Sequence record: DRR723986_6897
Reading direction: 5' to 3' (one strand)
DNA: 64,000 bases
Positions 1 through 64,000 of the stretch are shown piece by piece (positions within the stretch are counted from its first letter, which is position 1; every line of letters starts with the position of its first letter). The notes beneath the pieces were generated by a model that worked only from the letters and a program-made list of their open reading frames with translations, was not told the DNA's origin and ran no database searches. Made by a program: the position numbers and the translations under genes.

Positions 1-633
1 CGCCGCTGCCCCTATGCCATGCGGGCGCGTATGGCTATGGTTATTGCGGGCGTCCATGCTGAGCTGCGCGAAGTGGTGCTGAAGGACAAACCCGCCCAGA
101 TGTTAGAGGCCTCGGCCAAAGGCACGGTGCCGGTGTTGGTGTTACCAAGCGGTGAAGTAATTGATGAAAGCCTGGACATTATGTATTGGGCGCTGCGCCA
201 ATCCGACCCGGAAAATTGGCTCACCGCAGACCGGCCCGACGCCAAGCTGGAAACCCAGGCTCTCATCGCTGACAATGACGGCCCTTTCAAACATCATCTG
301 GACCGCTTTAAATACGCCAGCCGCTATGAAGGCGTAAGCTCGGAAGAACACGGCCTTGCCGCCGAGCCTTACCTGCGCGCGCTTGATGACCGCCTGCGGG
401 ACAGCAAACATTTAATGGGTGAAACCCGTAGTCTTGCAGACATTGCCATTTTCCCCTTTGTGCGCCAATTCGCCAATGCTGCGAAAGAAAACAATAATGA
501 CGCCCTCACCATGGCGCGCTTTCCGGGGGTTGACCGCTGGCTCAGGGGCCATGTGGCTACGCCTTTGTTCGCGTCCATCATGGGGAAATACCCGCAGTGG
601 CAACCGGGCGAACCAACGGTTCATTTTCCCTAA
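1..633 (+). CDS. Glutathione S-transferase family protein (5' end outside window)
   Basis: Frame 1 is open from base 1 and reads RRCPYAMRAR; also KGTVPVL, IDESLDI and C-domain LADIAIFPFVRQFA. Confidence 0.9.
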   Translation, partial: RRCPYAMRARMAMVIAGVHAELREVVLKDKPAQMLEASAKGTVPVLVLPSGEVIDESLDIMYWALRQSDPENWLTADRPDAKLETQALIADNDGPFKHHLDRFKYASRYEGVSSEEHGLAAEPYLRALDDRLRDSKHLMGETRSLADIAIFPFVRQFANAAKENNNDALTMARFPGVDRWLRGHVATPLFASIMGKYPQWQPGEPTVHFP

Positions 634-655
634 TCAGCAATAACCCTTGCGGGTG

Positions 656-681
656 TTTTGCGCCGCGCCTTTTTCAGGGGC
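656..681. terminator. GC-rich hairpin after GST, possible terminator
   Basis: cgccgcgcct-ttttc-aggggcgcgggcg imperfect stem just after the stop codon; U-tract is weak. Confidence 0.35.
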
Positions 682-903
682 GCGGGCGAAATATTTCTTA
701 TGGGGAGGGGTGTCGTGACTCGGGTCGTTATTGGTTTGGTGCGGTTAGTGCTGTCATGCCCGGGTTGTGTGCAAAGCCAATGGCCAGATCAGTTACAAGC
801 CTTGCGTCTCTTTCTGCTACGGGCTAAATCTGCTGCCAGATAGCCGCTTGCGCTAACCTGTGCGAAGCGTGCGATAATCAGAATATATAAAGGGATAGAT
901 CAC

Positions 904-1353
904 ATGGCGAATGAAGTGGCACCGAAAAATGCGCCCAAGAAAGCAAAAGTGAAATGGGTCGGCGACATGACCTTCCTCGGCGAAAGCCCGTCGGGCAACA
1001 GTGTGGTGATGGACGCCGGCGTTGAGAGCGGCGGCAACAACATGGGCGTGCGCCCCATGGAAATGCTGCTGTTGGGTATGGGTGGCTGCGCCAGCATTGA
1101 TGTGATCATGATCCTGAAAAAAGCCCGGCAGAATGTGCTTGATTGTTGGGTGGAACTGGACGGCGAGCGCGTCGATGATCACCCGCGTTATTTTAACAAA
1201 ATCCACGCCAAGTTTTTCGTCAAAGGCAACAACATCGACGCCAAACATGTGGAACGCGCGATCCAGCTATCCATGGACAAATACTGCTCCGCCTCCGCGC
1301 AAATGGCAGGCCTTGCTAAAATTACGACTGAGTTTGAAGTGCTTGAGGGGTAA
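904..1353 (+). CDS. OsmC/YhfA family protein
   Basis: RPMEMLLLGMGGCASIDV and KYCSAS, the two conserved cysteines. Confidence 0.9.
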   Translation: MANEVAPKNAPKKAKVKWVGDMTFLGESPSGNSVVMDAGVESGGNNMGVRPMEMLLLGMGGCASIDVIMILKKARQNVLDCWVELDGERVDDHPRYFNKIHAKFFVKGNNIDAKHVERAIQLSMDKYCSASAQMAGLAKITTEFEVLEG

Positions 1354-1383
1354 GGGTTGGTAAGATATGGCTATAAGCCCAGT

Positions 1384-2367
1384 TTACTTGAATGGGACCT
1401 CAACATAGTGAGCACCATCTTCTAATTGGGTAACGAACAGTCCACCTTCTTTCACGATTTGAACTAGCAGTTCGTCCAGTTCGTCAAAACTATCATGGTT
1501 TTGCCAACTTCCGCGCTGATCAAAAATCGTTTCGAATATATCATTGAGTTTAAAAAAGTATTTTTCAAACCAGTGTCCTTCAAGCCCCTTGATTTGAATG
1601 CTATCGACCTGAGTACTTTCTTGTTTGCCTGAATAGCTTCCTAGAAAGTAAGCAGAGTAGATCAACAACTTGCCATAAATCTCGAATATTTCGTTTGCGA
1701 TGCGACCGTGGTCCCCATGAGTCCGATACTTGAGTATTGCGGCATTTGCTTCAGCTTTAGTAGATTCAAGTGATTGTTCGAGTGTGAACTGATAGTTGTC
1801 TGTTGGGTCTTCGCCAATTTTTACAACTAGCCTGCAAACTGCATATTCATCCCAAGCTCGATGAATATGTGCGCTTGCATAACTACGGGGGTTACTGGAA
1901 AACATTAGATCTGGAAATGCCTGGACATATAATTGGGTAATGTGTACGTGCGCGCATTCGTGTGAAACGGTATGCAGAGAAAATTGAAAGTGCTCATCTT
2001 TATCATCAAGCAATGCATTTATTACGGGTGCATAAAAAACTAGATGACTTTTGATTTGACCATTGCGCTTTACAGGGGCTGCCATGGCAATTCCATATAC
2101 TACGCCGGTAGATCTTTTTAGAGTTCGGGTAGCCTCAAAGCCTCTATCTAGTTCCTCCAGTGCTTTATCATAGTCGTATGCTAGTGTTATGCCGTCTAGC
2201 CCACTAAGGTCTATTATCCGGCTCAACATCCACATTACATTATATAAATTTTGGCTAACTTCGTTTGCTTTGCTTTCGCAATCGAACCCAATGGCCGCGA
2301 TCTTGATATCTATAGGAATAGTTGGATTAGGCAGTTCCTTAGTTCCAGACGGCGAGGAGTCATTCAT
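1384..2367 (-). CDS. Hypothetical protein with HExxH...E zincin-like motif, low GC
   Basis: 327-aa ORF; HECAH followed by WDEY; AT-rich relative to its flanks. Confidence 0.75.
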   Translation of the reverse strand: MNDSSPSGTKELPNPTIPIDIKIAAIGFDCESKANEVSQNLYNVMWMLSRIIDLSGLDGITLAYDYDKALEELDRGFEATRTLKRSTGVVYGIAMAAPVKRNGQIKSHLVFYAPVINALLDDKDEHFQFSLHTVSHECAHVHITQLYVQAFPDLMFSSNPRSYASAHIHRAWDEYAVCRLVVKIGEDPTDNYQFTLEQSLESTKAEANAAILKYRTHGDHGRIANEIFEIYGKLLIYSAYFLGSYSGKQESTQVDSIQIKGLEGHWFEKYFFKLNDIFETIFDQRGSWQNHDSFDELDELLVQIVKEGGLFVTQLEDGAHYVEVPFK

Positions 2368-2371
2368 TACC

Positions 2372-4165
2372 TTATATCTCAGCCGTCGCAGCCTTTAGCC
2401 AAGCCAGTGCCTCGCCTTCCACCAATGGGCTGATTTTGGTGAATACGTCTTTGTGATAGGCGTTCAGCCATGCAAGCTCGGCCTCGCTCATCAGGTTCAC
2501 GTCCACCAAGCTGCGTTCAATGGGGGCGAAGGTGAGGGTTTCAAAGCCCATCATATGGCGGCCTGGCTCTCCGGCGTCAGCGCCCTCAAGCGCTTTCACC
2601 AGCACCAGATTTTCAATGCGAATGCCGTATTCCCCGGCTTTATAATAGCCCGGCTCATTCGAGAGAATCATGCCCGGCTCCAGCGCTACGTCCGAACTAC
2701 CTTTGGCGATACGTTGTGGCCCTTCGTGCACGGCCAAATACGAGCCAACGCCGTGGCCAGTGCCGTGGTCATAGTCCAGCCCTGCATCCCACAGCGGGCG
2801 GCGGGCGAGGCTGTCGAGCGCCATGCCCGGTGTGCCTTTGGGGAACCGTGCGGTGGCCAGTGCGATGTGGCCCTTCAGCACCCGGGTGAAATTCTTAATC
2901 ATCTCGCTTGTGGGTGTGCCCACAGGAATGGTGCGGGTAATGTCGGTGGTGCCGTCAAAATACTGGCCGCCGCTGTCGACCAGATAGAGGCTGTTCATAT
3001 CCAGCGGGCGGTTGCTGGTTTCGTCCACCCTATAGTGACAATGCGCGCCGTTCGGCCCTGAGGCAGAGATGGTATCAAAGCTGTTGTCTTGCAGCAATTC
3101 ACGCTTTTGCCGGAATGACCATAGCTTTGCCACGGCTTTCAACTCGTCCACCGTGCCTTTGGGGGCTTCTACTGAAAGCCAGTGCAGAAACTCGGTAATG
3201 GCCGCGCCGTCGCGGATGTGGGCATTGCGGGTGCCTTGCTGCTCGGTCGGATTTTTAATTGCCTTGGGTAAAATGCAGGGGTCTTCGCCTTCCTGCAGGG
3301 TGGCGCCTGAGCTGCTCAACACATCAAATATTTTGGCGTTATTGGTGGCGCGGTCTACCAGCACCCGCTGGCCCGCTTCGCCCATGCTGGCCAAATGGTC
3401 ATAAAAGGCGGTGCGTGGCTCGATGGAAACCCTGTTACCGAGGGCTGTTCGTACGGGCTCGTCCACCTTGTCCAGGTTCACAAAAAGAGTTGCGCTTTCG
3501 TCGGCCCTGAGCACAGCAAAGGCGTGTGCCACCGGCGTGTTTTGCACGTCGTTAGCGCGAATGTTGAAGGCCCATGCCACACTGTCCAGCATGGTAACAA
3601 CGGCGGCGTCTGCGCCCTCGGCGCTGAGGGTTTTTGCGATGTCTGCGCGTTTCTCGGCGGCGGTGCGTCCAGCGTATTTGTCCGCCTGCACAACCACGGG
3701 GGCCATAGGCTCAGCGGGGCGGTCTGTCCACACAGCATCAATGGGGTTGCTGTCAACGGCAACCAACTCAAGGCCAGCCTTACTCAGTTCAGCTTTGGCC
3801 ATTTCAACCCATGCAACGGTGGCAAGCTCAGGGTCATACCCCACCTTGGCGCCCTTTGGGGCATTTGCCGTTAGCCACGTCAAAAGGGGCATTTCCTGAA
3901 AATGATGATGCTCGAACACATTGCCGTCTACTTGGTCAGCCACCTGCAGGGTGTACCGGCCATCAACAAATATCGCACCCTTGTCCATCAACACTGCTGC
4001 ATTGCCTGCGCTGCCGCCAAAGCCGGTGAGCCAGCCAAGCCGCTCAGCGTAGCTGCCGACATATTCGCTCATATGTTCGTCGGTCAGCGGTACGATAAAA
4101 CCGTCCAGGCCGCGGGTGGCAAGTTCAGCGCGGAGGGCTTTGATATGGGCAGGGTTTGTTGTCAT
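2372..4165 (-). CDS. Xaa-Pro aminopeptidase (aminopeptidase P, M24B)
   Basis: DEHMSEY, DSGGQYFDGTTDITRT, HGTGHGVG..VHEGP, EPGYY, GIRIEN; start placed at MTTNPAH. Confidence 0.95.
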   Translation of the reverse strand: MTTNPAHIKALRAELATRGLDGFIVPLTDEHMSEYVGSYAERLGWLTGFGGSAGNAAVLMDKGAIFVDGRYTLQVADQVDGNVFEHHHFQEMPLLTWLTANAPKGAKVGYDPELATVAWVEMAKAELSKAGLELVAVDSNPIDAVWTDRPAEPMAPVVVQADKYAGRTAAEKRADIAKTLSAEGADAAVVTMLDSVAWAFNIRANDVQNTPVAHAFAVLRADESATLFVNLDKVDEPVRTALGNRVSIEPRTAFYDHLASMGEAGQRVLVDRATNNAKIFDVLSSSGATLQEGEDPCILPKAIKNPTEQQGTRNAHIRDGAAITEFLHWLSVEAPKGTVDELKAVAKLWSFRQKRELLQDNSFDTISASGPNGAHCHYRVDETSNRPLDMNSLYLVDSGGQYFDGTTDITRTIPVGTPTSEMIKNFTRVLKGHIALATARFPKGTPGMALDSLARRPLWDAGLDYDHGTGHGVGSYLAVHEGPQRIAKGSSDVALEPGMILSNEPGYYKAGEYGIRIENLVLVKALEGADAGEPGRHMMGFETLTFAPIERSLVDVNLMSEAELAWLNAYHKDVFTKISPLVEGEALAWLKAATAEI

Positions 4166-4297
4166 GTGTGCGTTCCAGCTTTGTAATTCATTTGCTAAAA
4201 CTTGTGCCTTCCCAAACAAGGGATTGCAAGTGCGCTTTTGCTTTACAGACGCGCTGGCAGCTTTTAGGGGTGGGGCAGGTAATTCTGAAGGACCGAA

Positions 4298-6490
4298 ATG
4301 CTGAAAGCCCCAAAAAACATTACTGCCCCCAAAGCACCCACCAAACCGCACACATTCAGCCATCACGGCGACACGGTTTCCGACCCCTATTTTTGGTTGA
4401 AAGACCCCGGCTATCCAGATGTAACCGACGAGGGTGTTTTGAGCTATTTGAAAGCGGAAAACGATTATTACGAATCCGTAACGAAAGCCGACAAGCCACA
4501 GATTGAAGCACTGTTCGCGGAAATTAAAGGCCGCATGCGCGAAGACGACGAAGGCGTGCCATATAGCCGGGGCTGCTACGATTTTCGCTGGGCCTTCCAG
4601 CCGGGCAAGCAGTACCGCACATGGTATTACCGGGTCCGGGCAGAAGACCCGTATAATGCCAATAACTGGCCAGAAACATGGGACGTGTTGTTTGACGAGA
4701 ATGTGGCCGCCGAAGGGCTGGAATATTTCAAGCTGGGCAGCCTTGCCGTCAGTCCCGATGGGCGGTTTATGGCCACAAGCGTTGATGACAATGGCTCTGA
4801 GCGTTTTACCGTGACGGTGAAAAACCTGGAAACTGGCGAAATGCTCGCAGAGGAACTTGGCGAAACATCCGGCGAAGTGGTGTGGGCAGGTGACAGCCAG
4901 ACATTTTTCTATGTGAAAGTTTCAAAAGAGTGGCGACCGTACCAAGTGCGCGGTCATATTTTAGGCACCGATGCGGTCGGCACTGACGACCCGATTATTT
5001 ATGAAGAATCGTCTTCCAGTTTTTTCATTCACATCCACGAAACATCGTCGGAAGACTATTTGGTGATCCGGGCGGCGGACCATGTGACCGCGGAAAATCA
5101 TATTTTGGATATGAAAAACCCAAGTTTGTTTCAACAAACAGCGAGTTTATCGCCAAAAAACGCCAGTTCGACTCTAATTTTTGACAGTAAAAATCTGATT
5201 TGTGCCAGCCCACGACGCGAAAATCATGATTATTCCATTGATCATGCGGTCGAAGGCTTTGTGATTCGTTCCAATAAGAATCACATGAACTACGGTGTTT
5301 TCATCGCACAAGGCGTGCGTGAAGAAAGTTGGGTGGAACAACTATCTGGCAATGAAACCCGCTATATCCGTGGTGTTCAGGCGTTTGACTTTTTCACCGC
5401 CGTTGAGGACCGCATCGACGGGCTAGACCAGATAACTATCCTGTCACCTGACGGAACAGCTTGCCAAATCCCCATGGATGAAGCGGTTTATGAAGTTGGC
5501 TTGGCCAACAATACTGAGTCCGGGCAAGGCTTCATCAGGCTTGGTTTTTCCAGCCTTCTCACCCCGCCAACCGTGCTGGATGTGCCGGTCAGCCTTGCTT
5601 CTGGCATGGTTAGCCCCGGTGAGCCGACCATTAGAAAAGTACAGGAAATTCCGTCTGGGTATGACCGTAGCATGTACCGGTCAGAGCGATTGATGGTTAC
5701 CGCCCGCGATGGTGCAAGAGTGCCGGTCAGTCTGGTTTACCGCGCTGACTGGCAGAAAAACACTAATGCCCCCATGCACTTATACGGATACGGCGCTTAC
5801 GGCCTTGGCATGAGCCCGTCTTTTTCTGCGCCGCGACTTTCCTTGCTGGACCGTGGTTTCATTTATGCCATTGCTCATGTTCGCGGCGGCGACGAATTGG
5901 GCAAAGGCTGGTATGAAAATGGTAAGCTGGAAGCGCGCACCAACACCTTCAACGACTTTGTTGATGTAGCAAAAAGCCTTACAGAACAAGGCTATGCAAC
6001 GCCTGGTGGCATCAGCATTTCCGGCGGCAGTGCAGGCGGCGAGTTGATGGGGGCGGTGCTGAACCAGGCACCAGAACTATTCAAAGGCGCGGTATTGCAT
6101 GTGCCATTTGTTGATGTTTTGAACACCATGCTTGATGCTGACTTGCCGCTTACCCCTATTGAATGGCCTGAGTGGGGCAACCCCATTGAGGACGCTGGTG
6201 CTTACCAAAACATCAAGGGCTATTGCCCCTACACCAACATGGAAGCCAAAGCTTATCCGCCGATGTTTGTCACCGGCGGGCTCAATGATCCTCGGGTTAC
6301 CTACTGGGAGCCTGCTAAATGGACCGCCAAGATGCGGGCGCTGAAAACTGATGACAATCTCTTGGTGATGAAAATCAACATGGGCGCGGGCCACGGCGGC
6401 AAGTCAGGTCGGTTTGAGCGCTACTATGAAGTGGCCGAGGAATATATGTTTCTGCTCAATTGCTTTGAAGGTGGCTCAGACAAGACCTAG
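4298..6490 (+). CDS. ptrB: Oligopeptidase B / S9A peptidase
   Basis: DPYFWL, YGYGAYG, HVRGG, GGSAGG nucleophile, DPRV, AGHGG. Confidence 0.92.
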   Translation: MLKAPKNITAPKAPTKPHTFSHHGDTVSDPYFWLKDPGYPDVTDEGVLSYLKAENDYYESVTKADKPQIEALFAEIKGRMREDDEGVPYSRGCYDFRWAFQPGKQYRTWYYRVRAEDPYNANNWPETWDVLFDENVAAEGLEYFKLGSLAVSPDGRFMATSVDDNGSERFTVTVKNLETGEMLAEELGETSGEVVWAGDSQTFFYVKVSKEWRPYQVRGHILGTDAVGTDDPIIYEESSSSFFIHIHETSSEDYLVIRAADHVTAENHILDMKNPSLFQQTASLSPKNASSTLIFDSKNLICASPRRENHDYSIDHAVEGFVIRSNKNHMNYGVFIAQGVREESWVEQLSGNETRYIRGVQAFDFFTAVEDRIDGLDQITILSPDGTACQIPMDEAVYEVGLANNTESGQGFIRLGFSSLLTPPTVLDVPVSLASGMVSPGEPTIRKVQEIPSGYDRSMYRSERLMVTARDGARVPVSLVYRADWQKNTNAPMHLYGYGAYGLGMSPSFSAPRLSLLDRGFIYAIAHVRGGDELGKGWYENGKLEARTNTFNDFVDVAKSLTEQGYATPGGISISGGSAGGELMGAVLNQAPELFKGAVLHVPFVDVLNTMLDADLPLTPIEWPEWGNPIEDAGAYQNIKGYCPYTNMEAKAYPPMFVTGGLNDPRVTYWEPAKWTAKMRALKTDDNLLVMKINMGAGHGGKSGRFERYYEVAEEYMFLLNCFEGGSDKT

Positions 6491-6930
6491 CCACCCGCGT
6501 TTTGGCGCAAATGCTCAAGCGTTGGTGCCATGCCAGAAAGGTCATATCCCGCCTTGTCGCCGTGCGCGAGAATCTCTTCTGTTGCCAACCCGCCAGTAAG
6601 GGCTTCGGCTAAGCCCCAAAGTGTGCAAGACCGGGTGCCAGACCGGCAGAATGCAAGGGCTTTGGTGTCATTGTCTTTCAGGGCAGAAGCCATCTCCTGA
6701 ATGCCTTCCATGGTTAGCTGCCCGCCGACAACTGGAATATGAACCCACCCAATGCCTTGTTCTTTGGCAACTTCAGCTAAAGCCGCGTTTGCCGGTTGGC
6801 TGGCTTCCTCGCCGTCTGGTCGGTTGTTGATAATCAATCCAAAACCCTCTTTCGCGGCGCGGGCAATATCATCTGCATCAATTTGCGGTGCAACGCATAG
6901 GGTGTCGGTTACTTTCAGAAATTCAGTCAT
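6487..6930 (-). CDS. TIGR01244-type sulfur transferase / phosphatase-like protein
   Basis: IINNRPDGEE and AFCRSGTRS. Confidence 0.85.
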   Translation of the reverse strand: MTEFLKVTDTLCVAPQIDADDIARAAKEGFGLIINNRPDGEEASQPANAALAEVAKEQGIGWVHIPVVGGQLTMEGIQEMASALKDNDTKALAFCRSGTRSCTLWGLAEALTGGLATEEILAHGDKAGYDLSGMAPTLEHLRQNAGG

Positions 6931-6967
6931 GTGGCTCTCCGGCGTTCGCTAACAGGTTTAATTGGCC

Positions 6968-7597
6968 CTAGAATGGCGCGTTTGAGTAATAGTGCCAAGC
7001 AAGTAATGCAACAGCACTGCGATAGGGGTGCCAGCGCTCGCCAATATCCTGCGCTTGCTTTTCGGTTGGGCGGTCTTCGCGCTCAATAATCCGCCCGGCA
7101 CCAACCCGCACCGCCAAGTCACCAACCGGCCAAATGTTGGGCCGCCCCAGCGAGAACATTAAATACATATGCGCGCTCCAAACCCCAAGGCCTTTAACAG
7201 CGGTAATGGCGGCAATAGCCTCGTCGTCTGACTGGTGCGGCAATGCTTTAATATCAAGGGTGCCATCGGTCACGGTTTGGCAAAGCGATCGCACATAAGC
7301 GATCTTCTGCCGCGATAAGCCTGCCGCACGCAGTTGTTCGTCGGTGATAGTTTCAAACGCTTTGGGCTCCGCGCCTTCTCCAACTAAACCGATCACTCGC
7401 CCGAAAATGGTTGCAGCCGCTTTAACAGAAAGCTGTTGCCCTACAATCACCCGCAGGAAAACCACGAATGATTGTTCGTTCACCCGCTCAGCGGGATAGC
7501 CAACCTGATCAAGTGCTGCTTGAATATGTGCGTCTTTCAAAGCCAACTGTGTTAGTTGCTCGCGAATATGGGCATTTGAAAGTTTGAAGTTATCCAT
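6968..7597 (-). CDS. DNA-3-methyladenine glycosylase II (AlkA family, HhH-GPD)
   Basis: IVGQQLSVKAA, VKGLGVWSA, PVGDLAV, WHPYRS. Confidence 0.9.
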   Translation of the reverse strand: MDNFKLSNAHIREQLTQLALKDAHIQAALDQVGYPAERVNEQSFVVFLRVIVGQQLSVKAAATIFGRVIGLVGEGAEPKAFETITDEQLRAAGLSRQKIAYVRSLCQTVTDGTLDIKALPHQSDDEAIAAITAVKGLGVWSAHMYLMFSLGRPNIWPVGDLAVRVGAGRIIEREDRPTEKQAQDIGERWHPYRSAVALLAWHYYSNAPF

Positions 7598-7690
7598 GTT
7601 TACTGCCTGATTAATTTACCCCTAAGGTTGCTATCACAGCCATAGCCCTAAGCCAGTATTTAGTTCATACAGGTCCGAAATCAGCGATAT

Positions 7691-9454
7691 TTAATAGGGC
7701 CCGAAGGTGCCCGCAACGCCGCTCATCACAAGGGCCAGAAACACCATCAGCGCTGCCGCCGTGATCAGCGCTAGATGAGGCGCAATAATCAGCCTTATGG
7801 GCCCAGAGTATGTGTTTTTGTTTCGGGCAAATGACAATACGAACATGGGCAGAGCGAGCAACAGCATTAAGCCAATGTTCAGGCTGGTGCGCCACAAAAT
7901 TACAACCCACGGCTGGTCCTGCACATATAAAACTGACGCCCAGCTGTTCATCTCAAAATACAGACCAGCCCCTACCAGTGCAGCTCCTGCAAGCCCAAAC
8001 AGGCCCATATTGCGCCAAGGTTTTGCACGCGGCCGAAGGGCGTACAAGCCAGCGCTTGCACTCAGCAATAGCGCCCAAGGCATCAGATCGAAAAGTGACC
8101 CCACCCTGCCCAAACTATCAACCCGCCTGTAGAGCGTTTCGTTGCCGTTGACATCGGTTGCCGAAAGGTACCCACCCAGTTTGTAGGGGCTGAAGTGAAG
8201 GCGGCGTATGAAACCATCTTGTTCGGTATTTTGATAATCATAAGCCCCAGTTTCAAGGTAGTTTTCTGGGACACCGCCAGACAGGCTTGCTAGCAGATTT
8301 GCTCCTGTGTAACCGTAAATCGATAGCCACTCACCCTTCAGTATGGCAAGGCGCTCCGACAACCCAGCCGGGGACCGACTGGCTAAAATATAGCGCCCTT
8401 CAAGCTTGCTGGGCCGTGCAAGCTGAGTGTCCATCACAGTTGCATTGTTCCGGGGCGGAAAATAGTCACGCGCCAATTTCAGGCTGGAAGTTTGCAGTAA
8501 ACCTTGAGTGCAGGCAGGCGCATCGCCGTGTCCAGCGATGAAGGCAGCACCCTGCACGGGAAAAGCTATGAAAGCCAACGCGCTGGAACAGGTAACGCTT
8601 AGTCCTTTGATAATTTTATAGCCTGATATTTGGCTGATACTTATGCCAAGCGCCTTTGTTGATCCGTTTGGATGCAATTTGAACCCACGAGAGGCTTTTA
8701 TGAGCGAAGCATATGTGTCGCGCTTTAAAAAAAGTTGTCCGGCTTTGTCCCGGTTGCGAATAAGGGGCCGAACAATTTCGGCGAATGAGGCAATCGATAG
8801 TTCCAGTACAAGGGGCATAAATTCGCCGCTTAGGCTTTGGTGGCGCACATCAAGGCTGGCGCTGGATAACCCCAACGGCTGCGTTATGTGACCATCAATC
8901 AATTGAGAAATTGGCGCACCACCAACCTGTTCCAGCACTGCGGCCAGCACGGCCCATCCCACTGGGTCGTGGCTGCTGGCTTGGCCAGCGCTGCGTATGC
9001 TAATGGCAAAAGGCTTCAGTTTATCTTGGCTTATGGCCGCATTTATTGGTTTGCTTTCAAGCGACATGGGCGGGGAGGCAAAGCCAGCGGTTTCTTGCAA
9101 CAAGTGCCGAACGGTTATGGGGGCATCAAATGGGTTTGTCGGTATAAGGCCGGGTAAGTATAAGGACACAGAGGCATCAAGGTCCAGCGCAGCTTTGTCT
9201 GCCATGCGTAGTGTTAAAAGCGACAGTACAAGCTTAGTGGCGGACGCGTCAGAATAGCGGCGTTGATCATCTGTCTTATTCAGGCCGTAGGTTTGCGCCC
9301 CGTTAATGTAAAAAGCTGTCGTGCCTGGGGTGTTTGCTGCCAGTTCCGGCAGTATATCTTCAGGGTTCAGGACAATGGCCTGGCTGGTAGCCGGTATTGA
9401 TGCCGTAATAAGGCAAAGGCTTACCAAAGCTGACAGTAAGGCACTATGCCACAT
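7691..9454 (-). CDS. Membrane-anchored beta-lactamase-like serine hydrolase, degenerate
   Basis: Signal peptide, SATK (SxxK), ITVRHLLQETAG, four C-terminal TM segments; start uncertain. Confidence 0.7.
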   Translation of the reverse strand: MWHSALLSALVSLCLITASIPATSQAIVLNPEDILPELAANTPGTTAFYINGAQTYGLNKTDDQRRYSDASATKLVLSLLTLRMADKAALDLDASVSLYLPGLIPTNPFDAPITVRHLLQETAGFASPPMSLESKPINAAISQDKLKPFAISIRSAGQASSHDPVGWAVLAAVLEQVGGAPISQLIDGHITQPLGLSSASLDVRHQSLSGEFMPLVLELSIASFAEIVRPLIRNRDKAGQLFLKRDTYASLIKASRGFKLHPNGSTKALGISISQISGYKIIKGLSVTCSSALAFIAFPVQGAAFIAGHGDAPACTQGLLQTSSLKLARDYFPPRNNATVMDTQLARPSKLEGRYILASRSPAGLSERLAILKGEWLSIYGYTGANLLASLSGGVPENYLETGAYDYQNTEQDGFIRRLHFSPYKLGGYLSATDVNGNETLYRRVDSLGRVGSLFDLMPWALLLSASAGLYALRPRAKPWRNMGLFGLAGAALVGAGLYFEMNSWASVLYVQDQPWVVILWRTSLNIGLMLLLALPMFVLSFARNKNTYSGPIRLIIAPHLALITAAALMVFLALVMSGVAGTFGPY

Positions 9455-9605
9455 GAATTTCAGCGCTTTTAAAATGGCCCCACCCTTTTTCCTGATTGCG
9501 CAACCCGTGCTTGGTCGCTTATTAAGCCTTATCACTAATAAAAAAGCCATACGGCAATTTGTTACTGGTTTACAGGCAGTTCACTGGCTGCGGTAGGGGC
9601 AAGGC

Positions 9606-10277
9606 ATGACAGAAGCAAAATTCATTGAACATCCGGATTTTATCACGCGTGAGCCAGATGAAATGTTGGCACGATCTGCGGACTTTCTTGATTTGATGAA
9701 ACGACGACGCACTGTGCGAGATTTTTCTGACCGACCTGTGGCGCGAGAAGTGATCGAAAATGCCATCCTGACCGCGGGTCGTGCGCCGTCAGGGGCAAAC
9801 AAACAGCCTTGGCATTTTGCTGCCATTTCCAGTGCAAGTTTGAAAACCCGCCTGAGGGAGGCGGCTGAGGAAGAGGAGCGTGCTTTCTACGGCGGTAAGG
9901 CTTCAGACGACTGGCTGGAAGACCTTGTGCCGTTTGGTACCAATGAGCATAAACCTTTTTTGGAAATTGCACCTTGGCTGATTGCCGTTTTTAAACAGTC
10001 CTACGAGCTTGACCCTGAAACCGGCGAGAAAGCAAAAAACTACTATGTGCCGGAAAGCGCGGGGTTAGCGGCGGGTTTTCTGATTGCAGCGCTGCATAAT
10101 GCGGGCCTTGCTACCCTTACCCACACGCCGTCACCCATGGGCTTTCTGAACGAATTATGTGGCCGCCCGAAAAACGAGCATGCGACCATGCTGGTCGTTG
10201 CAGGCTATCCGGCAGACCATGTGACAGTACCAGACATTGACAAAAAGCCGCTCGAGGACTTCTCTAGCTGGTTATAG
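9606..10277 (+). CDS. Nitroreductase family, iodotyrosine deiodinase-like
   Basis: RRTVRDFS, APSGANKQPWHF, EEEERAFY, HKPFLE, LTHTPSPMGFL. Confidence 0.85.
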   Translation: MTEAKFIEHPDFITREPDEMLARSADFLDLMKRRRTVRDFSDRPVAREVIENAILTAGRAPSGANKQPWHFAAISSASLKTRLREAAEEEERAFYGGKASDDWLEDLVPFGTNEHKPFLEIAPWLIAVFKQSYELDPETGEKAKNYYVPESAGLAAGFLIAALHNAGLATLTHTPSPMGFLNELCGRPKNEHATMLVVAGYPADHVTVPDIDKKPLEDFSSWL

Positions 10278-10294
10278 CAGGTAAGGCTTATTGC

Positions 10295-11179
10295 TTAAAA
10301 CTGGGTGGTGAATCCAACACCGAAAATTACCTGTAATGGAGAGCCACTATCAGCCCGTACAAGCGGACTGTCGGCTGCATCACTAAGCAAGTGCCCCACC
10401 GATAGCAGGCTAAGCAAGCGTATCCTCTCGCTGAGTCTATAGGCCCCCACCACATTGCCTGAAATTTCAGATACGCCGCTGTTTGCTGCAAAGGCGGGCA
10501 GGCCAAATTCAGAATTTTCACTGTCTTGTTGCGTGAGGCCAAAGTTGCGTTGCATGGCACGGTTGGAGAGCCATCGTGCTCGGGCACCAACAATGGTGAC
10601 AAAGTTGCCGTTTTTATAAACCCCCTGGCCGATGGTGAGCCGAACAGAATCGCCCAATTGATCGCTGAGGGAATGCCTATAGTCCAATGAAACCAAGCCA
10701 GACTTTGTCTGGTAGCGGGCAAAAACACCTGCCTCAAAAGTTGTGTCTATCTCGCGGATGCCCCGCAGCAACCGGTTGCGCCTTTCTGGGCGGCCAAACG
10801 CGAGATTAATCAATGGGCCAGCCTGCCAAGAACCTTTGTTGAAGGCAGCATAGGTCAGCAGGCTACCGTTTAGGCGCCAGCGTTCTTTGTAGCGAATATC
10901 GATAATGGGCAAAACCCGCAGTCGGTAATTATCCGAACCGACGTAATCCGGTGTCGTGCCAATACCAAAGCCAATTCGTGCGGTCATTCCATCTAGTTTC
11001 AGGTCGTCGGGCCAAATGCTGTCGATGCCGCTATGCATAGACTCGATCGCATTGGCAAACCGGTCGCCGATATTAAACTGGGCAAAGGCAGGCGCAGCAG
11101 GAACTGAGGCAATAAGGACCGATGCGCAAACGCGCCTTATCACTTTCCAATATGCTTTTGTGTTAAATCGCACAAGCAC
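10295..11179 (-). CDS. MipA/OmpV family outer-membrane protein
   Basis: PDYVGSDNY..LP, DAADSPLV, C-terminal Phe; start uncertain (ORF open to 11212). Confidence 0.85.
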   Translation of the reverse strand: MLVRFNTKAYWKVIRRVCASVLIASVPAAPAFAQFNIGDRFANAIESMHSGIDSIWPDDLKLDGMTARIGFGIGTTPDYVGSDNYRLRVLPIIDIRYKERWRLNGSLLTYAAFNKGSWQAGPLINLAFGRPERRNRLLRGIREIDTTFEAGVFARYQTKSGLVSLDYRHSLSDQLGDSVRLTIGQGVYKNGNFVTIVGARARWLSNRAMQRNFGLTQQDSENSEFGLPAFAANSGVSEISGNVVGAYRLSERIRLLSLLSVGHLLSDAADSPLVRADSGSPLQVIFGVGFTTQF

Positions 11180-11280
11180 CGCCCTTTCCCTTGACTCTAT
11201 TTTGAAACACAAAATGGTAAAATCAAGGCAAAAAAATGTTTAAAAAACACCTCTAATTATCGCGAAGCCATGCAGGCGGT

Positions 11281-12675
11281 TTATTTGGTACGCAAAAGCG
11301 TGCGGCTAATTTCCCGCTTCGCCAGAAAGCCAAATCTTAACAACTGTAGCACGAAGGAAACGACAACCCCCACTAACATGCCTTCCATCAGACCGCGGAA
11401 ACCACGTTCCAGATGTATGCTCAGGTAATAGCTCGCAGGCAGCATGACAAAAACGAAGGCTGCACCCTGCAGGTAAGTTGGCCACCATGTTTCCTTATAA
11501 CCACGCAGCACCATGGAAGCGACCATTTGGGCGGCGTCGAAAATCATGCCGAAAATGTAAATGACGGCTATAGGGACCAAAAGGTCTATGATGCGTATGT
11601 CATTGGTGAATATGCGCATCAAGCTGTCGGTGAAAGCAAAAATAACCAGTGCTAGCAAACTGACGATAAGTAGTGTCATGCCAAGGCCGGTGTAGCCCGC
11701 CAACTGAGCATCGCGGCCATCCCTTCGCGAAAGAGCAATACCAACCCGCACACTTGTGGCAACACCAATGCCGATTGATATCATCAGCGGCATGCCAAGC
11801 ACCTGATACACTACGCCGAAGGCAGCAAGCGGGACTGTGCCAATCCAGCCAGCGAAAATTGCCAGTGCTGAAAAGGCCAAAACTTCTGCCGCCAAGGATA
11901 CACCAGAGGCATACCCCATTTGGCGTTGGTCACGCCATTCCCCGATAGTTTGCCCATGGGGTTCGCGCAATTTGAATTTGCGTAATGACTTGGCATTCCA
12001 GACATAATAAAGCGCACTGGCCGCCATGAACCACCGCACACCGGTTGAGGCCCAGGCCGAGCCTTCGGCGCCCAGCTCCGGTGCGCCCCAATGGCCGAAT
12101 ATTAGGGTGTAATTCAGCACTAGATTAACAATGTTAGCCCCAATCATAAGGTAAAAACCGATATGGCTGCGGCGGATGCCTTCCAGAAACATGGTGCAAT
12201 TAACGAACAACAGGTGTCCCGGCAAACCCAGGGCCAATATACGCACCAGGTTACCTCCGGCAGCTGCGTTTTCAGGGCTTTGGCCAAGCATGGTCAACCA
12301 AAATTCAGCAGGCCAGCAGATGGCCACCAAAATACCACCAAGTAAGACAGAAAAGGGCAGTGTGCGCCGCCATACTTTGCCAGCACCCCGGAAGTCCGCT
12401 TGGCCGTATGCATTGGCAGTATAGATAATGATACCGGACAAAAGCCCAAGACCAATAACCAGCGTAAACATGATGACCGACTGGTTGGCCAGATTTAGCC
12501 ACGCCAAATGCTGAGTGGCATAATGGCCCACCATGGCGGTATCAACCATGGCTATCGCCATGAGCCCAACGCGCATCATCACCGCTGGCACAGCAAGGCG
12601 TACCAACTCGCGCACATGGCGCTTAAGCCGGGTTTTCAGCCAATGTTGGTCAGGGGATGTTGGCGCGGTATTCAT
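11281..12675 (-). CDS. MATE family efflux transporter
   Basis: About 12 TM; VDTAMVGH, NYTLIFGHWGAPELGAEG, SVRVG. Confidence 0.92.
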   Translation of the reverse strand: MNTAPTSPDQHWLKTRLKRHVRELVRLAVPAVMMRVGLMAIAMVDTAMVGHYATQHLAWLNLANQSVIMFTLVIGLGLLSGIIIYTANAYGQADFRGAGKVWRRTLPFSVLLGGILVAICWPAEFWLTMLGQSPENAAAGGNLVRILALGLPGHLLFVNCTMFLEGIRRSHIGFYLMIGANIVNLVLNYTLIFGHWGAPELGAEGSAWASTGVRWFMAASALYYVWNAKSLRKFKLREPHGQTIGEWRDQRQMGYASGVSLAAEVLAFSALAIFAGWIGTVPLAAFGVVYQVLGMPLMISIGIGVATSVRVGIALSRRDGRDAQLAGYTGLGMTLLIVSLLALVIFAFTDSLMRIFTNDIRIIDLLVPIAVIYIFGMIFDAAQMVASMVLRGYKETWWPTYLQGAAFVFVMLPASYYLSIHLERGFRGLMEGMLVGVVVSFVLQLLRFGFLAKREISRTLLRTK

Positions 12676-12896
12676 CGCCTATTGAGCCTCAAAAATACTA
12701 TGTTTATAAGAAAAGCGCACCGTTTGGCCCATAGTTTTTGTTGAGGCCTTGGAGCACGTGTGTTTAGTGTGATAGTGCTATCCCTGTTTAGGGCCTGTTT
12801 AGGGGAACTGGCAAGCTGATAGTAAGCAGGTGCCACACAAATTTATGGGCGCACAATAGCGTTAACCAGCATTGAACCTTGGGGAAGGGCTTTTCA

Positions 12897-14660
12897 GTGA
12901 CAGACACCACAACCGTACCATCATCGCAATCACCGGGATCACCAGCAGGGCCGCTTACGCGCGGTGCTTATCCTGAGTTAACCAAACAAGCGGTACTTGT
13001 TGGCTATTTTCTGGGTGTTATTATCGCTCTGTCTATTGGCTATGCCTCGCTTAAGCTGGGCTTTTCGATTGAGGGCTCAGAGCTGGCGGCTATTCTAGGC
13101 TTCGGTATCCTGCGCGGCATATTACGCCGTCGGTCAATCGTTGAAAACAATGTGACACAAACCGTGGCAAGTGCTGTGAACGGTGCGTCATCGGGCATGA
13201 TGTTCTCGGTGCCAGCTATTTTTATTTTGGGCTACGGCAACGATTTTAACCCCTATATTCTGACCTTCGGTGCGATCGCTGGTGCGTTCCTTGGCATCGC
13301 CTTCATTATTCCGCTCAGAAAGCAAATGATTGACTTTGAGCGCCTAACCTACCCCGGAGGGGTGGCGGTGGCTTCTATCCTGAAATCACCCGGCGCGGGC
13401 ATTGAAAAAGCCAAGCTGCTGATTGGTGCGATGATTGTCTCGGCCATTGTGCATATCGCCACGATTTATTTTGAGTATGAAAACTTCCCGCTGTTTTCCA
13501 TGCTGGGGCTGCCTGACTATTTGAACGGCACATGGTATTTGTCCCTGATGACAGCGGCGGTGGCTTTCATTGCCGGTCGCGGCGGCCTGGCCTTCATCAT
13601 TGGTGGCTATGTTTGTTACTGGGTGCTGGCGCCGCTTTTGGACGTTACCAGCATGTTCCCGGTAGTTGACGGCGTGGTAGTTAACGACCCCGGCAGCTTG
13701 CGCACGCTTCTCTTTAGGCCCACAGGCATTGGCATGCTTATTGGCGGCGCGGTTGTGGGCGTTATGTTCGCTTTTCCACTTATTCGCTCTGCGGTGAAAT
13801 CAATGCAGTCATCGGCCAAGGTTGAAAGCGCCATGAGCCGCGATGAAATGCCGATTAAACTATTGTATTTTGCCATTGGCGGCGCAGCGCTTTTGCTGGG
13901 CGTTATGGCGGTTACGTCAGCGGAAGAAGTTGGCCTTGTGCGCGGCCTTATGATGGCGGTGCTTGGCACGCTTTGGATATGGATGGCGGGCATTATCTTG
14001 TCGGAAGCCATTGGCCGCACCAACTGGTCGCCTTTATCGGGTATGACACTGGTGGCTGTTACTATCCTGATCATGATCACCCAAACCTTCGGCGGTATGG
14101 ACACCGGGCAGGCGATTGTTGCCTCTGTCACCGTGGGCGCTGCCACTTGCGTTGCCATGAGCCAAGCGACCGATTTGATGCTGGACCTGAAGACAGGGTA
14201 TCTGGTGGGTGCAACGCCGCGCATGCAGCAAATGGGGCAGTTTTTCGGCGCGTGGCTGGGGCCGATCGTTATCATCATTCTGATTTTCGCCCTGCATAAC
14301 GCTTACGGCTTGGGGTCAGACCAATTGCCAGCACCGCAAGGCCAGGCGCTGGCATCCATGGTGCAGGGCATCACTGGCGGTGATGTGCCGATTGAGAAAT
14401 ATATCGCAGGGGCGGCGCTCGGCGCGCTTCTTACAGCCATGCAGGCGGGCCTTGGCATCACGGTTGGGCTTGGGTTTTACCTGCCGTTTAACATTGTGCT
14501 GACCTATTCACTGGGGACGTTGGTGCGTGAAATTTGTGACCGCAAAAACGGCACCCACTGGTCGGACAATACCGGCATTCCCATCGCGGCGGGCCTGATT
14601 GTAGGCGAGGCGCTTATGGGCGTTGGCCGTGCCGTATACATCATTGCGAACGCAAGCTAG
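12897..14660 (+). CDS. OPT/YSL family oligopeptide transporter
   Basis: YASLKLG, IVENN, IPLRKQMI..L.YPGG, SPLSG, DLKTGYLVGATP, LPAPQ, GLIVGEAL. Confidence 0.92.
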   Translation: MTDTTTVPSSQSPGSPAGPLTRGAYPELTKQAVLVGYFLGVIIALSIGYASLKLGFSIEGSELAAILGFGILRGILRRRSIVENNVTQTVASAVNGASSGMMFSVPAIFILGYGNDFNPYILTFGAIAGAFLGIAFIIPLRKQMIDFERLTYPGGVAVASILKSPGAGIEKAKLLIGAMIVSAIVHIATIYFEYENFPLFSMLGLPDYLNGTWYLSLMTAAVAFIAGRGGLAFIIGGYVCYWVLAPLLDVTSMFPVVDGVVVNDPGSLRTLLFRPTGIGMLIGGAVVGVMFAFPLIRSAVKSMQSSAKVESAMSRDEMPIKLLYFAIGGAALLLGVMAVTSAEEVGLVRGLMMAVLGTLWIWMAGIILSEAIGRTNWSPLSGMTLVAVTILIMITQTFGGMDTGQAIVASVTVGAATCVAMSQATDLMLDLKTGYLVGATPRMQQMGQFFGAWLGPIVIIILIFALHNAYGLGSDQLPAPQGQALASMVQGITGGDVPIEKYIAGAALGALLTAMQAGLGITVGLGFYLPFNIVLTYSLGTLVREICDRKNGTHWSDNTGIPIAAGLIVGEALMGVGRAVYIIANAS

Positions 14661-14671
14661 GGAGAGAAACG

Positions 14672-15220
14672 ATGAAAACCATTGCCTATTTACTTGTTGC
14701 TGCTTCTTTCCTTGGCGGGGCATTTCTCGCGTCGCTGGATGTAACCCGCATAGACTGGATGACTTTTGTGCCGGTTATCATTGCCGGTATCATCGGGGTT
14801 ATTCTGATCAAACGCATGGATGCATCTGAGGCGAAATCCAGCGATAAACTGCAGAATAACCGGCGCATCCTCGGCGAAAGCCTTGATAATATTGTCAAAA
14901 ACCTGGAGGCGCTTGATGGCCGAAAAGACAGCGTACCCACCTATGACATGCGCTTTGAAATCGACAAGTTATTCCGGGAGGACCTGAATAATTTCGCCGA
15001 TGCCCGCGATAGCATGAAGCATATTTTCGGCCTGCAACAGTTCGCTGACATTATGTCCAGCTTCGCGGCCGGAGAGCGCTATATCAATCGCGTTTGGTCG
15101 GCCTCAACCGATGGTTATGTGGACGAAGTGCTGATGTATGTGGAGAAATCATTGGCGCAGTTCAAGCATGCCCGCGAGGAGTTTGAAAAGGCCTCAAAAG
15201 CGGCACCTGTTGCTGCTTGA
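14672..15220 (+). CDS. Hypothetical membrane protein co-transcribed with OPT
   Basis: Two N-terminal TMs plus helical domain; 11 nt after the OPT stop with an RBS. Confidence 0.75.
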   Translation: MKTIAYLLVAASFLGGAFLASLDVTRIDWMTFVPVIIAGIIGVILIKRMDASEAKSSDKLQNNRRILGESLDNIVKNLEALDGRKDSVPTYDMRFEIDKLFREDLNNFADARDSMKHIFGLQQFADIMSSFAAGERYINRVWSASTDGYVDEVLMYVEKSLAQFKHAREEFEKASKAAPVAA

Positions 15221-15280
15221 TGTTAGTGTGCTCCGCGTCGCTGCAATGATATCTGGCATGCGTTGATTAGGGGACTGAAC

Positions 15281-15691
15281 GTGAATGATGGTGCGCTTTT
15301 AAGCAGGCATATAGCAAATTTTATTGATGTGCAGATTAGATTACTTGCCGAGTTCCGAGACAGTTACCCGGATGCTACCGACTGGAAAATGCTCTTCGAT
15401 TTCCCAAAAGGGGGCGCGATTTCGTTGGAGGGTGTGACTTGGAATTTTAAACGTCACGGAGCGGGATTGGGATTCGTTAATCAGGAAGACGGCATTGTTG
15501 TTGAAGCTCATGTACATATACGACATCCAGAGCTGTTTGATTGTTGGCGTATTGAACTCTATCTAGAATCAATTGGTCAAGAAACATCACAGGATATCTT
15601 GGATGCTTTTTTGAAAGCCGAATTGGAAGCGCGAAGAATTAAGAAACATGCGCGATATGATTCTATGTTTTATCTAACGGGCTCAAGATAA
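15281..15691 (+). CDS. Hypothetical protein (DUF6896-like W.F.RHG.G.GF motif), low GC
   Basis: WNFKRHGAGLGF; AT-rich; family assignment from memory only. Confidence 0.55.
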   Translation: MNDGALLSRHIANFIDVQIRLLAEFRDSYPDATDWKMLFDFPKGGAISLEGVTWNFKRHGAGLGFVNQEDGIVVEAHVHIRHPELFDCWRIELYLESIGQETSQDILDAFLKAELEARRIKKHARYDSMFYLTGSR

Positions 15692-15780
15692 TTAGCTTCT
15701 AGAAATCTGGTTAACCGCCATAGACACATACAGTAATTCCCCTTAGGCTCGCGGTTCAATATTTCCTTGGGAGGGTTTTC

Positions 15781-17076
15781 ATGCGTCGTTCACTGTTAAA
15801 AATTACCACTGCTGTTTCAGCCTTAGTGCTTTCTTTCACCGCCCCTACGCAGGCGGAAGAGGGCGACATATACCTTACCGCAGGAGCGATGGTTGATGTG
15901 GTTGCGGGCACGCTGGTTGAAAACCCGGCGCTGGTCATTCGCGGTGGGCGCATTGCCGCTGTTGGCAAGGCGGGTGAGCTTTCTGTGCCAGACGGGGCTG
16001 AAACTATTGCGCTGGACGGTATGACCCTCACCCCTGGTTTTATGGACATGCATGTGCATCTGTCCGGCGATGCGGGCGGCAACTTCTTCGCAGGCCTTAG
16101 CTACTCTGCGCCGCGCCAAGCTATTGTTGCGGTTAAGAACGCGCGTAAAACCCTGATGGCTGGTTTCACCACCGTGCGTGATGTGGGCGCAGGCGGCGGC
16201 AGTGTGATTGCCGTGCGCGACGGTATTAACGCAGGCGACATCGACGGCCCGCGCATTTTTGCGGTGGGTGATGCCATCGGCATCACCGGTGGTCACTGCG
16301 ACAATAATTTCATGCCGCCTGAAATGGGCATAAAAGGCGGCGGTGTTGCCGACGGGCCTTGGGCCATCCGCGCGAAAGTGCGCGAAGCCATCAAATACGG
16401 TGCCAATGCCATCAAGGTGTGTGCCACTGGCGGCGTTTTCTCTAAAGGCACCAAGGTAGGGGCGCAGCAACTTACACTCGATGAATTGAAAGCCGCGGTG
16501 GCAGAAGCCCACCAGCGCGAAATGACCATTGCCGCTCATGCCCACGGTACAGACGGTATCAAGGCCGCCATTGTGGCCGGCGTGGACAGCATTGAACACG
16601 CCAGCTTTGCAGATGATGAGGCGATTAACCTGGCCATTGAGTTTGGCACCTATTTCTCAATGGATATTTACAATACCGAATATACCCTTGCCTACGGTGA
16701 GGCCAACGGCGTGCCGGAAGAAAATATCAACAAGGAAAAGCAGGTGTCGAAGGCCCAGCGTGATGCGTTTAGTCGTGCTGTAAAGGCTGGTGTGAAAATG
16801 GTGTTTGGTTCAGATGCCGCCATTTACCCGCACGGCGATAATGCCAAGCAATTTTCGCGCATGGTGCAGTTTGGCATGACGCCGATGCAAGCATTGCAGG
16901 CGTCCACTATAAACGCGGCCACATTGATGAAAATGGAAAATGACATTGGTGTTCTGCGTGAAGGCTTCATTGCAGATATCGTCGCGGTGCCTGGCAACCC
17001 GTTGGATGATATTACTGTCACCGAAAATGTTGGTTTCGTCATGAAGGGCGGACGGGTCATTAAAGGCTCGAAATAA
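15781..17076 (+). CDS. Exported metal-dependent amidohydrolase (Xaa-Pro dipeptidase-like)
   Basis: Signal peptide, PGFMDMHVH, GFTTVRD, IKVCATGG, AHAHG, SIEH, FGSDA. Confidence 0.9.
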   Translation: MRRSLLKITTAVSALVLSFTAPTQAEEGDIYLTAGAMVDVVAGTLVENPALVIRGGRIAAVGKAGELSVPDGAETIALDGMTLTPGFMDMHVHLSGDAGGNFFAGLSYSAPRQAIVAVKNARKTLMAGFTTVRDVGAGGGSVIAVRDGINAGDIDGPRIFAVGDAIGITGGHCDNNFMPPEMGIKGGGVADGPWAIRAKVREAIKYGANAIKVCATGGVFSKGTKVGAQQLTLDELKAAVAEAHQREMTIAAHAHGTDGIKAAIVAGVDSIEHASFADDEAINLAIEFGTYFSMDIYNTEYTLAYGEANGVPEENINKEKQVSKAQRDAFSRAVKAGVKMVFGSDAAIYPHGDNAKQFSRMVQFGMTPMQALQASTINAATLMKMENDIGVLREGFIADIVAVPGNPLDDITVTENVGFVMKGGRVIKGSK

Positions 17077-17093
17077 TCACTGAGGAGCGTCAA

Positions 17094-18389
17094 GTGACTT
17101 CAAAACAGTCTAAGAGAAGCTTTCTAAAAGGTCTCGGCGGTGCGGCGGCGATAACGGCATTAGCACCGACTTTACCAGCAATGGGAAATGTAAGCGCCGC
17201 ACAGCAACCGGGGACGCGTTTGCAGGATTTGACAGCCGATGCTGTTCCCATTTCTGCTGTCGAGCGCAAAGCCCGAATTGCCAAAGCACAAGGACTGATG
17301 CGCGAGCAAGGGCTTGGTGCGCTTCTTCTCGAGCCGGGTTCTTCGATGATGTATTTCACCGGCATTCGCTGGGGTCGCAGCGAGCGCCTGACGGCAGTGG
17401 TTATACCGGCTGAAGGTGACATGGCGGTGGTAACCCCGTTTTTTGAAGAACCCCGTGCGCGCGAACGCATGACGTTCGGTGATGATGTGCGCCCTTGGCA
17501 TGAGCATGAAGACCCGTTCCTGCGCGTGAAGCAAATAATGGCCGACCGCGGCGTGGCGGACCTGCCGATTGGCCTTGAAGATTCGGTGCGGTATTTTGTG
17601 GTTGAGGGCCTGAAGGCGCAGTCTGTGACTATCGCTAATGGCCGGGCAGTAGTCGATGGCTGCCGCATGTATAAATCTGTCCATGAACTGCAGTTAATGC
17701 ACAGGGCCAATGCCATAACGCTGGCGGCCTATAACCATGTATGGAACACGCTGGAAGCGGGTATGACCCCGGCGGATATTAACACCCTGATGCGCGGCGC
17801 GCAGGCAAAACTTGGCGGCAAAGGAATTTGGACCATGGCGCTACTGGCTGAAGCCAGCGCCTACCCCCACGGCACCGGTGCGGCCCAAAGCCTGAAAAAC
17901 GGTGACATTGTTTTGATGGACTGCGGCTGTAACGTTGAAGGCTACCAATCAGACATTTCCCGTACCTTTGTATTCGGCGACGCCAGCAAACGCCAGCGCG
18001 AGGTATGGCAGACCATGCGACGAGGACAGGATGTGGCTTTTGCTGCAGCAAAAATCGGCGCACCTGCGGGCAGTGTTGATGATGCCGTGCGCGCTTACTA
18101 TGAAAGCCTTGGCTACGGGCCGGATTACAAAACACCGGGCCTTAGCCACCGTACGGGTCATGGCATTGGCATGGACGGGCATGAGCGGGTTAATTTTGTG
18201 CGCGGTGAAACCACGCAGCTGGCAAAGGGCATGTGTTTCTCAAATGAGCCGGGCATATATATATACGGCGAATTTGGTATTCGCCTTGAGGATTGTTTGT
18301 ATATGGGCGAGGCTGGCCCTGCCTGGTTCACCATGCCGCCAAACAGTATAGACGACCCCATTGGCCGCGTGGCACCAATGCCAACCTAG
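17094..18389 (+). CDS. Xaa-Pro peptidase (M24) with Tat-like signal
   Basis: SKRSFLK leader; DCGC..GYQSDISRT, HRTGHGIG.DGHE, EPGIY, GIRLED. Confidence 0.9.
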   Translation: MTSKQSKRSFLKGLGGAAAITALAPTLPAMGNVSAAQQPGTRLQDLTADAVPISAVERKARIAKAQGLMREQGLGALLLEPGSSMMYFTGIRWGRSERLTAVVIPAEGDMAVVTPFFEEPRARERMTFGDDVRPWHEHEDPFLRVKQIMADRGVADLPIGLEDSVRYFVVEGLKAQSVTIANGRAVVDGCRMYKSVHELQLMHRANAITLAAYNHVWNTLEAGMTPADINTLMRGAQAKLGGKGIWTMALLAEASAYPHGTGAAQSLKNGDIVLMDCGCNVEGYQSDISRTFVFGDASKRQREVWQTMRRGQDVAFAAAKIGAPAGSVDDAVRAYYESLGYGPDYKTPGLSHRTGHGIGMDGHERVNFVRGETTQLAKGMCFSNEPGIYIYGEFGIRLEDCLYMGEAGPAWFTMPPNSIDDPIGRVAPMPT

Positions 18390-18547
18390 TGAAAGGTTAG
18401 TAATTTCTTCAACGTTTCATGTTTAGTGTAAGGACAGCCCTTAATTTGTTACCTGATTGGATAGCGAGAGCTTTCCAAGGCCTGTAGAAAGCCGCAAAAT
18501 GACAAAGAATGCTGCCGCTACATGGTACTGTAGGCAGGCACCTGTGA

Positions 18548-19075
18548 ATGGACAAACCAATGAGCATTGCGCCAAACAATGAACCAGTGATTGGTGACTT
18601 TAGTATTGAAGACGCCGAAAAATGGCGGCTCCATGACACGGTGGTTGATCATGACTTGCGGTATTTTGAAGAAAAAACTGGCGGTACCCGGTTGGCGCGC
18701 CGTGAAGATTTGAAACCAGAAGAACTCACGGCCATTTTGCCTGAAATTGCTATTTTTCAACCTATTTATAATGCTGCAGGTACGATGGTTGATGTTAAGG
18801 CGCTGCTGGAAGGCACAAAGCTGGATAGCTTTTATGGCTCCATCACCGGAACACTGATCTCTGAGTACCCTTACAAGGTTGTTGGTGATCGTATTTTGCT
18901 TGCCTGTAAGACCTGCTTAGAGCTGGCGAAACCTATTGTGGTTGTGTCTGATACTCTGTCTGATCAGAAAGCCTTTTTGGCAATTACTGTTTTGTATATT
19001 CCTATGTCTGAGGACGGCACGGTGATTGACCGGATTTTTATTCATAATCAGGTAAAGTCTCGCCACCGGGATTGA
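18548..19075 (+). CDS. Stand-alone PAS_5-like protein
   Basis: RREDLKPEELTAILPEI, GTKL...G..TG, LYIPMSEDG..IDRI pattern. Confidence 0.7.
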   Translation: MDKPMSIAPNNEPVIGDFSIEDAEKWRLHDTVVDHDLRYFEEKTGGTRLARREDLKPEELTAILPEIAIFQPIYNAAGTMVDVKALLEGTKLDSFYGSITGTLISEYPYKVVGDRILLACKTCLELAKPIVVVSDTLSDQKAFLAITVLYIPMSEDGTVIDRIFIHNQVKSRHRD

Positions 19076-19149
19076 TGCGTTAGGAATTCTAACCAAGACA
19101 CAATAGCTTTCAATTTGCCATGACCTGTAGACAGCATTAGTGTCATGGC

Positions 19150-19692
19150 ATGGAAAATATTCTGCTTATTTACTGTCATCCCTCGCCGCATAAGTCGCGC
19201 TATAATCGCCGCTTGCAGGAAGTAGCCCGCAAAATTCCCGGCCTTAAAGTTCGGGATTTATACGAGCTGTACCCATCAATGCATGTGGATGAAGAGGCTG
19301 AGCAAAAAGCCCTAATTGAGGCTGATTTGGTTGTGTTGCAGTTTCCTATTTATTGGTTTAGCGCACCTGCCTTATTGAAAGAGTGGATGGATGTTGTTTT
19401 GCAAAATGGCTTTGCTTACGGCGAGGGAGGCACGGCGCTACGCGGCAAGAAAGCCATGCTTGCGGTTTCAACTGGTGCAAATGATGACGCATATCGTCCG
19501 GGTGCTACCCACGGCGCGAACATAGAAAGCTTTTTGCTGCCTTTTCGGATGACCGCTGAATTCTGTGGCATGAAGGTGGTGCAACCTTTTGTAACATACG
19601 GTGTGCGGGCATTGGAGTATGAGGCTATTAATGAGCGGGCTGAAGCCTTTGTGGCTGCGGTGCAAGAATTTGCCGCGGTGAGGGAGGCATAA
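19150..19692 (+). CDS. KefF/KefG-type NAD(P)H oxidoreductase (flavodoxin_2)
   Basis: HP, DLYELYP, QFPIYWFSAPALLKEWMD; directly upstream of the Kef channel. Confidence 0.9.
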   Translation: MENILLIYCHPSPHKSRYNRRLQEVARKIPGLKVRDLYELYPSMHVDEEAEQKALIEADLVVLQFPIYWFSAPALLKEWMDVVLQNGFAYGEGGTALRGKKAMLAVSTGANDDAYRPGATHGANIESFLLPFRMTAEFCGMKVVQPFVTYGVRALEYEAINERAEAFVAAVQEFAAVREA

Positions 19693-19694
19693 TC

Positions 19695-21485
19695 ATGGAA
19701 GATCCTGACTTTCTAGACAGTGCTTTCATCTTTTTGGCGGCGGCGGTTATTGCGGTGCCGCTATTTAAGCGTATGGGGCTTGGCTCCATCCTTGGTTACT
19801 TGGCAGCGGGCATGGTTATTGGCCCGTGGGGTGCCGGGCTCATCCGTGACGTAGACTCCATCTTGCAATTCGCAGAAGTCGGCATTGCGCTATTAATGTT
19901 CCTGATTGGTCTTGAGCTGAAACCATCCACATTGTGGCAGCTTCGCCGCCGCTTGTTGGGGCTTGGCGGTGTGCAGGTGATGGGGTCAACCTTGGTTATC
20001 GCGGCGTTGGTTTGGATTAGTGGTGTTGATGCGATGCTAGCGTTGGCGATTGGATTGGCGCTTGCCATGTCGTCTACACCCATTGCTTTGCAAACACTGG
20101 AAGAAGGTGGGCAGGGCAAATCAGAGGTGGGCATTGCTGCTTTTTCCGTTCTTTTGTTTCAAGATTTGTCGATCATCCCCATTCTTGCGATCATCCCCAT
20201 TATCGCGATGGATGCCAGTACCGGTGAATTTGCCCTGTGGATGGAGTTGAAAATTGTTGGGGTTTTTGCCTTTTTCATGCTGTCCAGCCGTTTTTTACTG
20301 CGGCCGTTGTTTCGCTATATTGCGCTCACTGGACTGCGCGAGGTTTTCACAAGCTTTGCACTTTTGCTTGTAGTGGGCAGCGGTTTGCTGACTGAACTGG
20401 TGGGTGTTTCCATGGCCCTTGGTACCTTTATGGCAGGCGTGCTTTTGGCAGATTCGGAATACCGCCATGAAATGGAGCTGAATATTGAGCCCTTTAAAGG
20501 GTTGTTGATGGGTTTGTTTTTCATTGCGGTCGGTATGTCGGTTGACCTTTCGCTTTTGCTAGCCAACCCGATTGAAATTTTATCGCTGGTGGCTGCTTTG
20601 CTTGTCGCCAAATTTTTGGTGCTAATACTGGTTGGCCAGATTGCGGGGTTCTCTCGCAATGATACGGTGTATTTTGGCTTGTTGCTGGCGCCTGCTGGTG
20701 AATTTGCCTTTGTGTTGATCTCGTTGATGACGGCATCGGCGATGATGCCGAGTGATGTAGGGGCAAAGCTTTTGGTTGTTGCGTCTCTGTCTATGTTGAT
20801 GACACCGCTATTGATTTCTCTGCGTGACGTTATCATGCGCCGTTCAGCAAAAGCCGAGCAGCGAGAAAGCGACGTGGTGGCAAGTGAAGGCCACGTTATT
20901 ATTGCAGGATTTGGCCGCTTTGGTCAGATTATTGGTCGGCTTATGCTGTCGCTGAAAGTGCCGACCATTGTGGTGGATAGCAACCCCAACCATATCGAAA
21001 CCCTGCGGAAGTTTGGCTATAAGGTTTTTTACGGTGATGTAACCCGGCTTGACCTATTGGAGGCCGCTGGGGCCAAGGACGCCAGGCTATTGATTTTGGC
21101 AATGGATGACTCTGATGCAGTGTTGAAGGCTGCTGAGGTGGCGACAAAGCACTTCCCGAAATTGACCAAATTGGCGCGCGCCAGCACGCGCGGGGACATC
21201 AATAAACTGAAGCGTGCAGGCGTTAATCATGTTCGGCGCGAGTCTTTTAGTTCTGCCCTTGAAATTGGGGAGGCTGGGTTGCGCGAGCTCGGGTATCCGG
21301 CTCATGTTGCGCATCGCACGGCCGGAAGGTTCAGGCGCTATGATGAGATAGCCATTGAGCAAAGTGCCCTATATGCCGACGATGAAAAAGCGCAGATGGA
21401 TTATGCTCGGCGGTCCCACAAGGAATTGGAAAACCTGATGGGGCAGGATGCGGCGTCGAAATTCAGCAAAGATCAGGGCTGGTAG
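19695..21485 (+). CDS. Glutathione-regulated K+ efflux protein KefB/KefC (CPA2 + KTN)
   Basis: SEYRHEME..IEPFKGLLMGLFF; GFGRFGQ; FYGD. Confidence 0.93.
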   Translation: MEDPDFLDSAFIFLAAAVIAVPLFKRMGLGSILGYLAAGMVIGPWGAGLIRDVDSILQFAEVGIALLMFLIGLELKPSTLWQLRRRLLGLGGVQVMGSTLVIAALVWISGVDAMLALAIGLALAMSSTPIALQTLEEGGQGKSEVGIAAFSVLLFQDLSIIPILAIIPIIAMDASTGEFALWMELKIVGVFAFFMLSSRFLLRPLFRYIALTGLREVFTSFALLLVVGSGLLTELVGVSMALGTFMAGVLLADSEYRHEMELNIEPFKGLLMGLFFIAVGMSVDLSLLLANPIEILSLVAALLVAKFLVLILVGQIAGFSRNDTVYFGLLLAPAGEFAFVLISLMTASAMMPSDVGAKLLVVASLSMLMTPLLISLRDVIMRRSAKAEQRESDVVASEGHVIIAGFGRFGQIIGRLMLSLKVPTIVVDSNPNHIETLRKFGYKVFYGDVTRLDLLEAAGAKDARLLILAMDDSDAVLKAAEVATKHFPKLTKLARASTRGDINKLKRAGVNHVRRESFSSALEIGEAGLRELGYPAHVAHRTAGRFRRYDEIAIEQSALYADDEKAQMDYARRSHKELENLMGQDAASKFSKDQGW

Positions 21486-21506
21486 TCAAGTGGTCCAGGA
21501 GAAGAT

Positions 21507-21806
21507 ATGCGATCGGACATTAAGATACTGAAGGTTGCGGTGACCAAGAACGGTGCGCCTTTTCTTGATGGAAACTTTGAAGTGACACCGGAGAATTACG
21601 CTGCCGTATCAAAGTTGCTGGATGAGATAGATATGACCCGCGAACAGGCGGCGTCTATGCTCAGCGGTTATATGCATGCCCGTGATGTAGCACCGGTGAC
21701 AGAAGACATGGGCAAAATTGCCTTGATCGCGACGGTTTTCTTTTTGGAAGCAGGCGAGACGGATATTGTTATCCCGCTAAGTGAACAACAAGGACAAACA
21801 TCTTAG
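21507..21806 (+). CDS. Small hypothetical protein
   Basis: 99 aa with AGGAG RBS and genome-like codon usage. Confidence 0.65.
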   Translation: MRSDIKILKVAVTKNGAPFLDGNFEVTPENYAAVSKLLDEIDMTREQAASMLSGYMHARDVAPVTEDMGKIALIATVFFLEAGETDIVIPLSEQQGQTS

Positions 21807-22480
21807 AAAGGTGCAGGGGAATTGAAGGTGATAAACTCTTTTTTTTCCGGATGCATTACCGTTAGCGTTTCTGCATGAAGCTGTAGCCTGTCTGCTGCTT
21901 TGATCTCCGGCAGCGAGGCATAAAGGCCGTCCCCAAGAATTGCGTGACCTATTGCCAGCATATGAACCCTTAATTGGTGAGACCGCCCGGTGTGTGGGGT
22001 AAGCTGCACGCGCGTGGCTTTCATGCCGCTAGCGATAGGTTCTCTTTCCAGAACGCTCCAATGGGTTATGGCCTGCCGGCCTTTCTCATGGTCTACCATT
22101 TGTTTGGGGCGGTTGGGCCAGTCGCAAATCAAAGGCATATCAACGGTGCCGGATGCTTCTTCAATGTGCCCCGAAACTCTGGCCACATAGGTTTTTTTTG
22201 CATTGCGCTTTTCAAACTGAAAGCCCAGATGGCGTTGGGCTTGTTTGGTGCGCGCCATGATAAATACGCCGGAGGTTTCCATGTCCAGCCGGTGCACAAG
22301 CAAAGCGTTTGGGTCAGTTTTCATGGCCCGGCTTTCAAGACAGTCTGCATGCTCTGGGCGCTTGCCAGGCACTGACAGCAGCCCGCTTTGTTTGTTAAGG
22401 ACCAGCAAGGCCTCGTCCTGATATAATATATCGAGAAACGGTTCTGATGGCGGCTGATAATTTTCCAAAACTGTTGGCAC
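21803..22480 (-). CDS. rluA: RluA family pseudouridine synthase
   Basis: NKQSGLLSVPG, VHRLDMETSG, DWPNRP, TGRSHQLRVH, RLQLHA. Confidence 0.93.
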   Translation of the reverse strand: MPTVLENYQPPSEPFLDILYQDEALLVLNKQSGLLSVPGKRPEHADCLESRAMKTDPNALLVHRLDMETSGVFIMARTKQAQRHLGFQFEKRNAKKTYVARVSGHIEEASGTVDMPLICDWPNRPKQMVDHEKGRQAITHWSVLEREPIASGMKATRVQLTPHTGRSHQLRVHMLAIGHAILGDGLYASLPEIKAADRLQLHAETLTVMHPEKKEFITFNSPAPF

Positions 22481-22518
22481 TAGGGCTGCTCTGCTGCATT
22501 AAAATAAGGCACTATTAA

Positions 22519-23424
22519 TCACTCGAAGGCGTTTTCAATCTTTGTTGTTTCAAAGCTAAACCCGGCCTTTTGGGCCTTAACGGGCAATACTTTCTGCCCT
22601 TCTAGTAGCATTGGCGCCATGTCACCAACCAGTATTTTTAAGAATAGTCCCGGAACCCGCAGCCATCTGGGCCGTTTCAATTTTTTGGCCAAGGCGTTGA
22701 TGAAAATTTCCTGCGTAATCGGTGTCGGCGATGTTGCGTTCAAGGGACCTTCAATGTCTGGTTGGTTTGCCGCAAAAAGAATAAGTCGCACGATGTCATT
22801 GAGTGTAATCCAGCTCATCCATTGCTGACCATCACCAAGCTTTGAGCCCCCACCGAGTTTTGTAGACAGCATCAAGGGCTTTAGCATGCCGCCTTTAGGG
22901 TTCATGACAAGGCTGGTGCGCAAAAGCACCAGCCGCACACCTAGCGCCGTTGCGGGCGCTGCTGCCTGTTCCCAAGCATTACACAAGGCCGCCATTTCGT
23001 CGGGGCCAGCGGGGCTTTCTTCGGTAAAATTAGTTTCGAGGCTCATGCCATAAAAACCAATGGCGCTGCCACTGATCATGACTGCTGGTTTTGTTTGCAA
23101 CCTATGTAACAGCGCAATCAAATTGCGGGTTGTGCTGATGCGGCTGTCATGAAATGCCTGTTTGCGCTTTTTGGTCCACAAGCCACCAAACAGCGGTTCG
23201 CCTGCTAGGTTAATCACGCCGTCAATGGGCTCACTGGTGTCGATTTCATCGAGATTTTCGATAACTCTAACGTTTGGACCCAAAGTGATCTCGGCTTTCC
23301 GGGCGTTGCGGGAAAGAGCGATCACACGATGACTTTGTTTTTGTAGCTGTGCGATTAAGGCTTGGCCAATAAAGCCTGTGCCGCCCGTAATAAGCCAAGT
23401 GTTTATAGTCGGTTGATCAGTCAT
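22519..23424 (-). CDS. TIGR01777 family NAD-dependent oxidoreductase/epimerase
   Basis: ITGGTGFIG, INLAGE, SRI.TT, SAIGFYG, GDGQQWMSWI. Confidence 0.9.
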   Translation of the reverse strand: MTDQPTINTWLITGGTGFIGQALIAQLQKQSHRVIALSRNARKAEITLGPNVRVIENLDEIDTSEPIDGVINLAGEPLFGGLWTKKRKQAFHDSRISTTRNLIALLHRLQTKPAVMISGSAIGFYGMSLETNFTEESPAGPDEMAALCNAWEQAAAPATALGVRLVLLRTSLVMNPKGGMLKPLMLSTKLGGGSKLGDGQQWMSWITLNDIVRLILFAANQPDIEGPLNATSPTPITQEIFINALAKKLKRPRWLRVPGLFLKILVGDMAPMLLEGQKVLPVKAQKAGFSFETTKIENAFE

Positions 23425-23530
23425 AAAGGCACTCAATAATTGTTGTGGTGATTATAACGGCGAATTTAAGAAACAATCTCTTCATCGTCGATGCGGCATT
23501 CCGTCCATCTGGTGTGGCTGCATGACGGAC

Positions 23531-23561
23531 AAAAAAAGCCCCGGCAGTTGCCGGAGCTTTT
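23531..23561 (-). terminator. Rho-independent terminator of the cold-shock gene
   Basis: Minus strand reads aaaagctccggcaactgccggggcttttttt. Confidence 0.85.
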
Positions 23562-23606
23562 CGGTACTCAGTATGCTCCGGGAAAACCGGAAGCCATAAT
23601 GCAATA

Positions 23607-23816
23607 CTAGTCGAGTGTTTTCAGGTTTGAAGCTGAAGAGCGACCGCGACGGTCAGGCTCGATGTCGTATGATACTTTTTGGTTGTCGTTCAGTGAACGC
23701 AGACCAGCTGCTTCAACAGCTGAGATGTGTACAAAAACGTCGTTGCCGCCTTCATCAGGTTGGATAAAGCCAAAACCTTTGGTGGCGTTAAACCATTTTA
23801 CTGTACCGTTAGCCAT
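23607..23816 (-). CDS. cspA: Cold-shock protein
   Basis: [15 protein letters not shown] (RNP1), DVFVHISA (RNP2); paralogue identity uncertain. Confidence 0.95.
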
Positions 23817-24127
23817 GTTGTAGTTCCTTTCGCGCGATGTCAGATGTGGTGCGGTGGTGTTCGCGCAAAAGCCAGATCAGAGCAGTCGCAGGGTCAAAAT
23901 TATGAACCCAAAATTGGGTCCCTTAACCTGCATAGTTCAGTGCCAACAAAAGTTAGCGAAATTGCAGTAGGGCGACTGTTATCAGCCTTTCTGATCAATT
24001 GGAAAAAAAAACGACACAGATATTTAAGGGATGTATTTTTCTCGAAAAGGGTGTGTTTTCAGGCAACACTTGGTTTTTGGGCGTTTTGCGTTCTGTTATA
24101 AAGAGAATACAGACGTGAAAACTGGAC

Positions 24128-26791
24128 TTAAGAAAACGATGCTAGGCATGAGCGTACTTCGTCAATTTTAACCGGTTTGGTCAAAAACACATCAATACCG
24201 GACTGCTCGCTTTTCTCTTTTGCTTCTTCCATCGCATCAGCCGACAGTGCAATGATAGGAACTTCGCCGCCCTTTTCTCTCAATGCCCTAATTTCAGAAG
24301 CCAACCTGTAGCCATCCATGCGGGGCATACGTAGATCGGTGAGAACTATTTTATGAACGTCCGGATTATACATCTCAAGTGCGATGACACCGTCGTCTGC
24401 GGTGTCCCAAGTATAGCCCAATGATTCCAATATCTTACCAATAACAATTTGGTTAATTTTATTGTCTTCAACCACCAGAATATGCGCGTTTTCACTCTTT
24501 AGATCGGTGGGCTGTTCGCCGGGTGTTTTACTGGTTGCCATCTCAGACAAAACAGGGTCTTCCGCCGCCAAAACAAATGGCACAGTCAGGGAGAAAGTGG
24601 ACCCTTTGCCCACTTTACTGTCAACCGCAATGTTACCGCCCATAAGGTCCGCTAAACGCCGACAAATGGAAAGCCCTAAGCCGGTGCCACCATATTGCCG
24701 CGCGATGGATGAATCTGCTTGTTCAAACGGCTGAAACAGACGGTTCATAATTTTGGAATTGATGCCAATGCCTGTGTCTGTAATGGCAATTCTGACTGTA
24801 CAAGGCTGACCAGCAGGCATTTTTTCACACGTGGCAATCAGCTTAACGGAGCCTTTTTCGGTAAATTTTAGAGCGTTGCTGAGCAGATTATACATAATTT
24901 GTCGAATTCGATTCGAATCGCCGATCACCATCTGGGGCAAGTCATCTGCTAAATCAACCGAAAGCGACACGTTCTTTTGTTTAAACCCTTGCGCCAGCAG
25001 GTTGGTAACACCGGTTAAAACTGACGGCAGGTCAAATTGATGGTTATTAATTTGTAGTTTTCCCGCTTCAATTTTGGATAGGTCGAGGACGTCGTCCAGA
25101 ATTGTTAGCAGTGTACCTGCCGATTGATTGATGATGGTCACCAGCTGGTTTTGCTCATCATCCAGTTTGCTTCTCTCAAGCATTTCACCCACCGAGATAA
25201 TCCCGTTCATGGGAGAGCGAATTTCATGGCTCATCATCGCAAGGAAGTTGGATTTGGCCTGTGCGGCTGCCTCAGCTCGGCGTCGGGCATCTTCCAGCGT
25301 GTGCTCCACCTGCACTTGTTTGGTTGTGTCGACCACGATGATCTGTCGTGCTTGCTGACCATGCCATTCAACAGTATTGCTGGTCATGTTAAACCAGCGC
25401 ACGCCGTCCTTGCTGGTTTCAGTTATGGCGTGGCGCGCCACTGAGAGAACGCCGCCCAGTCCTTGTTCGTCAAAAAGAAGCGAGGGAAACATTGCCAAAA
25501 TGGCTTTGTTTGCTTCTGCTGTGCCGCATTCAGGCCATAACAGGGCAAAGGCGTCATTGTGATATAAAATTTCTGTACCCGCAGCGATGCACATAGCTTG
25601 CGGTGACAGGCGGATAACGGCATTGGTTTGCTCGGCGCTTCGTAGTATTTGCTTTTGCCTGTTATCAATTTCATCAACAAAAGTTTGTACGGCTTTCCCA
25701 ATTTCTGCCACTTCATCGTGACCATCAATTGTTAGTGACTGGCTGCCGCCAGCCGCCCGGCCAATTACAGCATCTCGTAGCGATACAAGGCGGGCCAGAA
25801 CTCGTCGTTCAATGAAGAAAAAACCAATCATGGCAATAACCAACGCAACAGCTACACTAATAACCAAAGCAACAAGTTGCTGCTGGCTTTGTTTCACTAG
25901 GTTTTGGGCAGTGGTTTGGGCCTCGTTACTTTTTTGTGTGGCGAGGCTGTCGGTTTTTCGTAAAAGCTCAGCTACCAGAACCCGCATTTGGCGTTCTAGC
26001 GCACGAGACCGAGCATCAGCTCGGTTCAAATTTCGCAGGGTTTCAACCAAACCAACATTGCCGTTAAGCATAGCCTCTAGATTTCCTAGCCTATCAAGCG
26101 TGAGGCGTTGTTCGCTCTGGGGCAGCGTCGAAACTGCTTGGGTTAATCTGTTTAACGCCTGAGTCATGCTGGGAATTTGCCGCTGCTGGTTGCGTACATC
26201 ACTGCTGGTAGACAGCGCCGTAACTTGTTGAATCAGGCTGCGCTCCAAACTCATCCAGTTTTCAAGTGATTGACTTTGATGCGACACTGTATCTTGCTGG
26301 TCGTGGGTTAGCTCTATAACAACCCAGTCGCCCAACTGGCTGTGTAAAGCTTGAAGTCGATTTGAAAAATCAATTTTATTTTCAATAAGGTTGTTCAGAT
26401 CACTGGTTGTCTCGGACAGAATAGCCAGAACAGTGCGAATTTCTTCCACGTCCAAGAGCGTTTCACGCGACGCCAGGAGGTTGTTGATGCCAGCAATCGA
26501 ATCCTGGGTTGCGGTATGAGCGATCCGCCGTCTGGCCTGAACGTTACTGTTTACCAGTTGCTCAGTGTTTTGGACAATTTTTTCCAGGGAAGAGTTGAGG
26601 TCGATGGAGGCTGCAAGGGCTGGTAGAGTCTGATCCGAATAGTCAATTACCTGATCACGAAATTGCTGTAAAATGAAGAATGACAATGCGGCAACGGTCA
26701 TCATCAACGCAACCAAAGCCACAACCACGGCCTTAATTTTAAAGCCTAGCCCTAGATTGCCTCTCGTTAATTTGGCACTGCCTTTAGTCAT
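24128..26791 (-). CDS. Hybrid sensor histidine kinase (TM-periplasmic helical sensor-TM-HAMP-PAS-like-HisKA-HATPase-REC)
   Basis: FLAMMSHEIRSPMNG, NLLSNALKFT, DTGIG, GGTGLGL, REC VEDN..D..K; start at MTKGSAK overlapping the upstream stop. Confidence 0.93.
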   Translation of the reverse strand: MTKGSAKLTRGNLGLGFKIKAVVVALVALMMTVAALSFFILQQFRDQVIDYSDQTLPALAASIDLNSSLEKIVQNTEQLVNSNVQARRRIAHTATQDSIAGINNLLASRETLLDVEEIRTVLAILSETTSDLNNLIENKIDFSNRLQALHSQLGDWVVIELTHDQQDTVSHQSQSLENWMSLERSLIQQVTALSTSSDVRNQQRQIPSMTQALNRLTQAVSTLPQSEQRLTLDRLGNLEAMLNGNVGLVETLRNLNRADARSRALERQMRVLVAELLRKTDSLATQKSNEAQTTAQNLVKQSQQQLVALVISVAVALVIAMIGFFFIERRVLARLVSLRDAVIGRAAGGSQSLTIDGHDEVAEIGKAVQTFVDEIDNRQKQILRSAEQTNAVIRLSPQAMCIAAGTEILYHNDAFALLWPECGTAEANKAILAMFPSLLFDEQGLGGVLSVARHAITETSKDGVRWFNMTSNTVEWHGQQARQIIVVDTTKQVQVEHTLEDARRRAEAAAQAKSNFLAMMSHEIRSPMNGIISVGEMLERSKLDDEQNQLVTIINQSAGTLLTILDDVLDLSKIEAGKLQINNHQFDLPSVLTGVTNLLAQGFKQKNVSLSVDLADDLPQMVIGDSNRIRQIMYNLLSNALKFTEKGSVKLIATCEKMPAGQPCTVRIAITDTGIGINSKIMNRLFQPFEQADSSIARQYGGTGLGLSICRRLADLMGGNIAVDSKVGKGSTFSLTVPFVLAAEDPVLSEMATSKTPGEQPTDLKSENAHILVVEDNKINQIVIGKILESLGYTWDTADDGVIALEMYNPDVHKIVLTDLRMPRMDGYRLASEIRALREKGGEVPIIALSADAMEEAKEKSEQSGIDVFLTKPVKIDEVRSCLASFS

Positions 26792-28343
26792 CGCCCGCCG
26801 TCCAGTTGAAGGTATTGCTTGCGCTGTTTTGGTTTGCGGCGATATCCTGAATTCGGCCTTCCAACACAGGGGCAACAGTGCCCAATTGCTCAATATGTTC
26901 GACCACGACGGTCCAGATAATTCGGTTTGTGCCGTTGCTGAAAAGCTTTTCGGCTTTGCCAAGGCGTTCAAACCCATCATTGCCGCCCGCCATAAAGTCG
27001 CTGGTAGCCACGTTATATAGCTTTTGTGGCTGCAAGGGGGCGCCGTCAACCATAACGCTAACGATCCGGTTGCCCTTTGTTTCGCGGCTGTCGAGTGTAA
27101 CCTGAAGGTTAGATACATGTGTGTAGCAGCCGTTAACTTGCATGCCGCATTCAATGCCGTGCTCCAGCGTGGCTTGAATATCTGCGCCGCTCAGGCGCAC
27201 CAGTGCGGTTCGTCCACCAAAAGGTAGTTCGCGCTGAATATCGCCGCGGCTGATTTTGTGGCCAACAGCATAGTTCACATTGCCCCGAATTGTGCCGCCG
27301 TTCAGCAAGGCTATGTCAGCGGACACTGCTTGTCTGATGGCGTCGGTGATTAAATTAGCGAAAGCATTTTCTTTGCTGCGGATATTTTGGCGCAGAGTAT
27401 CGAAAGGTATAGAGACTGTTGCTATCGCTGGGCCCAGAAGTTGGTCAAGGCGGGTGCGATAATTCTTGATCGTGGTGGTTACCTCAGAGTCTGGCTGATA
27501 GTCCGACAAGGGCAATAACTCAGCACTACTACGCAGTTTTTGTGTGCCATCTGCGCCGGGTTCCTGCCATAAATCAACTGCGATTATTTTACCGTCCAAT
27601 GCGCCTTCGGTTAGCAAAGTGCCTTGATAGTCCAGTGACTGCGGATTACCGAAATTATGGGTGTAGAATATAATGTCGACTGTGCCGTCAGCCCGCACGG
27701 TGCTTAAATCATCAAAATCCGTGTCAGCCAATAAAACAACGGCGTTTGCGCCTTCCTGACGCAACTGTTTGGCGGCAGCTTTGGTGGCGGTGATGGTCTC
27801 AATTAGTTCCGCTTGTGTAGCGCCGTATTCTGTAATTGCGTTGGCGGAGGTTAAGGCGATAACGCCAATAGAAAGCCCCCCCGCATTGAGCATGTAGGTT
27901 GGGTAGGTAGCATCAATAATGCCGCCAGTTCGGGCATCTTGCAGGTTGCTTGTGACAAGAGGAAAGGATGCGGATAAAGCGTTCAGGATGAAATTATCAT
28001 ACCCATAGGAAAATTCGCGCTTGCCTATTGCCATGACATCGGGGTTAAGCCCATTGATGATATCAATCATATGAGCGCCGTTATCCATGGCCCCAAACAC
28101 TGATGGACCCAACGATGCACCGCCGTGAATGAACAAGATGTTCGGGTTTTTGGCTCTTTCCATGCGTATGGCCGTGGCCAATTCACTAAGCCCTGGCTGG
28201 CTTTCTGGTTGCATGATTTCCGGGAAGGACGAAAAATATAAAATACGTGTTTTAGTGCCGTCGGCGAACGCGCCAGGCGCAACGAGCGAGCTAACTATGA
28301 CCCATAGGACAGATAGCCAACTAAGGCCTATTTTTGCGCGCAT
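26784..28343 (-). CDS. Exported 5'-nucleotidase homologue lacking metal/catalytic residues
   Basis: Signal peptide ending AFA; metallophosphoesterase fold remnants; intact 5_nucleotid_C motifs NGGTIRG, LPFG, SDFMAGGNDGF; GGAG RBS before MRAK. Confidence 0.88.
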   Translation of the reverse strand: MRAKIGLSWLSVLWVIVSSLVAPGAFADGTKTRILYFSSFPEIMQPESQPGLSELATAIRMERAKNPNILFIHGGASLGPSVFGAMDNGAHMIDIINGLNPDVMAIGKREFSYGYDNFILNALSASFPLVTSNLQDARTGGIIDATYPTYMLNAGGLSIGVIALTSANAITEYGATQAELIETITATKAAAKQLRQEGANAVVLLADTDFDDLSTVRADGTVDIIFYTHNFGNPQSLDYQGTLLTEGALDGKIIAVDLWQEPGADGTQKLRSSAELLPLSDYQPDSEVTTTIKNYRTRLDQLLGPAIATVSIPFDTLRQNIRSKENAFANLITDAIRQAVSADIALLNGGTIRGNVNYAVGHKISRGDIQRELPFGGRTALVRLSGADIQATLEHGIECGMQVNGCYTHVSNLQVTLDSRETKGNRIVSVMVDGAPLQPQKLYNVATSDFMAGGNDGFERLGKAEKLFSNGTNRIIWTVVVEHIEQLGTVAPVLEGRIQDIAANQNSASNTFNWTAGDD

Positions 28344-28370
28344 TCTATTCTCCAGTCCCACATTCTGTTT

Positions 28371-28399
28371 TTAACCATAAGGGGTTAACTATTGTTTAA
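28371..28399 (-). promoter_or_regulatory. CtrA-type box TTAA-N7-TTAAC plus TTAACCAT site
   Basis: Minus strand TTAAACAATAGTTAAC at 28399-28384; plus strand TTAACCAT at 28371-28378. Confidence 0.6.
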
Positions 28400-28556
28400 A
28401 CAGTTTCATCTCACTTTATTGTAAGCGCAGGGCATGAAAAACGGTAATTGTTATGTTTAGAGTAACCTTTTTTGATTTGATTTCTAGGTGAAACTTTTGA
28501 TTTTGCTGGGTCTGGCTAACCAAAAACACCAAACAGGTGTAGCAGGTGCGCTACGG

Positions 28557-29447
28557 CTAAGGTTTCTTCAGTAAATGAAATGCCAGTCCAGACCAGTCAA
28601 TGGGGTCTGCTGTGCTGGCTTGGGTTGCCTGCATATGGTTTTTAAGGCCTGTAGCCAGAAAGAAGTTAGGGTTGTCATTGGTTAGGCCGGTGAAGTAACC
28701 GATATCTTTTTGGGCCAATTGCAGGTTAAATAAAGCTGGTTTGAACTTTTGGTTGGTGATCAATTGGCCAAACAAACCCGTTAGAGCGCTTCCTGCCGGG
28801 CTATTTGCCAGCACGTTTAAAAAATCATCCATGCCAACCTGTTGCTGTTCTAGCGTAGATGCAATTTCCGTTAAGCCGCCAATGGTGATGGCGATAAAAT
28901 AATTCATCGCCAATTTTATGGTGGCGGAACGTTCAGGAGCCGTGCCTAAATAGCGCGAGTTGCTACCCAGTGCACTAAAGAGAGGTTCGGCAGCATCTGC
29001 GGATGCCTGATCGCCTGCAATAAGGTAAGTGGCAATGCCTTTGGCCACTACATCCGGGCGTCCAAGAACAGGACAGTTGAGAAAAACCATGTCATGGGCG
29101 TGCGCCCGTTTCGCTGCCATTTGCACCGCGTTCGGCGTGCAACTACTAAAGGAGAGGTGGACCAATGGGGTTTTGGTTGATCGTACTAAAGCCGTATTGA
29201 CCTGTTGCATGGCAGCATCGTCAGAAACACAGGAAAGCACCCAGTCGCTTCGCTGGCAGAGCTGATCAAGCGATACGCACGGTGTTGCGCCCTGTGATGC
29301 AAGGCTTTTCATTTTGTCAGGAGATCTGTTCCATATGGCAAGGGCGATCTTTTCTGACATAAGCCTTTTCGCAATAGATGACCCCAATGACCCCAGCCCG
29401 ACAAAACCGAGCTGGGGGATTGATGAAGAGGGTGCGGCAATGCTCAT
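28557..29447 (-). CDS. NAD(P)-dependent beta-hydroxyacid dehydrogenase family protein
   Basis: GFVGLGSLG, WNRS, PVLG, catalytic K in IKLAMN. Confidence 0.85.
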   Translation of the reverse strand: MSIAAPSSSIPQLGFVGLGSLGSSIAKRLMSEKIALAIWNRSPDKMKSLASQGATPCVSLDQLCQRSDWVLSCVSDDAAMQQVNTALVRSTKTPLVHLSFSSCTPNAVQMAAKRAHAHDMVFLNCPVLGRPDVVAKGIATYLIAGDQASADAAEPLFSALGSNSRYLGTAPERSATIKLAMNYFIAITIGGLTEIASTLEQQQVGMDDFLNVLANSPAGSALTGLFGQLITNQKFKPALFNLQLAQKDIGYFTGLTNDNPNFFLATGLKNHMQATQASTADPIDWSGLAFHLLKKP

Positions 29448-29878
29448 TATTGTTGCCCAAATGCGGTGATTAAATCGGCTTCTGGAATGTATCCGCCGTC
29501 AAGCATGCGGGTGAGTTTGTCATATATTTTCCAACTGTCGTTGACCTTATAAAGCGAGAGCACATCGAAATAGGTATTATTGTTGTTAACAGTGACTACC
29601 GCAATGCGGCCTTCATGCACGGAGATGTTTAGAATTTCGGCCTTATGATCCGGGTTTTTGGGCAAAGTGCTCCATATTTTCTCCCAGACCTGCTCAATGG
29701 GAATAACATAAACTTTTTCTGCGCCTGCATTGCCGGTTATCAGCTTCATTTGTGCCTTTGGAACGTCATAGGCTGTTTGAATGCGCGGCCAGTCGTTGGT
29801 TGCAACGCCGAAGATATAATTGAACACGGCGTCGCTTACGCCCTGATAGTCATGTTGGTTGTGATTGTTTGATTTCAT
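29447..29878 (-). CDS. NTF2-like (lumazine-binding_2-like) protein
   Basis: AVFNYIFG, YFDVLSLYKVNDSWKIYDK; TAATG overlap with the downstream dehydrogenase. Confidence 0.75.
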   Translation of the reverse strand: MKSNNHNQHDYQGVSDAVFNYIFGVATNDWPRIQTAYDVPKAQMKLITGNAGAEKVYVIPIEQVWEKIWSTLPKNPDHKAEILNISVHEGRIAVVTVNNNNTYFDVLSLYKVNDSWKIYDKLTRMLDGGYIPEADLITAFGQQ

Positions 29879-29958
29879 GGGTTTCCTTTCCATTCATTTG
29901 CTAAGCGCCATTATGGATGAAGGCCTTTCAATGAGGCAGGCCCAACGAGGTAGACTGG

Positions 29959-29976
29959 TTTTTCATTTTTGAAAAA
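29959..29976. promoter_or_regulatory. Palindrome, probable LysR binding site in divergent promoter
   Basis: TTTTTCA-tttt-TGAAAAA between LysR and the NTF2-dehydrogenase operon. Confidence 0.45.
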
Positions 29977-30028
29977 GCTGTATTGAGCAAAAATGGCCCA
30001 TCACGTAAAAAGTGTTCAGGAGATGCTT

Positions 30029-30895
30029 ATGGACTGGGACCATGTAAAAATATTTTTGGCGGTTGTTAACGAATGCAGCCTTTCTGCTGCTGCCCCGCAC
30101 CTGAAGATTAGCCCACCGACAATTGCGCGCCATATTGCCCGTTTGGAACAAACCACGGGCCTTAAGCTTTTTGACCACCGGCATGATGGGTATTTTGTTA
30201 CCGAAGCTGGCAAGGGCCTTATTGATGCGGCCCAAAAAATGGACGGTGCTGCACAAGACTTTACCAGGCAGGCAAAAGCCTTAGGTGAAGTGGCCCACGG
30301 GCGCGTTAAGGTGGCGTCTGGGTTTTGGTTTTCACGGTTTATCACTGAATATTTGCCGCACTTCCATGCGCAGTATCCTGAGATAGATATCGAGTTGATA
30401 ACCGGTCATGCAATTGCAGACCTCGATCGCGGCGACGCCGATATCTCAATTCGTAATATGCGCCCATCAGAAGGTGATTTGGTCATGCGAAAGCTTGGCG
30501 AGGCACCTTACGCAGTCTATGGTTCGGCAGACTATGTTGCGGAAAACCCTGCTGCTAAAGGGGAGGACCGGTTTGACCACTGTGACTGGATTATTGGCTC
30601 TGATTCGCTTGCAGGCCTTGCCTCACAGGTATGGCTGCGCGAAAAATTGAAGAAAGAGCCTATTCTCAGGTGCTCGCAGACGCTGCAGTTTCTTGATGCG
30701 GCAAAGTCGGGCCTTGGGCTTACGGTTTTACCCACATTGGTGGGGGCAAATGAAGCCACATTGGTGCAGGTTTCAGAGCCTATTTCATTGGATAATAGCG
30801 AAATTTGGCTGGTGGTTCACGAAGACCTCAAAAAGGCACCGGCAGTGCGCGCTGTGATTGACTGGCTTGTGCCCCTTTTCCGAGCTCTCAAATAA
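30029..30895 (+). CDS. LysR family transcriptional regulator
   Basis: MDWDHVKIFLAV..SLSAAA..PTIARHIARLE; DADISIR; WLVVHEDL. Confidence 0.93.
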   Translation: MDWDHVKIFLAVVNECSLSAAAPHLKISPPTIARHIARLEQTTGLKLFDHRHDGYFVTEAGKGLIDAAQKMDGAAQDFTRQAKALGEVAHGRVKVASGFWFSRFITEYLPHFHAQYPEIDIELITGHAIADLDRGDADISIRNMRPSEGDLVMRKLGEAPYAVYGSADYVAENPAAKGEDRFDHCDWIIGSDSLAGLASQVWLREKLKKEPILRCSQTLQFLDAAKSGLGLTVLPTLVGANEATLVQVSEPISLDNSEIWLVVHEDLKKAPAVRAVIDWLVPLFRALK

Positions 30896-30905
30896 TACGC
30901 AAAAT

Positions 30906-31436
30906 TTATGGTTTGGCCTTGTCGCGCGAGAAAACCGTTTGGTTAAATTGCTGCCAGCCTTCGGGCATTTTTACCCAATCTGTAACTTCAACAGTATCTT
31001 CATCTATGATCTGATAACGAGTGCGGCCTTGCTCGGTGGTGGCTCTTCCCCAGTGTGCGATGAGTGCATTCTCTTCGATAGTGGCTGATATAGGATGCAA
31101 ATTGCCGTTGGTGTCGGCCCAAAAAGCCTGAATTTCAGCGGTGTCTGGTTTTGGTGCGCCTGACTTTGCTGGCTTCGGCTTTTGATAATAAGCAGTACCC
31201 ATAAAAAAAGGTTGTGGCCCGTTTGGAGTTGGCCGGTTGATTTGGTAATCCAGCCTCAGAAAACGGCCACCTAGTTCGGTATCAACCCACTGCATGTTGC
31301 TGGTTGATGGGGCGCCAAAGGCTTCACCTTTTGCCTGCCATTTGCCAATAAAAGTTGAGAATATCGTCGCATCTTCTGCTGCAACTGCGGGGGCAACCAG
31401 CATGGCGATTGCCAAAATCCAAAGAGGTTTATTCAC
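30906..31436 (-). CDS. Exported hypothetical beta-barrel-like protein
   Basis: Signal peptide; FIGKWQAKG, LGGRFL. Confidence 0.7.
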   Translation of the reverse strand: MNKPLWILAIAMLVAPAVAAEDATIFSTFIGKWQAKGEAFGAPSTSNMQWVDTELGGRFLRLDYQINRPTPNGPQPFFMGTAYYQKPKPAKSGAPKPDTAEIQAFWADTNGNLHPISATIEENALIAHWGRATTEQGRTRYQIIDEDTVEVTDWVKMPEGWQQFNQTVFSRDKAKP

Positions 31437-31527
31437 AGATCATCTCCACTGTTATGTCTAAACTAATATCGTATGACATCGGTTGGTTTTGACAAAAAAT
31501 AACGTGAAGGTGCAATTTTTCTCCCGG

Positions 31528-32385
31528 CTATCTAAATAGTAGCATTGGCACTTTCGATTGGCTGATTTGTGCCATAGTTGTGCTGCCCAAAAAAAGATGC
31601 CTCAGCGGGGAATGGCCGAAAGCACCCATAAGCAAAAGATTTATGTCATGTTCCGCTACATAATTGGACACGGCATCATCTACAGAAGGCATATCTACAA
31701 TATTTGCAGTCACAGAGAAGCCTGCGCCTTGCAACATAGTTTTTGCTTTGCCAAGTAGGGCGTTTGATTGGCTATCATCAGGGCCAACTTTCAACAAGTG
31801 GCACTCTAGGCCCCGTAGCAATGTGTTAGAACTAGCAAACTCAATCGCTTTGCTGCTGCTGGCGCTGCCATCATAAGCGATTAAAAAGCGCTTCACGGGC
31901 TTGGCCTGGTGGGTTGCAATAAGCAGAGGCTTGCTTACGGTGCGTGTTACGCGCTCCAGGTTTGCACCTACATGGCCATGCGTGTCTGTTTTTGTTTCGC
32001 CGCGTTTCCCTATAATAATAAGGTCTGCCTTTTGTTCTTGTTGTTGAATCTCGTCAACCAACTCACCGCGTCTGTGTAGCAATTCAACAGCCGCTGAACC
32101 CGAAGCTTCCAATGCCTCTTTGGCATGGCTGAGGATTAGTTGGCCCTTTTTTTGTTCCAGCTTGCCGTGTTCTTGCTCAATTCTTGTCAGTTCTTCCAGC
32201 AAATCGCTTTTGGCTCCCAGCCCGATTTGACCCGATAGGTCGCCTGACACCGGGGCTTCAGAGTGACTTGGTACCATGTGCAGTAATGATATGTTTGCGC
32301 CCGTTTGACCTGAGGCCCAAGCTGCCATTGTGATGACATTCTCAGCGTGGGCTGATCCGTCCAGACATGCGATGATGGTTTTCAT
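31528..32385 (-). CDS. Universal stress protein (tandem Usp)
   Basis: IIACLDGS, IIGKRG, LIAYDGS, MGAFGHS..FLGSTT. Confidence 0.92.
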   Translation of the reverse strand: MKTIIACLDGSAHAENVITMAAWASGQTGANISLLHMVPSHSEAPVSGDLSGQIGLGAKSDLLEELTRIEQEHGKLEQKKGQLILSHAKEALEASGSAAVELLHRRGELVDEIQQQEQKADLIIIGKRGETKTDTHGHVGANLERVTRTVSKPLLIATHQAKPVKRFLIAYDGSASSSKAIEFASSNTLLRGLECHLLKVGPDDSQSNALLGKAKTMLQGAGFSVTANIVDMPSVDDAVSNYVAEHDINLLLMGAFGHSPLRHLFLGSTTMAQISQSKVPMLLFR

Positions 32386-32399
32386 ATCTTTAATCCCTA

Positions 32400-33881
32400 T
32401 CAATGTTCTGGCATCAGGTCTATGGCGTCTGGTTTATCGTGGACCCCTAGACGTTCAACAATGGTGGCGCTGGCTTCGTTCATGCCCAGTATTTCAACGT
32501 CGGTTCCCTCGCGGCGGTATTTCAACACAACTTTGTCCAATGCGGCTACACCGGACAAGTCCCAAAAATGGGCCTGGGTAAGGTCAATGGTAACTTTTTC
32601 AACCACCTCCTTATAGTCAAAGGCGTTTGAAAACTGGCTGGCGGAGGCAAAGAATACTTGGCCAAAAATTTGGTATGTGCGTGCATTGCCGTCTTCCGAC
32701 AATTCGGAGTTAATAACCAACAAATGAGATACTTTGCGGGCAAAAAACAGGGCGCTCATCAACACGCCAACAAATACGCCTTGGGCCAAATCATGGGTGG
32801 CCACCACAACGGCAACGGTAGACAGCATTACCAAACTGGATGATTTCGGGTGGGTGCGCAGGTTTTTCACCGAAGTCCAACTGAAGGTACCAATGGAAAC
32901 CATGATCATTACGGCTACCAAGGCGGCCATGGGTATCTGGCTGACCCAATCACCCAGCACGAGAATGAGAAACAATAAGAACCCACCAGCAAAGAAGGTG
33001 GACAGCCTGCCACGTCCGCCCGACTTCACGTTGATCACTGACTGACCAATCATGGCACAGCCTGCCATACCGCCGAAGAAACCCGCGATAATGTTGGCAA
33101 TGCCCTGGCCCTTACATTCGCGGTTCTTATCGCTGGGTGTGTCGGTCAGGTCGTCAACGATGACAGCGGTCATCAGTGATTCCAGCAATCCTACCGCCAT
33201 TAAGGTCACCGAATAAGGGAAGATAATTTCCAGTGTCTCGAGCGTTAATGGAATGTCAGGAATAAGGAACATAGGCAGGGTGTCAGGCAGGTCCCCCATG
33301 TCGCCCACCGTGCGCAGGTCAAGCCCGACAAACATGCTGAAGGCGGTAAGCACAACGATAGCCACCAGCGGTGATGGAACAGTTTTGGTCACATAAGGGA
33401 ACAGGTAAATGATGCCAAGGCCGGCCGTGACCATGGCGTACATTTGCCAGTTTGCGCCAACAAACTCAGGTAACTGCGCCATGAAAATCAAAATCGCCAG
33501 CGCGTTAACAAAACCCGTCATCACCGAACTGGACACAAAGCGCAGCAGCGAGCCCAGTTTGAGATAACCGGCAATAATTTGGAGAACACCGGTAAGCACC
33601 GTTGCTGCCAATAGATATTCAAGCCCATGCTCCTTGACCAGTAACACCATCACCAACGCCATCGCACCAGTCGCCGCCGAGATCATACCCGGGCGGCCAC
33701 CAACAATTGCAATTACAACTGCAATGCAGAAAGAGGCATAAAGCCCCACTTTCGGGTCAACCCCTGCGATAATGGAAAAGGCGATTGCTTCCGGGATAAG
33801 TGCAAGGGCAACCACCATGCCCGCAAGCAGATCATTTCGAATATTGCCGAACCATTCGGTACGCAATTGAGATAAAGACAT
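32400..33881 (-). CDS. SulP family anion transporter with STAS domain
   Basis: [40 protein letters not shown]. Confidence 0.95.
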
Positions 33882-33961
33882 GGCCTCGCCTGTTGTTTGT
33901 GAACGCCGAGTAGTCGGGCAGTGATGCCCGGTAAAACAGCGATCATTGTTATTTTAAATTT

Positions 33962-34037
33962 GAACCCAGTCTGTAGATGGGTATTTCAGGCGCATATGAA
34001 GATAATGGGTAGCCGCATAGACGCGCCGACGGTTAGC
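33962..34037 (-). ncRNA. Structured cis-regulatory leader upstream of SulP (sul1-motif-like)
   Basis: Stem GGCGCGUCUAUG/CAUAUGCGCC, loop CGGCUACCCAUUAUCUU, about 110-150 nt before the SulP start; position fits the alphaproteobacterial sul1 motif. Confidence 0.55.
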
Positions 34038-34105
34038 TGAGCGGTCTATATCTGCGTGTGCCTAGAGTTTCAAGCGGTTTTTAAGTGACGAAATCCGTCC
34101 AAAGA

Positions 34106-35035
34106 TCACTCAGATTTATTGTGACGACCATTTGGGTGCAGGGATTTGCCTAGAATATGCTCAGAACGATGAACAACATGCCCTGCATGGCCAACAATAA
34201 GGGGGTCGGGCGATGTCACCAGTTTGGTATCCTTGCCCGGATAGTCAAGCGTGTTCAGGAAGTGCAGCATGCAGTTGAGGCGGGCGCGTTTTTTGTCGTT
34301 TGATTTCACAATTGTCCACGGGGCGTCTGCAGTGTCGGTATAGAAAAACATGGCTTCTTTTGCTTCGGTATAATCATCCCATTTTGACAAACTGGCTTGA
34401 TCGATGGGGCTAAGCTTCCAGCGTTTCAGGGGGTCGGTTTTTCGCGCGTCAAAACGGCGTTTTTGCTCGTCTTGTGTGACAGAAAACCAATATTTGTATA
34501 GTTGAATACCGGAACGTACTAACATGCGCTCCAAGTCAGGTGCTTGGCGCATAAATTCCAGATAGTCACCGGGCGAGCAGAAGTCCATCACTCGCTCAAC
34601 GCCAGCGCGATTATACCAGGACCGGTCATATAATACGATTTCGCCGGCGGTGGGAAGATGCTCAAGGTAGCGCTGGAAAAACCATTGTCCGCGCTCCACG
34701 TCTGAGGGCTTGGCTAAGGCGACAACTCTGGCCTGACGGGGGTTAAGGTGTTCCATGAAACGCTTGATTGTGCCGCCTTTGCCTGCGGCATCCCGTCCCT
34801 CAAACAGCAACACAAATTTTTGGCCGGTTTCCTGTGCCCAGTGTTGGACCTTTAATAGCTCCGCTTGCAAGCTGGCTTTAACTTGTTCGTATTTGGAACG
34901 TGATATTTTGGTGTCATATGGATACTGACCGGTTTCAAATGCTTCGCGCACTTTGTCAGGTGTGACCACCGGGAAGACCAAGCCTTCTTTTTCACCATTT
35001 GCTTTGCTCATACTCGTGTTAGCCTGCTTAACCAT
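34106..35035 (-). CDS. ppk2: Polyphosphate kinase 2
   Basis: FEGRDAAGKGGTIKR, DRSWYNRAGVERVM, WKLSPID. Confidence 0.95.
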   Translation of the reverse strand: MVKQANTSMSKANGEKEGLVFPVVTPDKVREAFETGQYPYDTKISRSKYEQVKASLQAELLKVQHWAQETGQKFVLLFEGRDAAGKGGTIKRFMEHLNPRQARVVALAKPSDVERGQWFFQRYLEHLPTAGEIVLYDRSWYNRAGVERVMDFCSPGDYLEFMRQAPDLERMLVRSGIQLYKYWFSVTQDEQKRRFDARKTDPLKRWKLSPIDQASLSKWDDYTEAKEAMFFYTDTADAPWTIVKSNDKKRARLNCMLHFLNTLDYPGKDTKLVTSPDPLIVGHAGHVVHRSEHILGKSLHPNGRHNKSE

Positions 35036-35166
35036 GACGTTCCTTTCTCACTTCTGAAACGAAAGTAGGATGATTGGTGAATGCCGAGTCTTGATAAGTG
35101 TCAAAAATCTAGGCGCGTCCTCAAAATTGTGTCGAGTTGCTTTGCAGGTTGCCGGTAAGATGTTTA

Positions 35167-36423
35167 TTAATCCAGAATGCCGGAAGTGGCTAGCTGGCGA
35201 GAAATTTTAAGCAGGTCATGGCTTCTGCCTTTTGTGTCGGCAGTGCCGTAAAATGCAATAACAATGTCTTGCTCGGGTGCAACAAAAATGCCTTGGCCCG
35301 AGTATCCGCCTTTGAACATCATGCCATCTGGCCAAATCATATCCCACTGCCAGGCGGCGTGGGTAGGGGCGTCTTCATCCCAAAACTCTTTCATGCGGAA
35401 CAATTGTTCGGGGCTGAATTCAATACCATTTTTGCTGCGAAGGTCAGTAAGGTGGTCGCCCCCAATGACATTAGAGACATCACCGGTGAATATTTGGCCA
35501 AACCTTGCCACATCGCGCAGACGGGCTGATAAGCCCGCATGGGCGGCGGTGTCTCCCTTCGGGCTGATCATCATCAGGCCGTCTGCTTCTGCGCCGACAT
35601 GGTCCCAAATCAGGCTTTGCAGCGCGCTTGGAAGCGGCATACCAGTAACAGCTTCTATCACCAACCCGGTGACATATGTGTCAGCTGAAACATACTCATA
35701 TTTTGTGTTGGGGGTGCGGTAGCGTGTCATAGTTTTGATCAAGTCTAAAGTATCAACCGGCGGGTTTTTTGGTGCTGTTAGTCCCAAGCTTTCTTCATAT
35801 TGATAAATGCAGGAACTGGTATTTTGGTATCCATCACTATCAAGGCAGGCAATGCCGGATGCCATATTGACAATATTGCGCAGGCTAATCCCGGCCCAAC
35901 CGGTGCGGGCAAGCTCTGGCAAATAGTCTTCAACCGGTTTTTCCACATCAACCAAGTCTTGCGCTTCCAGCGCGGCCAGCGCCGTGGACACATATACTTT
36001 TGTCACCGACCAACCCAAGTGGCGGTCATGTGCTTTCATGCGCGGATAAGCTTCATAAACAATCTTGTCGCCTGCCATAACAAGCATGCCATCGATAAGT
36101 GGGCTACTGGAGACGTAGGATGCCAGCGTGGTTTCTGCGCCGTCAATGGTGACGATAAAGTTGGCCACGTCAGGGTTAGGGGCGGAGGCCAAAGGTCGTT
36201 CTGCGCCTGTACGGGCGATAACCGCATGGGGGAAAAAGGCAGGGAAGTTTTTCCAGACATAATGGCTGATTTCGCCGCCGTCATCAAAGTTGTCAGGAGT
36301 GTATTTGCGGTAAATCTCGCGTTTGTGCTCAAGCGTCGTTTCGCTGTCATCCTGTGCGCTTGCGCCTATGGCCGTAGCTGAAAAAACAGCTAAAACTGCA
36401 GCGCCGATTAAACTTCTTCTCAT
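35167..36423 (-). CDS. Exported serine hydrolase (NylB-like beta-lactamase family)
   Basis: Signal peptide, WSVTK, YEYVSADT, GYSGQ. Confidence 0.88.
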   Translation of the reverse strand: MRRSLIGAAVLAVFSATAIGASAQDDSETTLEHKREIYRKYTPDNFDDGGEISHYVWKNFPAFFPHAVIARTGAERPLASAPNPDVANFIVTIDGAETTLASYVSSSPLIDGMLVMAGDKIVYEAYPRMKAHDRHLGWSVTKVYVSTALAALEAQDLVDVEKPVEDYLPELARTGWAGISLRNIVNMASGIACLDSDGYQNTSSCIYQYEESLGLTAPKNPPVDTLDLIKTMTRYRTPNTKYEYVSADTYVTGLVIEAVTGMPLPSALQSLIWDHVGAEADGLMMISPKGDTAAHAGLSARLRDVARFGQIFTGDVSNVIGGDHLTDLRSKNGIEFSPEQLFRMKEFWDEDAPTHAAWQWDMIWPDGMMFKGGYSGQGIFVAPEQDIVIAFYGTADTKGRSHDLLKISRQLATSGILD

Positions 36424-36521
36424 GCTTATTTACCCCGTCCAATTGAGTTGGTCAGGGTAAGTATATGGCGCAGTCTCATACAAGTATACGGTCTTGTCGT
36501 ACGGATTATTCGCGGCGCATA

Positions 36522-38993
36522 TTACTCGTGCCGAAGCGCCAATATGGGGCTGATCAACGCTGCCCGCGCGGCATGGCTGGCGACGGTTAGCGCTGCAATG
36601 AATAAAACCGTTCCACCGGCACTGATGAACACAAGGGGAATCAGGTCAATTCGGTAGGCGAAGCTTTCCAACCAATTTTGCACAAGTAGCCCGGCAATGG
36701 GCCAGGCAATGACGCTGGCCAATAATACGGGCTTGGAAAATTGCCACACAAACAACCGGACAATTTCTATGACCCTGGCGCCGAGTACTTTGCGAATACC
36801 AACTTCTTTGGTGCGGCGTTCCACGTTGAAGGCGGCTAGGCCGAAAATACCAAGAAAGGCAATAACCACAGCAAGGGCGGCAAATACGCTAAACACTTGG
36901 GTCATGCGATCTTCTAGGGCGTATTGTTCTGCTAGGTCTTGGCGTAAATAAGTCCTCAATACAGGTACATTAGGCACATAACTTTCCCATAGTGCGTCAA
37001 TACGTGCCAGCGTTTCTGTTTGGCTGCTTGGCTCAAGTTTAATGGAAAGCGCGCTGAAAAAGGGTTCTGCATTTACGAATAACATGGGAACCAGTGGGCT
37101 ATGGATGGTTTGGAAATGGGCATTTTTCACAACACCAACAACCTCCACCAGTAATTGCCCGTTAATATAGTCTTGCATCTGGAAGGTTGTCCCCAATGCA
37201 TCAGCCGGATTGTTGTACCCAAGAGCTTGGGCCGCCAACTGGTTAATAATGATAGACGTGGCATAGGTGTTGTTTGCTGTACCGGTTTCAGGGTCAATCA
37301 GTGGCACATCTACGCTTCTGGCAGCCTCGAACGCGCGGCCAGCCAGCAGGCTCATGTTGAGGGTTGTGTCAAAACCCACATCCCCGGCAATGGCTTGAAT
37401 AGTGGTTACACCGCTTGCCCCGTCGGCGCCTGTGGGCGTTAGGCCAACATTATTTTGCTGCCCACCGCCGGGAAGCTGCGCTATACGCGTGGCAGACACC
37501 ACACCGGGAACGGTGCGCACATTTGCAAGCAAGGCTTGCTGGGCCTGGGCATCAGGTGCACCTCGCAGACCCCAATAAGAAACGACATTGTCAGCTTTAA
37601 AACCTAAATCCATGGATGTGGCGAACCTGGTTTGCAGGTAAAAATGCCCGGCGATGATCACCAACACAATCGAAATAATATACTGCGAAAGGATCAGAGC
37701 TAACCGAAAACGAGCAACTTTCGGTGACTGCGACCGCCCGCCGGAGAAGGCGGAGGAAAGGGACTTTGATGATAACTGAATTGCCGGGTAAAGGGCCGCA
37801 AGAACAGCTGTTCCTAAACTGGCGGTAACTGCAATGGTTAGGAAGGAAAGATCAAACTCAACCGCGCCAAACTTGGCCATGCCAATCCAGTTGAAGACAG
37901 ACGGCGCTAGCACTTCAACCAGCGATAAAGCAACAAGACAGGCAAAGCTAACCAGTAAAATTGCTTCCAGCAGTTGGCGGCCGATCAACTGACCGCGGCT
38001 GGCACCGGACAGCTTGCGCAGCGCCGTTTCCTTTTCGCGCGTTGTGGCATGTGCGGTTGACAGGTTAACAAAGTTTATGCCGGCCATCGCCAGTATCAGC
38101 GCGGCGATGCCGACAAAGCCAAATACCAAAGCGGCGCTGCCGCCGGGTGCGATAGGGTTTTCGCCCTGTTGGTGCAGGTGAATGTCGCCGACCGGCAAAA
38201 AGCCAAGTGACATGACCGAACTAGGGGTAAGGGGACGCCAGCTTTCGGGCGAGAAGAAGGCATTGGTATCGAGAAAGGCGGCTGCACGGTTTTCTATGGC
38301 GGTAATTGAAGCGCCACTTGCTAGGGTAAAGTAGCTATATACTCGGGCTGAGGTCCAATCGATGAAATCAATGTCGAGAGAGCCGGGGCCATCAAACAAT
38401 AGTATCTGGAAATCTAAATGGCTTTTGCCAGCTAGCGGGGCAAGCACGCCGGACACGCGGTAGTCTGTGCCGCCAATGGAAATGACTTTACCGGCAGCAT
38501 TCTGCCCATTACTGCGTTTTGGAAAATATTTGGCTGCAGTTTCTGCTGTGATAACCACCGACCCTGCCGCTGATAGGGCGCTGGCAGCATTGCCCTCTTT
38601 GAACGGCAAATCAAAAACATCAAAGAATGTTTCTTCAATGCGGAAAGCTGGTTCGGAGAATTGAGTGTCACCAATTTTTATGGGCGCTGTTCCTGCATAA
38701 AGCCGCGTAAAATGTTCAATTTCAGGGAAATCTTTTGTCATCGCCGCGCGCAGCTCTAGGGGGGTTCGTGCTAATGTTTTCGGTGCGCGTCCGGGCGGCG
38801 CATAGGCGGTTTCTATTGTATAGATGCGGCCTGCTGCTGGCAGCCAACTGTCGTAGCCAACTTCACTTTTGACAAACAGGATGATGAAGAAGGCGGCAGC
38901 AAGGCCGATGGTCAGTCCGCCAATGTTAATCAAGCTGAAAAGCTTGTTGCGCATGAAAACCCGCATTGCCACTTTCACATAACTGCCAAACAT
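36522..38993 (-). CDS. MacB/FtsX-type ABC permease (duplicated domain)
   Basis: KLFSLINIGGL, INFVNLSTA..R.KE, RRTKEVGIRKVLGA, WLESFAYRI. Confidence 0.92.
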   Translation of the reverse strand: MFGSYVKVAMRVFMRNKLFSLINIGGLTIGLAAAFFIILFVKSEVGYDSWLPAAGRIYTIETAYAPPGRAPKTLARTPLELRAAMTKDFPEIEHFTRLYAGTAPIKIGDTQFSEPAFRIEETFFDVFDLPFKEGNAASALSAAGSVVITAETAAKYFPKRSNGQNAAGKVISIGGTDYRVSGVLAPLAGKSHLDFQILLFDGPGSLDIDFIDWTSARVYSYFTLASGASITAIENRAAAFLDTNAFFSPESWRPLTPSSVMSLGFLPVGDIHLHQQGENPIAPGGSAALVFGFVGIAALILAMAGINFVNLSTAHATTREKETALRKLSGASRGQLIGRQLLEAILLVSFACLVALSLVEVLAPSVFNWIGMAKFGAVEFDLSFLTIAVTASLGTAVLAALYPAIQLSSKSLSSAFSGGRSQSPKVARFRLALILSQYIISIVLVIIAGHFYLQTRFATSMDLGFKADNVVSYWGLRGAPDAQAQQALLANVRTVPGVVSATRIAQLPGGGQQNNVGLTPTGADGASGVTTIQAIAGDVGFDTTLNMSLLAGRAFEAARSVDVPLIDPETGTANNTYATSIIINQLAAQALGYNNPADALGTTFQMQDYINGQLLVEVVGVVKNAHFQTIHSPLVPMLFVNAEPFFSALSIKLEPSSQTETLARIDALWESYVPNVPVLRTYLRQDLAEQYALEDRMTQVFSVFAALAVVIAFLGIFGLAAFNVERRTKEVGIRKVLGARVIEIVRLFVWQFSKPVLLASVIAWPIAGLLVQNWLESFAYRIDLIPLVFISAGGTVLFIAALTVASHAARAALISPILALRHE

Positions 38994-39024
38994 CTGATCC
39001 TCCTGTTTTTATTCTCTTTAACCA

Positions 39025-39041
39025 AGCAATAGGCAGGCCAA
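39025..39041 (-). promoter_or_regulatory. Sigma54 -24/-12 promoter of the ABC permease
   Basis: Minus strand TTGGCCTGCCTATTGCT (GG-N10-GC), about 30 nt before the ATG. Confidence 0.6.
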
Positions 39042-39132
39042 ATGAGGACGATGTAAAACATCATATAATACATATGGTTAAAGGCGCCGCTCGTAGATGC
39101 GATATTTGATTGCCACACCCATAATCCAAAAA

Positions 39133-39148
39133 TGTTCAAAATCGAACA
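39133..39148. promoter_or_regulatory. Palindromic candidate enhancer (bEBP) site
   Basis: TGTTC-aaaatc-GAACA about 90-105 nt upstream of the sigma54 site. Confidence 0.5.
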
Positions 39149-39288
39149 GTGGCTTTTCGGTGGCGACAAACGGAAAGACGAAAATATTTTCAGTACTGGC
39201 TGTAAAATATGGCATCTTGCTTTGGCGGCGTTTGTAATGAATCATTTGGCCCAAGGCTTTAGTAAGGGATGAAATAATGGGAGGTGTT

Positions 39289-40743
39289 ATGTCAGTTTTA
39301 AATCGTATTTTGGTGATCATTGGGTTGTGTTTGGGTTCGGCGGTGGTCACATCTGCCCAAGATAGCAAATTGGCAAGCCACCCGGATGTGGCGAGCAATA
39401 TTGCATTGCTGGAGGCGTGGATTGATGCGCGCATGGCCTACAGTGGCCAACCCGGCGTCAGCGTTGCCATTGTCCATGACCAGGAGCTGATCTATGCTAA
39501 AGGCTTTGGCTACGCCAACATTGCCGATGAAAAACCAATGGAAGCGGGGTCGATTTTCCGCATTGCATCGCACTCCAAGCTGTTCACATCCATTGCATTG
39601 ATGCGCTTGCAAGAAGCCGGAAAGCTTGATCTGGATGATCCGATTGTAAAACACCTACCGTGGTTTGATATCAAGGATAACCATGAAGGTGACCGGCCCA
39701 TCACCATTCGTCAATTGATCACTCACACGTCCGGCCTGTCGCGTGAAATTGGCTCTGCCTACTGGCAGAACTATGACTTCCCCACCATTGAGGATGTGAA
39801 AGAGCGTGTGTCTGACCTTGAGACAATTTTCCCAACCGAAAACCGCTGGAAATATTCCAACTTTGCGCTCACGCTTGCGGGTGAAATTGTTGCCGTTGTG
39901 TCTGGCCAGCCATTTGCGGACTATGTGCAAGAAAATATTATTGACGCACTCGACATGGAGCAAACCAGTGTGGTTTTCCCGGCCAATCATGAAGCAGATT
40001 TAGCAACAGGCTATGGCCGCCGCATGCCAGACGGCACACGCTCCGTCATGCCGTTTGTTGATGCGCGCGGTATGGCGGCGGCAACTGGTGTGTCCTCCAG
40101 TGTGACAGATATGGCCAAATTTATGGCGTGGCAGTTTCGCCTGCGCGCGAGCAACGACACAGAAATCTTAAATGCAAACACGCTGCGTGAGATGCAGCGT
40201 GTGCAGTGGGTTATGCCAGACTGGAACAGTGGCTGGGGCCTTGGTTTTGGTATCAATCGCTATAAGGGCCGAGAGCTGATCGGTCACGGCGGTGGGTATC
40301 CGGGCTATATTACCAACACGCGCATTGACGCTGAGGCAAAAGTGGGCGTTACCGTGTTTACCAACGCGCTGGGCGGCCCTGCATATGTTGTTATGTTGCG
40401 TGCTTTTGACTGGATTGCACCGGCGCTGGCCAAAGCGGCAAAAGGTGCTGAAGGCAAGGAGGGGGATCCCGCGTGGAAGGCTTATGCCGGAGTATACCGT
40501 TCCCCTTGGGGTGATAGCCTTGTTATGACCCTAGAGGGTAAACTGGTGGTCATGAGCCCAACGGCCTCTAACCCCAAAGAGGGGTTGATGACGCTTGAGC
40601 CGGCCGAGGACGGCACCTTTATTCTCACGGGCAAAAACGGCGGTCGTGCGGTGGGTGAGCAAGTCATGTTTGAGCTGGATGGTAATGGCATTGCACAGCG
40701 TATGCGTGTTGGCGTGAACTGGTCTGAAAGGGTTGAATATTAA
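39289..40743 (+). CDS. Exported serine hydrolase (beta-lactamase class C-like)
   Basis: IASHSK, LITHTSGL, YSN, HGGG. Confidence 0.92.
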   Translation: MSVLNRILVIIGLCLGSAVVTSAQDSKLASHPDVASNIALLEAWIDARMAYSGQPGVSVAIVHDQELIYAKGFGYANIADEKPMEAGSIFRIASHSKLFTSIALMRLQEAGKLDLDDPIVKHLPWFDIKDNHEGDRPITIRQLITHTSGLSREIGSAYWQNYDFPTIEDVKERVSDLETIFPTENRWKYSNFALTLAGEIVAVVSGQPFADYVQENIIDALDMEQTSVVFPANHEADLATGYGRRMPDGTRSVMPFVDARGMAAATGVSSSVTDMAKFMAWQFRLRASNDTEILNANTLREMQRVQWVMPDWNSGWGLGFGINRYKGRELIGHGGGYPGYITNTRIDAEAKVGVTVFTNALGGPAYVVMLRAFDWIAPALAKAAKGAEGKEGDPAWKAYAGVYRSPWGDSLVMTLEGKLVVMSPTASNPKEGLMTLEPAEDGTFILTGKNGGRAVGEQVMFELDGNGIAQRMRVGVNWSERVEY

Positions 40744-41790
40744 ATGAATATTTTCTGGAAACTGTTCGTGGCGGCGAGCATCATGCTTGCAGTGCCTGCC
40801 CACGCGCAAATGGATGTTGGCGGTGTGAAGGCGGTTCCCGGCGAGCGGGTTACCGGTTTTATTGAAATTGCTGGTGAAGCCGGTAGCGATGGCCGCATTC
40901 CGGTTTCTGTTATTCAAGGAGCTAGCCCCGGGCCAACATTGGCGTTGGTGGGCGGTACGCATGGCTACGAATATGCGCCGATTGTGGCCTTGCAGGAAAT
41001 TGCCAAAAAAATTGATCCAAGCCAGCTTTCTGGCACAGTTATCATTGTGCATGTGGCCAATATGCCGTCATTTCTTGGCCGCACGATTTATTACAGCCCT
41101 GCAGACGGCCAGAATTTGAACCGGGTTTATCCGGGCAAGACAGACGGCACCCTTAGCCAGCGCATTGCCTATGCCATCACCACCCAGGTTATCGAGCAAG
41201 CCGACTATCTGGTGGATATGCACAGCGGTGACGGCAACGAGGACTTGCGGCCCTATATTTACATGCCGGTAACAGGTGATGCAGAGATGGACGCTAAAAT
41301 TAAAGGCATGGCGCTTGCGTTCGGCCTAGACCATATCGTGATTGATCGGCGTGAAAATCTGCCCGCCGATGCGTCGCTTTTCACTGACATGACCGGGCTT
41401 ACACGCGGCATTCCGTCCATGACCACAGAGGCGGGCCGGGTGGGTACAACGGAGCCTGATCTGGTGCATAAAAACATTGAAGGCGCCATGAACCTGCTGC
41501 GGCACCTCAAGATGCTGCCGGGGCAGGAGAAACCACCACAGCCAACTGTGTGGCTGGGCGAGTTCAGCGTTATTCCAAGCCCGGCTGATGGTTTGTTTAT
41601 CGCTGTCGTTAAGGGCGGGCAAACTATTGCCAAAGGTGGTGTGCTTGGTCACTTAGTTGACTTTTTTGGTGAGCCGATTGAGACAATCCGCGCGCCTTAT
41701 GCTGGTATGATTAACTATGTGATCGCAACCCCGCCCATGCGCAAGGGTGAACCGGTTGCAATGGTCAGCAAAATTGTTGAAGAAGAATGA
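40744..41790 (+). CDS. Succinylglutamate desuccinylase/aspartoacylase (M14) family, exported
   Basis: GTHGYE, NLNRVYPG, DMHSG, TTEAG. Confidence 0.9.
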   Translation: MNIFWKLFVAASIMLAVPAHAQMDVGGVKAVPGERVTGFIEIAGEAGSDGRIPVSVIQGASPGPTLALVGGTHGYEYAPIVALQEIAKKIDPSQLSGTVIIVHVANMPSFLGRTIYYSPADGQNLNRVYPGKTDGTLSQRIAYAITTQVIEQADYLVDMHSGDGNEDLRPYIYMPVTGDAEMDAKIKGMALAFGLDHIVIDRRENLPADASLFTDMTGLTRGIPSMTTEAGRVGTTEPDLVHKNIEGAMNLLRHLKMLPGQEKPPQPTVWLGEFSVIPSPADGLFIAVVKGGQTIAKGGVLGHLVDFFGEPIETIRAPYAGMINYVIATPPMRKGEPVAMVSKIVEEE

Positions 41791-42665
41791 TGCGTGCGAC
41801 CTTACTAATTATGACAACGGTTCTTGCTCAAGCTGTTGTTGTTCAGGCTGTGATGGCGCAAGATGGTGTTGACCCCAGAAATGGCCTATGGCGCAACGAA
41901 TACTGCATTAACCCGCCCATACCGTATATCGTGCGGTTAAAACCTGAGCAGGGTGAAGCATCATTATTATTTGATGTTTCGGCAGACGGCATACCGGAAA
42001 ATATTCGGACAGTATCGGCGTCTTCCGCCAATGGAAACGATCGTTTTGCAAAGGCGTTTGCCAAAAGTGCGATGCAAACAGTGAAGCGCTGGAGGTATTT
42101 GGCATACTTTAATAACGGCGTTGAGGCGTCTCGGTCTGATGTTTCTTTGACATTCAATTTCGTAAACCATGGGACGGATGTAAGTGCTTTGTCCAACGAT
42201 GAAAAATGTTTGATCAGCATTTTGCCTGAGCCACCGTCAAGTGAGGGCGACCCGAAAAATCCGCTGGTTAACTTGGCCCGCTGTATGCCACCCTATATGC
42301 CAAATGCGGCACAAGAGAACAAAATATCATCTCGGGTTACAGTGCTGTTTGATGTGTCGCGAAAAGGCAAGTTAATCAATATATCGCTCGCGCCTGGTCA
42401 GGAAGAAGATACATTTTCTAAAGAAGCATTGCTGGCACTGAAACATTGGCGGTATGCCCCTTTTCTAAAGGCAGGTGAACCGATTGTGCGCAAAAATCTC
42501 TCGCTGGATATTACTTTTGGCAAAATGCCTGATGAGCAAGAGTTATCGTGTCATCATGCGCCGTTTGGCAGCAATCGAAAGATTGAGACTGTTGGGAAGG
42601 CTAAAAGGTGTGAAATAACCTATGAAGGCGGCGTTCCTGTGCCTAGTAAAGCATGTTATAAATAA
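41787..42665 (+). CDS. Protein with two TonB C-terminal domains
   Basis: Two repeats of P.Y..A..V.FDV..G..NI..F..A..WRY. Confidence 0.8.
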   Translation: MMRATLLIMTTVLAQAVVVQAVMAQDGVDPRNGLWRNEYCINPPIPYIVRLKPEQGEASLLFDVSADGIPENIRTVSASSANGNDRFAKAFAKSAMQTVKRWRYLAYFNNGVEASRSDVSLTFNFVNHGTDVSALSNDEKCLISILPEPPSSEGDPKNPLVNLARCMPPYMPNAAQENKISSRVTVLFDVSRKGKLINISLAPGQEEDTFSKEALLALKHWRYAPFLKAGEPIVRKNLSLDITFGKMPDEQELSCHHAPFGSNRKIETVGKAKRCEITYEGGVPVPSKACYK

Positions 42666-42706
42666 AGGCTAATTTTACTGGAAACGGTATGTGTGGGAGG
42701 CAGGTT

Positions 42707-43789
42707 ATGCGGTTTTTTAAAGTTATTACGATACTTTTGTTGGCGACATTAGCGCATAGGGTTGCCGCACAGCCAAGCCTGCCGCCAAAAGATGCGCTGA
42801 ATGCGCTTGATAAACAAGTTGAGGAGTTTTTGGCCACGCAAAATGTGCCCGGCGGTTTGGTTGCGCTGGTGTCAAAGGGCGAGGTTTTACATATCAAACC
42901 CTACGGTATGGCGAATGTTGAACTGTCGGTGCCGGTAACCGAGCAAACCGTTTTTGAGATTGGCTCTATCAGCAAGCAATTTGTTGCCGCTGCCGCGTTG
43001 CTTATGGTGGAAGAGGGCAAGCTTAACCTGGACGACCCAATCCACACTTATTTGCCCTATTTGCCCAGCGAGTGGGTGGGCGTGACCATGAGGCAATTGC
43101 TTAATCACACGTCGGGTATTCCTGATTATGAAGAAATTCGCAGTTATGACGCCTACCGGCACCGGATGACGCCCGAGGATGTTATCAAAATTGCGCAGTC
43201 CCGCCCAATTGACTTTGAGCCGGGCCAAGGCTGGTATTATAGCAATACCGGCTACTATCTGGCCAGCATGGTGCTGGAGCGCATCGATGGCCAGCCCTTG
43301 GGCAAGATACTTGAGGCACGGATATTTGGCCCGCTGGGCATGAGCCAAACCCGCCTTGCTGACCCAGAGGCGATCATCCCGCACCGTGCGTCGGGGTATT
43401 GGGTTAACAAAGTGAACACACTGATTAACCGGAACCCTACTGAAACCTCCTCTACACTGGGCGCGGGCGGCTTGCTGTCTAACGCAGGCGATTTGGCAAA
43501 ATGGGACGCCGCGCTGTACGGCGAGGAGTTCCTGTCAGCGGCGTCAAAAGCGGAAATGTGGACAGCGGCAGTTTTACCCAATGGCGAAAGCACAGGCTAT
43601 GCACTGGGTTGGGCTGTGTTGCCTTACGGCGACCGCACTCGACAATCTCACAGCGGCCAGGTGGCGGGCTTTACCGCCTTCTTCGATCGGCTCCCTGAAC
43701 AGGAAATGGCTGTGATAATATTTTTAAACCGTTACCGCATTAACGGTAATATCCGGGGGCCGGTGCTGCAGACTTTTGTGCCTGACTAA
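42707..43789 (+). CDS. Exported serine hydrolase (beta-lactamase family)
   Basis: IGSISKQF, LLNHTSGIP, YSNTGY, HSG. Confidence 0.92.
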   Translation: MRFFKVITILLLATLAHRVAAQPSLPPKDALNALDKQVEEFLATQNVPGGLVALVSKGEVLHIKPYGMANVELSVPVTEQTVFEIGSISKQFVAAAALLMVEEGKLNLDDPIHTYLPYLPSEWVGVTMRQLLNHTSGIPDYEEIRSYDAYRHRMTPEDVIKIAQSRPIDFEPGQGWYYSNTGYYLASMVLERIDGQPLGKILEARIFGPLGMSQTRLADPEAIIPHRASGYWVNKVNTLINRNPTETSSTLGAGGLLSNAGDLAKWDAALYGEEFLSAASKAEMWTAAVLPNGESTGYALGWAVLPYGDRTRQSHSGQVAGFTAFFDRLPEQEMAVIIFLNRYRINGNIRGPVLQTFVPD

Positions 43790-43805
43790 CCTGTTGATCA
43801 AGCCT

Positions 43806-44882
43806 CTAAAATGTGCCTGAATCGACGTCTTTTAGAAAGCGAATAAGGCCTTCGAAGAATATCTCTTCATCGTCATATTGCACCATGTGCGCACCGTTGG
43901 GGCACAGGTGGAACCTCCCGTTTTGAACTTGACCCGCCATCCATTCCATATGCGCTGGATCCATTGTGTCGTAAGTGGCACCAATCACCAGCGTTGGCAC
44001 GGTAATTTGGGGCAGATCCGCCATGCGGTCCCAATCTTCCAGAATGCCACTGGCCCCCAGTTCACTTGGGCCTTGCATCGGAATATAAACATCCGTGTTC
44101 AGGTGGCCAAAGCTGCGGTTCACCGCCTCGGGCCACTGGTCAGCAGGCATGCGCAGCACATGGTCCACATAATGATGTTCCATCAGCAGGTCAGCATAGC
44201 GCGGGTTGGCATAGTCTTTCGCGGCCTCGAACGCTTTCAGTTCCGCGAGCACAGCCGGGTCCATGTCTGCCATCAACACATTAGCGGCATAATCATTATA
44301 GGCCGGGATGCTGGCCATCATGTTGGATATGATCAGGCCTTTCAAATTCGCCTGATACTTCAAGGCATATTCAATGCCCAAAATCCCGCCCCAAGATTGC
44401 CCGAACAGATAAAAGTTGTCTGGCGTTAGGCCGAGCGCCACACGCACCTGTTCAACTTCCTCAACGAACCGGGCGGTTTGCCAAAGCTCTGGCTCATCAG
44501 GCTGGTCCGCAAAATAAGAGCCCAACTGATCATAGTAATAAAACTCGATGCCTTCTTCTGGGAAATGCTGTTCGAAAACCTCATAAATTTCATGGGTTGC
44601 GCCGGGGCCACCATGCAGCAACAGCACTTTAATGTTGGGGTTGTCGCCTACCTTTTTGGTCCAGACATTAAAGGTGCCTTTGGGCGTTTCAATAGCGATC
44701 AGGCGGCCTTCTCCAACCGCTGGTTGGTCTTTTTGGCTTGGCATGGTTTCAACTGCTACTGCCTCAGATGCTTGTTGCGCTGCGGTATCTGCCGCTGATT
44801 GGCTATCTGATGTCGTTTCGCTGTTGCTGCAAGCAGATAATAGCAAACCAGCCGCAATCCATGAAAGTATGTATGAACGCAT
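43806..44882 (-). CDS. Proline iminopeptidase-family lipoprotein
   Basis: Lipobox LSAC, LHGGPG, YDQLGS, GQSWGG. Confidence 0.9.
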   Translation of the reverse strand: MRSYILSWIAAGLLLSACSNSETTSDSQSAADTAAQQASEAVAVETMPSQKDQPAVGEGRLIAIETPKGTFNVWTKKVGDNPNIKVLLLHGGPGATHEIYEVFEQHFPEEGIEFYYYDQLGSYFADQPDEPELWQTARFVEEVEQVRVALGLTPDNFYLFGQSWGGILGIEYALKYQANLKGLIISNMMASIPAYNDYAANVLMADMDPAVLAELKAFEAAKDYANPRYADLLMEHHYVDHVLRMPADQWPEAVNRSFGHLNTDVYIPMQGPSELGASGILEDWDRMADLPQITVPTLVIGATYDTMDPAHMEWMAGQVQNGRFHLCPNGAHMVQYDDEEIFFEGLIRFLKDVDSGTF

Positions 44883-44953
44883 GATATACCCCTACCCAAG
44901 TTAAAACCTTACGCAGGCTACCATGGGTATTCTGAAAATCAACTGTGTGACTA

Positions 44954-47143
44954 TTAGAAGCCATATTTGGCGCAGGTTTCTGGCAGGGGCTTCCAAGCTT
45001 TATAGCCGGGTGTGCCGCAAGCTCGGCTTAGAAGTGTCGACCGCTCTTGGTCGCGGTAGGCGGCGATTTGGTCCACATACACAGCATATTCTGGGTCATC
45101 TGCCAGACCAAGGCCCATAAGCACTTCGTTGAGTCCACGCGCGTCAACGGTGCCTGATTGGGCGTAGCGCTTCAAATAGTCTTTGGCCGATTCCGGGTCG
45201 CCGTGCAAGGTTCTGGCAACGGCCGCCCCAATGAAAATGTTGCCCTCAACACCACGTTCAATGGATTGCATCAAGGTGGTTTCCAAGGGAGCAATACGTT
45301 TTAAAGCTGTTTCGATGTTGCCGGCACGCCATTCCATAACGGCGAGTAACCAGTTTGCGAAATGTAAATTGCGTTGGTCATCAGGTAGCCGTGCAAGAAG
45401 GCTTTCACCCATGCGCTTTGCTTTTTCAAAGTCTTGAATTTTCCAATATACGTTCATTAGGTTGAACGCTTTTTGTGTGTTGTTTGGGTCTTCTTCAAAG
45501 GCGTTTCGCGCAATCTCAAGTTTCTCTTGCGGCGAGGAAACGGCTAAAATGATCTGGTCTTTGGTCGCTTCATCTGGCCATGTGCGCAAAACCTCCTCTT
45601 GCAAGCCTAGGTCGGCAAAAGCATAGCTCACAGATGTATGAAGACGGAAGTATTGAGGGTGTTGGCCCATTGCTTTCAGCATAACGCCCACCCCGTCGGC
45701 CATACGCTTTTCAGCATAGAGCATGAAGCCTTCGCGCATGGCGGCGTTGGCAGGTTGAATTGTTTTGAAGCGTTCCAAAACAGGGCGGGCTTCATCATAC
45801 ATACGACGTGTTGTTAGCTCACTCAGGTAATTTGACAGTACAAGCGGTGCCAGGGGGTCAATCGCATAGGCATCTTTATAGGCCTGAAACTTATCTTCGG
45901 GCCGGTTAAGATCACCCAGGTTTTGGGCATACCAAACGCGTGCATCGGTGTTTGAAGGGTTAAGCGCAATTGCCCGTTCAAAATAGTCTGTAGCCTCACC
46001 ATATTTATTCTGAGCATTCAAAATCAGGCCCTGCACCGCCAGTGCTTCCGCGTTGTTTGGGTCTAGACTAAGGGCGCGCTCAATCGCCGGCTGCGCATCT
46101 TCCAATGCCTCTTTTAGGGGTTGAACACCGTATGAGCCCGGATTGTCAGACAGCAAATAGATTGCAAGGCCAACGCCGACATGGGCTGGTGCATAGTCGG
46201 GGTCCAGTGCTATTGCTTTTTTAAAATGCCCTAAGGCTGTTTCAATATCCCCGCGTGCGCGTTTGTGTATCGCATGCTGGCCTAAAAGATACTCAGTATA
46301 GGCTTCGGGGTTTGCCGTTTGCTTTACAGATGTTTGCGGCAGTACCGCTGCCCCGTCAATATTAAGGGACGCTTTCAGCGCCTCTACAATCGCTGCGGAA
46401 ATGTCGTCCTGAACTTGAAAGATATTGTCCAGTTCGCGGTCATAAGTTTCGGACCATAAGTGCTTGTCGCTTTCTGCCTCAATAAGCTGTGCTGTTATGC
46501 GCAGGGTTGTACCAGCCTTGCGCACGCTGCCTTCCAGCACGTGGGCAACACCCAGTTGGCTGGCCACTTCGGGAATGTTTACATCCTTGTTTTTAAAGGC
46601 GAACGCGCTGGACCGGCTGGTAACATGCAGGTCGGGAATTTTTGCCAGTACGTTCAAAATTTCTTCTGAAATACCGTCCGAGAAATATTCCTGATCACCT
46701 TCCGGTGACAGGTCAACAAATGGCAGCACCGCAATGGATGCAGCGCTTGCTTTAGCCTCAGCGGTGTTTGGCCCGGTTTCCGGCGGCAGCGTTCCCGGCG
46801 CTATATATGGCCGCGCAAACAATAGGACAACACCAACAACCAGCGCACCAAGGGTCACCACATCAAGGCGTTTTGCGGTGTGGTGCGTGACAGAAGTGTT
46901 TGTATCAACATCTTCGGTTTTTTTAAGGCCTTCCGGTGTTAACTCAAATGCCCACGAAAAAATAAGAGTAATGGGGAACCCTAGCGCCAGAAAAGCAAAA
47001 ACCACCGTGTCGAACCATGCGGGTAGGGCAAGGGTTTCCTCCAGCGTGCTGGACACTTCGATCGCCAGCCAGCTTATCACCACATAGCTGGCAGCAACCC
47101 GCAAGACGTTCCGGCGTTTTAGCTCTGTAAAAAGGTTAGCCAT
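44954..47143 (-). CDS. Membrane protein with TolB-N-like domain and TPR repeats
   Basis: ELKRRNV leader, three TMs, SIAVLPF..EYFSDG, LEGSVRKAG..RITAQLI, TPRs. Confidence 0.88.
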   Translation of the reverse strand: MANLFTELKRRNVLRVAASYVVISWLAIEVSSTLEETLALPAWFDTVVFAFLALGFPITLIFSWAFELTPEGLKKTEDVDTNTSVTHHTAKRLDVVTLGALVVGVVLLFARPYIAPGTLPPETGPNTAEAKASAASIAVLPFVDLSPEGDQEYFSDGISEEILNVLAKIPDLHVTSRSSAFAFKNKDVNIPEVASQLGVAHVLEGSVRKAGTTLRITAQLIEAESDKHLWSETYDRELDNIFQVQDDISAAIVEALKASLNIDGAAVLPQTSVKQTANPEAYTEYLLGQHAIHKRARGDIETALGHFKKAIALDPDYAPAHVGVGLAIYLLSDNPGSYGVQPLKEALEDAQPAIERALSLDPNNAEALAVQGLILNAQNKYGEATDYFERAIALNPSNTDARVWYAQNLGDLNRPEDKFQAYKDAYAIDPLAPLVLSNYLSELTTRRMYDEARPVLERFKTIQPANAAMREGFMLYAEKRMADGVGVMLKAMGQHPQYFRLHTSVSYAFADLGLQEEVLRTWPDEATKDQIILAVSSPQEKLEIARNAFEEDPNNTQKAFNLMNVYWKIQDFEKAKRMGESLLARLPDDQRNLHFANWLLAVMEWRAGNIETALKRIAPLETTLMQSIERGVEGNIFIGAAVARTLHGDPESAKDYLKRYAQSGTVDARGLNEVLMGLGLADDPEYAVYVDQIAAYRDQERSTLLSRACGTPGYKAWKPLPETCAKYGF

Positions 47144-47272
47144 AAATCCCCTCGGCCAGCATTGCCTGTTTTGCTTAATTAATTGAGCATAATATGGGTA
47201 AAAAGCTGTGAGAATACAAGCTTATACGCTTGAGCGCGCGTGTGTGGGCTAGTCGAAAATTGGTAGGCGTGA

Positions 47273-48070
47273 TTAAAAGGCAATATCCAGAATGCGGTGA
47301 TAGGCTGAGAAGCCCGCTTTCGTGATGGCTTTTTGTGCGGGTATATTGCTTTGCTCGGTTGAGCAAATTGGCTTCAAGCCCTGCGCGCGGCTTTCCTGGA
47401 TAAGCTGGTGGAGCATATTTGTGGCAATGCCTTTGCTACGGTGGTTGGTGCCAACAATCATGCCCACGTCGGCATAGCTAAACTGGGTATGGCTGGGGCG
47501 GCACTCTCCCGTGGCCATAAGGCTTTCGCCGCCGTATAGGCCGAATAACTCGCGGCGCTCAATCAGCCCACCGAAATAGCTTTTCAGCCAACCGGCATCG
47601 GCGCCGAGCGTAACGACAGCAAAATCAACCGCTGTCTGCAAGTCAGCGTCGCCCAATCCGCGAAACGCAGCACCATCCGGAAAGGTTGCTTCAGGGCAAG
47701 ATGTGCCGTCTGCCACATGATACATTATGGCATGATCGGCAACCGATGTTTTGTGGTCCATGCAATGGTTCATGAAAGTGGTTTCGGCGGTGGAGACAAT
47801 AGCGCCAGCAATGTTCAACTGGTCAACAGCTTGTTTGAAAGCGGCTGGCGCATCAACAGAGGTTGGGGCGAAAAATTGCAGTATTTTTTGCTCGCTATTT
47901 ACGGCGCAGTAGCCGACCAATGCGTTATCTTCCGTAATAGAATAATGATCAGCCATACCGGTGAAAGCTTCCCACATGCCGTCCAGCGGCGCATCAACAG
48001 ATGCGCGGTACTGGGCTTTCAGCTCGGCCAGCTTATCGGGGCTGGTAGGCTTAAACGTATAAATGCTCAT
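47273..48070 (-). CDS. GNAT family N-acetyltransferase
   Basis: C-terminal DVGMIV..HRSKGIAT, N..AQKAITKAGF. Confidence 0.85.
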   Translation of the reverse strand: MSIYTFKPTSPDKLAELKAQYRASVDAPLDGMWEAFTGMADHYSITEDNALVGYCAVNSEQKILQFFAPTSVDAPAAFKQAVDQLNIAGAIVSTAETTFMNHCMDHKTSVADHAIMYHVADGTSCPEATFPDGAAFRGLGDADLQTAVDFAVVTLGADAGWLKSYFGGLIERRELFGLYGGESLMATGECRPSHTQFSYADVGMIVGTNHRSKGIATNMLHQLIQESRAQGLKPICSTEQSNIPAQKAITKAGFSAYHRILDIAF

Positions 48071-48624
48071 CGTGGCAAATCCTTATAATTTTGATACAGC
48101 TGTATCAGCATGTCATCCAGCGGGTAGTCCTCAAAAACCGACAGGTAATGCAGGGTGATACCATCAAGTTCACTAATGAAACGGCGCGCTATGGGGCGAG
48201 GGGTTTTGGCGCCAGCTTTCCTGAACATATTTTCGGTCATTGCCAACAATTGCTCTGCACGCGCTTGCATAGGGCGTTGCACAAGGGCCGCGAGGTCTGG
48301 TTGAAACATCAAACTGAGCTGGAATGTCAGGAACTGTGTGTTGGTCTTCAGCGATTTACCGTATCGATCCAGAAAATCACGCAGCATTATTTGGTACCCT
48401 CCGCCCGTCGCCATTTCGCTGGCCACGGCCATCATTGTTTCGCTTGCCTGCTCAATGATGGCTAGCAGTAGCGCTTCTTTACTATCGAAATAGTTATAGG
48501 TCAGGCCTTTTGACACCTTTGCTACCGCCGCGATTTGGTTCACGGACGTGGCATGAAACCCTTGCTGTGCAAACAGAGTGAGCGCTGCCGTTAGGATTTT
48601 CTCTTTGCCGTCTTGGGGGCGCAT
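48067..48624 (-). CDS. TetR/AcrR family regulator
   Basis: ILTAALTLFAQQGFHATSV..IA..A.VSKGLTYNYFDSKE. Confidence 0.93.
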   Translation of the reverse strand: MRPQDGKEKILTAALTLFAQQGFHATSVNQIAAVAKVSKGLTYNYFDSKEALLLAIIEQASETMMAVASEMATGGGYQIMLRDFLDRYGKSLKTNTQFLTFQLSLMFQPDLAALVQRPMQARAEQLLAMTENMFRKAGAKTPRPIARRFISELDGITLHYLSVFEDYPLDDMLIQLYQNYKDLPR

Positions 48625-48663
48625 TTTTGCTTACCTTAGAGGTGGTATATAATTTAATTCTAA

Positions 48664-48716
48664 TAAATGACCGACCGGTCAGTCATTTAAATATGCTCTA
48701 TTGGCAATGATGTCAA
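48664..48716 (-). promoter_or_regulatory. Sigma70 promoter and palindromic TetR operator
   Basis: TTGACA-N17-TATTTA on the minus strand (48716-48688); 26-bp near-perfect palindrome TAAATGACCGACCGGTCAGTCATTTA at 48664-48689. Confidence 0.8.
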
Positions 48717-48801
48717 GAAAGTTTGGTGTCCATTGCCAATTTTAGGGAATGGCGATAGGCTGTTCACGTGATTGGCAGAAAGTTAAATTAGGGGGCTCAA
48801 A

Positions 48802-50850
48802 ATGGGCAATCGTTCGACGATCAATTCAATTGTTATTGCGGGTGCTGCAGTTATCGCGCTTACAGGCGGCTTGGTAAATGCCGCTGATGATGCTGAAAAT
48901 TCAAAGGTTCTTACCATTGACCATTTGGTTGGCATGCAAACCCCGCGCGATGTGCAGCTTAGCCCTGATGGTGATTGGGTCGCTTATGTTGTGAGCCGAA
49001 ACGATAGAGAGAAAGATCGTGGTTTTAGTCAAATATGGATGACATCGACAGACGGTAAAACCACTTTACCGATGACGGCTTCTTACGCCAGTGCATCAAG
49101 CCCCCGCTGGAACCCTGATGGCAGCACGCTGGCATTTATAGGCAGGCGTGGCAGCGACAAAGACGCTAAATCGCAAGTGTGGCTCTTGAACCGTATGGGG
49201 GGAGAGGCGCAGCAATATACTCATATTGAACAAGGGGTGTCGGGCTTTGCCTGGTCGCCGGACGGCACACGCATGGTGTTAAGCGTTCGTGACCCTGAGC
49301 CAAAGGCTGATGAAGATGATGAAGACAAAAAAGCCGCCAAAGACAGTCCCAAACCGTGGGTGATAGACCGCCTGCAGTTCAAGCGCGATTATGTTGGGTA
49401 TCTGGACCGCAGGCGCAGTCATTTTTATGTGTTTGACGGCAAAGGCGATGCCGAACAAATCACCTTTGGTGATTATGATGACCGTGATCCGCAATGGAGC
49501 CCAGACGGCACACACATTGCTTTTACATCCAAACGCGACGGTGACCCTGACGCCAATACCAATAGCGATATTTGGGTGGTAAGTGCAAAAAAAGGGTTAG
49601 AGGACCGCCCCCTTGTTCAAGTAACCACAAACAAGGGGCCAGACAGCAACCCGGCCTGGTCGCCGGACGGCAAAACCATTGCTTACACAACATCAGTTGA
49701 GGTGGAAAAATTTTGGTACGCCACAGATCATCTTGCGGTTATTGATGCCTCTGGCGGCGGGACAGCGCGTTTATTGACCCAAGAATATGATCGCATGGTC
49801 TCGAACCCTTCATTTTCCAACAACGGCAAATCTATCTATTTTACATCGGCAGACGGCGGCAACCGCCCCTTAATGAAAATAGATGTGCGTAGCGGCAAAA
49901 TGGAAACCATCACTGAAGGTGATGTGTCCGTGCGCGGCTTTGACATGCTGGGCAAAAATTTGATTGCAACCGTGCAAAGCAGCCATCATGCCCCTGCAGA
50001 TGTGGTGCTACTGAAAGGTTCCAAATCCGTTCAGGTAACATCATTAAATGCCGCGTTACTTGATGGTGTTGAACTGGGCAATGTTGAACGTTTGAAAGTT
50101 GCGGGTTGGAACGGCGATATGGTTGAAAGCTTCGTTTACTACCCGCCGGGGTATACCGCAGGCACCTCTTATCCAACCATATTTGTACTCCACGGCGGCC
50201 CCGTAGCCCAGCATGACGCCAGCTTTGATGCTTGGGGCCAATTATATGCCGCCAATGGTTACATTGCCGTGCTGCCAAACCCGCATGGCTCCAGTGGATA
50301 CGGCCAAGCTTTCACCTACGCCCTTAACCGCCAATGGGGGGTGCCCGATTTTGCCGATGTAGATGCAGTAGCAGAGCATATGGTAAATGCGGGCATAAGT
50401 GACCCTGAAAAGCTGGGCGTTGGGGGTTGGTCTTACGGGGGCATTTTAACCAATTATGTCATTACAAAGTCTGACCGCTTTGCGGGTGCTGTAACTGGTG
50501 CCAGTGTGGTGAACCATTTGGCTAATTACGGTCATGATATGTACCAAAATACATGGGAGGCCGAATTTGGTTTCCCGTGGGAGCAAAATGATGATCTGGA
50601 TGCCATCGACATTTTCAGTAAACTTGGCAATGTAACAACGCCTACTTTGGTGATGGGCGGCAAAGAAGACTGGAACGTGCCCATCCAAAACTCTGAGCAG
50701 ATATATCAGGTGTTAAAGCGCCGGGGTATTGATACACAGCTAGTGGTGTACCCTGGTGAGCATCATGGTTTCCGCCGTCCCAGTTTTCAGGTTGACCGCT
50801 ATAAGCGTTTTCTGGGCTGGTTTAAAAAATATGTGAAAGGTGAAGAATGA
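48802..50850 (+). CDS. Exported S9 family peptidase (PD40 propeller + catalytic domain)
   Basis: WSPDG repeats, HGGP, GWSYGG, D..V, YPGEHH. Confidence 0.93.
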   Translation: MGNRSTINSIVIAGAAVIALTGGLVNAADDAENSKVLTIDHLVGMQTPRDVQLSPDGDWVAYVVSRNDREKDRGFSQIWMTSTDGKTTLPMTASYASASSPRWNPDGSTLAFIGRRGSDKDAKSQVWLLNRMGGEAQQYTHIEQGVSGFAWSPDGTRMVLSVRDPEPKADEDDEDKKAAKDSPKPWVIDRLQFKRDYVGYLDRRRSHFYVFDGKGDAEQITFGDYDDRDPQWSPDGTHIAFTSKRDGDPDANTNSDIWVVSAKKGLEDRPLVQVTTNKGPDSNPAWSPDGKTIAYTTSVEVEKFWYATDHLAVIDASGGGTARLLTQEYDRMVSNPSFSNNGKSIYFTSADGGNRPLMKIDVRSGKMETITEGDVSVRGFDMLGKNLIATVQSSHHAPADVVLLKGSKSVQVTSLNAALLDGVELGNVERLKVAGWNGDMVESFVYYPPGYTAGTSYPTIFVLHGGPVAQHDASFDAWGQLYAANGYIAVLPNPHGSSGYGQAFTYALNRQWGVPDFADVDAVAEHMVNAGISDPEKLGVGGWSYGGILTNYVITKSDRFAGAVTGASVVNHLANYGHDMYQNTWEAEFGFPWEQNDDLDAIDIFSKLGNVTTPTLVMGGKEDWNVPIQNSEQIYQVLKRRGIDTQLVVYPGEHHGFRRPSFQVDRYKRFLGWFKKYVKGEE

Positions 50851-51359
50851 AATACGCAGCATTTATAGCAATGATGCTTGGAATGGCGTTTGCTGTTCAG
50901 GCGCAAGACACAACCCCAGAGCAGCGAATAGCTGCAGCGGGGCATACACTGCCATCGGTTTCAGCCCCGGTTGCTAACTATGTAAAATGGCGTCGGGCGG
51001 GGAATATTTTGTACTTGTCTGGCCACGGAGAGTGCGGCGATGCGCTCACAGGCAAACTCGGTGCAGGACTAACTGTGCAGCAGGGGTATGATAGCGCCCA
51101 GCGCGTGGGTCTATGCATGCTGGCCACAATCAAAAGTGCCGTTGGAGACCTTTCTGAAGTGAAACAGGTGTTGCAAATTATGGGCATGGTGAATGCCAGC
51201 CCTGACTTCACCCAGCAACCACAAGTAATCAATGGCTTCTCTGACTTGTTTGTTGTGGCGTTTGGCGATGAGGGCAAGGGTGCGCGCGCGGCCGTTGGCA
51301 TGGGCAGCTTGCCAAGTGGCATTGCGGTTGAAATTAGTGCTGTGGTTGAACTTAACTAG
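50847..51359 (+). CDS. RidA/YjgF family protein with signal peptide
   Basis: PVANYV, LSGHG, VINGFSDL, ARAAVG..LP; ATGA overlap with the peptidase. Confidence 0.88.
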   Translation: MKYAAFIAMMLGMAFAVQAQDTTPEQRIAAAGHTLPSVSAPVANYVKWRRAGNILYLSGHGECGDALTGKLGAGLTVQQGYDSAQRVGLCMLATIKSAVGDLSEVKQVLQIMGMVNASPDFTQQPQVINGFSDLFVVAFGDEGKGARAAVGMGSLPSGIAVEISAVVELN

Positions 51360-53066
51360 TTAGCCAGGCACCACATCGAATGCAACAGTTGTCCGGCGCT
51401 TGCCGGCTTCAATAGGCACGGTGCCATGCAGCATGTAGGAAGGAAACAGCACCAGGCGGCCTGGCACCGGTTTAACAAGCCGGTGGGGGCCTGTGTTGTT
51501 GGGGTCGAAGTATGCGTCCCCAAATTTTAACCAGCCTTCGTGGTTCTTATCGTCTAATTCTGGCGGTACTTCCACATAGTAAACCGAGCTAATCCAACCG
51601 GAGGTGTGCACATGGTCATGGTGATAGCCTTCATCGCTTAGCTGCACACTCCAAGACCCTGAAAACTCAAAGGCGTCAGTAATTCGGTTGCGAAATTCAG
51701 CGGGTCCAACATCGCGCAAATGCTGGATATATTGATTGATATATCCTTTTAGTTGATTTTCCAGCTGGTTAATTTCATTGCTTTTTTTGTTGAAAAGCAT
51801 GCCGTGCGTTTGGGTGCCGTGGACAAGCGTTTGATCAATCGGTGCTGTTTCGGCCAAATGGTGTTCTTGCAGTGCCTTCAGCAAAGCGGCGTTGAAGTCT
51901 GCCTGCGTGGAAAAGCCAGACGGCGGGTCCACTTCATAAACCTGAACCAGGTCTTCACAGTTATTAACGCGCTCGGCTTCGGCGGCATTAACGTGAATGT
52001 TCGCTGTTGATAAGAACATCAAGCATTCTTGGTCTGCACTATCAATGGCTTTGCATTCGGACAAAACCTTTACCGCACGTTCATAATGCTGTGCACCGAT
52101 TAAAGTGCGACCGTATGCTTTCAGCATGTTCACGTCGGTCGGGTCCAACTCGTAAGCATTTGCATAAAGCGGCAGGGCATCGAAGCTTGGGTCTAATTGC
52201 TGTTTTACATTTGCCAGCTCTGCATAAACCCGCGCGTTGGGGCCAAATATTTCCAGGCACTCTTCCAGTTGCTTTGCTGCGTCATCCAGCTTGCCTGCTA
52301 GAATGCGAAAATAGGCAAACCGTAATCGCATGATCAGCAAGCTGGGCAATGTTTCAATTGCGCGTTCGAAGCTCTTTAAGAAATTGGTATGTTCGCCGTG
52401 TTCCCAAAGGGCCTTGTTAAGGGTGTCGTGGGCATCAATGTAATGCCGCTTGATCACTACAGCCCTTTCATAATGGGTAAGTGCTTTACTGATATTGCCA
52501 GCATCATAATATGCGTTGCCGGCCAGCAAGTAGGCCTCGGCGTCTTTGCAGCCCGCGTTCAAGCATCTTTCGTGACATAATATGGCATCGTCCAATCGCC
52601 CCATTAGGCGAAGCACTTCACCCAGATACGACAAGCCGATAGCGTCTGGTTGCATTTTTAATGCAGCTTGAATGATCGACCCTGCGTTGTCCAATGACCC
52701 CACCGACATCATGGCAAGGCCAACAATTAGAAGAAGGTTAGGGTTTGTGCCAAAGTTTGTAGTGCTATCGTTAACAATTTTAATGGCTTCATCTGGGCGG
52801 TTGCAATATAGCTCGGCGCGTGCGGCGCAGGCTACATTCGTGAGAGAGCTTTTGTTTTCATTATAGCTTGCAAGCGCAACAGCAGAGGCCAAATCCCGCG
52901 CCTGAATATCAATGAGCATATCAATGAAGGCTTTATGCTCAACGGCGGTGGGCCTAAATGTGCCTTGCTTGAAGGTGGCTATTGCCTCTATTTCATGGCC
53001 ACGCCCAACAGCATGCAGCATACGCTGGCAACCTTCGGAAAAGTTACCGTCAAAAACCTGTTCCAC
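51360..53066 (-). CDS. TPR protein with C-terminal putative 2OG-Fe(II) oxygenase domain
   Basis: TPRs; WSV.L..GYH..HVH..GWISSVYYV, LVLFPSY..HGT, RTTVAFD. Confidence 0.88.
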   Translation of the reverse strand: MEQVFDGNFSEGCQRMLHAVGRGHEIEAIATFKQGTFRPTAVEHKAFIDMLIDIQARDLASAVALASYNENKSSLTNVACAARAELYCNRPDEAIKIVNDSTTNFGTNPNLLLIVGLAMMSVGSLDNAGSIIQAALKMQPDAIGLSYLGEVLRLMGRLDDAILCHERCLNAGCKDAEAYLLAGNAYYDAGNISKALTHYERAVVIKRHYIDAHDTLNKALWEHGEHTNFLKSFERAIETLPSLLIMRLRFAYFRILAGKLDDAAKQLEECLEIFGPNARVYAELANVKQQLDPSFDALPLYANAYELDPTDVNMLKAYGRTLIGAQHYERAVKVLSECKAIDSADQECLMFLSTANIHVNAAEAERVNNCEDLVQVYEVDPPSGFSTQADFNAALLKALQEHHLAETAPIDQTLVHGTQTHGMLFNKKSNEINQLENQLKGYINQYIQHLRDVGPAEFRNRITDAFEFSGSWSVQLSDEGYHHDHVHTSGWISSVYYVEVPPELDDKNHEGWLKFGDAYFDPNNTGPHRLVKPVPGRLVLFPSYMLHGTVPIEAGKRRTTVAFDVVPG

Positions 53067-53259
53067 GCCCCACTCCGTTACTCACCCAAGACAAACTTAT
53101 TGTATAAACGTTAGTCGTTACTAAGCAAGTACCGATGGTTTTGCCGGGGACGAATTAACAGTTTTATCGACCAAATTAGGATGTTTTTACGCCGAAAAGT
53201 GACTCTTAGGCAGTAAAAAACTGACAATCAGACACCTAAGCGAAAGATGATATACAAAG

Positions 53260-53287
53260 AAAAACCTGACGCCCATAGGCGTCAGGT
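53260..53287 (-). terminator. Rho-independent terminator after the DUF305/LVIVD gene
   Basis: acctgacgcc-tatg-ggcgtcaggt followed by a T-tract on the minus strand. Confidence 0.85.
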
Positions 53288-53318
53288 CTAATCGTTGGTT
53301 TATTGCTGTAGCTGTTGC

Positions 53319-55754
53319 TTAACGAAGTCGCGCAGCGATGGCGTTCAATGTTTCGCCAAGCGCTATAAGCCTTTCCTGTGTTTTAGCGTTTTCGCCTCCA
53401 GAAGCAAGGTCTGTAGCCAGTGCTTTCAATTGATTTGCAGCACGACGGTTACGATCACCGCTTTCAAGGCTGGCCTCAGAGTTATCAAGCGCCTCATTCA
53501 AGTTGGCAACATCAGCCTTTGTCAGGGCATTGCTGCGCTGAAGCTGGTCCATATAGGCGCGAGCAATTACCGGCTCGGCAGGCCAACTGACCGTGAATTG
53601 TTGCTGCGGGTTAAACACTTTCCCTTGGTCGGCAATCGTTGCGGCTTCAATTTCATTGGCGGTCAAATACTCGCTAGGTAGCAGGGCCATAACATCCAGG
53701 CCGCGCACAATTTCAGTGCCGTAAATTTTGCCCTTGTACCAATAGGTTGACCAGAAACCGCCGGTCACCAACACGTCTTCATGAATCGGTCCTCGGTCAA
53801 AGAAAGCAATTTCAACCGGGTTTGCAGAATCGGTGAAGTCAATCACAGACAGGCCGCCCTGGTACCAAGCTTGCACGAAGATGTCTCGGCCCGGTACTGG
53901 CAGCGCAGAACCATTATGCGCCACACAATTTTCAGTTTCTGACTGCGGAGCAGGCAACTTAAAGCGGCCTTTATATTCCAGCTTGCGATCAACGATGTCA
54001 TAGAACACATCAGCGCCCCATGTTTTAGGGTCATGCGCCAAGCAGCGCGGACGTCCGCCGCCGCCCCACTCGTCGGTAAACAATACCTTGGTGCCGTCAT
54101 TGTTGAAGGTGGCAGAGTGCCAATAAGCAAAACCGGGGTCTGTTACCGCGTCAATGCGGGTTGGGTTCAGCGGGTCAGAAATATCAAAGATAATGCCGTT
54201 ACCCGAGCAGGCCCCTGCGGCAATTTTGGCGGCTGGGAATACCGTAATATCGTGGCATTGGTCTGTTTCGCTGGTTTCCTGTGTGTTGTCACCGTGGTCA
54301 CCGCCTTGCCACAAACCGCCAAGCCTGCCGGTTTCGGGGTCTGCAAATACGGCTGGGCTGCTTACAATGCGAGACTGCGACGGGTCATCAACCGGAATTT
54401 CAATAACGTCAATGCGGAACAGAGCGGTTCTTTCATCACCCGGCACTCGGCCGACGCAGCCGGCCAGCTCCTCTTCGCTGCGCACAGAAGACGTGCCTGA
54501 GTTATAGACAATGATTTTGCCGTCTGTGCCTGGCCCGGACACAACCGAATGGGTGTGGGAGCCGCGGCATGTTTGCACCTGACCAACCTGCCTTGGTCGT
54601 CTTAGGTCGCTAATGTCAAAAATACGAAGGCCGCGGAAACGATCAGCACTGACATCTTCGCTGATACCTTGCAGGCCGCAATCAACCCGGCCGCGGGTCT
54701 GCTCCACTGACATGATCAGCAAGTCACCAACAATGGAGATGTCTCCTTGTCCGCCGGGGCAAACGACAGAACTATAGAGTTTGGGCATACCGTCATCTTG
54801 CAGTTGGTATACGTTGAACCCATGATAGCTGCCCACAACCAGTTTATCGCCAGCGAAGGCCATGTCGGTGTTGGAAAAGCTCATGAACGGCGAGCGTTCA
54901 CCGCGTTGAACTTCTTGTTCTTCGCCGCTCTCATCTGCATCGGTATCATCGGCTTCAATAACCGGGGGCAGGTCGGACGGATTGTTAGGGTCAAAAAATC
55001 CGGCAGGGCGGGGTAGCGTGGTCACAAGCTCAACATTCATTGCGGCCTCGCCCGCATCCCGGAACCCGGCTTTCAGGCCTGCGCGCGGATCATCTGACAA
55101 TCCAACCAGCAGTGTCGTCATGCGCTTGATTTCAGATGTTTGGTCGTTGGTAATGTCGCTAACAAATTCATACAAAATGGGATCGTAGGCCGAGCCAGAT
55201 TGACTTAGCAGGTCGTTCACCATGGTGATTGCGCCTTTATGGTGGGCAATCATTAATTCAAGAAACATACGGTCAAAATCGGTAGCAGTTGCCTCAGCTA
55301 ATGCTGCCATTTGCGCAGGAGAAGCCATGCCAGCCATATCATGTGACATGTGCATGGCGTGATGCGCGGTTGGTGTGGGTTTGGCCTCGCCGCGCGCTTC
55401 AAGCCACTCTTGCATAAATTTAATTTCGTCTGCCTGCGAGGCATCAATGCGTCCGGCGATATCAATCAGTTCTGTTGTATTGGTGCGGTCTGCGACGAGC
55501 GCAGCCATTTGCACAGCTTGGTTATGGTGCGGGATCATATCCTGCATAAAGCGCACATCGGCGCTGGAATAGCTGTTGTTGGCGATCTCAATGGCTTTTT
55601 TTGCATCAAGCGCTTGTGCGGGCTTGCCCGGCGCACCCGGTTGCACAATGGGTGCGTCCTGCGCTGCAGCCATGCCTGCGTGTGCCATTAACGCCATGCT
55701 AACAGTTGCAGTTAAACAATATTTGCGAAAACCGTTTGTTTGAAATCTGATCAT
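53319..55754 (-). CDS. Exported DUF305 + LVIVD-repeat protein
   Basis: FMQDMIPHHNQA, FLELMIAHHKGA; then GSHTH, CHDI, WHSA, CVAHN propeller region. Confidence 0.85.
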   Translation of the reverse strand: MIRFQTNGFRKYCLTATVSMALMAHAGMAAAQDAPIVQPGAPGKPAQALDAKKAIEIANNSYSSADVRFMQDMIPHHNQAVQMAALVADRTNTTELIDIAGRIDASQADEIKFMQEWLEARGEAKPTPTAHHAMHMSHDMAGMASPAQMAALAEATATDFDRMFLELMIAHHKGAITMVNDLLSQSGSAYDPILYEFVSDITNDQTSEIKRMTTLLVGLSDDPRAGLKAGFRDAGEAAMNVELVTTLPRPAGFFDPNNPSDLPPVIEADDTDADESGEEQEVQRGERSPFMSFSNTDMAFAGDKLVVGSYHGFNVYQLQDDGMPKLYSSVVCPGGQGDISIVGDLLIMSVEQTRGRVDCGLQGISEDVSADRFRGLRIFDISDLRRPRQVGQVQTCRGSHTHSVVSGPGTDGKIIVYNSGTSSVRSEEELAGCVGRVPGDERTALFRIDVIEIPVDDPSQSRIVSSPAVFADPETGRLGGLWQGGDHGDNTQETSETDQCHDITVFPAAKIAAGACSGNGIIFDISDPLNPTRIDAVTDPGFAYWHSATFNNDGTKVLFTDEWGGGGRPRCLAHDPKTWGADVFYDIVDRKLEYKGRFKLPAPQSETENCVAHNGSALPVPGRDIFVQAWYQGGLSVIDFTDSANPVEIAFFDRGPIHEDVLVTGGFWSTYWYKGKIYGTEIVRGLDVMALLPSEYLTANEIEAATIADQGKVFNPQQQFTVSWPAEPVIARAYMDQLQRSNALTKADVANLNEALDNSEASLESGDRNRRAANQLKALATDLASGGENAKTQERLIALGETLNAIAARLR

Positions 55755-55861
55755 TGGACGTGTCCCTTTAAACCTAAGTTTGACCCAGTTCACACGTTAC
55801 CCGATTTTGCCAAAAAGGCAAAAAGGATGGTGTTTAGCTTCTTGCTCGGCGCTCACTCCAT

Positions 55862-55904
55862 TTGTCCGGACAAGAAAGAGGGCGCATAATCTCGTGTCCT
55901 GACA
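55862..55904 (+). promoter_or_regulatory. Promoter bracketed by two TGTCC(G/T)GACA palindromes
   Basis: TTGTCCGGACAA 55862-55873 and TGTCCTGACA 55895-55904; TTGTCC-N17-CATAAT promoter geometry. Confidence 0.65.
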
Positions 55905-55984
55905 GCTTATTTCTCGCAAAATGTATTGCGGTTCAACATATTTGTTGCATCAAAAAATAAACGATCAAAACGCGAGGAAACAAA

Positions 55985-57127
55985 ATGAAAAAAGCAATGA
56001 CAGTCGCCCTTATGGGCGCAAGCCTCTTCAGTGGTGCTGCACAGGCATATAAGGGTATGGAAAACCTAAATATTGAGGCCATTTGCGCCAGCGAGGCCAT
56101 CGAATGTTTGATGAGCGATGCGGGCGTCGTGGTTGGTAGGCCCGGCTCAACAGCTGCATATTCAGCAGGCATCGATAGAGCCGCCGCTAGCTTTGAGCGG
56201 TTTTTTGGCAGTGAAGCACCTAAGGCGGCGGTAGTGTTGGGTGAAGTGGCAGATGCCGACATTCGTAGCAGTTTGTTGGAAGCTTATCCGGTTGTGTTGC
56301 CATGGCTCACCATTAAAGACCGCGAAGCTATGGTAGCTAGCGGTGTGCGCGCGGAGGTTTTGCGGCAATATCCTGATATTGACGAAGCAACGCTTGAGGC
56401 CACAGTGGCGCGGTCGGTGAAGGCCACCTTGAATGCAAGTAGTCCCGGTGCAGGTGCAGAAGGTGTCCATGGCAGTGGTGCGGATGATGTGCACCAAGGT
56501 GTATTCGCGCACGAGCTTGGCCATTTGTATTTCATTGAAACCTTCTGGCCGGAAGAGAATTTGAATGTGCTTGATACTCATGCAGGCGACGTATCCCGCT
56601 ATGCCGGCCCCGGTCCCGACTGGCTGGACGAGATGGCAGCCGTACTAATGGAAAATAAAGCGCTGACAAGGGGCAGGGAGGCTGGCCTTAAAACCGTTTC
56701 AGAAAGCGCTGATTTTGGCGCCATATGGCCGCTTAAAACTTACTTCACCATGGGTCATCCGGCGTTTGAGCAAGCTCGTGCTTTGATAGAAGCGCGACAG
56801 AAAACCGCCGCAGGCAGGGCACAAGGCAATGTGGTCATCCTGTCACGGGAGGACTTGAACACTCGCGATGATGGTCGCAACGCAGCAATGTTTTACTCAC
56901 AGTCTCGCGGGTTTGCAGACTATATGATTGAGACCACAAACAACGAGCAGATTTTTGCAGAAATTGCTAGGTATATTGCTGATGGCGCCAGCATGGAGAG
57001 TTGGCTACAAAAGTTTGGCGCATCGCATGGTCTAGTGAAAACCGTTCCAGCGCTTGAGGCTGATTTTCAGATGTGGCTAAAGGAACGATATAGCGACAGC
57101 GAAACTAGTTTGAATAGTCATACCTAG
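55985..57127 (+). CDS. Secreted putative zinc metallopeptidase (gluzincin-like)
   Basis: Signal peptide; AHELGH, PDWLDEMAA, FYSQS. Confidence 0.75.
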   Translation: MKKAMTVALMGASLFSGAAQAYKGMENLNIEAICASEAIECLMSDAGVVVGRPGSTAAYSAGIDRAAASFERFFGSEAPKAAVVLGEVADADIRSSLLEAYPVVLPWLTIKDREAMVASGVRAEVLRQYPDIDEATLEATVARSVKATLNASSPGAGAEGVHGSGADDVHQGVFAHELGHLYFIETFWPEENLNVLDTHAGDVSRYAGPGPDWLDEMAAVLMENKALTRGREAGLKTVSESADFGAIWPLKTYFTMGHPAFEQARALIEARQKTAAGRAQGNVVILSREDLNTRDDGRNAAMFYSQSRGFADYMIETTNNEQIFAEIARYIADGASMESWLQKFGASHGLVKTVPALEADFQMWLKERYSDSETSLNSHT

Positions 57128-57789
57128 TCGGGCTTTGATGCCTTGGTCGCCGTATCTGGCACAGTGAGCGCATCGATTAATCGGGCCAATCTGGCTTGGT
57201 CTTCGGTGCCGACATGAGACGGTATGCCAGCACGTTTTAAAAAGGCCCGGCGCTCCTTGGGCGTCAGGCCCGGTGGTATCACGATAACCTGTTCGCCTCT
57301 GCCGTCTGCGCGTTCCGGGTGGTCACCGCGCACCTCAATCAATACTTGAGCAAGGTTATCAACCTCACCAGCTTCAATGCGCCCATTGTCGTTTCGGTCA
57401 CCGGTTTTAAGTAGCCAGTCAATGGTTTCTTTATTGGCTGTATTTTCAGCATCTGCGGCTGTAATGGCACCGTCGTCATTTTGGTCAAAGTAGCGCACAA
57501 CCCGCTCCCCGGTGCTGGCGGGCCTAGTTTCTTGTTGAACTAGAAAGACACCGACCGCCGTTAGGCTGGCCGTTAAAACCAGACCCAAACCAATCACCAA
57601 CCATGTTCTGTTCGCCTCACGGCTATTCGGGTGCAGGACGCCGCCGATATAATTCCGTATGGCATGGCTTGCGGTGGTGCCTGCATTGCGGCAAGCTTCC
57701 ATAAATGCCAGTTTTTCCGTGTAGGAAACGCGCACCTCAATGGTTTCGCTTTTCTTCTCTGACCTAGTTGGTTTTGTGTCTTCGTTCAT
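57124..57789 (-). CDS. RHH-like domain + TM + EF-hand pair protein
   Basis: KKSETIEVRVSYTEKLAFMEAC...TASHAIRNYI; TM; DQNDDGAITAAD and DRNDNGRIEAGE. Confidence 0.75.
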   Translation of the reverse strand: MNEDTKPTRSEKKSETIEVRVSYTEKLAFMEACRNAGTTASHAIRNYIGGVLHPNSREANRTWLVIGLGLVLTASLTAVGVFLVQQETRPASTGERVVRYFDQNDDGAITAADAENTANKETIDWLLKTGDRNDNGRIEAGEVDNLAQVLIEVRGDHPERADGRGEQVIVIPPGLTPKERRAFLKRAGIPSHVGTEDQARLARLIDALTVPDTATKASKPD

Positions 57790-57930
57790 GGACAAAGTTT
57801 GTACCAACGAACCATTTGGTTGCCAAGGGTTGTTGGCGAAGACATGCAATGACACCCTGAAAATATGCCCTTTTGTTGTATACACTTTGTTACATCAATA
57901 TATGCTGTGCGTATATTTGAAGTAGGCGAG

Positions 57931-58785
57931 ATGAAAGACCCAACAATGCAAAACCATGTTGAACCAGACCAAGATGAAACATCATTGCAGGATGATGATC
58001 AGCAAGTTGCAATAGCCAAGCGAGTACGTCCTGCAGATGTTTATGATGCAATTCTTGAGGAAGGCGAGGAAGAGCTGGAACGCGGATTTGGTGCTCTATG
58101 GTGGTCTGGTATTGCCGCTGGTCTTTCAATGGGGTTTTCTGTCGTTGCATCTGCAGCTCTGGCCGCAGCACTTGGGCATGATGCTTGGGTTCATCCCATC
58201 GTGAGCATCGGCTACACAGCTGGTTTTATTATCGTCATTTTGGCGCGGCAGCAGCTATTCACGGAAAACACCATTACGGCACTTCTCCCGGTCATCACCC
58301 ATCATTCCTGGGCAACTATGATTCATATGTTGCGATTGTGGGGCATTGTGTTTGTGGCAAATATTGTTGGCGCAATTGTTTTTGCTTGGGCAACGCAATT
58401 GAATGCCTTGTTTGCACCAGAAATCAGAGCAGAATTCCTGATACTGGGAGAGCATCTATTTGAAAATTCACGCTTGCAAATGTTTGTTAAAGGCATTGCG
58501 GCAGGATGGCTTATTGCTGCATTGGTTTGGGTTATTCCATCTTTACAAGGGGGGAAGTTCTTGGTGATCATGTTTTTTACTTGGCTCATTGCGTTGGGCG
58601 GGTTTACGCATATTATCGCAGGTTCAATCGAGAGCTTTCACATGCTTTTTGTCGGCGCCATAACCCCAAATCAATTAGTCTTTGATTTCATGCTGCCTAC
58701 ATTGCTTGGCAATATCGTTGGCGGTAGTGCGATTTTTTCTCTTATCAGTTATGCACAGGTGCGCCGCGAAGTTGATGCATTATGA
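57931..58785 (+). CDS. Formate/nitrite transporter family protein (YfdC-like)
   Basis: EGEEELER, AAGLSMGFS, QLFTENT, HIIAGS, LLGNIVGG. Confidence 0.9.
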   Translation: MKDPTMQNHVEPDQDETSLQDDDQQVAIAKRVRPADVYDAILEEGEEELERGFGALWWSGIAAGLSMGFSVVASAALAAALGHDAWVHPIVSIGYTAGFIIVILARQQLFTENTITALLPVITHHSWATMIHMLRLWGIVFVANIVGAIVFAWATQLNALFAPEIRAEFLILGEHLFENSRLQMFVKGIAAGWLIAALVWVIPSLQGGKFLVIMFFTWLIALGGFTHIIAGSIESFHMLFVGAITPNQLVFDFMLPTLLGNIVGGSAIFSLISYAQVRREVDAL

Positions 58786-58859
58786 ATATTCAATTGTCAC
58801 ATCGGAAAGTAAGTTAACAGACCAAAACAGCAAGATGGCGATACAATATAGATAATTAT

Positions 58860-59624
58860 CTATATTGGTTCTGTTTCAAGCATGGCTTGTAATTCGGCCA
58901 CATCAGCGATGTCGTCCGGGTCGGTGAGTGATTGCACAATCTCATTCAATGTGGCACCGAGCTGCGGATAGCGGCACTCTCGTTCCTCAATCAATATACC
59001 GCATATGGTTGAAAGCTCCAGCGCCAGTGCTGCGGCATCTTTTTTGTTGGGGCTGTGGCGACGCATATACTCCATAACTTTTAGGAAGGTTTCTTCCGTG
59101 ACGGTGGCAGCGATTTTCTCAAAGGTATAATCGGTCATATACTCGTCGCGGAACGCATGCTCGTGCGTCAGCAAATCGCGGATATAACTTTCCAGATTGT
59201 CATACTGCGGCAGCACGTCCTGCAGCTTAGTGCTTTGCAACAAGGTTTCACATAGGCACTTTGATGCAACAGTCAGATTCAGCTGATCAGGCTCAATAAC
59301 CACAAAAGATGCAGATGTGCGCATGCCAGCTACATTGCTATTTTCGATGTTTCTATATGCAGCAATAAATTTGTGTGCGTCTGCCGGAGCGGCAAATTCC
59401 AACGCTATCTGCGCATCGATACTACCCGAAAGAAACAACGGTGCGCTCACCGACCCGACGCCGCGTAAATAAACGGAAACTTCAGAGGGTGTTTCAAAGC
59501 CATGCCGAAAGAATAGATGCCCAGTTTTACCTGCCGCGCCCATAAGTGATTTAAAGTTCCGGTAGCCTTCGACACCGGCGCATGTGAGGTCTAAACCAGT
59601 TAAATTATAAGCAGCTACAGGCAT
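58860..59624 (-). CDS. Hypothetical protein
   Basis: 254-aa ORF filling the intergenic space; no motif recognised. Confidence 0.65.
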   Translation of the reverse strand: MPVAAYNLTGLDLTCAGVEGYRNFKSLMGAAGKTGHLFFRHGFETPSEVSVYLRGVGSVSAPLFLSGSIDAQIALEFAAPADAHKFIAAYRNIENSNVAGMRTSASFVVIEPDQLNLTVASKCLCETLLQSTKLQDVLPQYDNLESYIRDLLTHEHAFRDEYMTDYTFEKIAATVTEETFLKVMEYMRRHSPNKKDAAALALELSTICGILIEERECRYPQLGATLNEIVQSLTDPDDIADVAELQAMLETEPI

Positions 59625-59693
59625 ATTGAGCGCTTGTTATTGTCTGTCATTTTAGGTGTTTTCTGAAAACTGGCAGATGCTATGCCGAGTAAA

Positions 59694-61427
59694 CTACTGA
59701 TCATATGGCGTTTCATAAACCACCTGCCCTTCGAAAATGGTTTTGTCTACTGTTACATCAAGAACAGACGTGGCCGAAATTTTGGTTAAGTTGTTAGATA
59801 GTATGATCATATCTGCCATCTTGCCAACGGTAATAGATCCGCGAGAATCGTCCATAAAATTGGCATATGCGCCGCCCATTGTATAGGCGTAGATGGCTTC
59901 TTCAATGGTAATGCGTTCCTCCGGAATCCACGGTTCAATATACCCTTCCTGCGTGTCTTGGCGGGTTATAGCCGCATGCATGCCAGCGAATGGGCTCATA
60001 ACGGCCACATCCCAATCGCTTGCAAAGGCAATGGTTGCGCCGCTGTCCAATAAGGAGCGCCACGGAAAGGCATAGCGTGACCGGCTTTCTCCTACAGCCA
60101 CGCGCCAAATATCGCCGCCGCCTATTGTTGCGTGGCGCGGCTGCATGTCGGCAATAACGCCCAGTTCGCCGAAACGCGGAATATCATCCGGGTGCAATAC
60201 TTCCACATGGACAAGCTGGTGGCGTCTGTCTTTGGGGCCATTGGTATTATTTGCATACTCAAGAGCATCCAATGCCACCTGAATGCCGCGGTCTCCAATG
60301 GCATGAATGAACAATTGAAAGCCCTGTGCATCAAGGTTGGCGACAAGTTTTTTGAAAGCATCAGGCTTAAAAAAAGTGTCGCCCTTGTTGTGGCCTTGAT
60401 CGCTGTAGGGCGCCAGCATCGCGGCGGTGTGAGTTTCTATAACATCGTCGATATATAGCTTAATAGCGGGTACATGAATTTGGTGATCATTCGCCCGCTC
60501 ATCACGTATCGCAGCATAAGCCGCCACGTCTTCGGCAGGTGTTCCCGGTGGGTGAAACATTGCCATATGAACATGGGCGTTCAGGTCGCCGTCTTGTTGC
60601 ACACGGTCCCACTTGGCAAAGTCATCAAAGCCATTTTGCGGTTCAATGATGGTCGTAATGCCATTTGATGTGGCCTCATCAAGATAGCCTTTGAACCATG
60701 TGTGAACCAGGGCTGGGTCTGGTTCAGGCAAAATAGAATATAGCGCATCAGCCTCTTCTTCGGTGATGTTAAGCGAACCTTTAAATATGCCGGTTGGGGT
60801 GCCGTTTTCGCCGCGTACAATGGTACCGAAAGGCACTTTGTGTGTGTTTGCTTTTATGCCCAGTGCGTTCATGGCGGGCTTGTTCAAATATGTTGTATGG
60901 CCGTCATAAGATGTAATCATGATAGGGCGACCACCGCTCAACCCTTCCAGGTCACGCCACGTGGGCAAGCCGTCCGGGTGGGTGCCATATTGCCAGCGGC
61001 CCCCCACAAGCCACGCGCGTTCTGGGTGGTTTTCCGCATAATCACGGATCATTTGCCTGAATGTTTCGGGCGAGTTTGCTTCGGTTAAGTCCATAAAGTC
61101 AGGGTCGGGCGTATAGCTCAGGTGGGTATGGCTGTCTATAATGCCGGGCATCACGAAGCGACCATTGGCGTCAATTACTCGCGTGTTGTCGTTGGTGTAT
61201 GCGGCAATGCCTGCGTTATCACCAACAAATACAATGCGTTTGTCTTTCACGGCAATGGCTTGAGCACGAGGCGTGTTAGGGTCTACGGTATAAACATCAG
61301 CATTCACAATAATCAGATCGGCCTTTGGTGTCATTGTGGGGTGCTGTGATTGGGCGGCATATGAGCCAGCCATAAGGCCTGCTAGAGCAAGGGGTTTGAG
61401 CCATTTTCTATGTGTATGCAGTTGCAT
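59694..61427 (-). CDS. Exported amidohydrolase_3 (YtcJ-like)
   Basis: PGIIDSHTH, DGH, KLYID, HAIGD, HVE, FASDW, GKMADMIIL. Confidence 0.92.
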   Translation of the reverse strand: MQLHTHRKWLKPLALAGLMAGSYAAQSQHPTMTPKADLIIVNADVYTVDPNTPRAQAIAVKDKRIVFVGDNAGIAAYTNDNTRVIDANGRFVMPGIIDSHTHLSYTPDPDFMDLTEANSPETFRQMIRDYAENHPERAWLVGGRWQYGTHPDGLPTWRDLEGLSGGRPIMITSYDGHTTYLNKPAMNALGIKANTHKVPFGTIVRGENGTPTGIFKGSLNITEEEADALYSILPEPDPALVHTWFKGYLDEATSNGITTIIEPQNGFDDFAKWDRVQQDGDLNAHVHMAMFHPPGTPAEDVAAYAAIRDERANDHQIHVPAIKLYIDDVIETHTAAMLAPYSDQGHNKGDTFFKPDAFKKLVANLDAQGFQLFIHAIGDRGIQVALDALEYANNTNGPKDRRHQLVHVEVLHPDDIPRFGELGVIADMQPRHATIGGGDIWRVAVGESRSRYAFPWRSLLDSGATIAFASDWDVAVMSPFAGMHAAITRQDTQEGYIEPWIPEERITIEEAIYAYTMGGAYANFMDDSRGSITVGKMADMIILSNNLTKISATSVLDVTVDKTIFEGQVVYETPYDQ

Positions 61428-61574
61428 AGCCACTTCCTTCGCATTGCGGTCTAATCAAAAGCCTATATTAGCTGGCATTGGTTTTCAAATGGGCGCGGCA
61501 TATGCGCAGGATTGCCCTGCACGGCAAAACCAATGTAATAAGATACATCAACCCATCAATCAGGCGAAACATGC

Positions 61575-62297
61575 GTGAGCGACAATAAAAACACAAATGA
61601 TGCGATCGATCCGGATATCCTGTCGGCTCAGCATTCCAGCACGCTTTGCCAAGCCTGCGGTATCTGTTGCAGTGGCACGCTTTTCTCTTATGTGGACGTC
61701 AGCCCAAAAGAAGCAAAAGCCCTAATCGGCACATGCGTTACGCCTGTTAAAAATGACAAGGGCAAGCTGGCGTTTGACCTGCCCTGCAGCGCCCTTGAGG
61801 GAACCCGCTGCACCATTTATGACAAGCGCCCGACAGCGTGCCGCACTTATTTATGTGGCCTCACGAGAGGGGTGATGAACGGCAGTACAAGTCTTGAGGC
61901 CGCCACTGCTGCAGTTGCGGACATTAAAGCCAAGCGAGCATGGTTGTTGGAGAATGCGCCGCTGGATATTTTGCTAACATATGCTTTGCCAGCAAAAGGA
62001 AAGCCCACTGGGCGCGAGGCGGAAGTGCCCAAGTCTGCCACAGCAATCCTTGCAGCATTCAGCAGCACAAGCAGCCCATCACAAGCCGCTTCTGCGGCGT
62101 CAAAAGCGCCCCAATCGCTCAGGGTTTTATTGGCTGAACTTTATGGATGTTTCACGCGTAAGCAACAGGTTGAAGGGCTAAGTGCCTCGGATAAAACATA
62201 TATTGCTGCGGCCTTTTCCTATGCCAAAATTGCGGACCGCATGTTTGAGAAAACCCCGCTTTTGCGCACCTACGGCACGCTGGTGCAGCAGTTTTAG
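61575..62297 (+). CDS. YkgJ-like cysteine cluster (CxxCxxCC) protein
   Basis: CQACGICC, PC..L..CTIY..RP..CR.Y.C. Confidence 0.85.
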   Translation: MSDNKNTNDAIDPDILSAQHSSTLCQACGICCSGTLFSYVDVSPKEAKALIGTCVTPVKNDKGKLAFDLPCSALEGTRCTIYDKRPTACRTYLCGLTRGVMNGSTSLEAATAAVADIKAKRAWLLENAPLDILLTYALPAKGKPTGREAEVPKSATAILAAFSSTSSPSQAASAASKAPQSLRVLLAELYGCFTRKQQVEGLSASDKTYIAAAFSYAKIADRMFEKTPLLRTYGTLVQQF

Positions 62298-62319
62298 GCT
62301 GGTTTGAATGGGAAGCCCG

Positions 62320-62877
62320 ATGAAAAAGATTCTAGTAGCCTGCATATTACTGAACACATTGCTTGCCGGTTCTTCGGTTTTTGCGCCGGTTGCGGCAGAC
62401 GCCCCGCTGGAGACAGTGCCCTTCGTTGACCTGCAGCGCTACGCCGGCAAGTGGTATGAAATCGCCCGCCTTGAACAGCGGTTTCAAAAAGGCTGCATCA
62501 ACAGCACCGCAGAGTATAGTTTCCGCGATGACGGTGACATTCGGGTGGTTAATGAATGCGAGATTGCCGGCAAGGACAAACGCAAAAAAGCTACCGGCAG
62601 GGCGTGGGTAAAAGACAGTGAAACCAATGCGAAACTGCGAGTGCAATTTGTTCTTACCGGTCTGAAGCTTTCATTTCTGTCCGGTAAATATTGGGTTTTG
62701 GACTTAGCTCCGGATTATAGCCATGTAATGGTAGGTGACCCCTCACGCAAATATTTTTGGCTGTTGTCTCGCAACTCGGAAATGGATGATGCCTTGCGTG
62801 CTGACCTAATGGCCAAAGCACAGGCTATGGGTTTTGACACATCAGCTTTTGTGATCAATGCTGAGCAAACGGAGTGA
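62320..62877 (+). CDS. Lipocalin (Blc-like)
   Basis: VDLQRYAGKWYEIAR, YWVL...DY, WLLSR. Confidence 0.92.
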   Translation: MKKILVACILLNTLLAGSSVFAPVAADAPLETVPFVDLQRYAGKWYEIARLEQRFQKGCINSTAEYSFRDDGDIRVVNECEIAGKDKRKKATGRAWVKDSETNAKLRVQFVLTGLKLSFLSGKYWVLDLAPDYSHVMVGDPSRKYFWLLSRNSEMDDALRADLMAKAQAMGFDTSAFVINAEQTE

Positions 62878-62884
62878 GCCAGTT

Positions 62885-63367
62885 TTAACGCGCGGGCGTG
62901 ACATATTCCTGGAGAGTTACACTGTCGGGAATCGGCTGGTTTGGCCCTAGCCGTGTTGAATGCAGCATTTCAATAAGCCAGCGATCACCGTATTTTACCA
63001 AAACCGCGCTTTCCAGCCACTTTATAGTTTGTGTCTGACCATTAGGAAAAGTGAAAAGGGCGCGATTCCAATAGCTAACCCATGCCCTATCACCGCTAAC
63101 CTTGGACGTAATGACAGCAAAGAAATTACGCCGGGTTGTATTTTCGTCGCCGCCTGTCACGACTGATATCAGCTTATCCATGTCCCACACTTCGCCCACC
63201 TCAAGCAGCTCAAAGTCATCGGTAGATGTAGCCTTCATGGCACCGCCGTCGTAGGCGCTCATGGCCGCAAACAGGTCTTGAACCGCAGAAAACGGCTGTC
63301 GCGCCTCCTGGGCATGAAGAGTGCTGGACCACAGCAACACCGCGACCGTGAGTATAAGCTTATGCAT
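62885..63367 (-). CDS. Exported SnoaL/NTF2-like protein
   Basis: Signal peptide; WLESAVLV..W.I..LHST. Confidence 0.75.
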   Translation of the reverse strand: MHKLILTVAVLLWSSTLHAQEARQPFSAVQDLFAAMSAYDGGAMKATSTDDFELLEVGEVWDMDKLISVVTGGDENTTRRNFFAVITSKVSGDRAWVSYWNRALFTFPNGQTQTIKWLESAVLVKYGDRWLIEMLHSTRLGPNQPIPDSVTLQEYVTPAR

Positions 63368-63471
63368 GGCTGGTCTCCTCAATAGCTTGTTGCATGGTGC
63401 TGCCTGAATAACTTTGTTGATCGTTTCTGACCTGCCGATTAGTCTACCGCTACGCTAAGAAGGAGTATAGG

Positions 63472-63870
63472 GTGAAGCTGCTCAACATATTAACGATAGC
63501 CTTGACGGGCTTGTTGTTGCTTTCGGCCTGTTCGGACCCAGCCCCCAGTGAACCTGCACAAACCGACGACATAGACCCTCGCTTTGTGGGTGACGCCACG
63601 CTCACGGTCACCGGCATGCCTGAGGGTGCGCGTGTCGTCACAATGGCTTGGTTTCCCGGCCGGAAAGACGATGACCCGCAGGGTGTTATTTACAAATATT
63701 CAGACGGCGTGACTGTGCCTGCAGGCAAGTATATTTTCCTCATTGAAGGGGAAGGCTTTGAGGCTCTCATGGCGCGGCGCATACCCGTGTATGGCAACAC
63801 GGTGCTGGAAGCCAAAATGTGCAAGCTGGACAGCGGCTGTTACGGCACGCTGACCGAGGTTTCGCATTAG
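63472..63870 (+). CDS. Hypothetical lipoprotein
   Basis: AAGGAG RBS, GTG start, lipobox LLSAC. Confidence 0.7.
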   Translation: MKLLNILTIALTGLLLLSACSDPAPSEPAQTDDIDPRFVGDATLTVTGMPEGARVVTMAWFPGRKDDDPQGVIYKYSDGVTVPAGKYIFLIEGEGFEALMARRIPVYGNTVLEAKMCKLDSGCYGTLTEVSH

Positions 63871-64000
63871 GCACGTCACCTTCGGCTTCGGCTTGGTATG
63901 AACTACCGACACGCAGGTTTTCAATTGGTTGCTTAGTACGTTGAATTTCAATAGTTTTGCTTTTGCAAAGAGTTTGCAAGGGCATTTAAGCAAGCTCACT

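Follow-up and report, generated by a model that had tools for sequence, protein, structure and literature searches.

A predicted dead 5'-nucleotidase and a helical sensor domain: a candidate new receptor pair of bacteria, with extracellular nucleotides as the probable ligands

Introduction

What does a 5'-nucleotidase with its metal-binding motifs replaced do beside a sensor kinase? Two genes in the window, by which we mean the whole 64,000-nucleotide stretch of DNA analysed (record DRR723986_6897), raise this question. To our knowledge, only a minority of the sensor kinases and c-di-GMP enzymes of bacteria have a known signal. An earlier note on this DNA had read the pair as an enzyme repurposed as a nucleotide or nucleoside receptor that signals through the kinase, and that reading is now supported by sequence comparison and structural models, every part of it that is testable in silico having come out in favour. 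By computation we find motif loss, pocket retention, purifying selection, obligate linkage to a sensor domain whose output is a kinase or a cyclase, and a probable TorS-like fold. Together, the pseudo-nucleotidase and the helical sensor domain suggest a kind of bacterial receptor pair not described before, its ligands probably being extracellular nucleotides.

Results

The features of the locus are collected in Table 1. Both the coordinates assigned to the genes in the earlier note and the overlap of stop and start that it described hold. The first open reading frame, 26784-28361(-), has its probable start at ATG 28343, with GGAGAA upstream; its stop, TAA 26786-26784, lies inside ATGACTAA, at the kinase start (ATG 26791). 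Junctions at 17 related loci are similarly tight, with an overlap of 1-8 nt in 12/17 and a gap of 4-22 nt in 5/17, the starts here being mechanical ORF calls.

Table 1. Features of the gene pair, in window coordinates
Feature	Position	Strand	Basis
Pseudo-5'-nucleotidase gene, exported, 519 aa	26784..28343	-	translation, Pfam, PDB phmmer, AF2 + Foldseek
Predicted signal peptide, residues 1-27 (MRAK...APGAFA, then DG)	28263..28343	-	read from sequence
Degenerate metallophosphoesterase-like N-domain, ~residues 30-300	27444..28256	-	YFSSFPE, HGGAS, GKREFS, LLADTD, FYTHNF at motif sites
K108-R109-E110 replacing N-H-E of GNHEFD	28014..28022	-	alignments
5_nucleotid_C domain, residues 309-460 (pocket R322, N348, R353, F375, F450, D456)	26964..27419	-	Pfam PF02872, 1.8e-34
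8-nt stop/start overlap ATGACTAA, putative translational coupling	26784..26791	-	sequence
Hybrid histidine kinase gene, 887 aa, without Hpt	24128..26791	-	Pfam; invariant key residues in kinase alignment
TM1	26669-26740	-	read from sequence
Periplasmic all-helical sensor domain, residues 42-305	25877..26668	-	AF2; homology to cyclase sensor region
TM2	25811-25876	-	read from sequence
HisKA, residues 512-577	25061..25258	-	Pfam
HATPase_c, residues 624-739	24575..24922	-	Pfam
Receiver domain, residues 771-881	24149..24481	-	Pfam

The first protein has the two-domain layout of UshA that the earlier note recognised. Foldseek aligns its AF2 model (pLDDT 87.9, with residues 22-28 low in confidence) from end to end with two-domain 5'-nucleotidases (3ivd, CD73 and UshA; E ~1e-36 to 1e-31), and phmmer against the PDB finds CD73 and 3ivd. 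By reading, the signal peptide has a basic N-end, a hydrophobic core and AFA before the likely cleavage site. Replacement of the metallophosphoesterase motifs, also part of the original claim, is borne out by a phmmer alignment to human CD73, which sets HGGAS on DAGD, GKREFS on GNHEFD, LLAD on LGHS and YTHNF on GGHSN, and by MAFFT alignments, in which FSSFPE stands against NDxH of motif I; one His (H229) is kept because YTHNF aligns on GGHSN. The same substitutions recur in 56/56 clade members (P0003-P0058) and are therefore beyond chance, and the substituted motifs are themselves conserved clade-wide (SS, GGA, KRE, ADTD, HN). K108 and E110 are invariant in the Kordiimonas-clade alignment (A1), K[R/K][E/D] is found in 56/56 of P0003-P0058, and KRE[FL] predominates among 79 metagenome homologues. 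KRE is the sole active-site-region feature that the window protein shares with the cyclase-linked subfamily described below.

Might the protein still be an enzyme with a non-canonical centre, one that makes or destroys the molecule sensed by the kinase's helical domain, or that processes a nucleotide-derived signal? We consider this improbable. Alignment A1 has an invariant E42, D207 and D209 and an almost invariant H229, making a residual or new metal site, and hence catalysis, possible; this set, however, is not kept in the cyclase-linked subfamily, which lacks conservation of the candidate acidic residues of motifs IV and V. In some apparent pseudoenzymes the catalytic residues have moved to other positions, according to the accessible part of the review PMC10211241, and the CHASE4 sensor of PA2072 both binds and hydrolyses ATP, according to that of PMC12625894. 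Nevertheless, in alignments to CD73 and relatives nearly all metal-ligand positions and both residues of the GNHEFD His-Asp pair are replaced, H229 alone being kept, and Pfam does not detect Metallophos (PF00149) in the 519-aa protein. The NCBIfam nucleotidase models likewise score it far below every cut-off.

The C-domain keeps its nucleotide pocket, as the earlier note had it. PF02872 is the only Pfam domain in the protein (119.6 bits vs a cut-off of 23.6), and in the phmmer alignment the window motifs R322..E325, NGGTIR, LPFG and FMAGGNDGF fall on RxxE, NGGGIR, LPFG and FLANGGDGF of CD73, with which the six pocket residues align; all six are invariant in alignment A1. In CD73 and UshA, two aromatics stack the base, Asn and Asp hold the ribose, and two Arg bind phosphate. 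Of the best 150 matches, 134 are 450-700 aa long; within this set, pocket residues are kept in 85-89 of the 91 degenerate representatives, as often as in the motif-keeping enzymes (41-43/43), and they are kept in 78-79/79 metagenome homologues. Because the pocket persists across subfamilies with just 28-36% identity to the window protein, it is hard to account for unless a nucleoside-like moiety is bound. This retention weighs against a second alternative, that the kinase does have a co-sensor in this protein, whose ligand is however not a nucleotide, or that the protein regulates or scaffolds the sensor domain without a small ligand, for which ExoR and CpxP, regulators that act on their kinases, are models. 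That alternative, which we regard as unlikely though worth serious attention, draws on the silence of the linkage evidence about the ligand and on the greater conservation of the N-domain (mean identity 59%) than of the pocket-bearing C-domain (52%), for which a new site or an interface with another protein might be the reason.

Is the gene perhaps a decaying, functionless remnant of a nucleotidase, next to which an unrelated orphan kinase is encoded by chance? The neighbours of the pair in the window are unrelated genes, with neither a response regulator nor an Hpt or target gene linked to it, and no tor genes nearby, as such a history would have it; even so, the conservation data make it barely credible. 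A dN/dS check for decay, proposed in the earlier note, returned strong purifying selection (0.03-0.14; N-domain 0.031-0.084 in the three pairs with unsaturated dS), and frames are intact in every locus examined. The kinase lies directly downstream of the dead nucleotidase in 17/17 related loci of Kordiimonas-type Alphaproteobacteria, across which the flanks vary and the pair are the sole genes common to all. The pairing also holds both ways: in an order-level sample of 151 genomes, 19/19 sensor-domain matches adjoin a dead nucleotidase, and the kinase is downstream in 21/22 genomes with a dead nucleotidase. As far as computation goes, decay is refuted.

The 17 kinase-linked sequences group together in the tree (SH-aLRT 99), with motif-keeping enzymes next to them, and no kinase was found in 24/25 sister-clade loci that keep GNHEFD. 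The kinase-linked form was found in one alphaproteobacterial order only; the single positive genome in a class-level sample (1/301) is the centre genome itself. One degenerate homologue (L043, genome G438) has neither a kinase nor a cyclase adjacent, and its pocket residues are also lost. The genes on either side of it encode an STN-domain TonB-dependent receptor and a SpoU methylase.

For the kinase, the architecture given in the earlier note stands in the main: HisKA, HATPase_c and Response_reg score above Pfam cut-offs and AF2 predicts the helical periplasmic domain, but the HAMP domain (residues 327-375, N-terminal to HisKA) is a weak match below cut-off (E 0.0057). A PAS-like stretch (~residues 390-500) lies ahead of HisKA. 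In a 16-sequence kinase alignment (A2), H522, N635, D672/G674/G676, G701-G706, D819 and K872 are invariant. The sensor region has no sequence match in the PDB and no Pfam domain above cut-off. Its AF2 model (pLDDT 81.6; seven helices, no strand) nonetheless lends weight to the proposed analogy with TorT-TorS, TorS sensor domains making up 6 of its 7 best PDB matches (best matches 3o1h, 3o1i, 3o1j, 3i9y and 3i9w; E 1.7e-4 to 6e-3, TM 0.49-0.58), although this resemblance to TorS is modest (TM ~0.57, E 1.7e-4) and matches come easily to helical bundles.

Is the kinase itself what the dead nucleotidase accompanies? The expectation that motif-less homologues would neighbour this kinase type holds in part: it describes the related loci and the order-level genomes above, but for the majority of dead homologues in the databases the linked gene encodes a diguanylate cyclase instead of a kinase. 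Because this cyclase has the same sensor domain, the partner is identified as that domain rather than the kinase as such. In metagenomes, a KRE-type dead nucleotidase is followed by a diguanylate cyclase (GGEEF), with no kinase, in 75/80 loci; this is the larger family, and marine, and its stop and start mostly overlap at the junction. The sensor region of the cyclase is homologous to that of the kinase (hhalign 99.0%, E 4e-18, 257 columns), and among 401 Pseudomonadota genomes 3/3 strong sensor-domain matches have a nucleotidase-like gene upstream. Additionally, the dead domain is fused to SBP_bac_3-PAS-SpoIIE (SBP-PAS-PP2C receptors) in four protein clusters. Judged by sequence, the conserved unit is pseudo-nucleotidase plus helical sensor domain with interchangeable outputs, which is the signature of a co-sensor.

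Discussion

How might such a pair work? We lean towards a periplasmic co-sensor in which a nucleotide-binding pseudoenzyme signals through the kinase; here we infer the ligand class, the absence of catalysis, the physical contact and the direction of the signal from sequences and models. With the dimetal catalytic centre of the N-domain replaced, and Lys-Arg where Asn-His of GNHEFD stood, the pseudoenzyme would bind but not hydrolyse a nucleotide (or, with lower probability, a nucleoside or dinucleotide), and its two domains would close round the ligand as in the enzyme. Closure would be relayed to a bound partner, the TorS-like helical periplasmic domain of the kinase, in the fashion of TorT on TorS, altering autophosphorylation at H522; phosphate would pass to the kinase's own receiver (D819) and from there to an Hpt protein and response regulator encoded elsewhere.

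A broader proposal, which we put forward tentatively, is that KRE-type pseudo-5'-nucleotidases and their dedicated helical sensor domain make up a widespread, unrecognised receptor family with which bacteria detect extracellular nucleotides, as a counterpart to purinergic sensing. By clamping nucleotide from lysed cells, eDNA or dissolved ATP, the dead enzyme would switch a phosphorelay in Kordiimonas-type Alphaproteobacteria, c-di-GMP synthesis in Paraglaciecola-type marine bacteria or a PP2C phosphatase in the fused forms. If the ligand is indeed a nucleotide, marine bacteria would have dedicated extracellular-nucleotide sensing.

The partner-dependent sensors tabulated in the accessible part of one review all work with solute-binding proteins (PMC8050422), and the word 'nucleotidase' has 0 occurrences there; nor did the literature searched yield any description of a dead-nucleotidase/sensor pair. 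The predicted catalytically dead 5'-nucleotidase would thus be a second, unrelated fold in the partner role. The finding offers a specific, testable ligand class and, as partner, a defined domain found again and again with one of three outputs, and carriers are in culture (Kordiimonas gwangyangensis DSM 19435 and Paraglaciecola species). The database name of these proteins, 'bifunctional metallophosphatase/5'-nucleotidase', probably misdescribes at least the 91 degenerate members of the 134 proteins sampled from the best 150 matches.

Comparison with known systems

TorS acts through a bound periplasmic partner, as described in the accessible part of the same review (PMC8050422). Like TorT-TorS (TMAO; E. 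coli, Vibrio parahaemolyticus), the window pair has a soluble periplasmic ligand binder, here predicted, encoded beside a hybrid or unorthodox kinase with a long helical-bundle sensor; moreover, among the deep-branching members, the L013 kinase has the full HisKA-HATPase-REC-Hpt set, as TorS does, and the L014 kinase is equally long. Unlike TorT, which is a Peripla_BP_1 protein, the window partner has the 5'-nucleotidase fold (5_nucleotid_C only), and unlike TorS the window kinase lacks Hpt and falls far below the equivalog cut-offs (TIGR02956, 395.5 vs 676.5 bits; NF008543, 229.3 vs 982).

The earlier note also invoked LuxP-LuxQ (autoinducer-2, Vibrio), a periplasmic binder with a hybrid kinase that likewise lacks Hpt and has a similar kinase core (NF041947, 339.7 bits, far below the cut-off of 1200). 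This comparison is good in principle only, because the window sensor is all-helical; the sensor of LuxQ has a tandem PAS fold, and the partner folds differ as well.

NspS-MbaA is an example of a c-di-GMP enzyme controlled by a binding protein. The cyclase-linked subfamily would work by the same logic, with a c-di-GMP enzyme in the membrane under the control of a periplasmic partner. Binding proteins that stimulate cyclases or phosphodiesterases are a subject of the accessible part of PMC8050422, the known partners there being solute-binding proteins, unlike ours. PA2072 of Pseudomonas aeruginosa, a CHASE4 receptor for extracellular ATP that controls c-di-GMP (accessible part of PMC12625894), shares with our proposal the periplasmic sensing of an extracellular nucleotide by a bacterium and the control of c-di-GMP; it differs as a one-protein receptor that hydrolyses ATP, with an unrelated fold and no separate partner. 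Finally, UshA, CD73 and NadN share with the window protein the two-domain fold, the C-domain pocket and, by prediction, periplasmic export, whereas the replacement of all five metallophosphoesterase motifs, with Lys-Arg for Asn-His, and the obligate linkage to a signal transducer set it apart from these enzymes.

Genes and their surroundings

The nucleotidase-like protein and its partner kinase are encoded side by side (see the table), with the overlap of 8 nt that the earlier note had claimed, both the kinase ATG and the nucleotidase stop lying within ATGACTAA. The exported protein begins with what looks like a signal peptide, its last residues being AFA. The sole Pfam match in this protein is a 5'-nucleotidase C-domain (residues 309-460, 1.8e-34), Metallophos being absent; in the kinase, Pfam detects HisKA, HATPase_c and a receiver but not Hpt. 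Every NCBIfam nucleotidase model falls far under its cut-off, as do the TorS and LuxQ models, and the Protein Atlas gives these proteins generic nucleotidase names only.

The flanking genes, for an epimerase, a pseudouridine synthase, a 3-hydroxyisobutyrate-dehydrogenase-like protein, a lumazine-binding protein and a LysR regulator, have no evident connection to the pair. Besides the pair, phmmer found no ORF with REC, Hpt, kinase core or GGDEF in the 64 kb; Hpt-sized stand-alone ORFs occur in two related genomes, unlinked to the pair. Promoter and terminator scans gave counts no higher than shuffled expectation. A small ORF converges on the 3' end of the kinase gene, and 6 of 17 related loci have a similar ORF at the corresponding position; its composition looks unlike that of a real protein, so it may merely mirror conserved DNA.

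Coordinates of the gene pair and of neighbouring features in the window and in related loci
Feature	Sequence	Coordinates	Strand	Remarks
Dead nucleotidase gene	window	28343-26784	minus	519 aa; ATG preceded by GGAGAA
Hybrid kinase gene	window	26791-24128	minus	887 aa
Small ORF	window	23727-24101	plus	124 aa; no Pfam match
RTX-repeat protein gene	L013	11119-13404		3' of kinase
RTX-repeat protein gene	L014	11483-13468		3' of kinase
Locus with neither kinase nor cyclase	L043 (G438, contig C208)	351-6226		
DUF3016 gene	L105	8042-8665	opposite to cyclase	after cyclase
Second receptor gene	L113	8080-10899		directly after cyclase

A nucleotidase fold that has lost its catalytic motifs

Aligned by phmmer with human CD73 over residues 50-499 (E about 3e-28), the protein has HGGAS opposite DAGD, GKREFS opposite GNHEFD, LLAD opposite LGHS and YTHNF opposite GGHSN, and multiple alignments set FSSFPE against the NDxH of motif I, bearing out the loss of catalytic motifs described in the earlier note. 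The C-domain pocket, said there to be retained, indeed aligns with its CD73 counterparts (R322..E325, N348-GG-x-I-R353, LPF375G and F450..GG-x-D456-GF). We assign to the aligned positions what we take to be their roles in CD73 and UshA: metal ligands, a His-Asp pair, base stacking, and contacts to ribose and phosphate. An AF2 model (pLDDT 87.9) resembles two-domain 5'-nucleotidases from end to end and is closer to their closed forms (TM 0.61-0.67) than to their open ones (0.49-0.53). By fold, the window protein belongs to the 5'-nucleotidase superfamily, and it stands outside the family's catalytic definition.

Is the loss mere decay? Searching 5.8 billion proteins turned up 94 matches, of which the 61 closest (P0003-P0063, 83-30% identity) carry PF02872 only. 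Among P0003-P0058, the replacement residues themselves (SS, GGA, K[R/K][E/D] and [A/G/V]D[T/N]D) are kept in 56 of 56 proteins and the motif V His in 55 of 56, and a 30-member alignment has S38, S39, E42, G74-A76, K108, E110, D207 and D209 invariant together with the six pocket residues. N-domain dN/dS (Nei-Gojobori) is 0.066, 0.084 and 0.031 in three pairs with unsaturated synonymous sites, dS being saturated in all remaining pairs, and mean pairwise identity is 59% in the N-domain and 52% in the C-domain. Decay, which the earlier note had named as refuting its reading if dN/dS showed it, is contradicted by these low ratios and conserved replacements, as judged from sequence. With the motif V His kept and the other motifs replaced, residual or new catalysis by the protein strikes us as quite improbable.

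A quick maximum-likelihood tree (64 rows) groups the 17 kinase-linked proteins in one clade (SH-aLRT 99); these and six 'intermediate' rows (GGDS, xKREF) make up a larger clade with support 100 that adjoins alphaproteobacterial proteins with GNHEFD kept. The nearest motif-keeping relatives, the sister clade L017-L042, have NDxDR or CDIYE for NDxHG in motif I and SGDDH in motif V, and may have a modified metal site.

Linkage to the kinase in genomes

A locus scan with one genome per species yielded 42 loci. The fully degenerate form is found in 16 of these, from Kordiimonas species and related MAGs, and the intermediate form in one (L016), and in all 17 a hybrid kinase follows directly, at distances from an 8 nt overlap to a 22 nt gap. 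The kinase is alike over its full length, periplasmic domain included, in 16 of the 17, and the two genes are the only ones that all 17 loci share. Of 25 sister loci with catalytic motifs kept, 24 showed no kinase within 6 kb; the remaining one, L034, has a kinase-core ORF 2.4 kb off. Chance neighbourhood, or decay of one partner beside an unrelated kinase, is hardly credible next to such counts.

Of the 151 genomes in an order-level sample, 19 contain the sensor domain and 22 a close N-domain homologue, and all 19 sensor matches lie ~1.5 kb downstream of the N-domain match. Two further genomes (G387 and G342) have a downstream hybrid kinase with a diverged sensor, and the sole exception, G438, has no kinase or cyclase beside its nucleotidase homologue. 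This homologue is further diverged, the C-domain pocket residues also being lost, and is flanked on one side by a TonB-dependent receptor that carries an STN (signalling) domain, on the other by a SpoU methylase. Among 301 genomes sampled at class level, the sensor domain was found in the centre genome only. In the two deepest kinase-linked loci, L013 and L014, the kinase gene is followed by one for an RTX-repeat protein weakly similar to M10 metallopeptidases; this gene may be a target or be co-regulated.

The kinase and its sensor domain

The phospho-acceptor His, the N and G boxes and the receiver Asp are invariant in 16 kinase homologues; the deep-branching L013 kinase (1179 aa) has an extra Hpt domain, and that of L014 is of similar length (1188 aa). 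The periplasmic sensor domain (residues 42-305) has no Pfam family above cut-off (4HB_MCP_1, E 0.0045) and no PDB sequence match. Its AF2 model (pLDDT 81.6) has seven helices, and TorS sensor domains account for six of the seven top PDB matches (3o1h, 3o1i, 3o1j, 3i9y, 3i9w; E 1.7e-4 to 6e-3, TM 0.49-0.58), followed by the helical bimodular domains of PilJ and McpS. TorS perceives its signal by way of TorT, a periplasmic protein bound to it (PMC8050422). A complex prediction that paired kinase residues 42-305 with the mature protein (residues 28-519) scored 0.32 (mark 0.34, controls 0.00-0.01) and carries no weight either way on binding.

Other outputs in the wider family

The check proposed in the earlier note, whether motif-less homologues consistently neighbour this kinase type, comes out positive at the 17 genome loci but not in metagenomes. 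There, a subfamily 28-36% identical to the window protein (FGGxS, xKREFS) served as the query and gave 80 marine and sediment loci, none of which has a kinase core (3.5 kb, same strand); a cyclase stands there instead, and the rule that every dead homologue neighbours a kinase is rejected. In 75 of the 80, the gene that comes next codes for a membrane protein some 530-600 aa long and in most cases overlaps the nucleotidase-like stop by 4, 8 or 11 nt; four of the other five loci have <250 nt of contig left. The five membrane proteins scanned are GGDEF proteins, one with a HAMP match, and GGEEF is present in all 62 full-length downstream cyclases.

These cyclases and the window's kinase have homologous periplasmic regions (hhalign probability 99.0%, E 4e-18, 257 aligned columns). 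A profile of the first 375 cyclase residues, comprising sensor, membrane helices and HAMP, matches 17 of 17 genome-locus kinases (E 1e-29 to 1e-44); among the ORFs of L001-L042 it matches nothing else. A joint sensor profile listed 33 proteins, 14 with GGDEF (some named Paraglaciecola) and 19 kinases. Across 401 Pseudomonadota genomes, all three strong sensor matches have a nucleotidase-like gene directly upstream, and eight weak partial matches have none there. Additionally, the motif-less domain is fused to SBP_bac_3 repeats, PAS and a SpoIIE/PP2C phosphatase in four protein clusters.

A DUF3016 gene follows the cyclase on the opposite strand in 22 of the 80 metagenome loci (within L052-L116), many of which have pepA-holC-valS upstream. 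The second receptor at locus L113 combines a phosphonate-binding-protein-like periplasmic domain with PAS, GGDEF and EAL. Another non-enzymatic use of the nucleotide-binding half is seen in P0098 (2537 aa) and P0217 (992 aa), which have 10 and 4 tandem 5_nucleotid_C domains, respectively, without a metallophosphatase domain.

Proposed mechanism

The conserved unit is thus the dead nucleotidase together with one particular helical periplasmic domain, and the cytoplasmic output is exchangeable among phosphorelay, c-di-GMP synthesis and a PP2C phosphatase. A constant input, variable outputs and translational coupling are as expected of a sensory input pair.

What might the pair sense? A profile search of 1.84 billion representatives returned, among its best 150 matches, 134 proteins of 450-700 aa, of which 91 lack the Asn-His of motif III (44 having Lys-Arg) and 43 keep it. 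One representative comes from a Campylobacteraceae MAG. The 91 degenerate representatives retain R322 in 88, N348 in 89, R353 in 87, F/Y375 in 82, F/Y450 in 88 and D456 in 85, as often as the 43 motif-keeping ones do. Set beside this retention, a non-nucleotide ligand, or regulation without any ligand, seems to us unlikely.

The kinase- and cyclase-linked subfamilies have in common Lys-Arg-Glu in place of Asn-His-Glu and an intact C-domain pocket, and on this we base the proposal that the protein clamps a phosphate-bearing nucleoside and does not hydrolyse it. The nucleoside would be held between the N- and C-domains, the two basic side chains (Lys-Arg) would substitute for the lost metal ions, and the domain closure would be read by the TorS-like sensor domain.

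Comparison with known systems

We did not find a nucleotidase-like co-sensor in the literature searched (subscription journals and supplements lay outside its scope), and the word 'nucleotidase' has 0 occurrences in two reviews (PMC8050422 and PMC8534201). TorT-TorS and LuxP-LuxQ are alike in principle; however, the present pair differs from each in the fold of the partner, and the kinase scores under the cut-off for both. Binding-protein-controlled c-di-GMP enzymes are also alike in principle; the present system falls outside them too, its partner having another fold. A bacterial receptor for extracellular ATP has been published, the CHASE4 domain of PA2072 (PMC12625894); PA2072, however, is a one-protein sensor with a fold unrelated to the nucleotidase-like partner. 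Partner-dependent transmembrane sensing is known, and what is new here is the fold of the partner, the family of the sensor domain and, plausibly, the class of ligand.

Follow-up and report, generated by a model that had tools for sequence, protein, structure and literature searches.

Ribbon-helix-helix (RHH) domains span about 45 residues arranged as strand-helix-helix, and helix 2 opens with a G-x-S/T-x-S turn. They are obligate dimers in which a two-stranded antiparallel sheet reaches into the major groove, and they bind short operators that are repeated or palindromic. NikR is a soluble cytoplasmic RHH repressor in which a C-terminal ACT-like domain that forms the tetramer senses Ni2+; its two RHH dimers bind half-operators that are set apart on the same face of the DNA, and metal occupancy controls repression. 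Bacterial Ca2+ signalling is poorly understood. Membrane-anchored transcription regulators frequently have a partner encoded next to them, such as ToxS or TcpH. A transmembrane transcription regulator (TTR) was defined as a protein with a predicted DNA-binding domain and at least one transmembrane (TM) region (PMC10269533). Among 50,302 TTRs, RHH-type domains are rare in that survey's supplementary tables (RHH_1, 10; Arc, 12; RHH_3, 1). The EF-hand TTRs in these tables number four, all with GerE DNA-binding domains, and no row there combines RHH and EF-hand (PMC10269533). Extracytoplasmic EF-hand proteins are reported to connect external Ca2+ to transcription in Pseudomonas aeruginosa (EfhP; PMC9132961) and Caulobacter vibrioides (CaBP; PMC13171946).

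Here, a locus in the window, the 64,000-nt stretch of DRR723986_6897 that was analysed, was compared with six Kordiimonadaceae loci (L001 to L006) and with one locus outside this family, from Parvularcula maris, which belongs to a different order. The window gene P0001 probably encodes a single-pass transmembrane transcription regulator that acts on the neighboring P0002 gene via palindromic sites, responds to Ca2+, and is likely a repressor. Judged from sequence comparison and structural models, we put the probability of this reading at roughly 0.6. No description of an RHH-TM-EF-hand regulator was found in the literature.

Domain architecture of the predicted regulator

The features of the regulator gene were as follows.

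57124..57789, minus strand: regulator gene P0001, 221 aa (ORF and translation), with a predicted RHH domain, single TM helix, periplasmic EF-hand pair, and helical C-terminal domain
57634..57759, minus strand: putative ribbon-helix-helix DNA-binding domain, residues 11-52 (profile, AF2, and conservation)
57535..57603, minus strand: predicted single transmembrane helix, about residues 63-85 (hydrophobic stretch WLVIGLGLVLTASLTAVGVFLV; continuous AF2 helix 56-87)
57451..57486, minus strand: EF-hand loop 1, residues 102-113, 12-residue loop DQNDDGAITAAD (conservation and profile)
57364..57399, minus strand: EF-hand loop 2, residues 131-142, 12-residue loop DRNDNGRIEAGE (conservation and Foldseek)
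57127..57312, minus strand: helical C-terminal region, residues 160-221, probably periplasmic, specific to the Kordiimonadaceae subfamily, with conserved IPPGL..ER

The ATG at 57789 was taken as the start codon, consistent with the N-termini of the homologues, and the AF2 model of P0001 had a mean pLDDT of 86.6. Thirty-five regulator homologues were collected, and all of the named ones belonged to Kordiimonas. Alignment A1 held 34 sequences, with P0010 and P0038 left out of the 35 homologues; its whole proteins were 30 to 86% identical. Alignments A3, A5, and A6 were hand-picked subsets of the hit lists, less than all hits. The named relatives are marine. The current annotation of the relatives is either "EF-hand domain-containing" or "hypothetical" and nothing else. 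When tblastn was run with P0001 and the distant member P0080 as queries, no further loci were found on plasmids.

On the basis of its family profile, the N-terminal domain is RHH-like. When the N-domain profile A6 was searched against the PDB, the top match was DinJ (9lew_A), an RHH antitoxin (E=4.9e-5, positions 10-52). The weak Pfam matches of the N-domain in 20 members were all to RHH-type families and all below the gathering scores (RelB, 14; RHH_1, 8; RHH_10, 5; RHH_9, 5; ParG, 4; NikA-like, 2), and the best RHH-type match of P0001 itself, NikA-like, was likewise below its gathering score (E=0.14 for the whole protein and 0.021 for the isolated domain). In the AF2 model, an extended segment (11-22) is followed by a helix (23-36), the turn G37-T-T-A-S41, and a second helix (40-52), with pLDDT values of 82 to 97, which is the strand-helix-helix layout with its G-x-S/T-x-S turn. 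DSSP assigned no beta-strand in this monomer model, because the RHH sheet forms only in the dimer. Conservation was concentrated in the same region: of the 27 columns invariant in A1, 25 fall within residues 11-45, and the near-invariant pattern is EKKSETIEVRVSY.EKLAFMEAC..AGTTASHAIR.YI. P0001 has the motifs ETIEVRV, SYTEKLAFMEAC, and TASHAIRNYI. Whole-model Foldseek of P0001, which was dominated by the EF-hand region, gave no RHH match, and an Atlas search with the N-domain returned no usable match. Thus, the RHH fold that the initial annotation had read from the N-terminal letters, and had proposed to check by profile search and AF2, was borne out by both, and the single TM helix and two EF-hand loops that it had placed behind this domain were also recovered, as described below.

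The TM region was hydrophobic in all 34 homologues of A1, and its sequence itself was not conserved. Both loops behind it agreed with the canonical EF-loop pattern (acidic residues at positions 1, 3, 5, and 12; Gly at position 6), and positions 1 and 12 were invariant in both loops across the 34 sequences. In loop 1, these are D102 and D113, with Asp instead of Glu at position 12 and D106 conserved in at least 90% of sequences; in loop 2, they are D131 and E142, with N133 conserved in at least 90%. The family profile A3 matched PDB calmodulins with a whole-sequence E of about 1e-18. The top Foldseek matches of P0001 were calmodulin, troponin C, and CIB, with a probability of 0.99 and an E of only about 1e-2. 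The Pfam EF-hand_8 score of P0001 was 22 bits, below the cut-off of 28, which many relatives exceeded.

In the C-terminal region, P172, E179, and R200 were conserved in at least 90% of A1, and AF2 placed helices at 177-216. Distant relatives of the regulator matched only over about residues 9-150, and the similarity of the Parvularcula relative covered only residues 9-65. Hyphomonas and Henriciella are among the other sources of RHH-TM-EF-hand genes. With the RHH-like domain in the cytoplasm, the EF-hand pair and the C-terminal domain would lie in the periplasm.

The convergent peptidase-like gene and its conservation

The gene facing the regulator is the candidate target.

55985..57127, plus strand: P0002, 380 aa, putative secreted HExxH...E zinc-peptidase-like protein, convergent with the regulator

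The secreted HELGH...WLDE protein of the initial annotation was found here with all of its parts: a Sec-type signal peptide (MKKAMTVALMGASLFSGAAQA), HELGH at 176-180, and DWLDE at 212-216. In 64 sequences, C34, C41, H176, E177, H180, D212, W213, D215, E216, and E223 were invariant. The AF2 model (pLDDT 88.5) placed HExxH in helix 165-187 and DWLDE in helix 212-221. Together with the invariance, this corresponds to the gluzincin arrangement, in which HExxH is followed by a helix bearing the Glu that serves as third ligand. HExxH homologues also came from Brevundimonas, Erythrobacter, and Hellea. P0002 had no Pfam or NCBIfam family, and its family profile gave 0 matches against the PDB. Peptidase_MA_2 matched weakly in 5/64 relatives (best E=4e-4) and left P0002 itself unmatched. 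Foldseek gave weak matches to LTA4H, IRAP, M61, and collagenase, with an E of about 1 or above and a TM-score of about 0.3, and an Atlas feature search pointed toward DUF1570, M9, M61, and MA_2 clusters. Thus, P0002 resembles the MA-clan gluzincins (Peptidase_MA_2, M1/LTA4H, M61, and M9) in its invariant HExxH and downstream W..E Glu, and the fold and feature resemblance, while weak, is to exactly these families; it differs in that its matches fall short of significance.

The regulator and the peptidase-like gene were convergent and directly adjacent in the window and in 6/6 Kordiimonadaceae loci, and their stop codons overlapped by 4 nt in six of the seven sequences, the window included. The gene pair and the operators described below were kept together across these loci while the flanking genes changed. 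This comparative conservation is the decisive evidence for the predicted regulator-operator module. At the Parvularcula maris locus, the peptidase-like gene was absent. The other neighbor of the regulator is a formate/nitrite-family transporter gene, and neither a toxin gene nor an ECF sigma gene adjoins the regulator. A DUF305 gene, for which control by the regulator had also been suggested, lies divergent from the peptidase-like gene in the window only. In L001 and L002 it precedes the regulator in the same orientation; L003 and L004 carry it at a distance of kilobases, and no copy lies within 6 kb in L005 or L006. This arrangement was thus not conserved, and that suggestion found no support.

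Conserved putative operators and promoter assignment

Four elements were marked in the upstream regions of the two genes.

55863..55872, no strand: distal putative operator, perfect palindrome TGTCCGGACA; overlaps the putative -35 TTGTCC at 55862-55867
55895..55904, no strand: proximal putative operator TGTCCTGACA, a looser copy; overlaps the expected transcription start
55885..55890, plus strand: putative -10 CATAAT of the peptidase-like gene (consensus scan)
57798..57826, minus strand: putative regulator promoter TTGGCA-N17-TACAAA (reading of ATG-anchored upstream sequences); -10 ends 8 nt before the ATG

The upstream regions of the P0002 gene were aligned for seven sequences, the window and L001 to L006. 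In the distal site, the wider form of which is TTGTCCGGACAA at 55862-55873, 9/10 positions were invariant; the palindrome was exact in six of the seven sequences and carried one mismatch in L003. It precedes the start codon by 108 to 122 nt. In the proximal site, which occupies -76 to -90 from the start codon, TGTCC and the C at position 9 were invariant, and L002, L003, and L005 carried this site as a perfect palindrome. The spacing between the two sites was 32 bp in 7/7 sequences, or about three helical turns. The only 10-mers common to at least six of the seven upstream regions, with at most one mismatch, overlapped the palindrome.

The palindrome was also specific to these promoters. In 147,440 nt, 10 exact copies of TGTCCGGACA were observed versus 0.13 expected, with a maximum of 2 in 200 shuffles. 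Nine of the 10 copies were at promoters of the peptidase-like gene; the tenth was in Parvularcula maris, 104 to 113 nt upstream of the RHH-TM-EF-hand gene itself. In the window, TGTCCNGACA gave three strand-matches, all at the two operator sites (0.30 expected; 0/100 shuffles reached 3). With one mismatch allowed, its 15 matches versus 10.4 expected were chance-like. The pair of palindromes noted earlier at the P0002 promoter is thus present (55862-55873 and 55895-55904), and the co-occurrence with homologues that had been proposed as a check held in 7/7 fetched loci. An RNA element in place of a DNA operator was rejected: there was no Rfam match (E up to 1), and RNAalifold predicted 0 pairs in the seven 5' regions.

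The promoters were less clear. The promoter scan returned TTGTCC-N17-CATAAT at 55862-55890, with 9/12 consensus matches, as the sole sigma-70-like match of the window's intergenic region, and the operators overlap it. The number of such matches in the region (2 found versus 2.2 expected) showed no excess over chance. The assignment to the P0002 gene is tentative because the relatives show an A/T-rich, poorly conserved hexamer at -10. Of the promoter given by the initial annotation, the sequence stood, while its scan remained at chance level and its -10 was poorly conserved.

Upstream of the regulator, neither a Shine-Dalgarno sequence nor a palindrome in the putative promoter was found, and the regulator mRNA is possibly leaderless. 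A TTGnnn-N17-TAnAnA element ending 5 to 8 nt before the regulator start occurred in the window and in L002 to L006, was absent from L001, and was not flagged by the promoter scan. The window does contain the TTTGTCC half-site (57790-57796) that had been pointed out directly before the regulator ATG, but it was conserved in 0/6 Kordiimonadaceae loci and was rejected as a conserved autoregulatory feature. Over the 300 nt that precede the regulator, no palindrome with at most two mismatches was found in the window, L001 to L003, or L006, and L004 and L005 had only chance-like matches with two mismatches.

Proposed mechanism

In the reading we prefer, the cytoplasmic RHH domain of P0001 would dimerise, tethered to the TM helix by only about 10 residues, and each 10-bp palindrome TGTCCGGACA would be taken by one RHH dimer. 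Since the 32-bp spacing corresponds to about three helical turns, both palindromes would lie on the same DNA face, a placement that would suit proteins all coming from the membrane side. The operators cover the putative -35 and transcription start, and their occupancy would most likely repress the P0002 gene. Ca2+ on the periplasmic EF-hands would shift dimer or tetramer stability and thereby change operator binding. The sequences show the domain make-up, the conserved gene pair, and the conservation, phasing, and specificity of the operators; from there, we infer the physical binding of P0001 to the operators, its topology, repression over activation, Ca2+ as the signal, a role of P0002 in signalling, and any proteolytic step.

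A wider version of this reading is possible, although we hold it to be doubtful. It would describe a one-component pathway, shared by the whole family in marine Alphaproteobacteria (Kordiimonadales, Parvularculales, and Hyphomonadaceae), that leads directly from periplasmic Ca2+ to DNA, with all members reading TGTCCGGACA via the invariant recognition strand. In Kordiimonadaceae, the peptidase would act on the regulator's C-terminal domain, giving a Ca2+-gated, self-resetting proteolytic switch.

Alternative explanations

The poorly conserved -10 and the chance-level promoter scan leave room for an activator role. The same tethered RHH protein on the same operators would then recruit RNA polymerase from the membrane, in the manner of ToxR, TcpP, and CadC, at a promoter downstream of the proximal site. 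These characterised single-pass regulators, named in the survey PMC10269533, are mostly activators, and the fixed position of the sites, 76 to 122 nt from the start codon, would leave space for such a promoter. However, no consistent -35/-10 pair was seen downstream of the proximal site in the seven aligned sequences, and the only consensus promoter of the window's intergenic region overlaps the sites. Moreover, RHH regulators are mostly repressors, and we regard activation as unlikely. An entirely separate role, in which the palindromes serve another regulator or a non-regulatory function and the RHH-like domain makes antitoxin- or anti-sigma-like protein-protein contacts, appears highly improbable. 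The link between protein and site is drawn from sequence, the closest RHH similarity is to the antitoxins DinJ and RelB, and a very weak NCBIfam anti-sigma match exists (E=0.053; 13.5 bits versus a cut-off of 100). Yet the palindrome accompanies the RHH gene in two different settings, at the P0002 promoter in Kordiimonadaceae and at the gene's own upstream region in Parvularcula, and the near-invariant predicted strand and helix-2 N-terminus parallel the invariant DNA site. The lack of an adjacent toxin or ECF sigma gene and the results of the RNA searches also argue against it. A single-pass anti-sigma factor was rejected on the same score, with a match confined to the TM region and no sigma gene adjacent.

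The nature of the signal was also considered. Seawater contains about 10 mM Ca2+. This is far above the Kd of 13.7 uM reported for the periplasmic EF-hand protein EfhP (PMC9132961), so the EF-hands of P0001 may always carry Ca2+ and have a structural instead of a sensory role. Proteolysis or partner binding would then be the signal, with P0002, its substrate, or its product acting on the regulator's C-terminal domain as a co-component or in a feedback loop, possibly with release or destruction of the RHH domain. The conserved convergent pairing with overlapping stop codons is consistent with this idea, as is the conservation of region 160-221 only in the subfamily with the peptidase-like neighbor; the Parvularcula relative lacks both the C-terminal similarity and the peptidase-like gene. 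The marine relatives point the same way, as the high Ca2+ of seawater disfavours simple Ca2+ sensing. On the other hand, the invariant EF-loop ligands fit functional metal binding equally well, the peptidase activity of P0002 is putative, with no family match at threshold, and contact or cleavage is a conjecture here. A complex prediction for residues 88-221 with mature P0002 (24-380), run with alignments unused, scored 0.00 and 0.00, a "no answer" result that is neutral. In general, we consider this explanation distinctly unlikely, and a Ca2+-responsive repressor is still preferred.

Comparison with known systems

P0001 looks like a variant of the transmembrane one-component regulators in which the RHH-TM-EF-hand combination appears undescribed. 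With its RHH-like domain and one predicted TM helix, it falls within the TTR definition. Like NikR, it joins an RHH domain to a metal-binding sensor, but in P0001 the sensor would be an EF-hand pair across the membrane. The best profile match of the N-domain is to the RelB/DinJ antitoxins, which are small, soluble, and toxin paired, whereas P0001 carries a TM helix plus an EF-hand pair and lies beside no toxin gene. A type II antitoxin was rejected on these grounds, the neighbors being the HExxH protein and the formate/nitrite-family transporter. P0001 would share the one-component logic of ToxR, TcpP, and CadC (PMC10269533), in which a DNA-binding domain in the cytoplasm is linked by one TM helix to a sensor in the periplasm and acts on DNA from the membrane. 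Those proteins use OmpR-type winged helices and are mostly activators, whereas P0001 would have an EF-hand sensor and an RHH domain tethered by only about 10 residues. Pfam searches (E up to 1) found neither Trans_reg_C nor another winged helix-turn-helix (wHTH) domain in P0001, and membership in the ToxR/CadC family was rejected for this protein with its RHH-like N-domain.

If the wider, doubtful reading is true, this would be the first case of a bacterial transcription factor using EF-hands of its own to sense Ca2+, and also the first membrane-tethered RHH regulator to be characterised. RHH, a fold that forms only on dimerisation, would join the repertoire of membrane-tethered regulators, which raises the question of whether a periplasmic ligand can control DNA binding simply through dimerisation across the membrane. 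A single protein whose operator of 10 bp and target gene are both defined would make up a minimal Ca2+-to-transcription pathway that is directly testable. The N-domains of this family score below Pfam thresholds, so the screen of PMC10269533 would miss them, and Pfam-based censuses of transmembrane regulators in general miss the RHH-TM-EF-hand family. EfhP and CaBP, the latter from an alphaproteobacterium, are reported (PMC9132961 and PMC13171946) to be stand-alone EF-hand proteins that have no DNA-binding domain and act indirectly via other regulators, whereas P0001 would join EF-hands and a DNA-binding domain directly in one polypeptide.

Conserved putative operators accompany the predicted regulator gene

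The regulator gene (P0001) and the gene of a secreted peptidase-like protein (P0002) form a convergent pair within 55755-57930, and the nearest relatives of the locus belong to Kordiimonas (Alphaproteobacteria, Kordiimonadales).

Genes of the pair and its flanks (window coordinates)
53319-55754, minus strand: left flank, 811 aa; DUF305/CopM-like N-terminus (Pfam E=6.8e-44)
55985-57127, plus strand: P0002, 380 aa; Sec-like N-terminus, HELGH and DWLDE
57124-57789, minus strand: P0001, 221 aa
57931-58785, plus strand: right flank, formate/nitrite-family transporter (Pfam E=1.9e-48)

A genome scan yielded seven loci, six from Kordiimonadaceae (L001-L006) and one from Parvularcula maris (L007). The sequence TGTCCGGACA was present upstream of the peptidase-like gene in the window and in all of L001-L006 (7/7), with one mismatch in the distal copy of L003. 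In all seven, a second operator copy, TGTCCnnnC(A/G), begins exactly 32 bp downstream of the first; the two sites lie at -108 to -122 and -76 to -90 relative to the P0002-type start codon. Mean column identity in the promoter alignment was 53%, and the two sites hold 15 of its 25 invariant columns. When the upstream regions were searched without bias, the 10-mers common to at least six of the seven (up to one mismatch) overlapped the palindrome only. Across 147,440 nt, 10 exact palindromes were observed against 0.13 expected; 200 shuffles gave at most 2. Nine lie at promoters of peptidase-like genes, and the only other one lies in P. maris, a member of a different order (Parvularculales), 104-113 nt upstream of the start of a 222-aa RHH-TM-EF-hand gene itself; no peptidase-like gene was found at this locus. 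The co-occurrence of palindrome and regulator homologues, named as a check in the initial annotation, was seen in the six Kordiimonadaceae loci and the window, and also in P. maris. This conserved, specific signal is the decisive evidence. The arrangement first noticed in the sequence is real and far beyond chance.

Two further features were observed around the operators. Eight nucleotides downstream of the proximal operator begins a conserved TCT(C/G)G(C/G)A motif with three invariant positions (T, T and G); it occupies 55912-55918 in the window and keeps the same offset in L001-L006, and no conserved RNA pairing was predicted for it. In L007 (5155-5867), a PIN-domain-like ORF and then a small RHH-antitoxin-like ORF immediately precede the palindrome and its RHH-TM-EF-hand gene; the small ORF contains a one-mismatch palindrome copy, 103 bp upstream of the exact copy.

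The predicted regulator combines an RHH-like domain, a membrane helix and EF-hands

The Pfam and NCBIfam matches of P0001 itself all fell under the curated cut-offs (EF-hand_8, 22 bits vs 28; NikA-like, E=0.14). The domain question was settled by its homologues. At E<=1e-3, 35 were found, and all three with organism names were Kordiimonas. An exhaustive HMMER search gave 275 representatives at E<=1e-3, many aligning only from residue 9 to about 115-150. In an alignment of 34 sequences (P0010 and P0038 omitted), whole-protein identity was 30-86%, yet residues 11-45 hold 25 of the 27 invariant columns (EKKSETIEVRV..EK.AF..AC...G.TAS..IR). The best PDB match of an N-domain profile built from 20 sequences was the RHH antitoxin DinJ (9lew_A; E=4.9e-5, profile positions 10-52). 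Weak Pfam matches of its members were all to RHH-type families: RelB (14/20), RHH_1 (8), RHH_10 (5), RHH_9 (5), ParG (4) and NikA-like (2). In the AF2 model, for which 83 sequences were used (mean pLDDT 86.6), residues 11-22 are extended and helices occupy 23-36 and 40-52, in agreement with the RHH-like N-domain that had been read from the sequence.

In the same model a single long helix (56-87) spans the hydrophobic stretch, followed by an EF-hand pair (93-146) and helices at 177-216. The family profile matched calmodulin EF-hand pairs at about 1e-18, and calmodulin, troponin C and CIB led the Foldseek results (probability 0.99, with E only about 1e-2). Both EF loops are canonical, with positions 1 and 12 invariant in each. 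We infer an N-in/C-out topology, because the RHH domain must reach DNA and basic residues precede the membrane helix.

P0002 appears to belong to an undescribed family

All 88 homologues of P0002 were labelled "hypothetical" and carried no Pfam domain; those with names came from Kordiimonas, Hellea, Brevundimonas and Erythrobacter. Invariant positions among 64 aligned sequences included C34, C41, H176, E177, H180, Y206, D212, W213, D215, E216 and E223. The AF2 model was confident (pLDDT 88.5, pTM 0.86). It had no significant structural neighbour in the PDB, where the sequence profile also found nothing; the biologically coherent weak structural matches were gluzincins (LTA4H, IRAP, M61 and collagenase peptidase domains; E about 1, TM about 0.3). 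Peptidase_MA_2 was matched weakly by 5 of the 64 relatives, and an Atlas feature search indicated the same clan. We interpret P0002 as a zinc-peptidase-like protein, secreted or periplasmic, whose family is undescribed, with predicted peptidase activity and a putative signal peptide and disulphide.

The gene pair behaves as a unit

A P0002 homologue was convergent with and directly downstream of the regulator in all six Kordiimonadaceae loci. The flanking genes vary from locus to locus, and in the window the module is flipped with respect to DUF305, which indicates that the gene pair and its operators behave as a unit. Control of the DUF305 gene, suggested in the initial annotation, found no support as a conserved feature in these arrangements. 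The C-terminus of the 811-aa protein weakly matched LVIVD/choice-of-anchor-B (Pfam/NCBIfam).

The stop codons of P0001 and P0002 share 4 nt (CTAG), as in six of the seven sequences (window 57124-57127 and the L001-L005 junctions). This overlap leaves no room for a terminator, so the transcripts must overlap at their 3' ends, and the target and regulator genes may affect one another by antisense or transcriptional interference.

The secreted 811-aa protein, a DUF305/CopM-like metal-binding domain fused to a large, weakly beta-propeller-like C-terminal part, shows 76-86% identity across four Kordiimonadaceae loci; its gene adjoins the module in some genomes, on differing sides. In L001, L003 and L004, counterparts of a 568-aa ORF (51360-53066, minus strand) and a 240-aa CxxCxxCC protein (61575-62297, plus strand) lie close to the module in differing order and orientation, as judged by eye from ORF N-termini. 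The regulator-peptidase unit stays intact while the genes around it are rearranged.

Sign of regulation and signal

One RHH dimer would bind each 10-bp perfect palindrome, as their two-fold symmetries agree. A spacing of 32 bp, about three helical turns, would place both sites on one DNA face, an arrangement that would suit two dimers acting from the membrane side. The sole sigma-70-like match in the window's intergenic region is TTGTCC-N17-CATAAT, and the operators overlap it and the start site predicted from it; repression is thus more likely. Two caveats apply: the relatives show little conservation of the -10, and the promoter scan was at chance level for the region. Activation through the same regulator and operators is the less probable alternative.

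The signal would most simply be Ca2+ at the EF-hands. The named relatives are marine, and Ca2+ is high in seawater. Together with the Kd of 13.7 uM reported for EfhP (PMC9132961), this makes structural EF-hands with a peptidase-linked signal a serious rival to Ca2+ sensing.

For the regulator's own gene, a TTTGTCC half-site before its ATG had been noted in the initial annotation, and this site was kept in none of the six loci. By our reading, it sits between the ATG and a promoter-like pair, TTGGCA-N17-TACAAA (pair at 57798-57826 within window region 57790-57826, minus strand), which recurs in L002-L006 (about 5935-6000) with the -10 ending 5-8 nt before the start codon; L001 lacks this pair. 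This proximity and the lack of a Shine-Dalgarno sequence at the start suggest a leaderless mRNA, which is probably constitutive. The core of the initial annotation, a candidate transmembrane one-component RHH-TM-EF-hand regulator with an operator pair, is supported by comparative genomics; the autoregulatory half-site and DUF305 control are not.

Comparison with known regulators

Our literature search found no description combining ribbon-helix-helix, EF-hand and transmembrane, and none of Kordiimonas with EF-hand; among the matches listed for membrane-anchored ribbon-helix-helix, no title named such a regulator. Hyphomonas and Henriciella relatives are annotated only as EF-hand proteins. RHH-type domains were rare in a survey of 50,302 transmembrane transcription regulators (RHH_1, 10; Arc, 12; RHH_3, 1), and its supplementary tables listed no protein that, like P0001, joins RHH to an EF-hand (PMC10269533). 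They did list four GerE (LuxR-type HTH)-TM-EF-hand proteins, single-pass and 232-257 aa long (PMC10269533, supplementary file 2). These seem uncharacterised, and they apparently show the same coupling of an extracytoplasmic EF-hand to a second DNA-binding fold.
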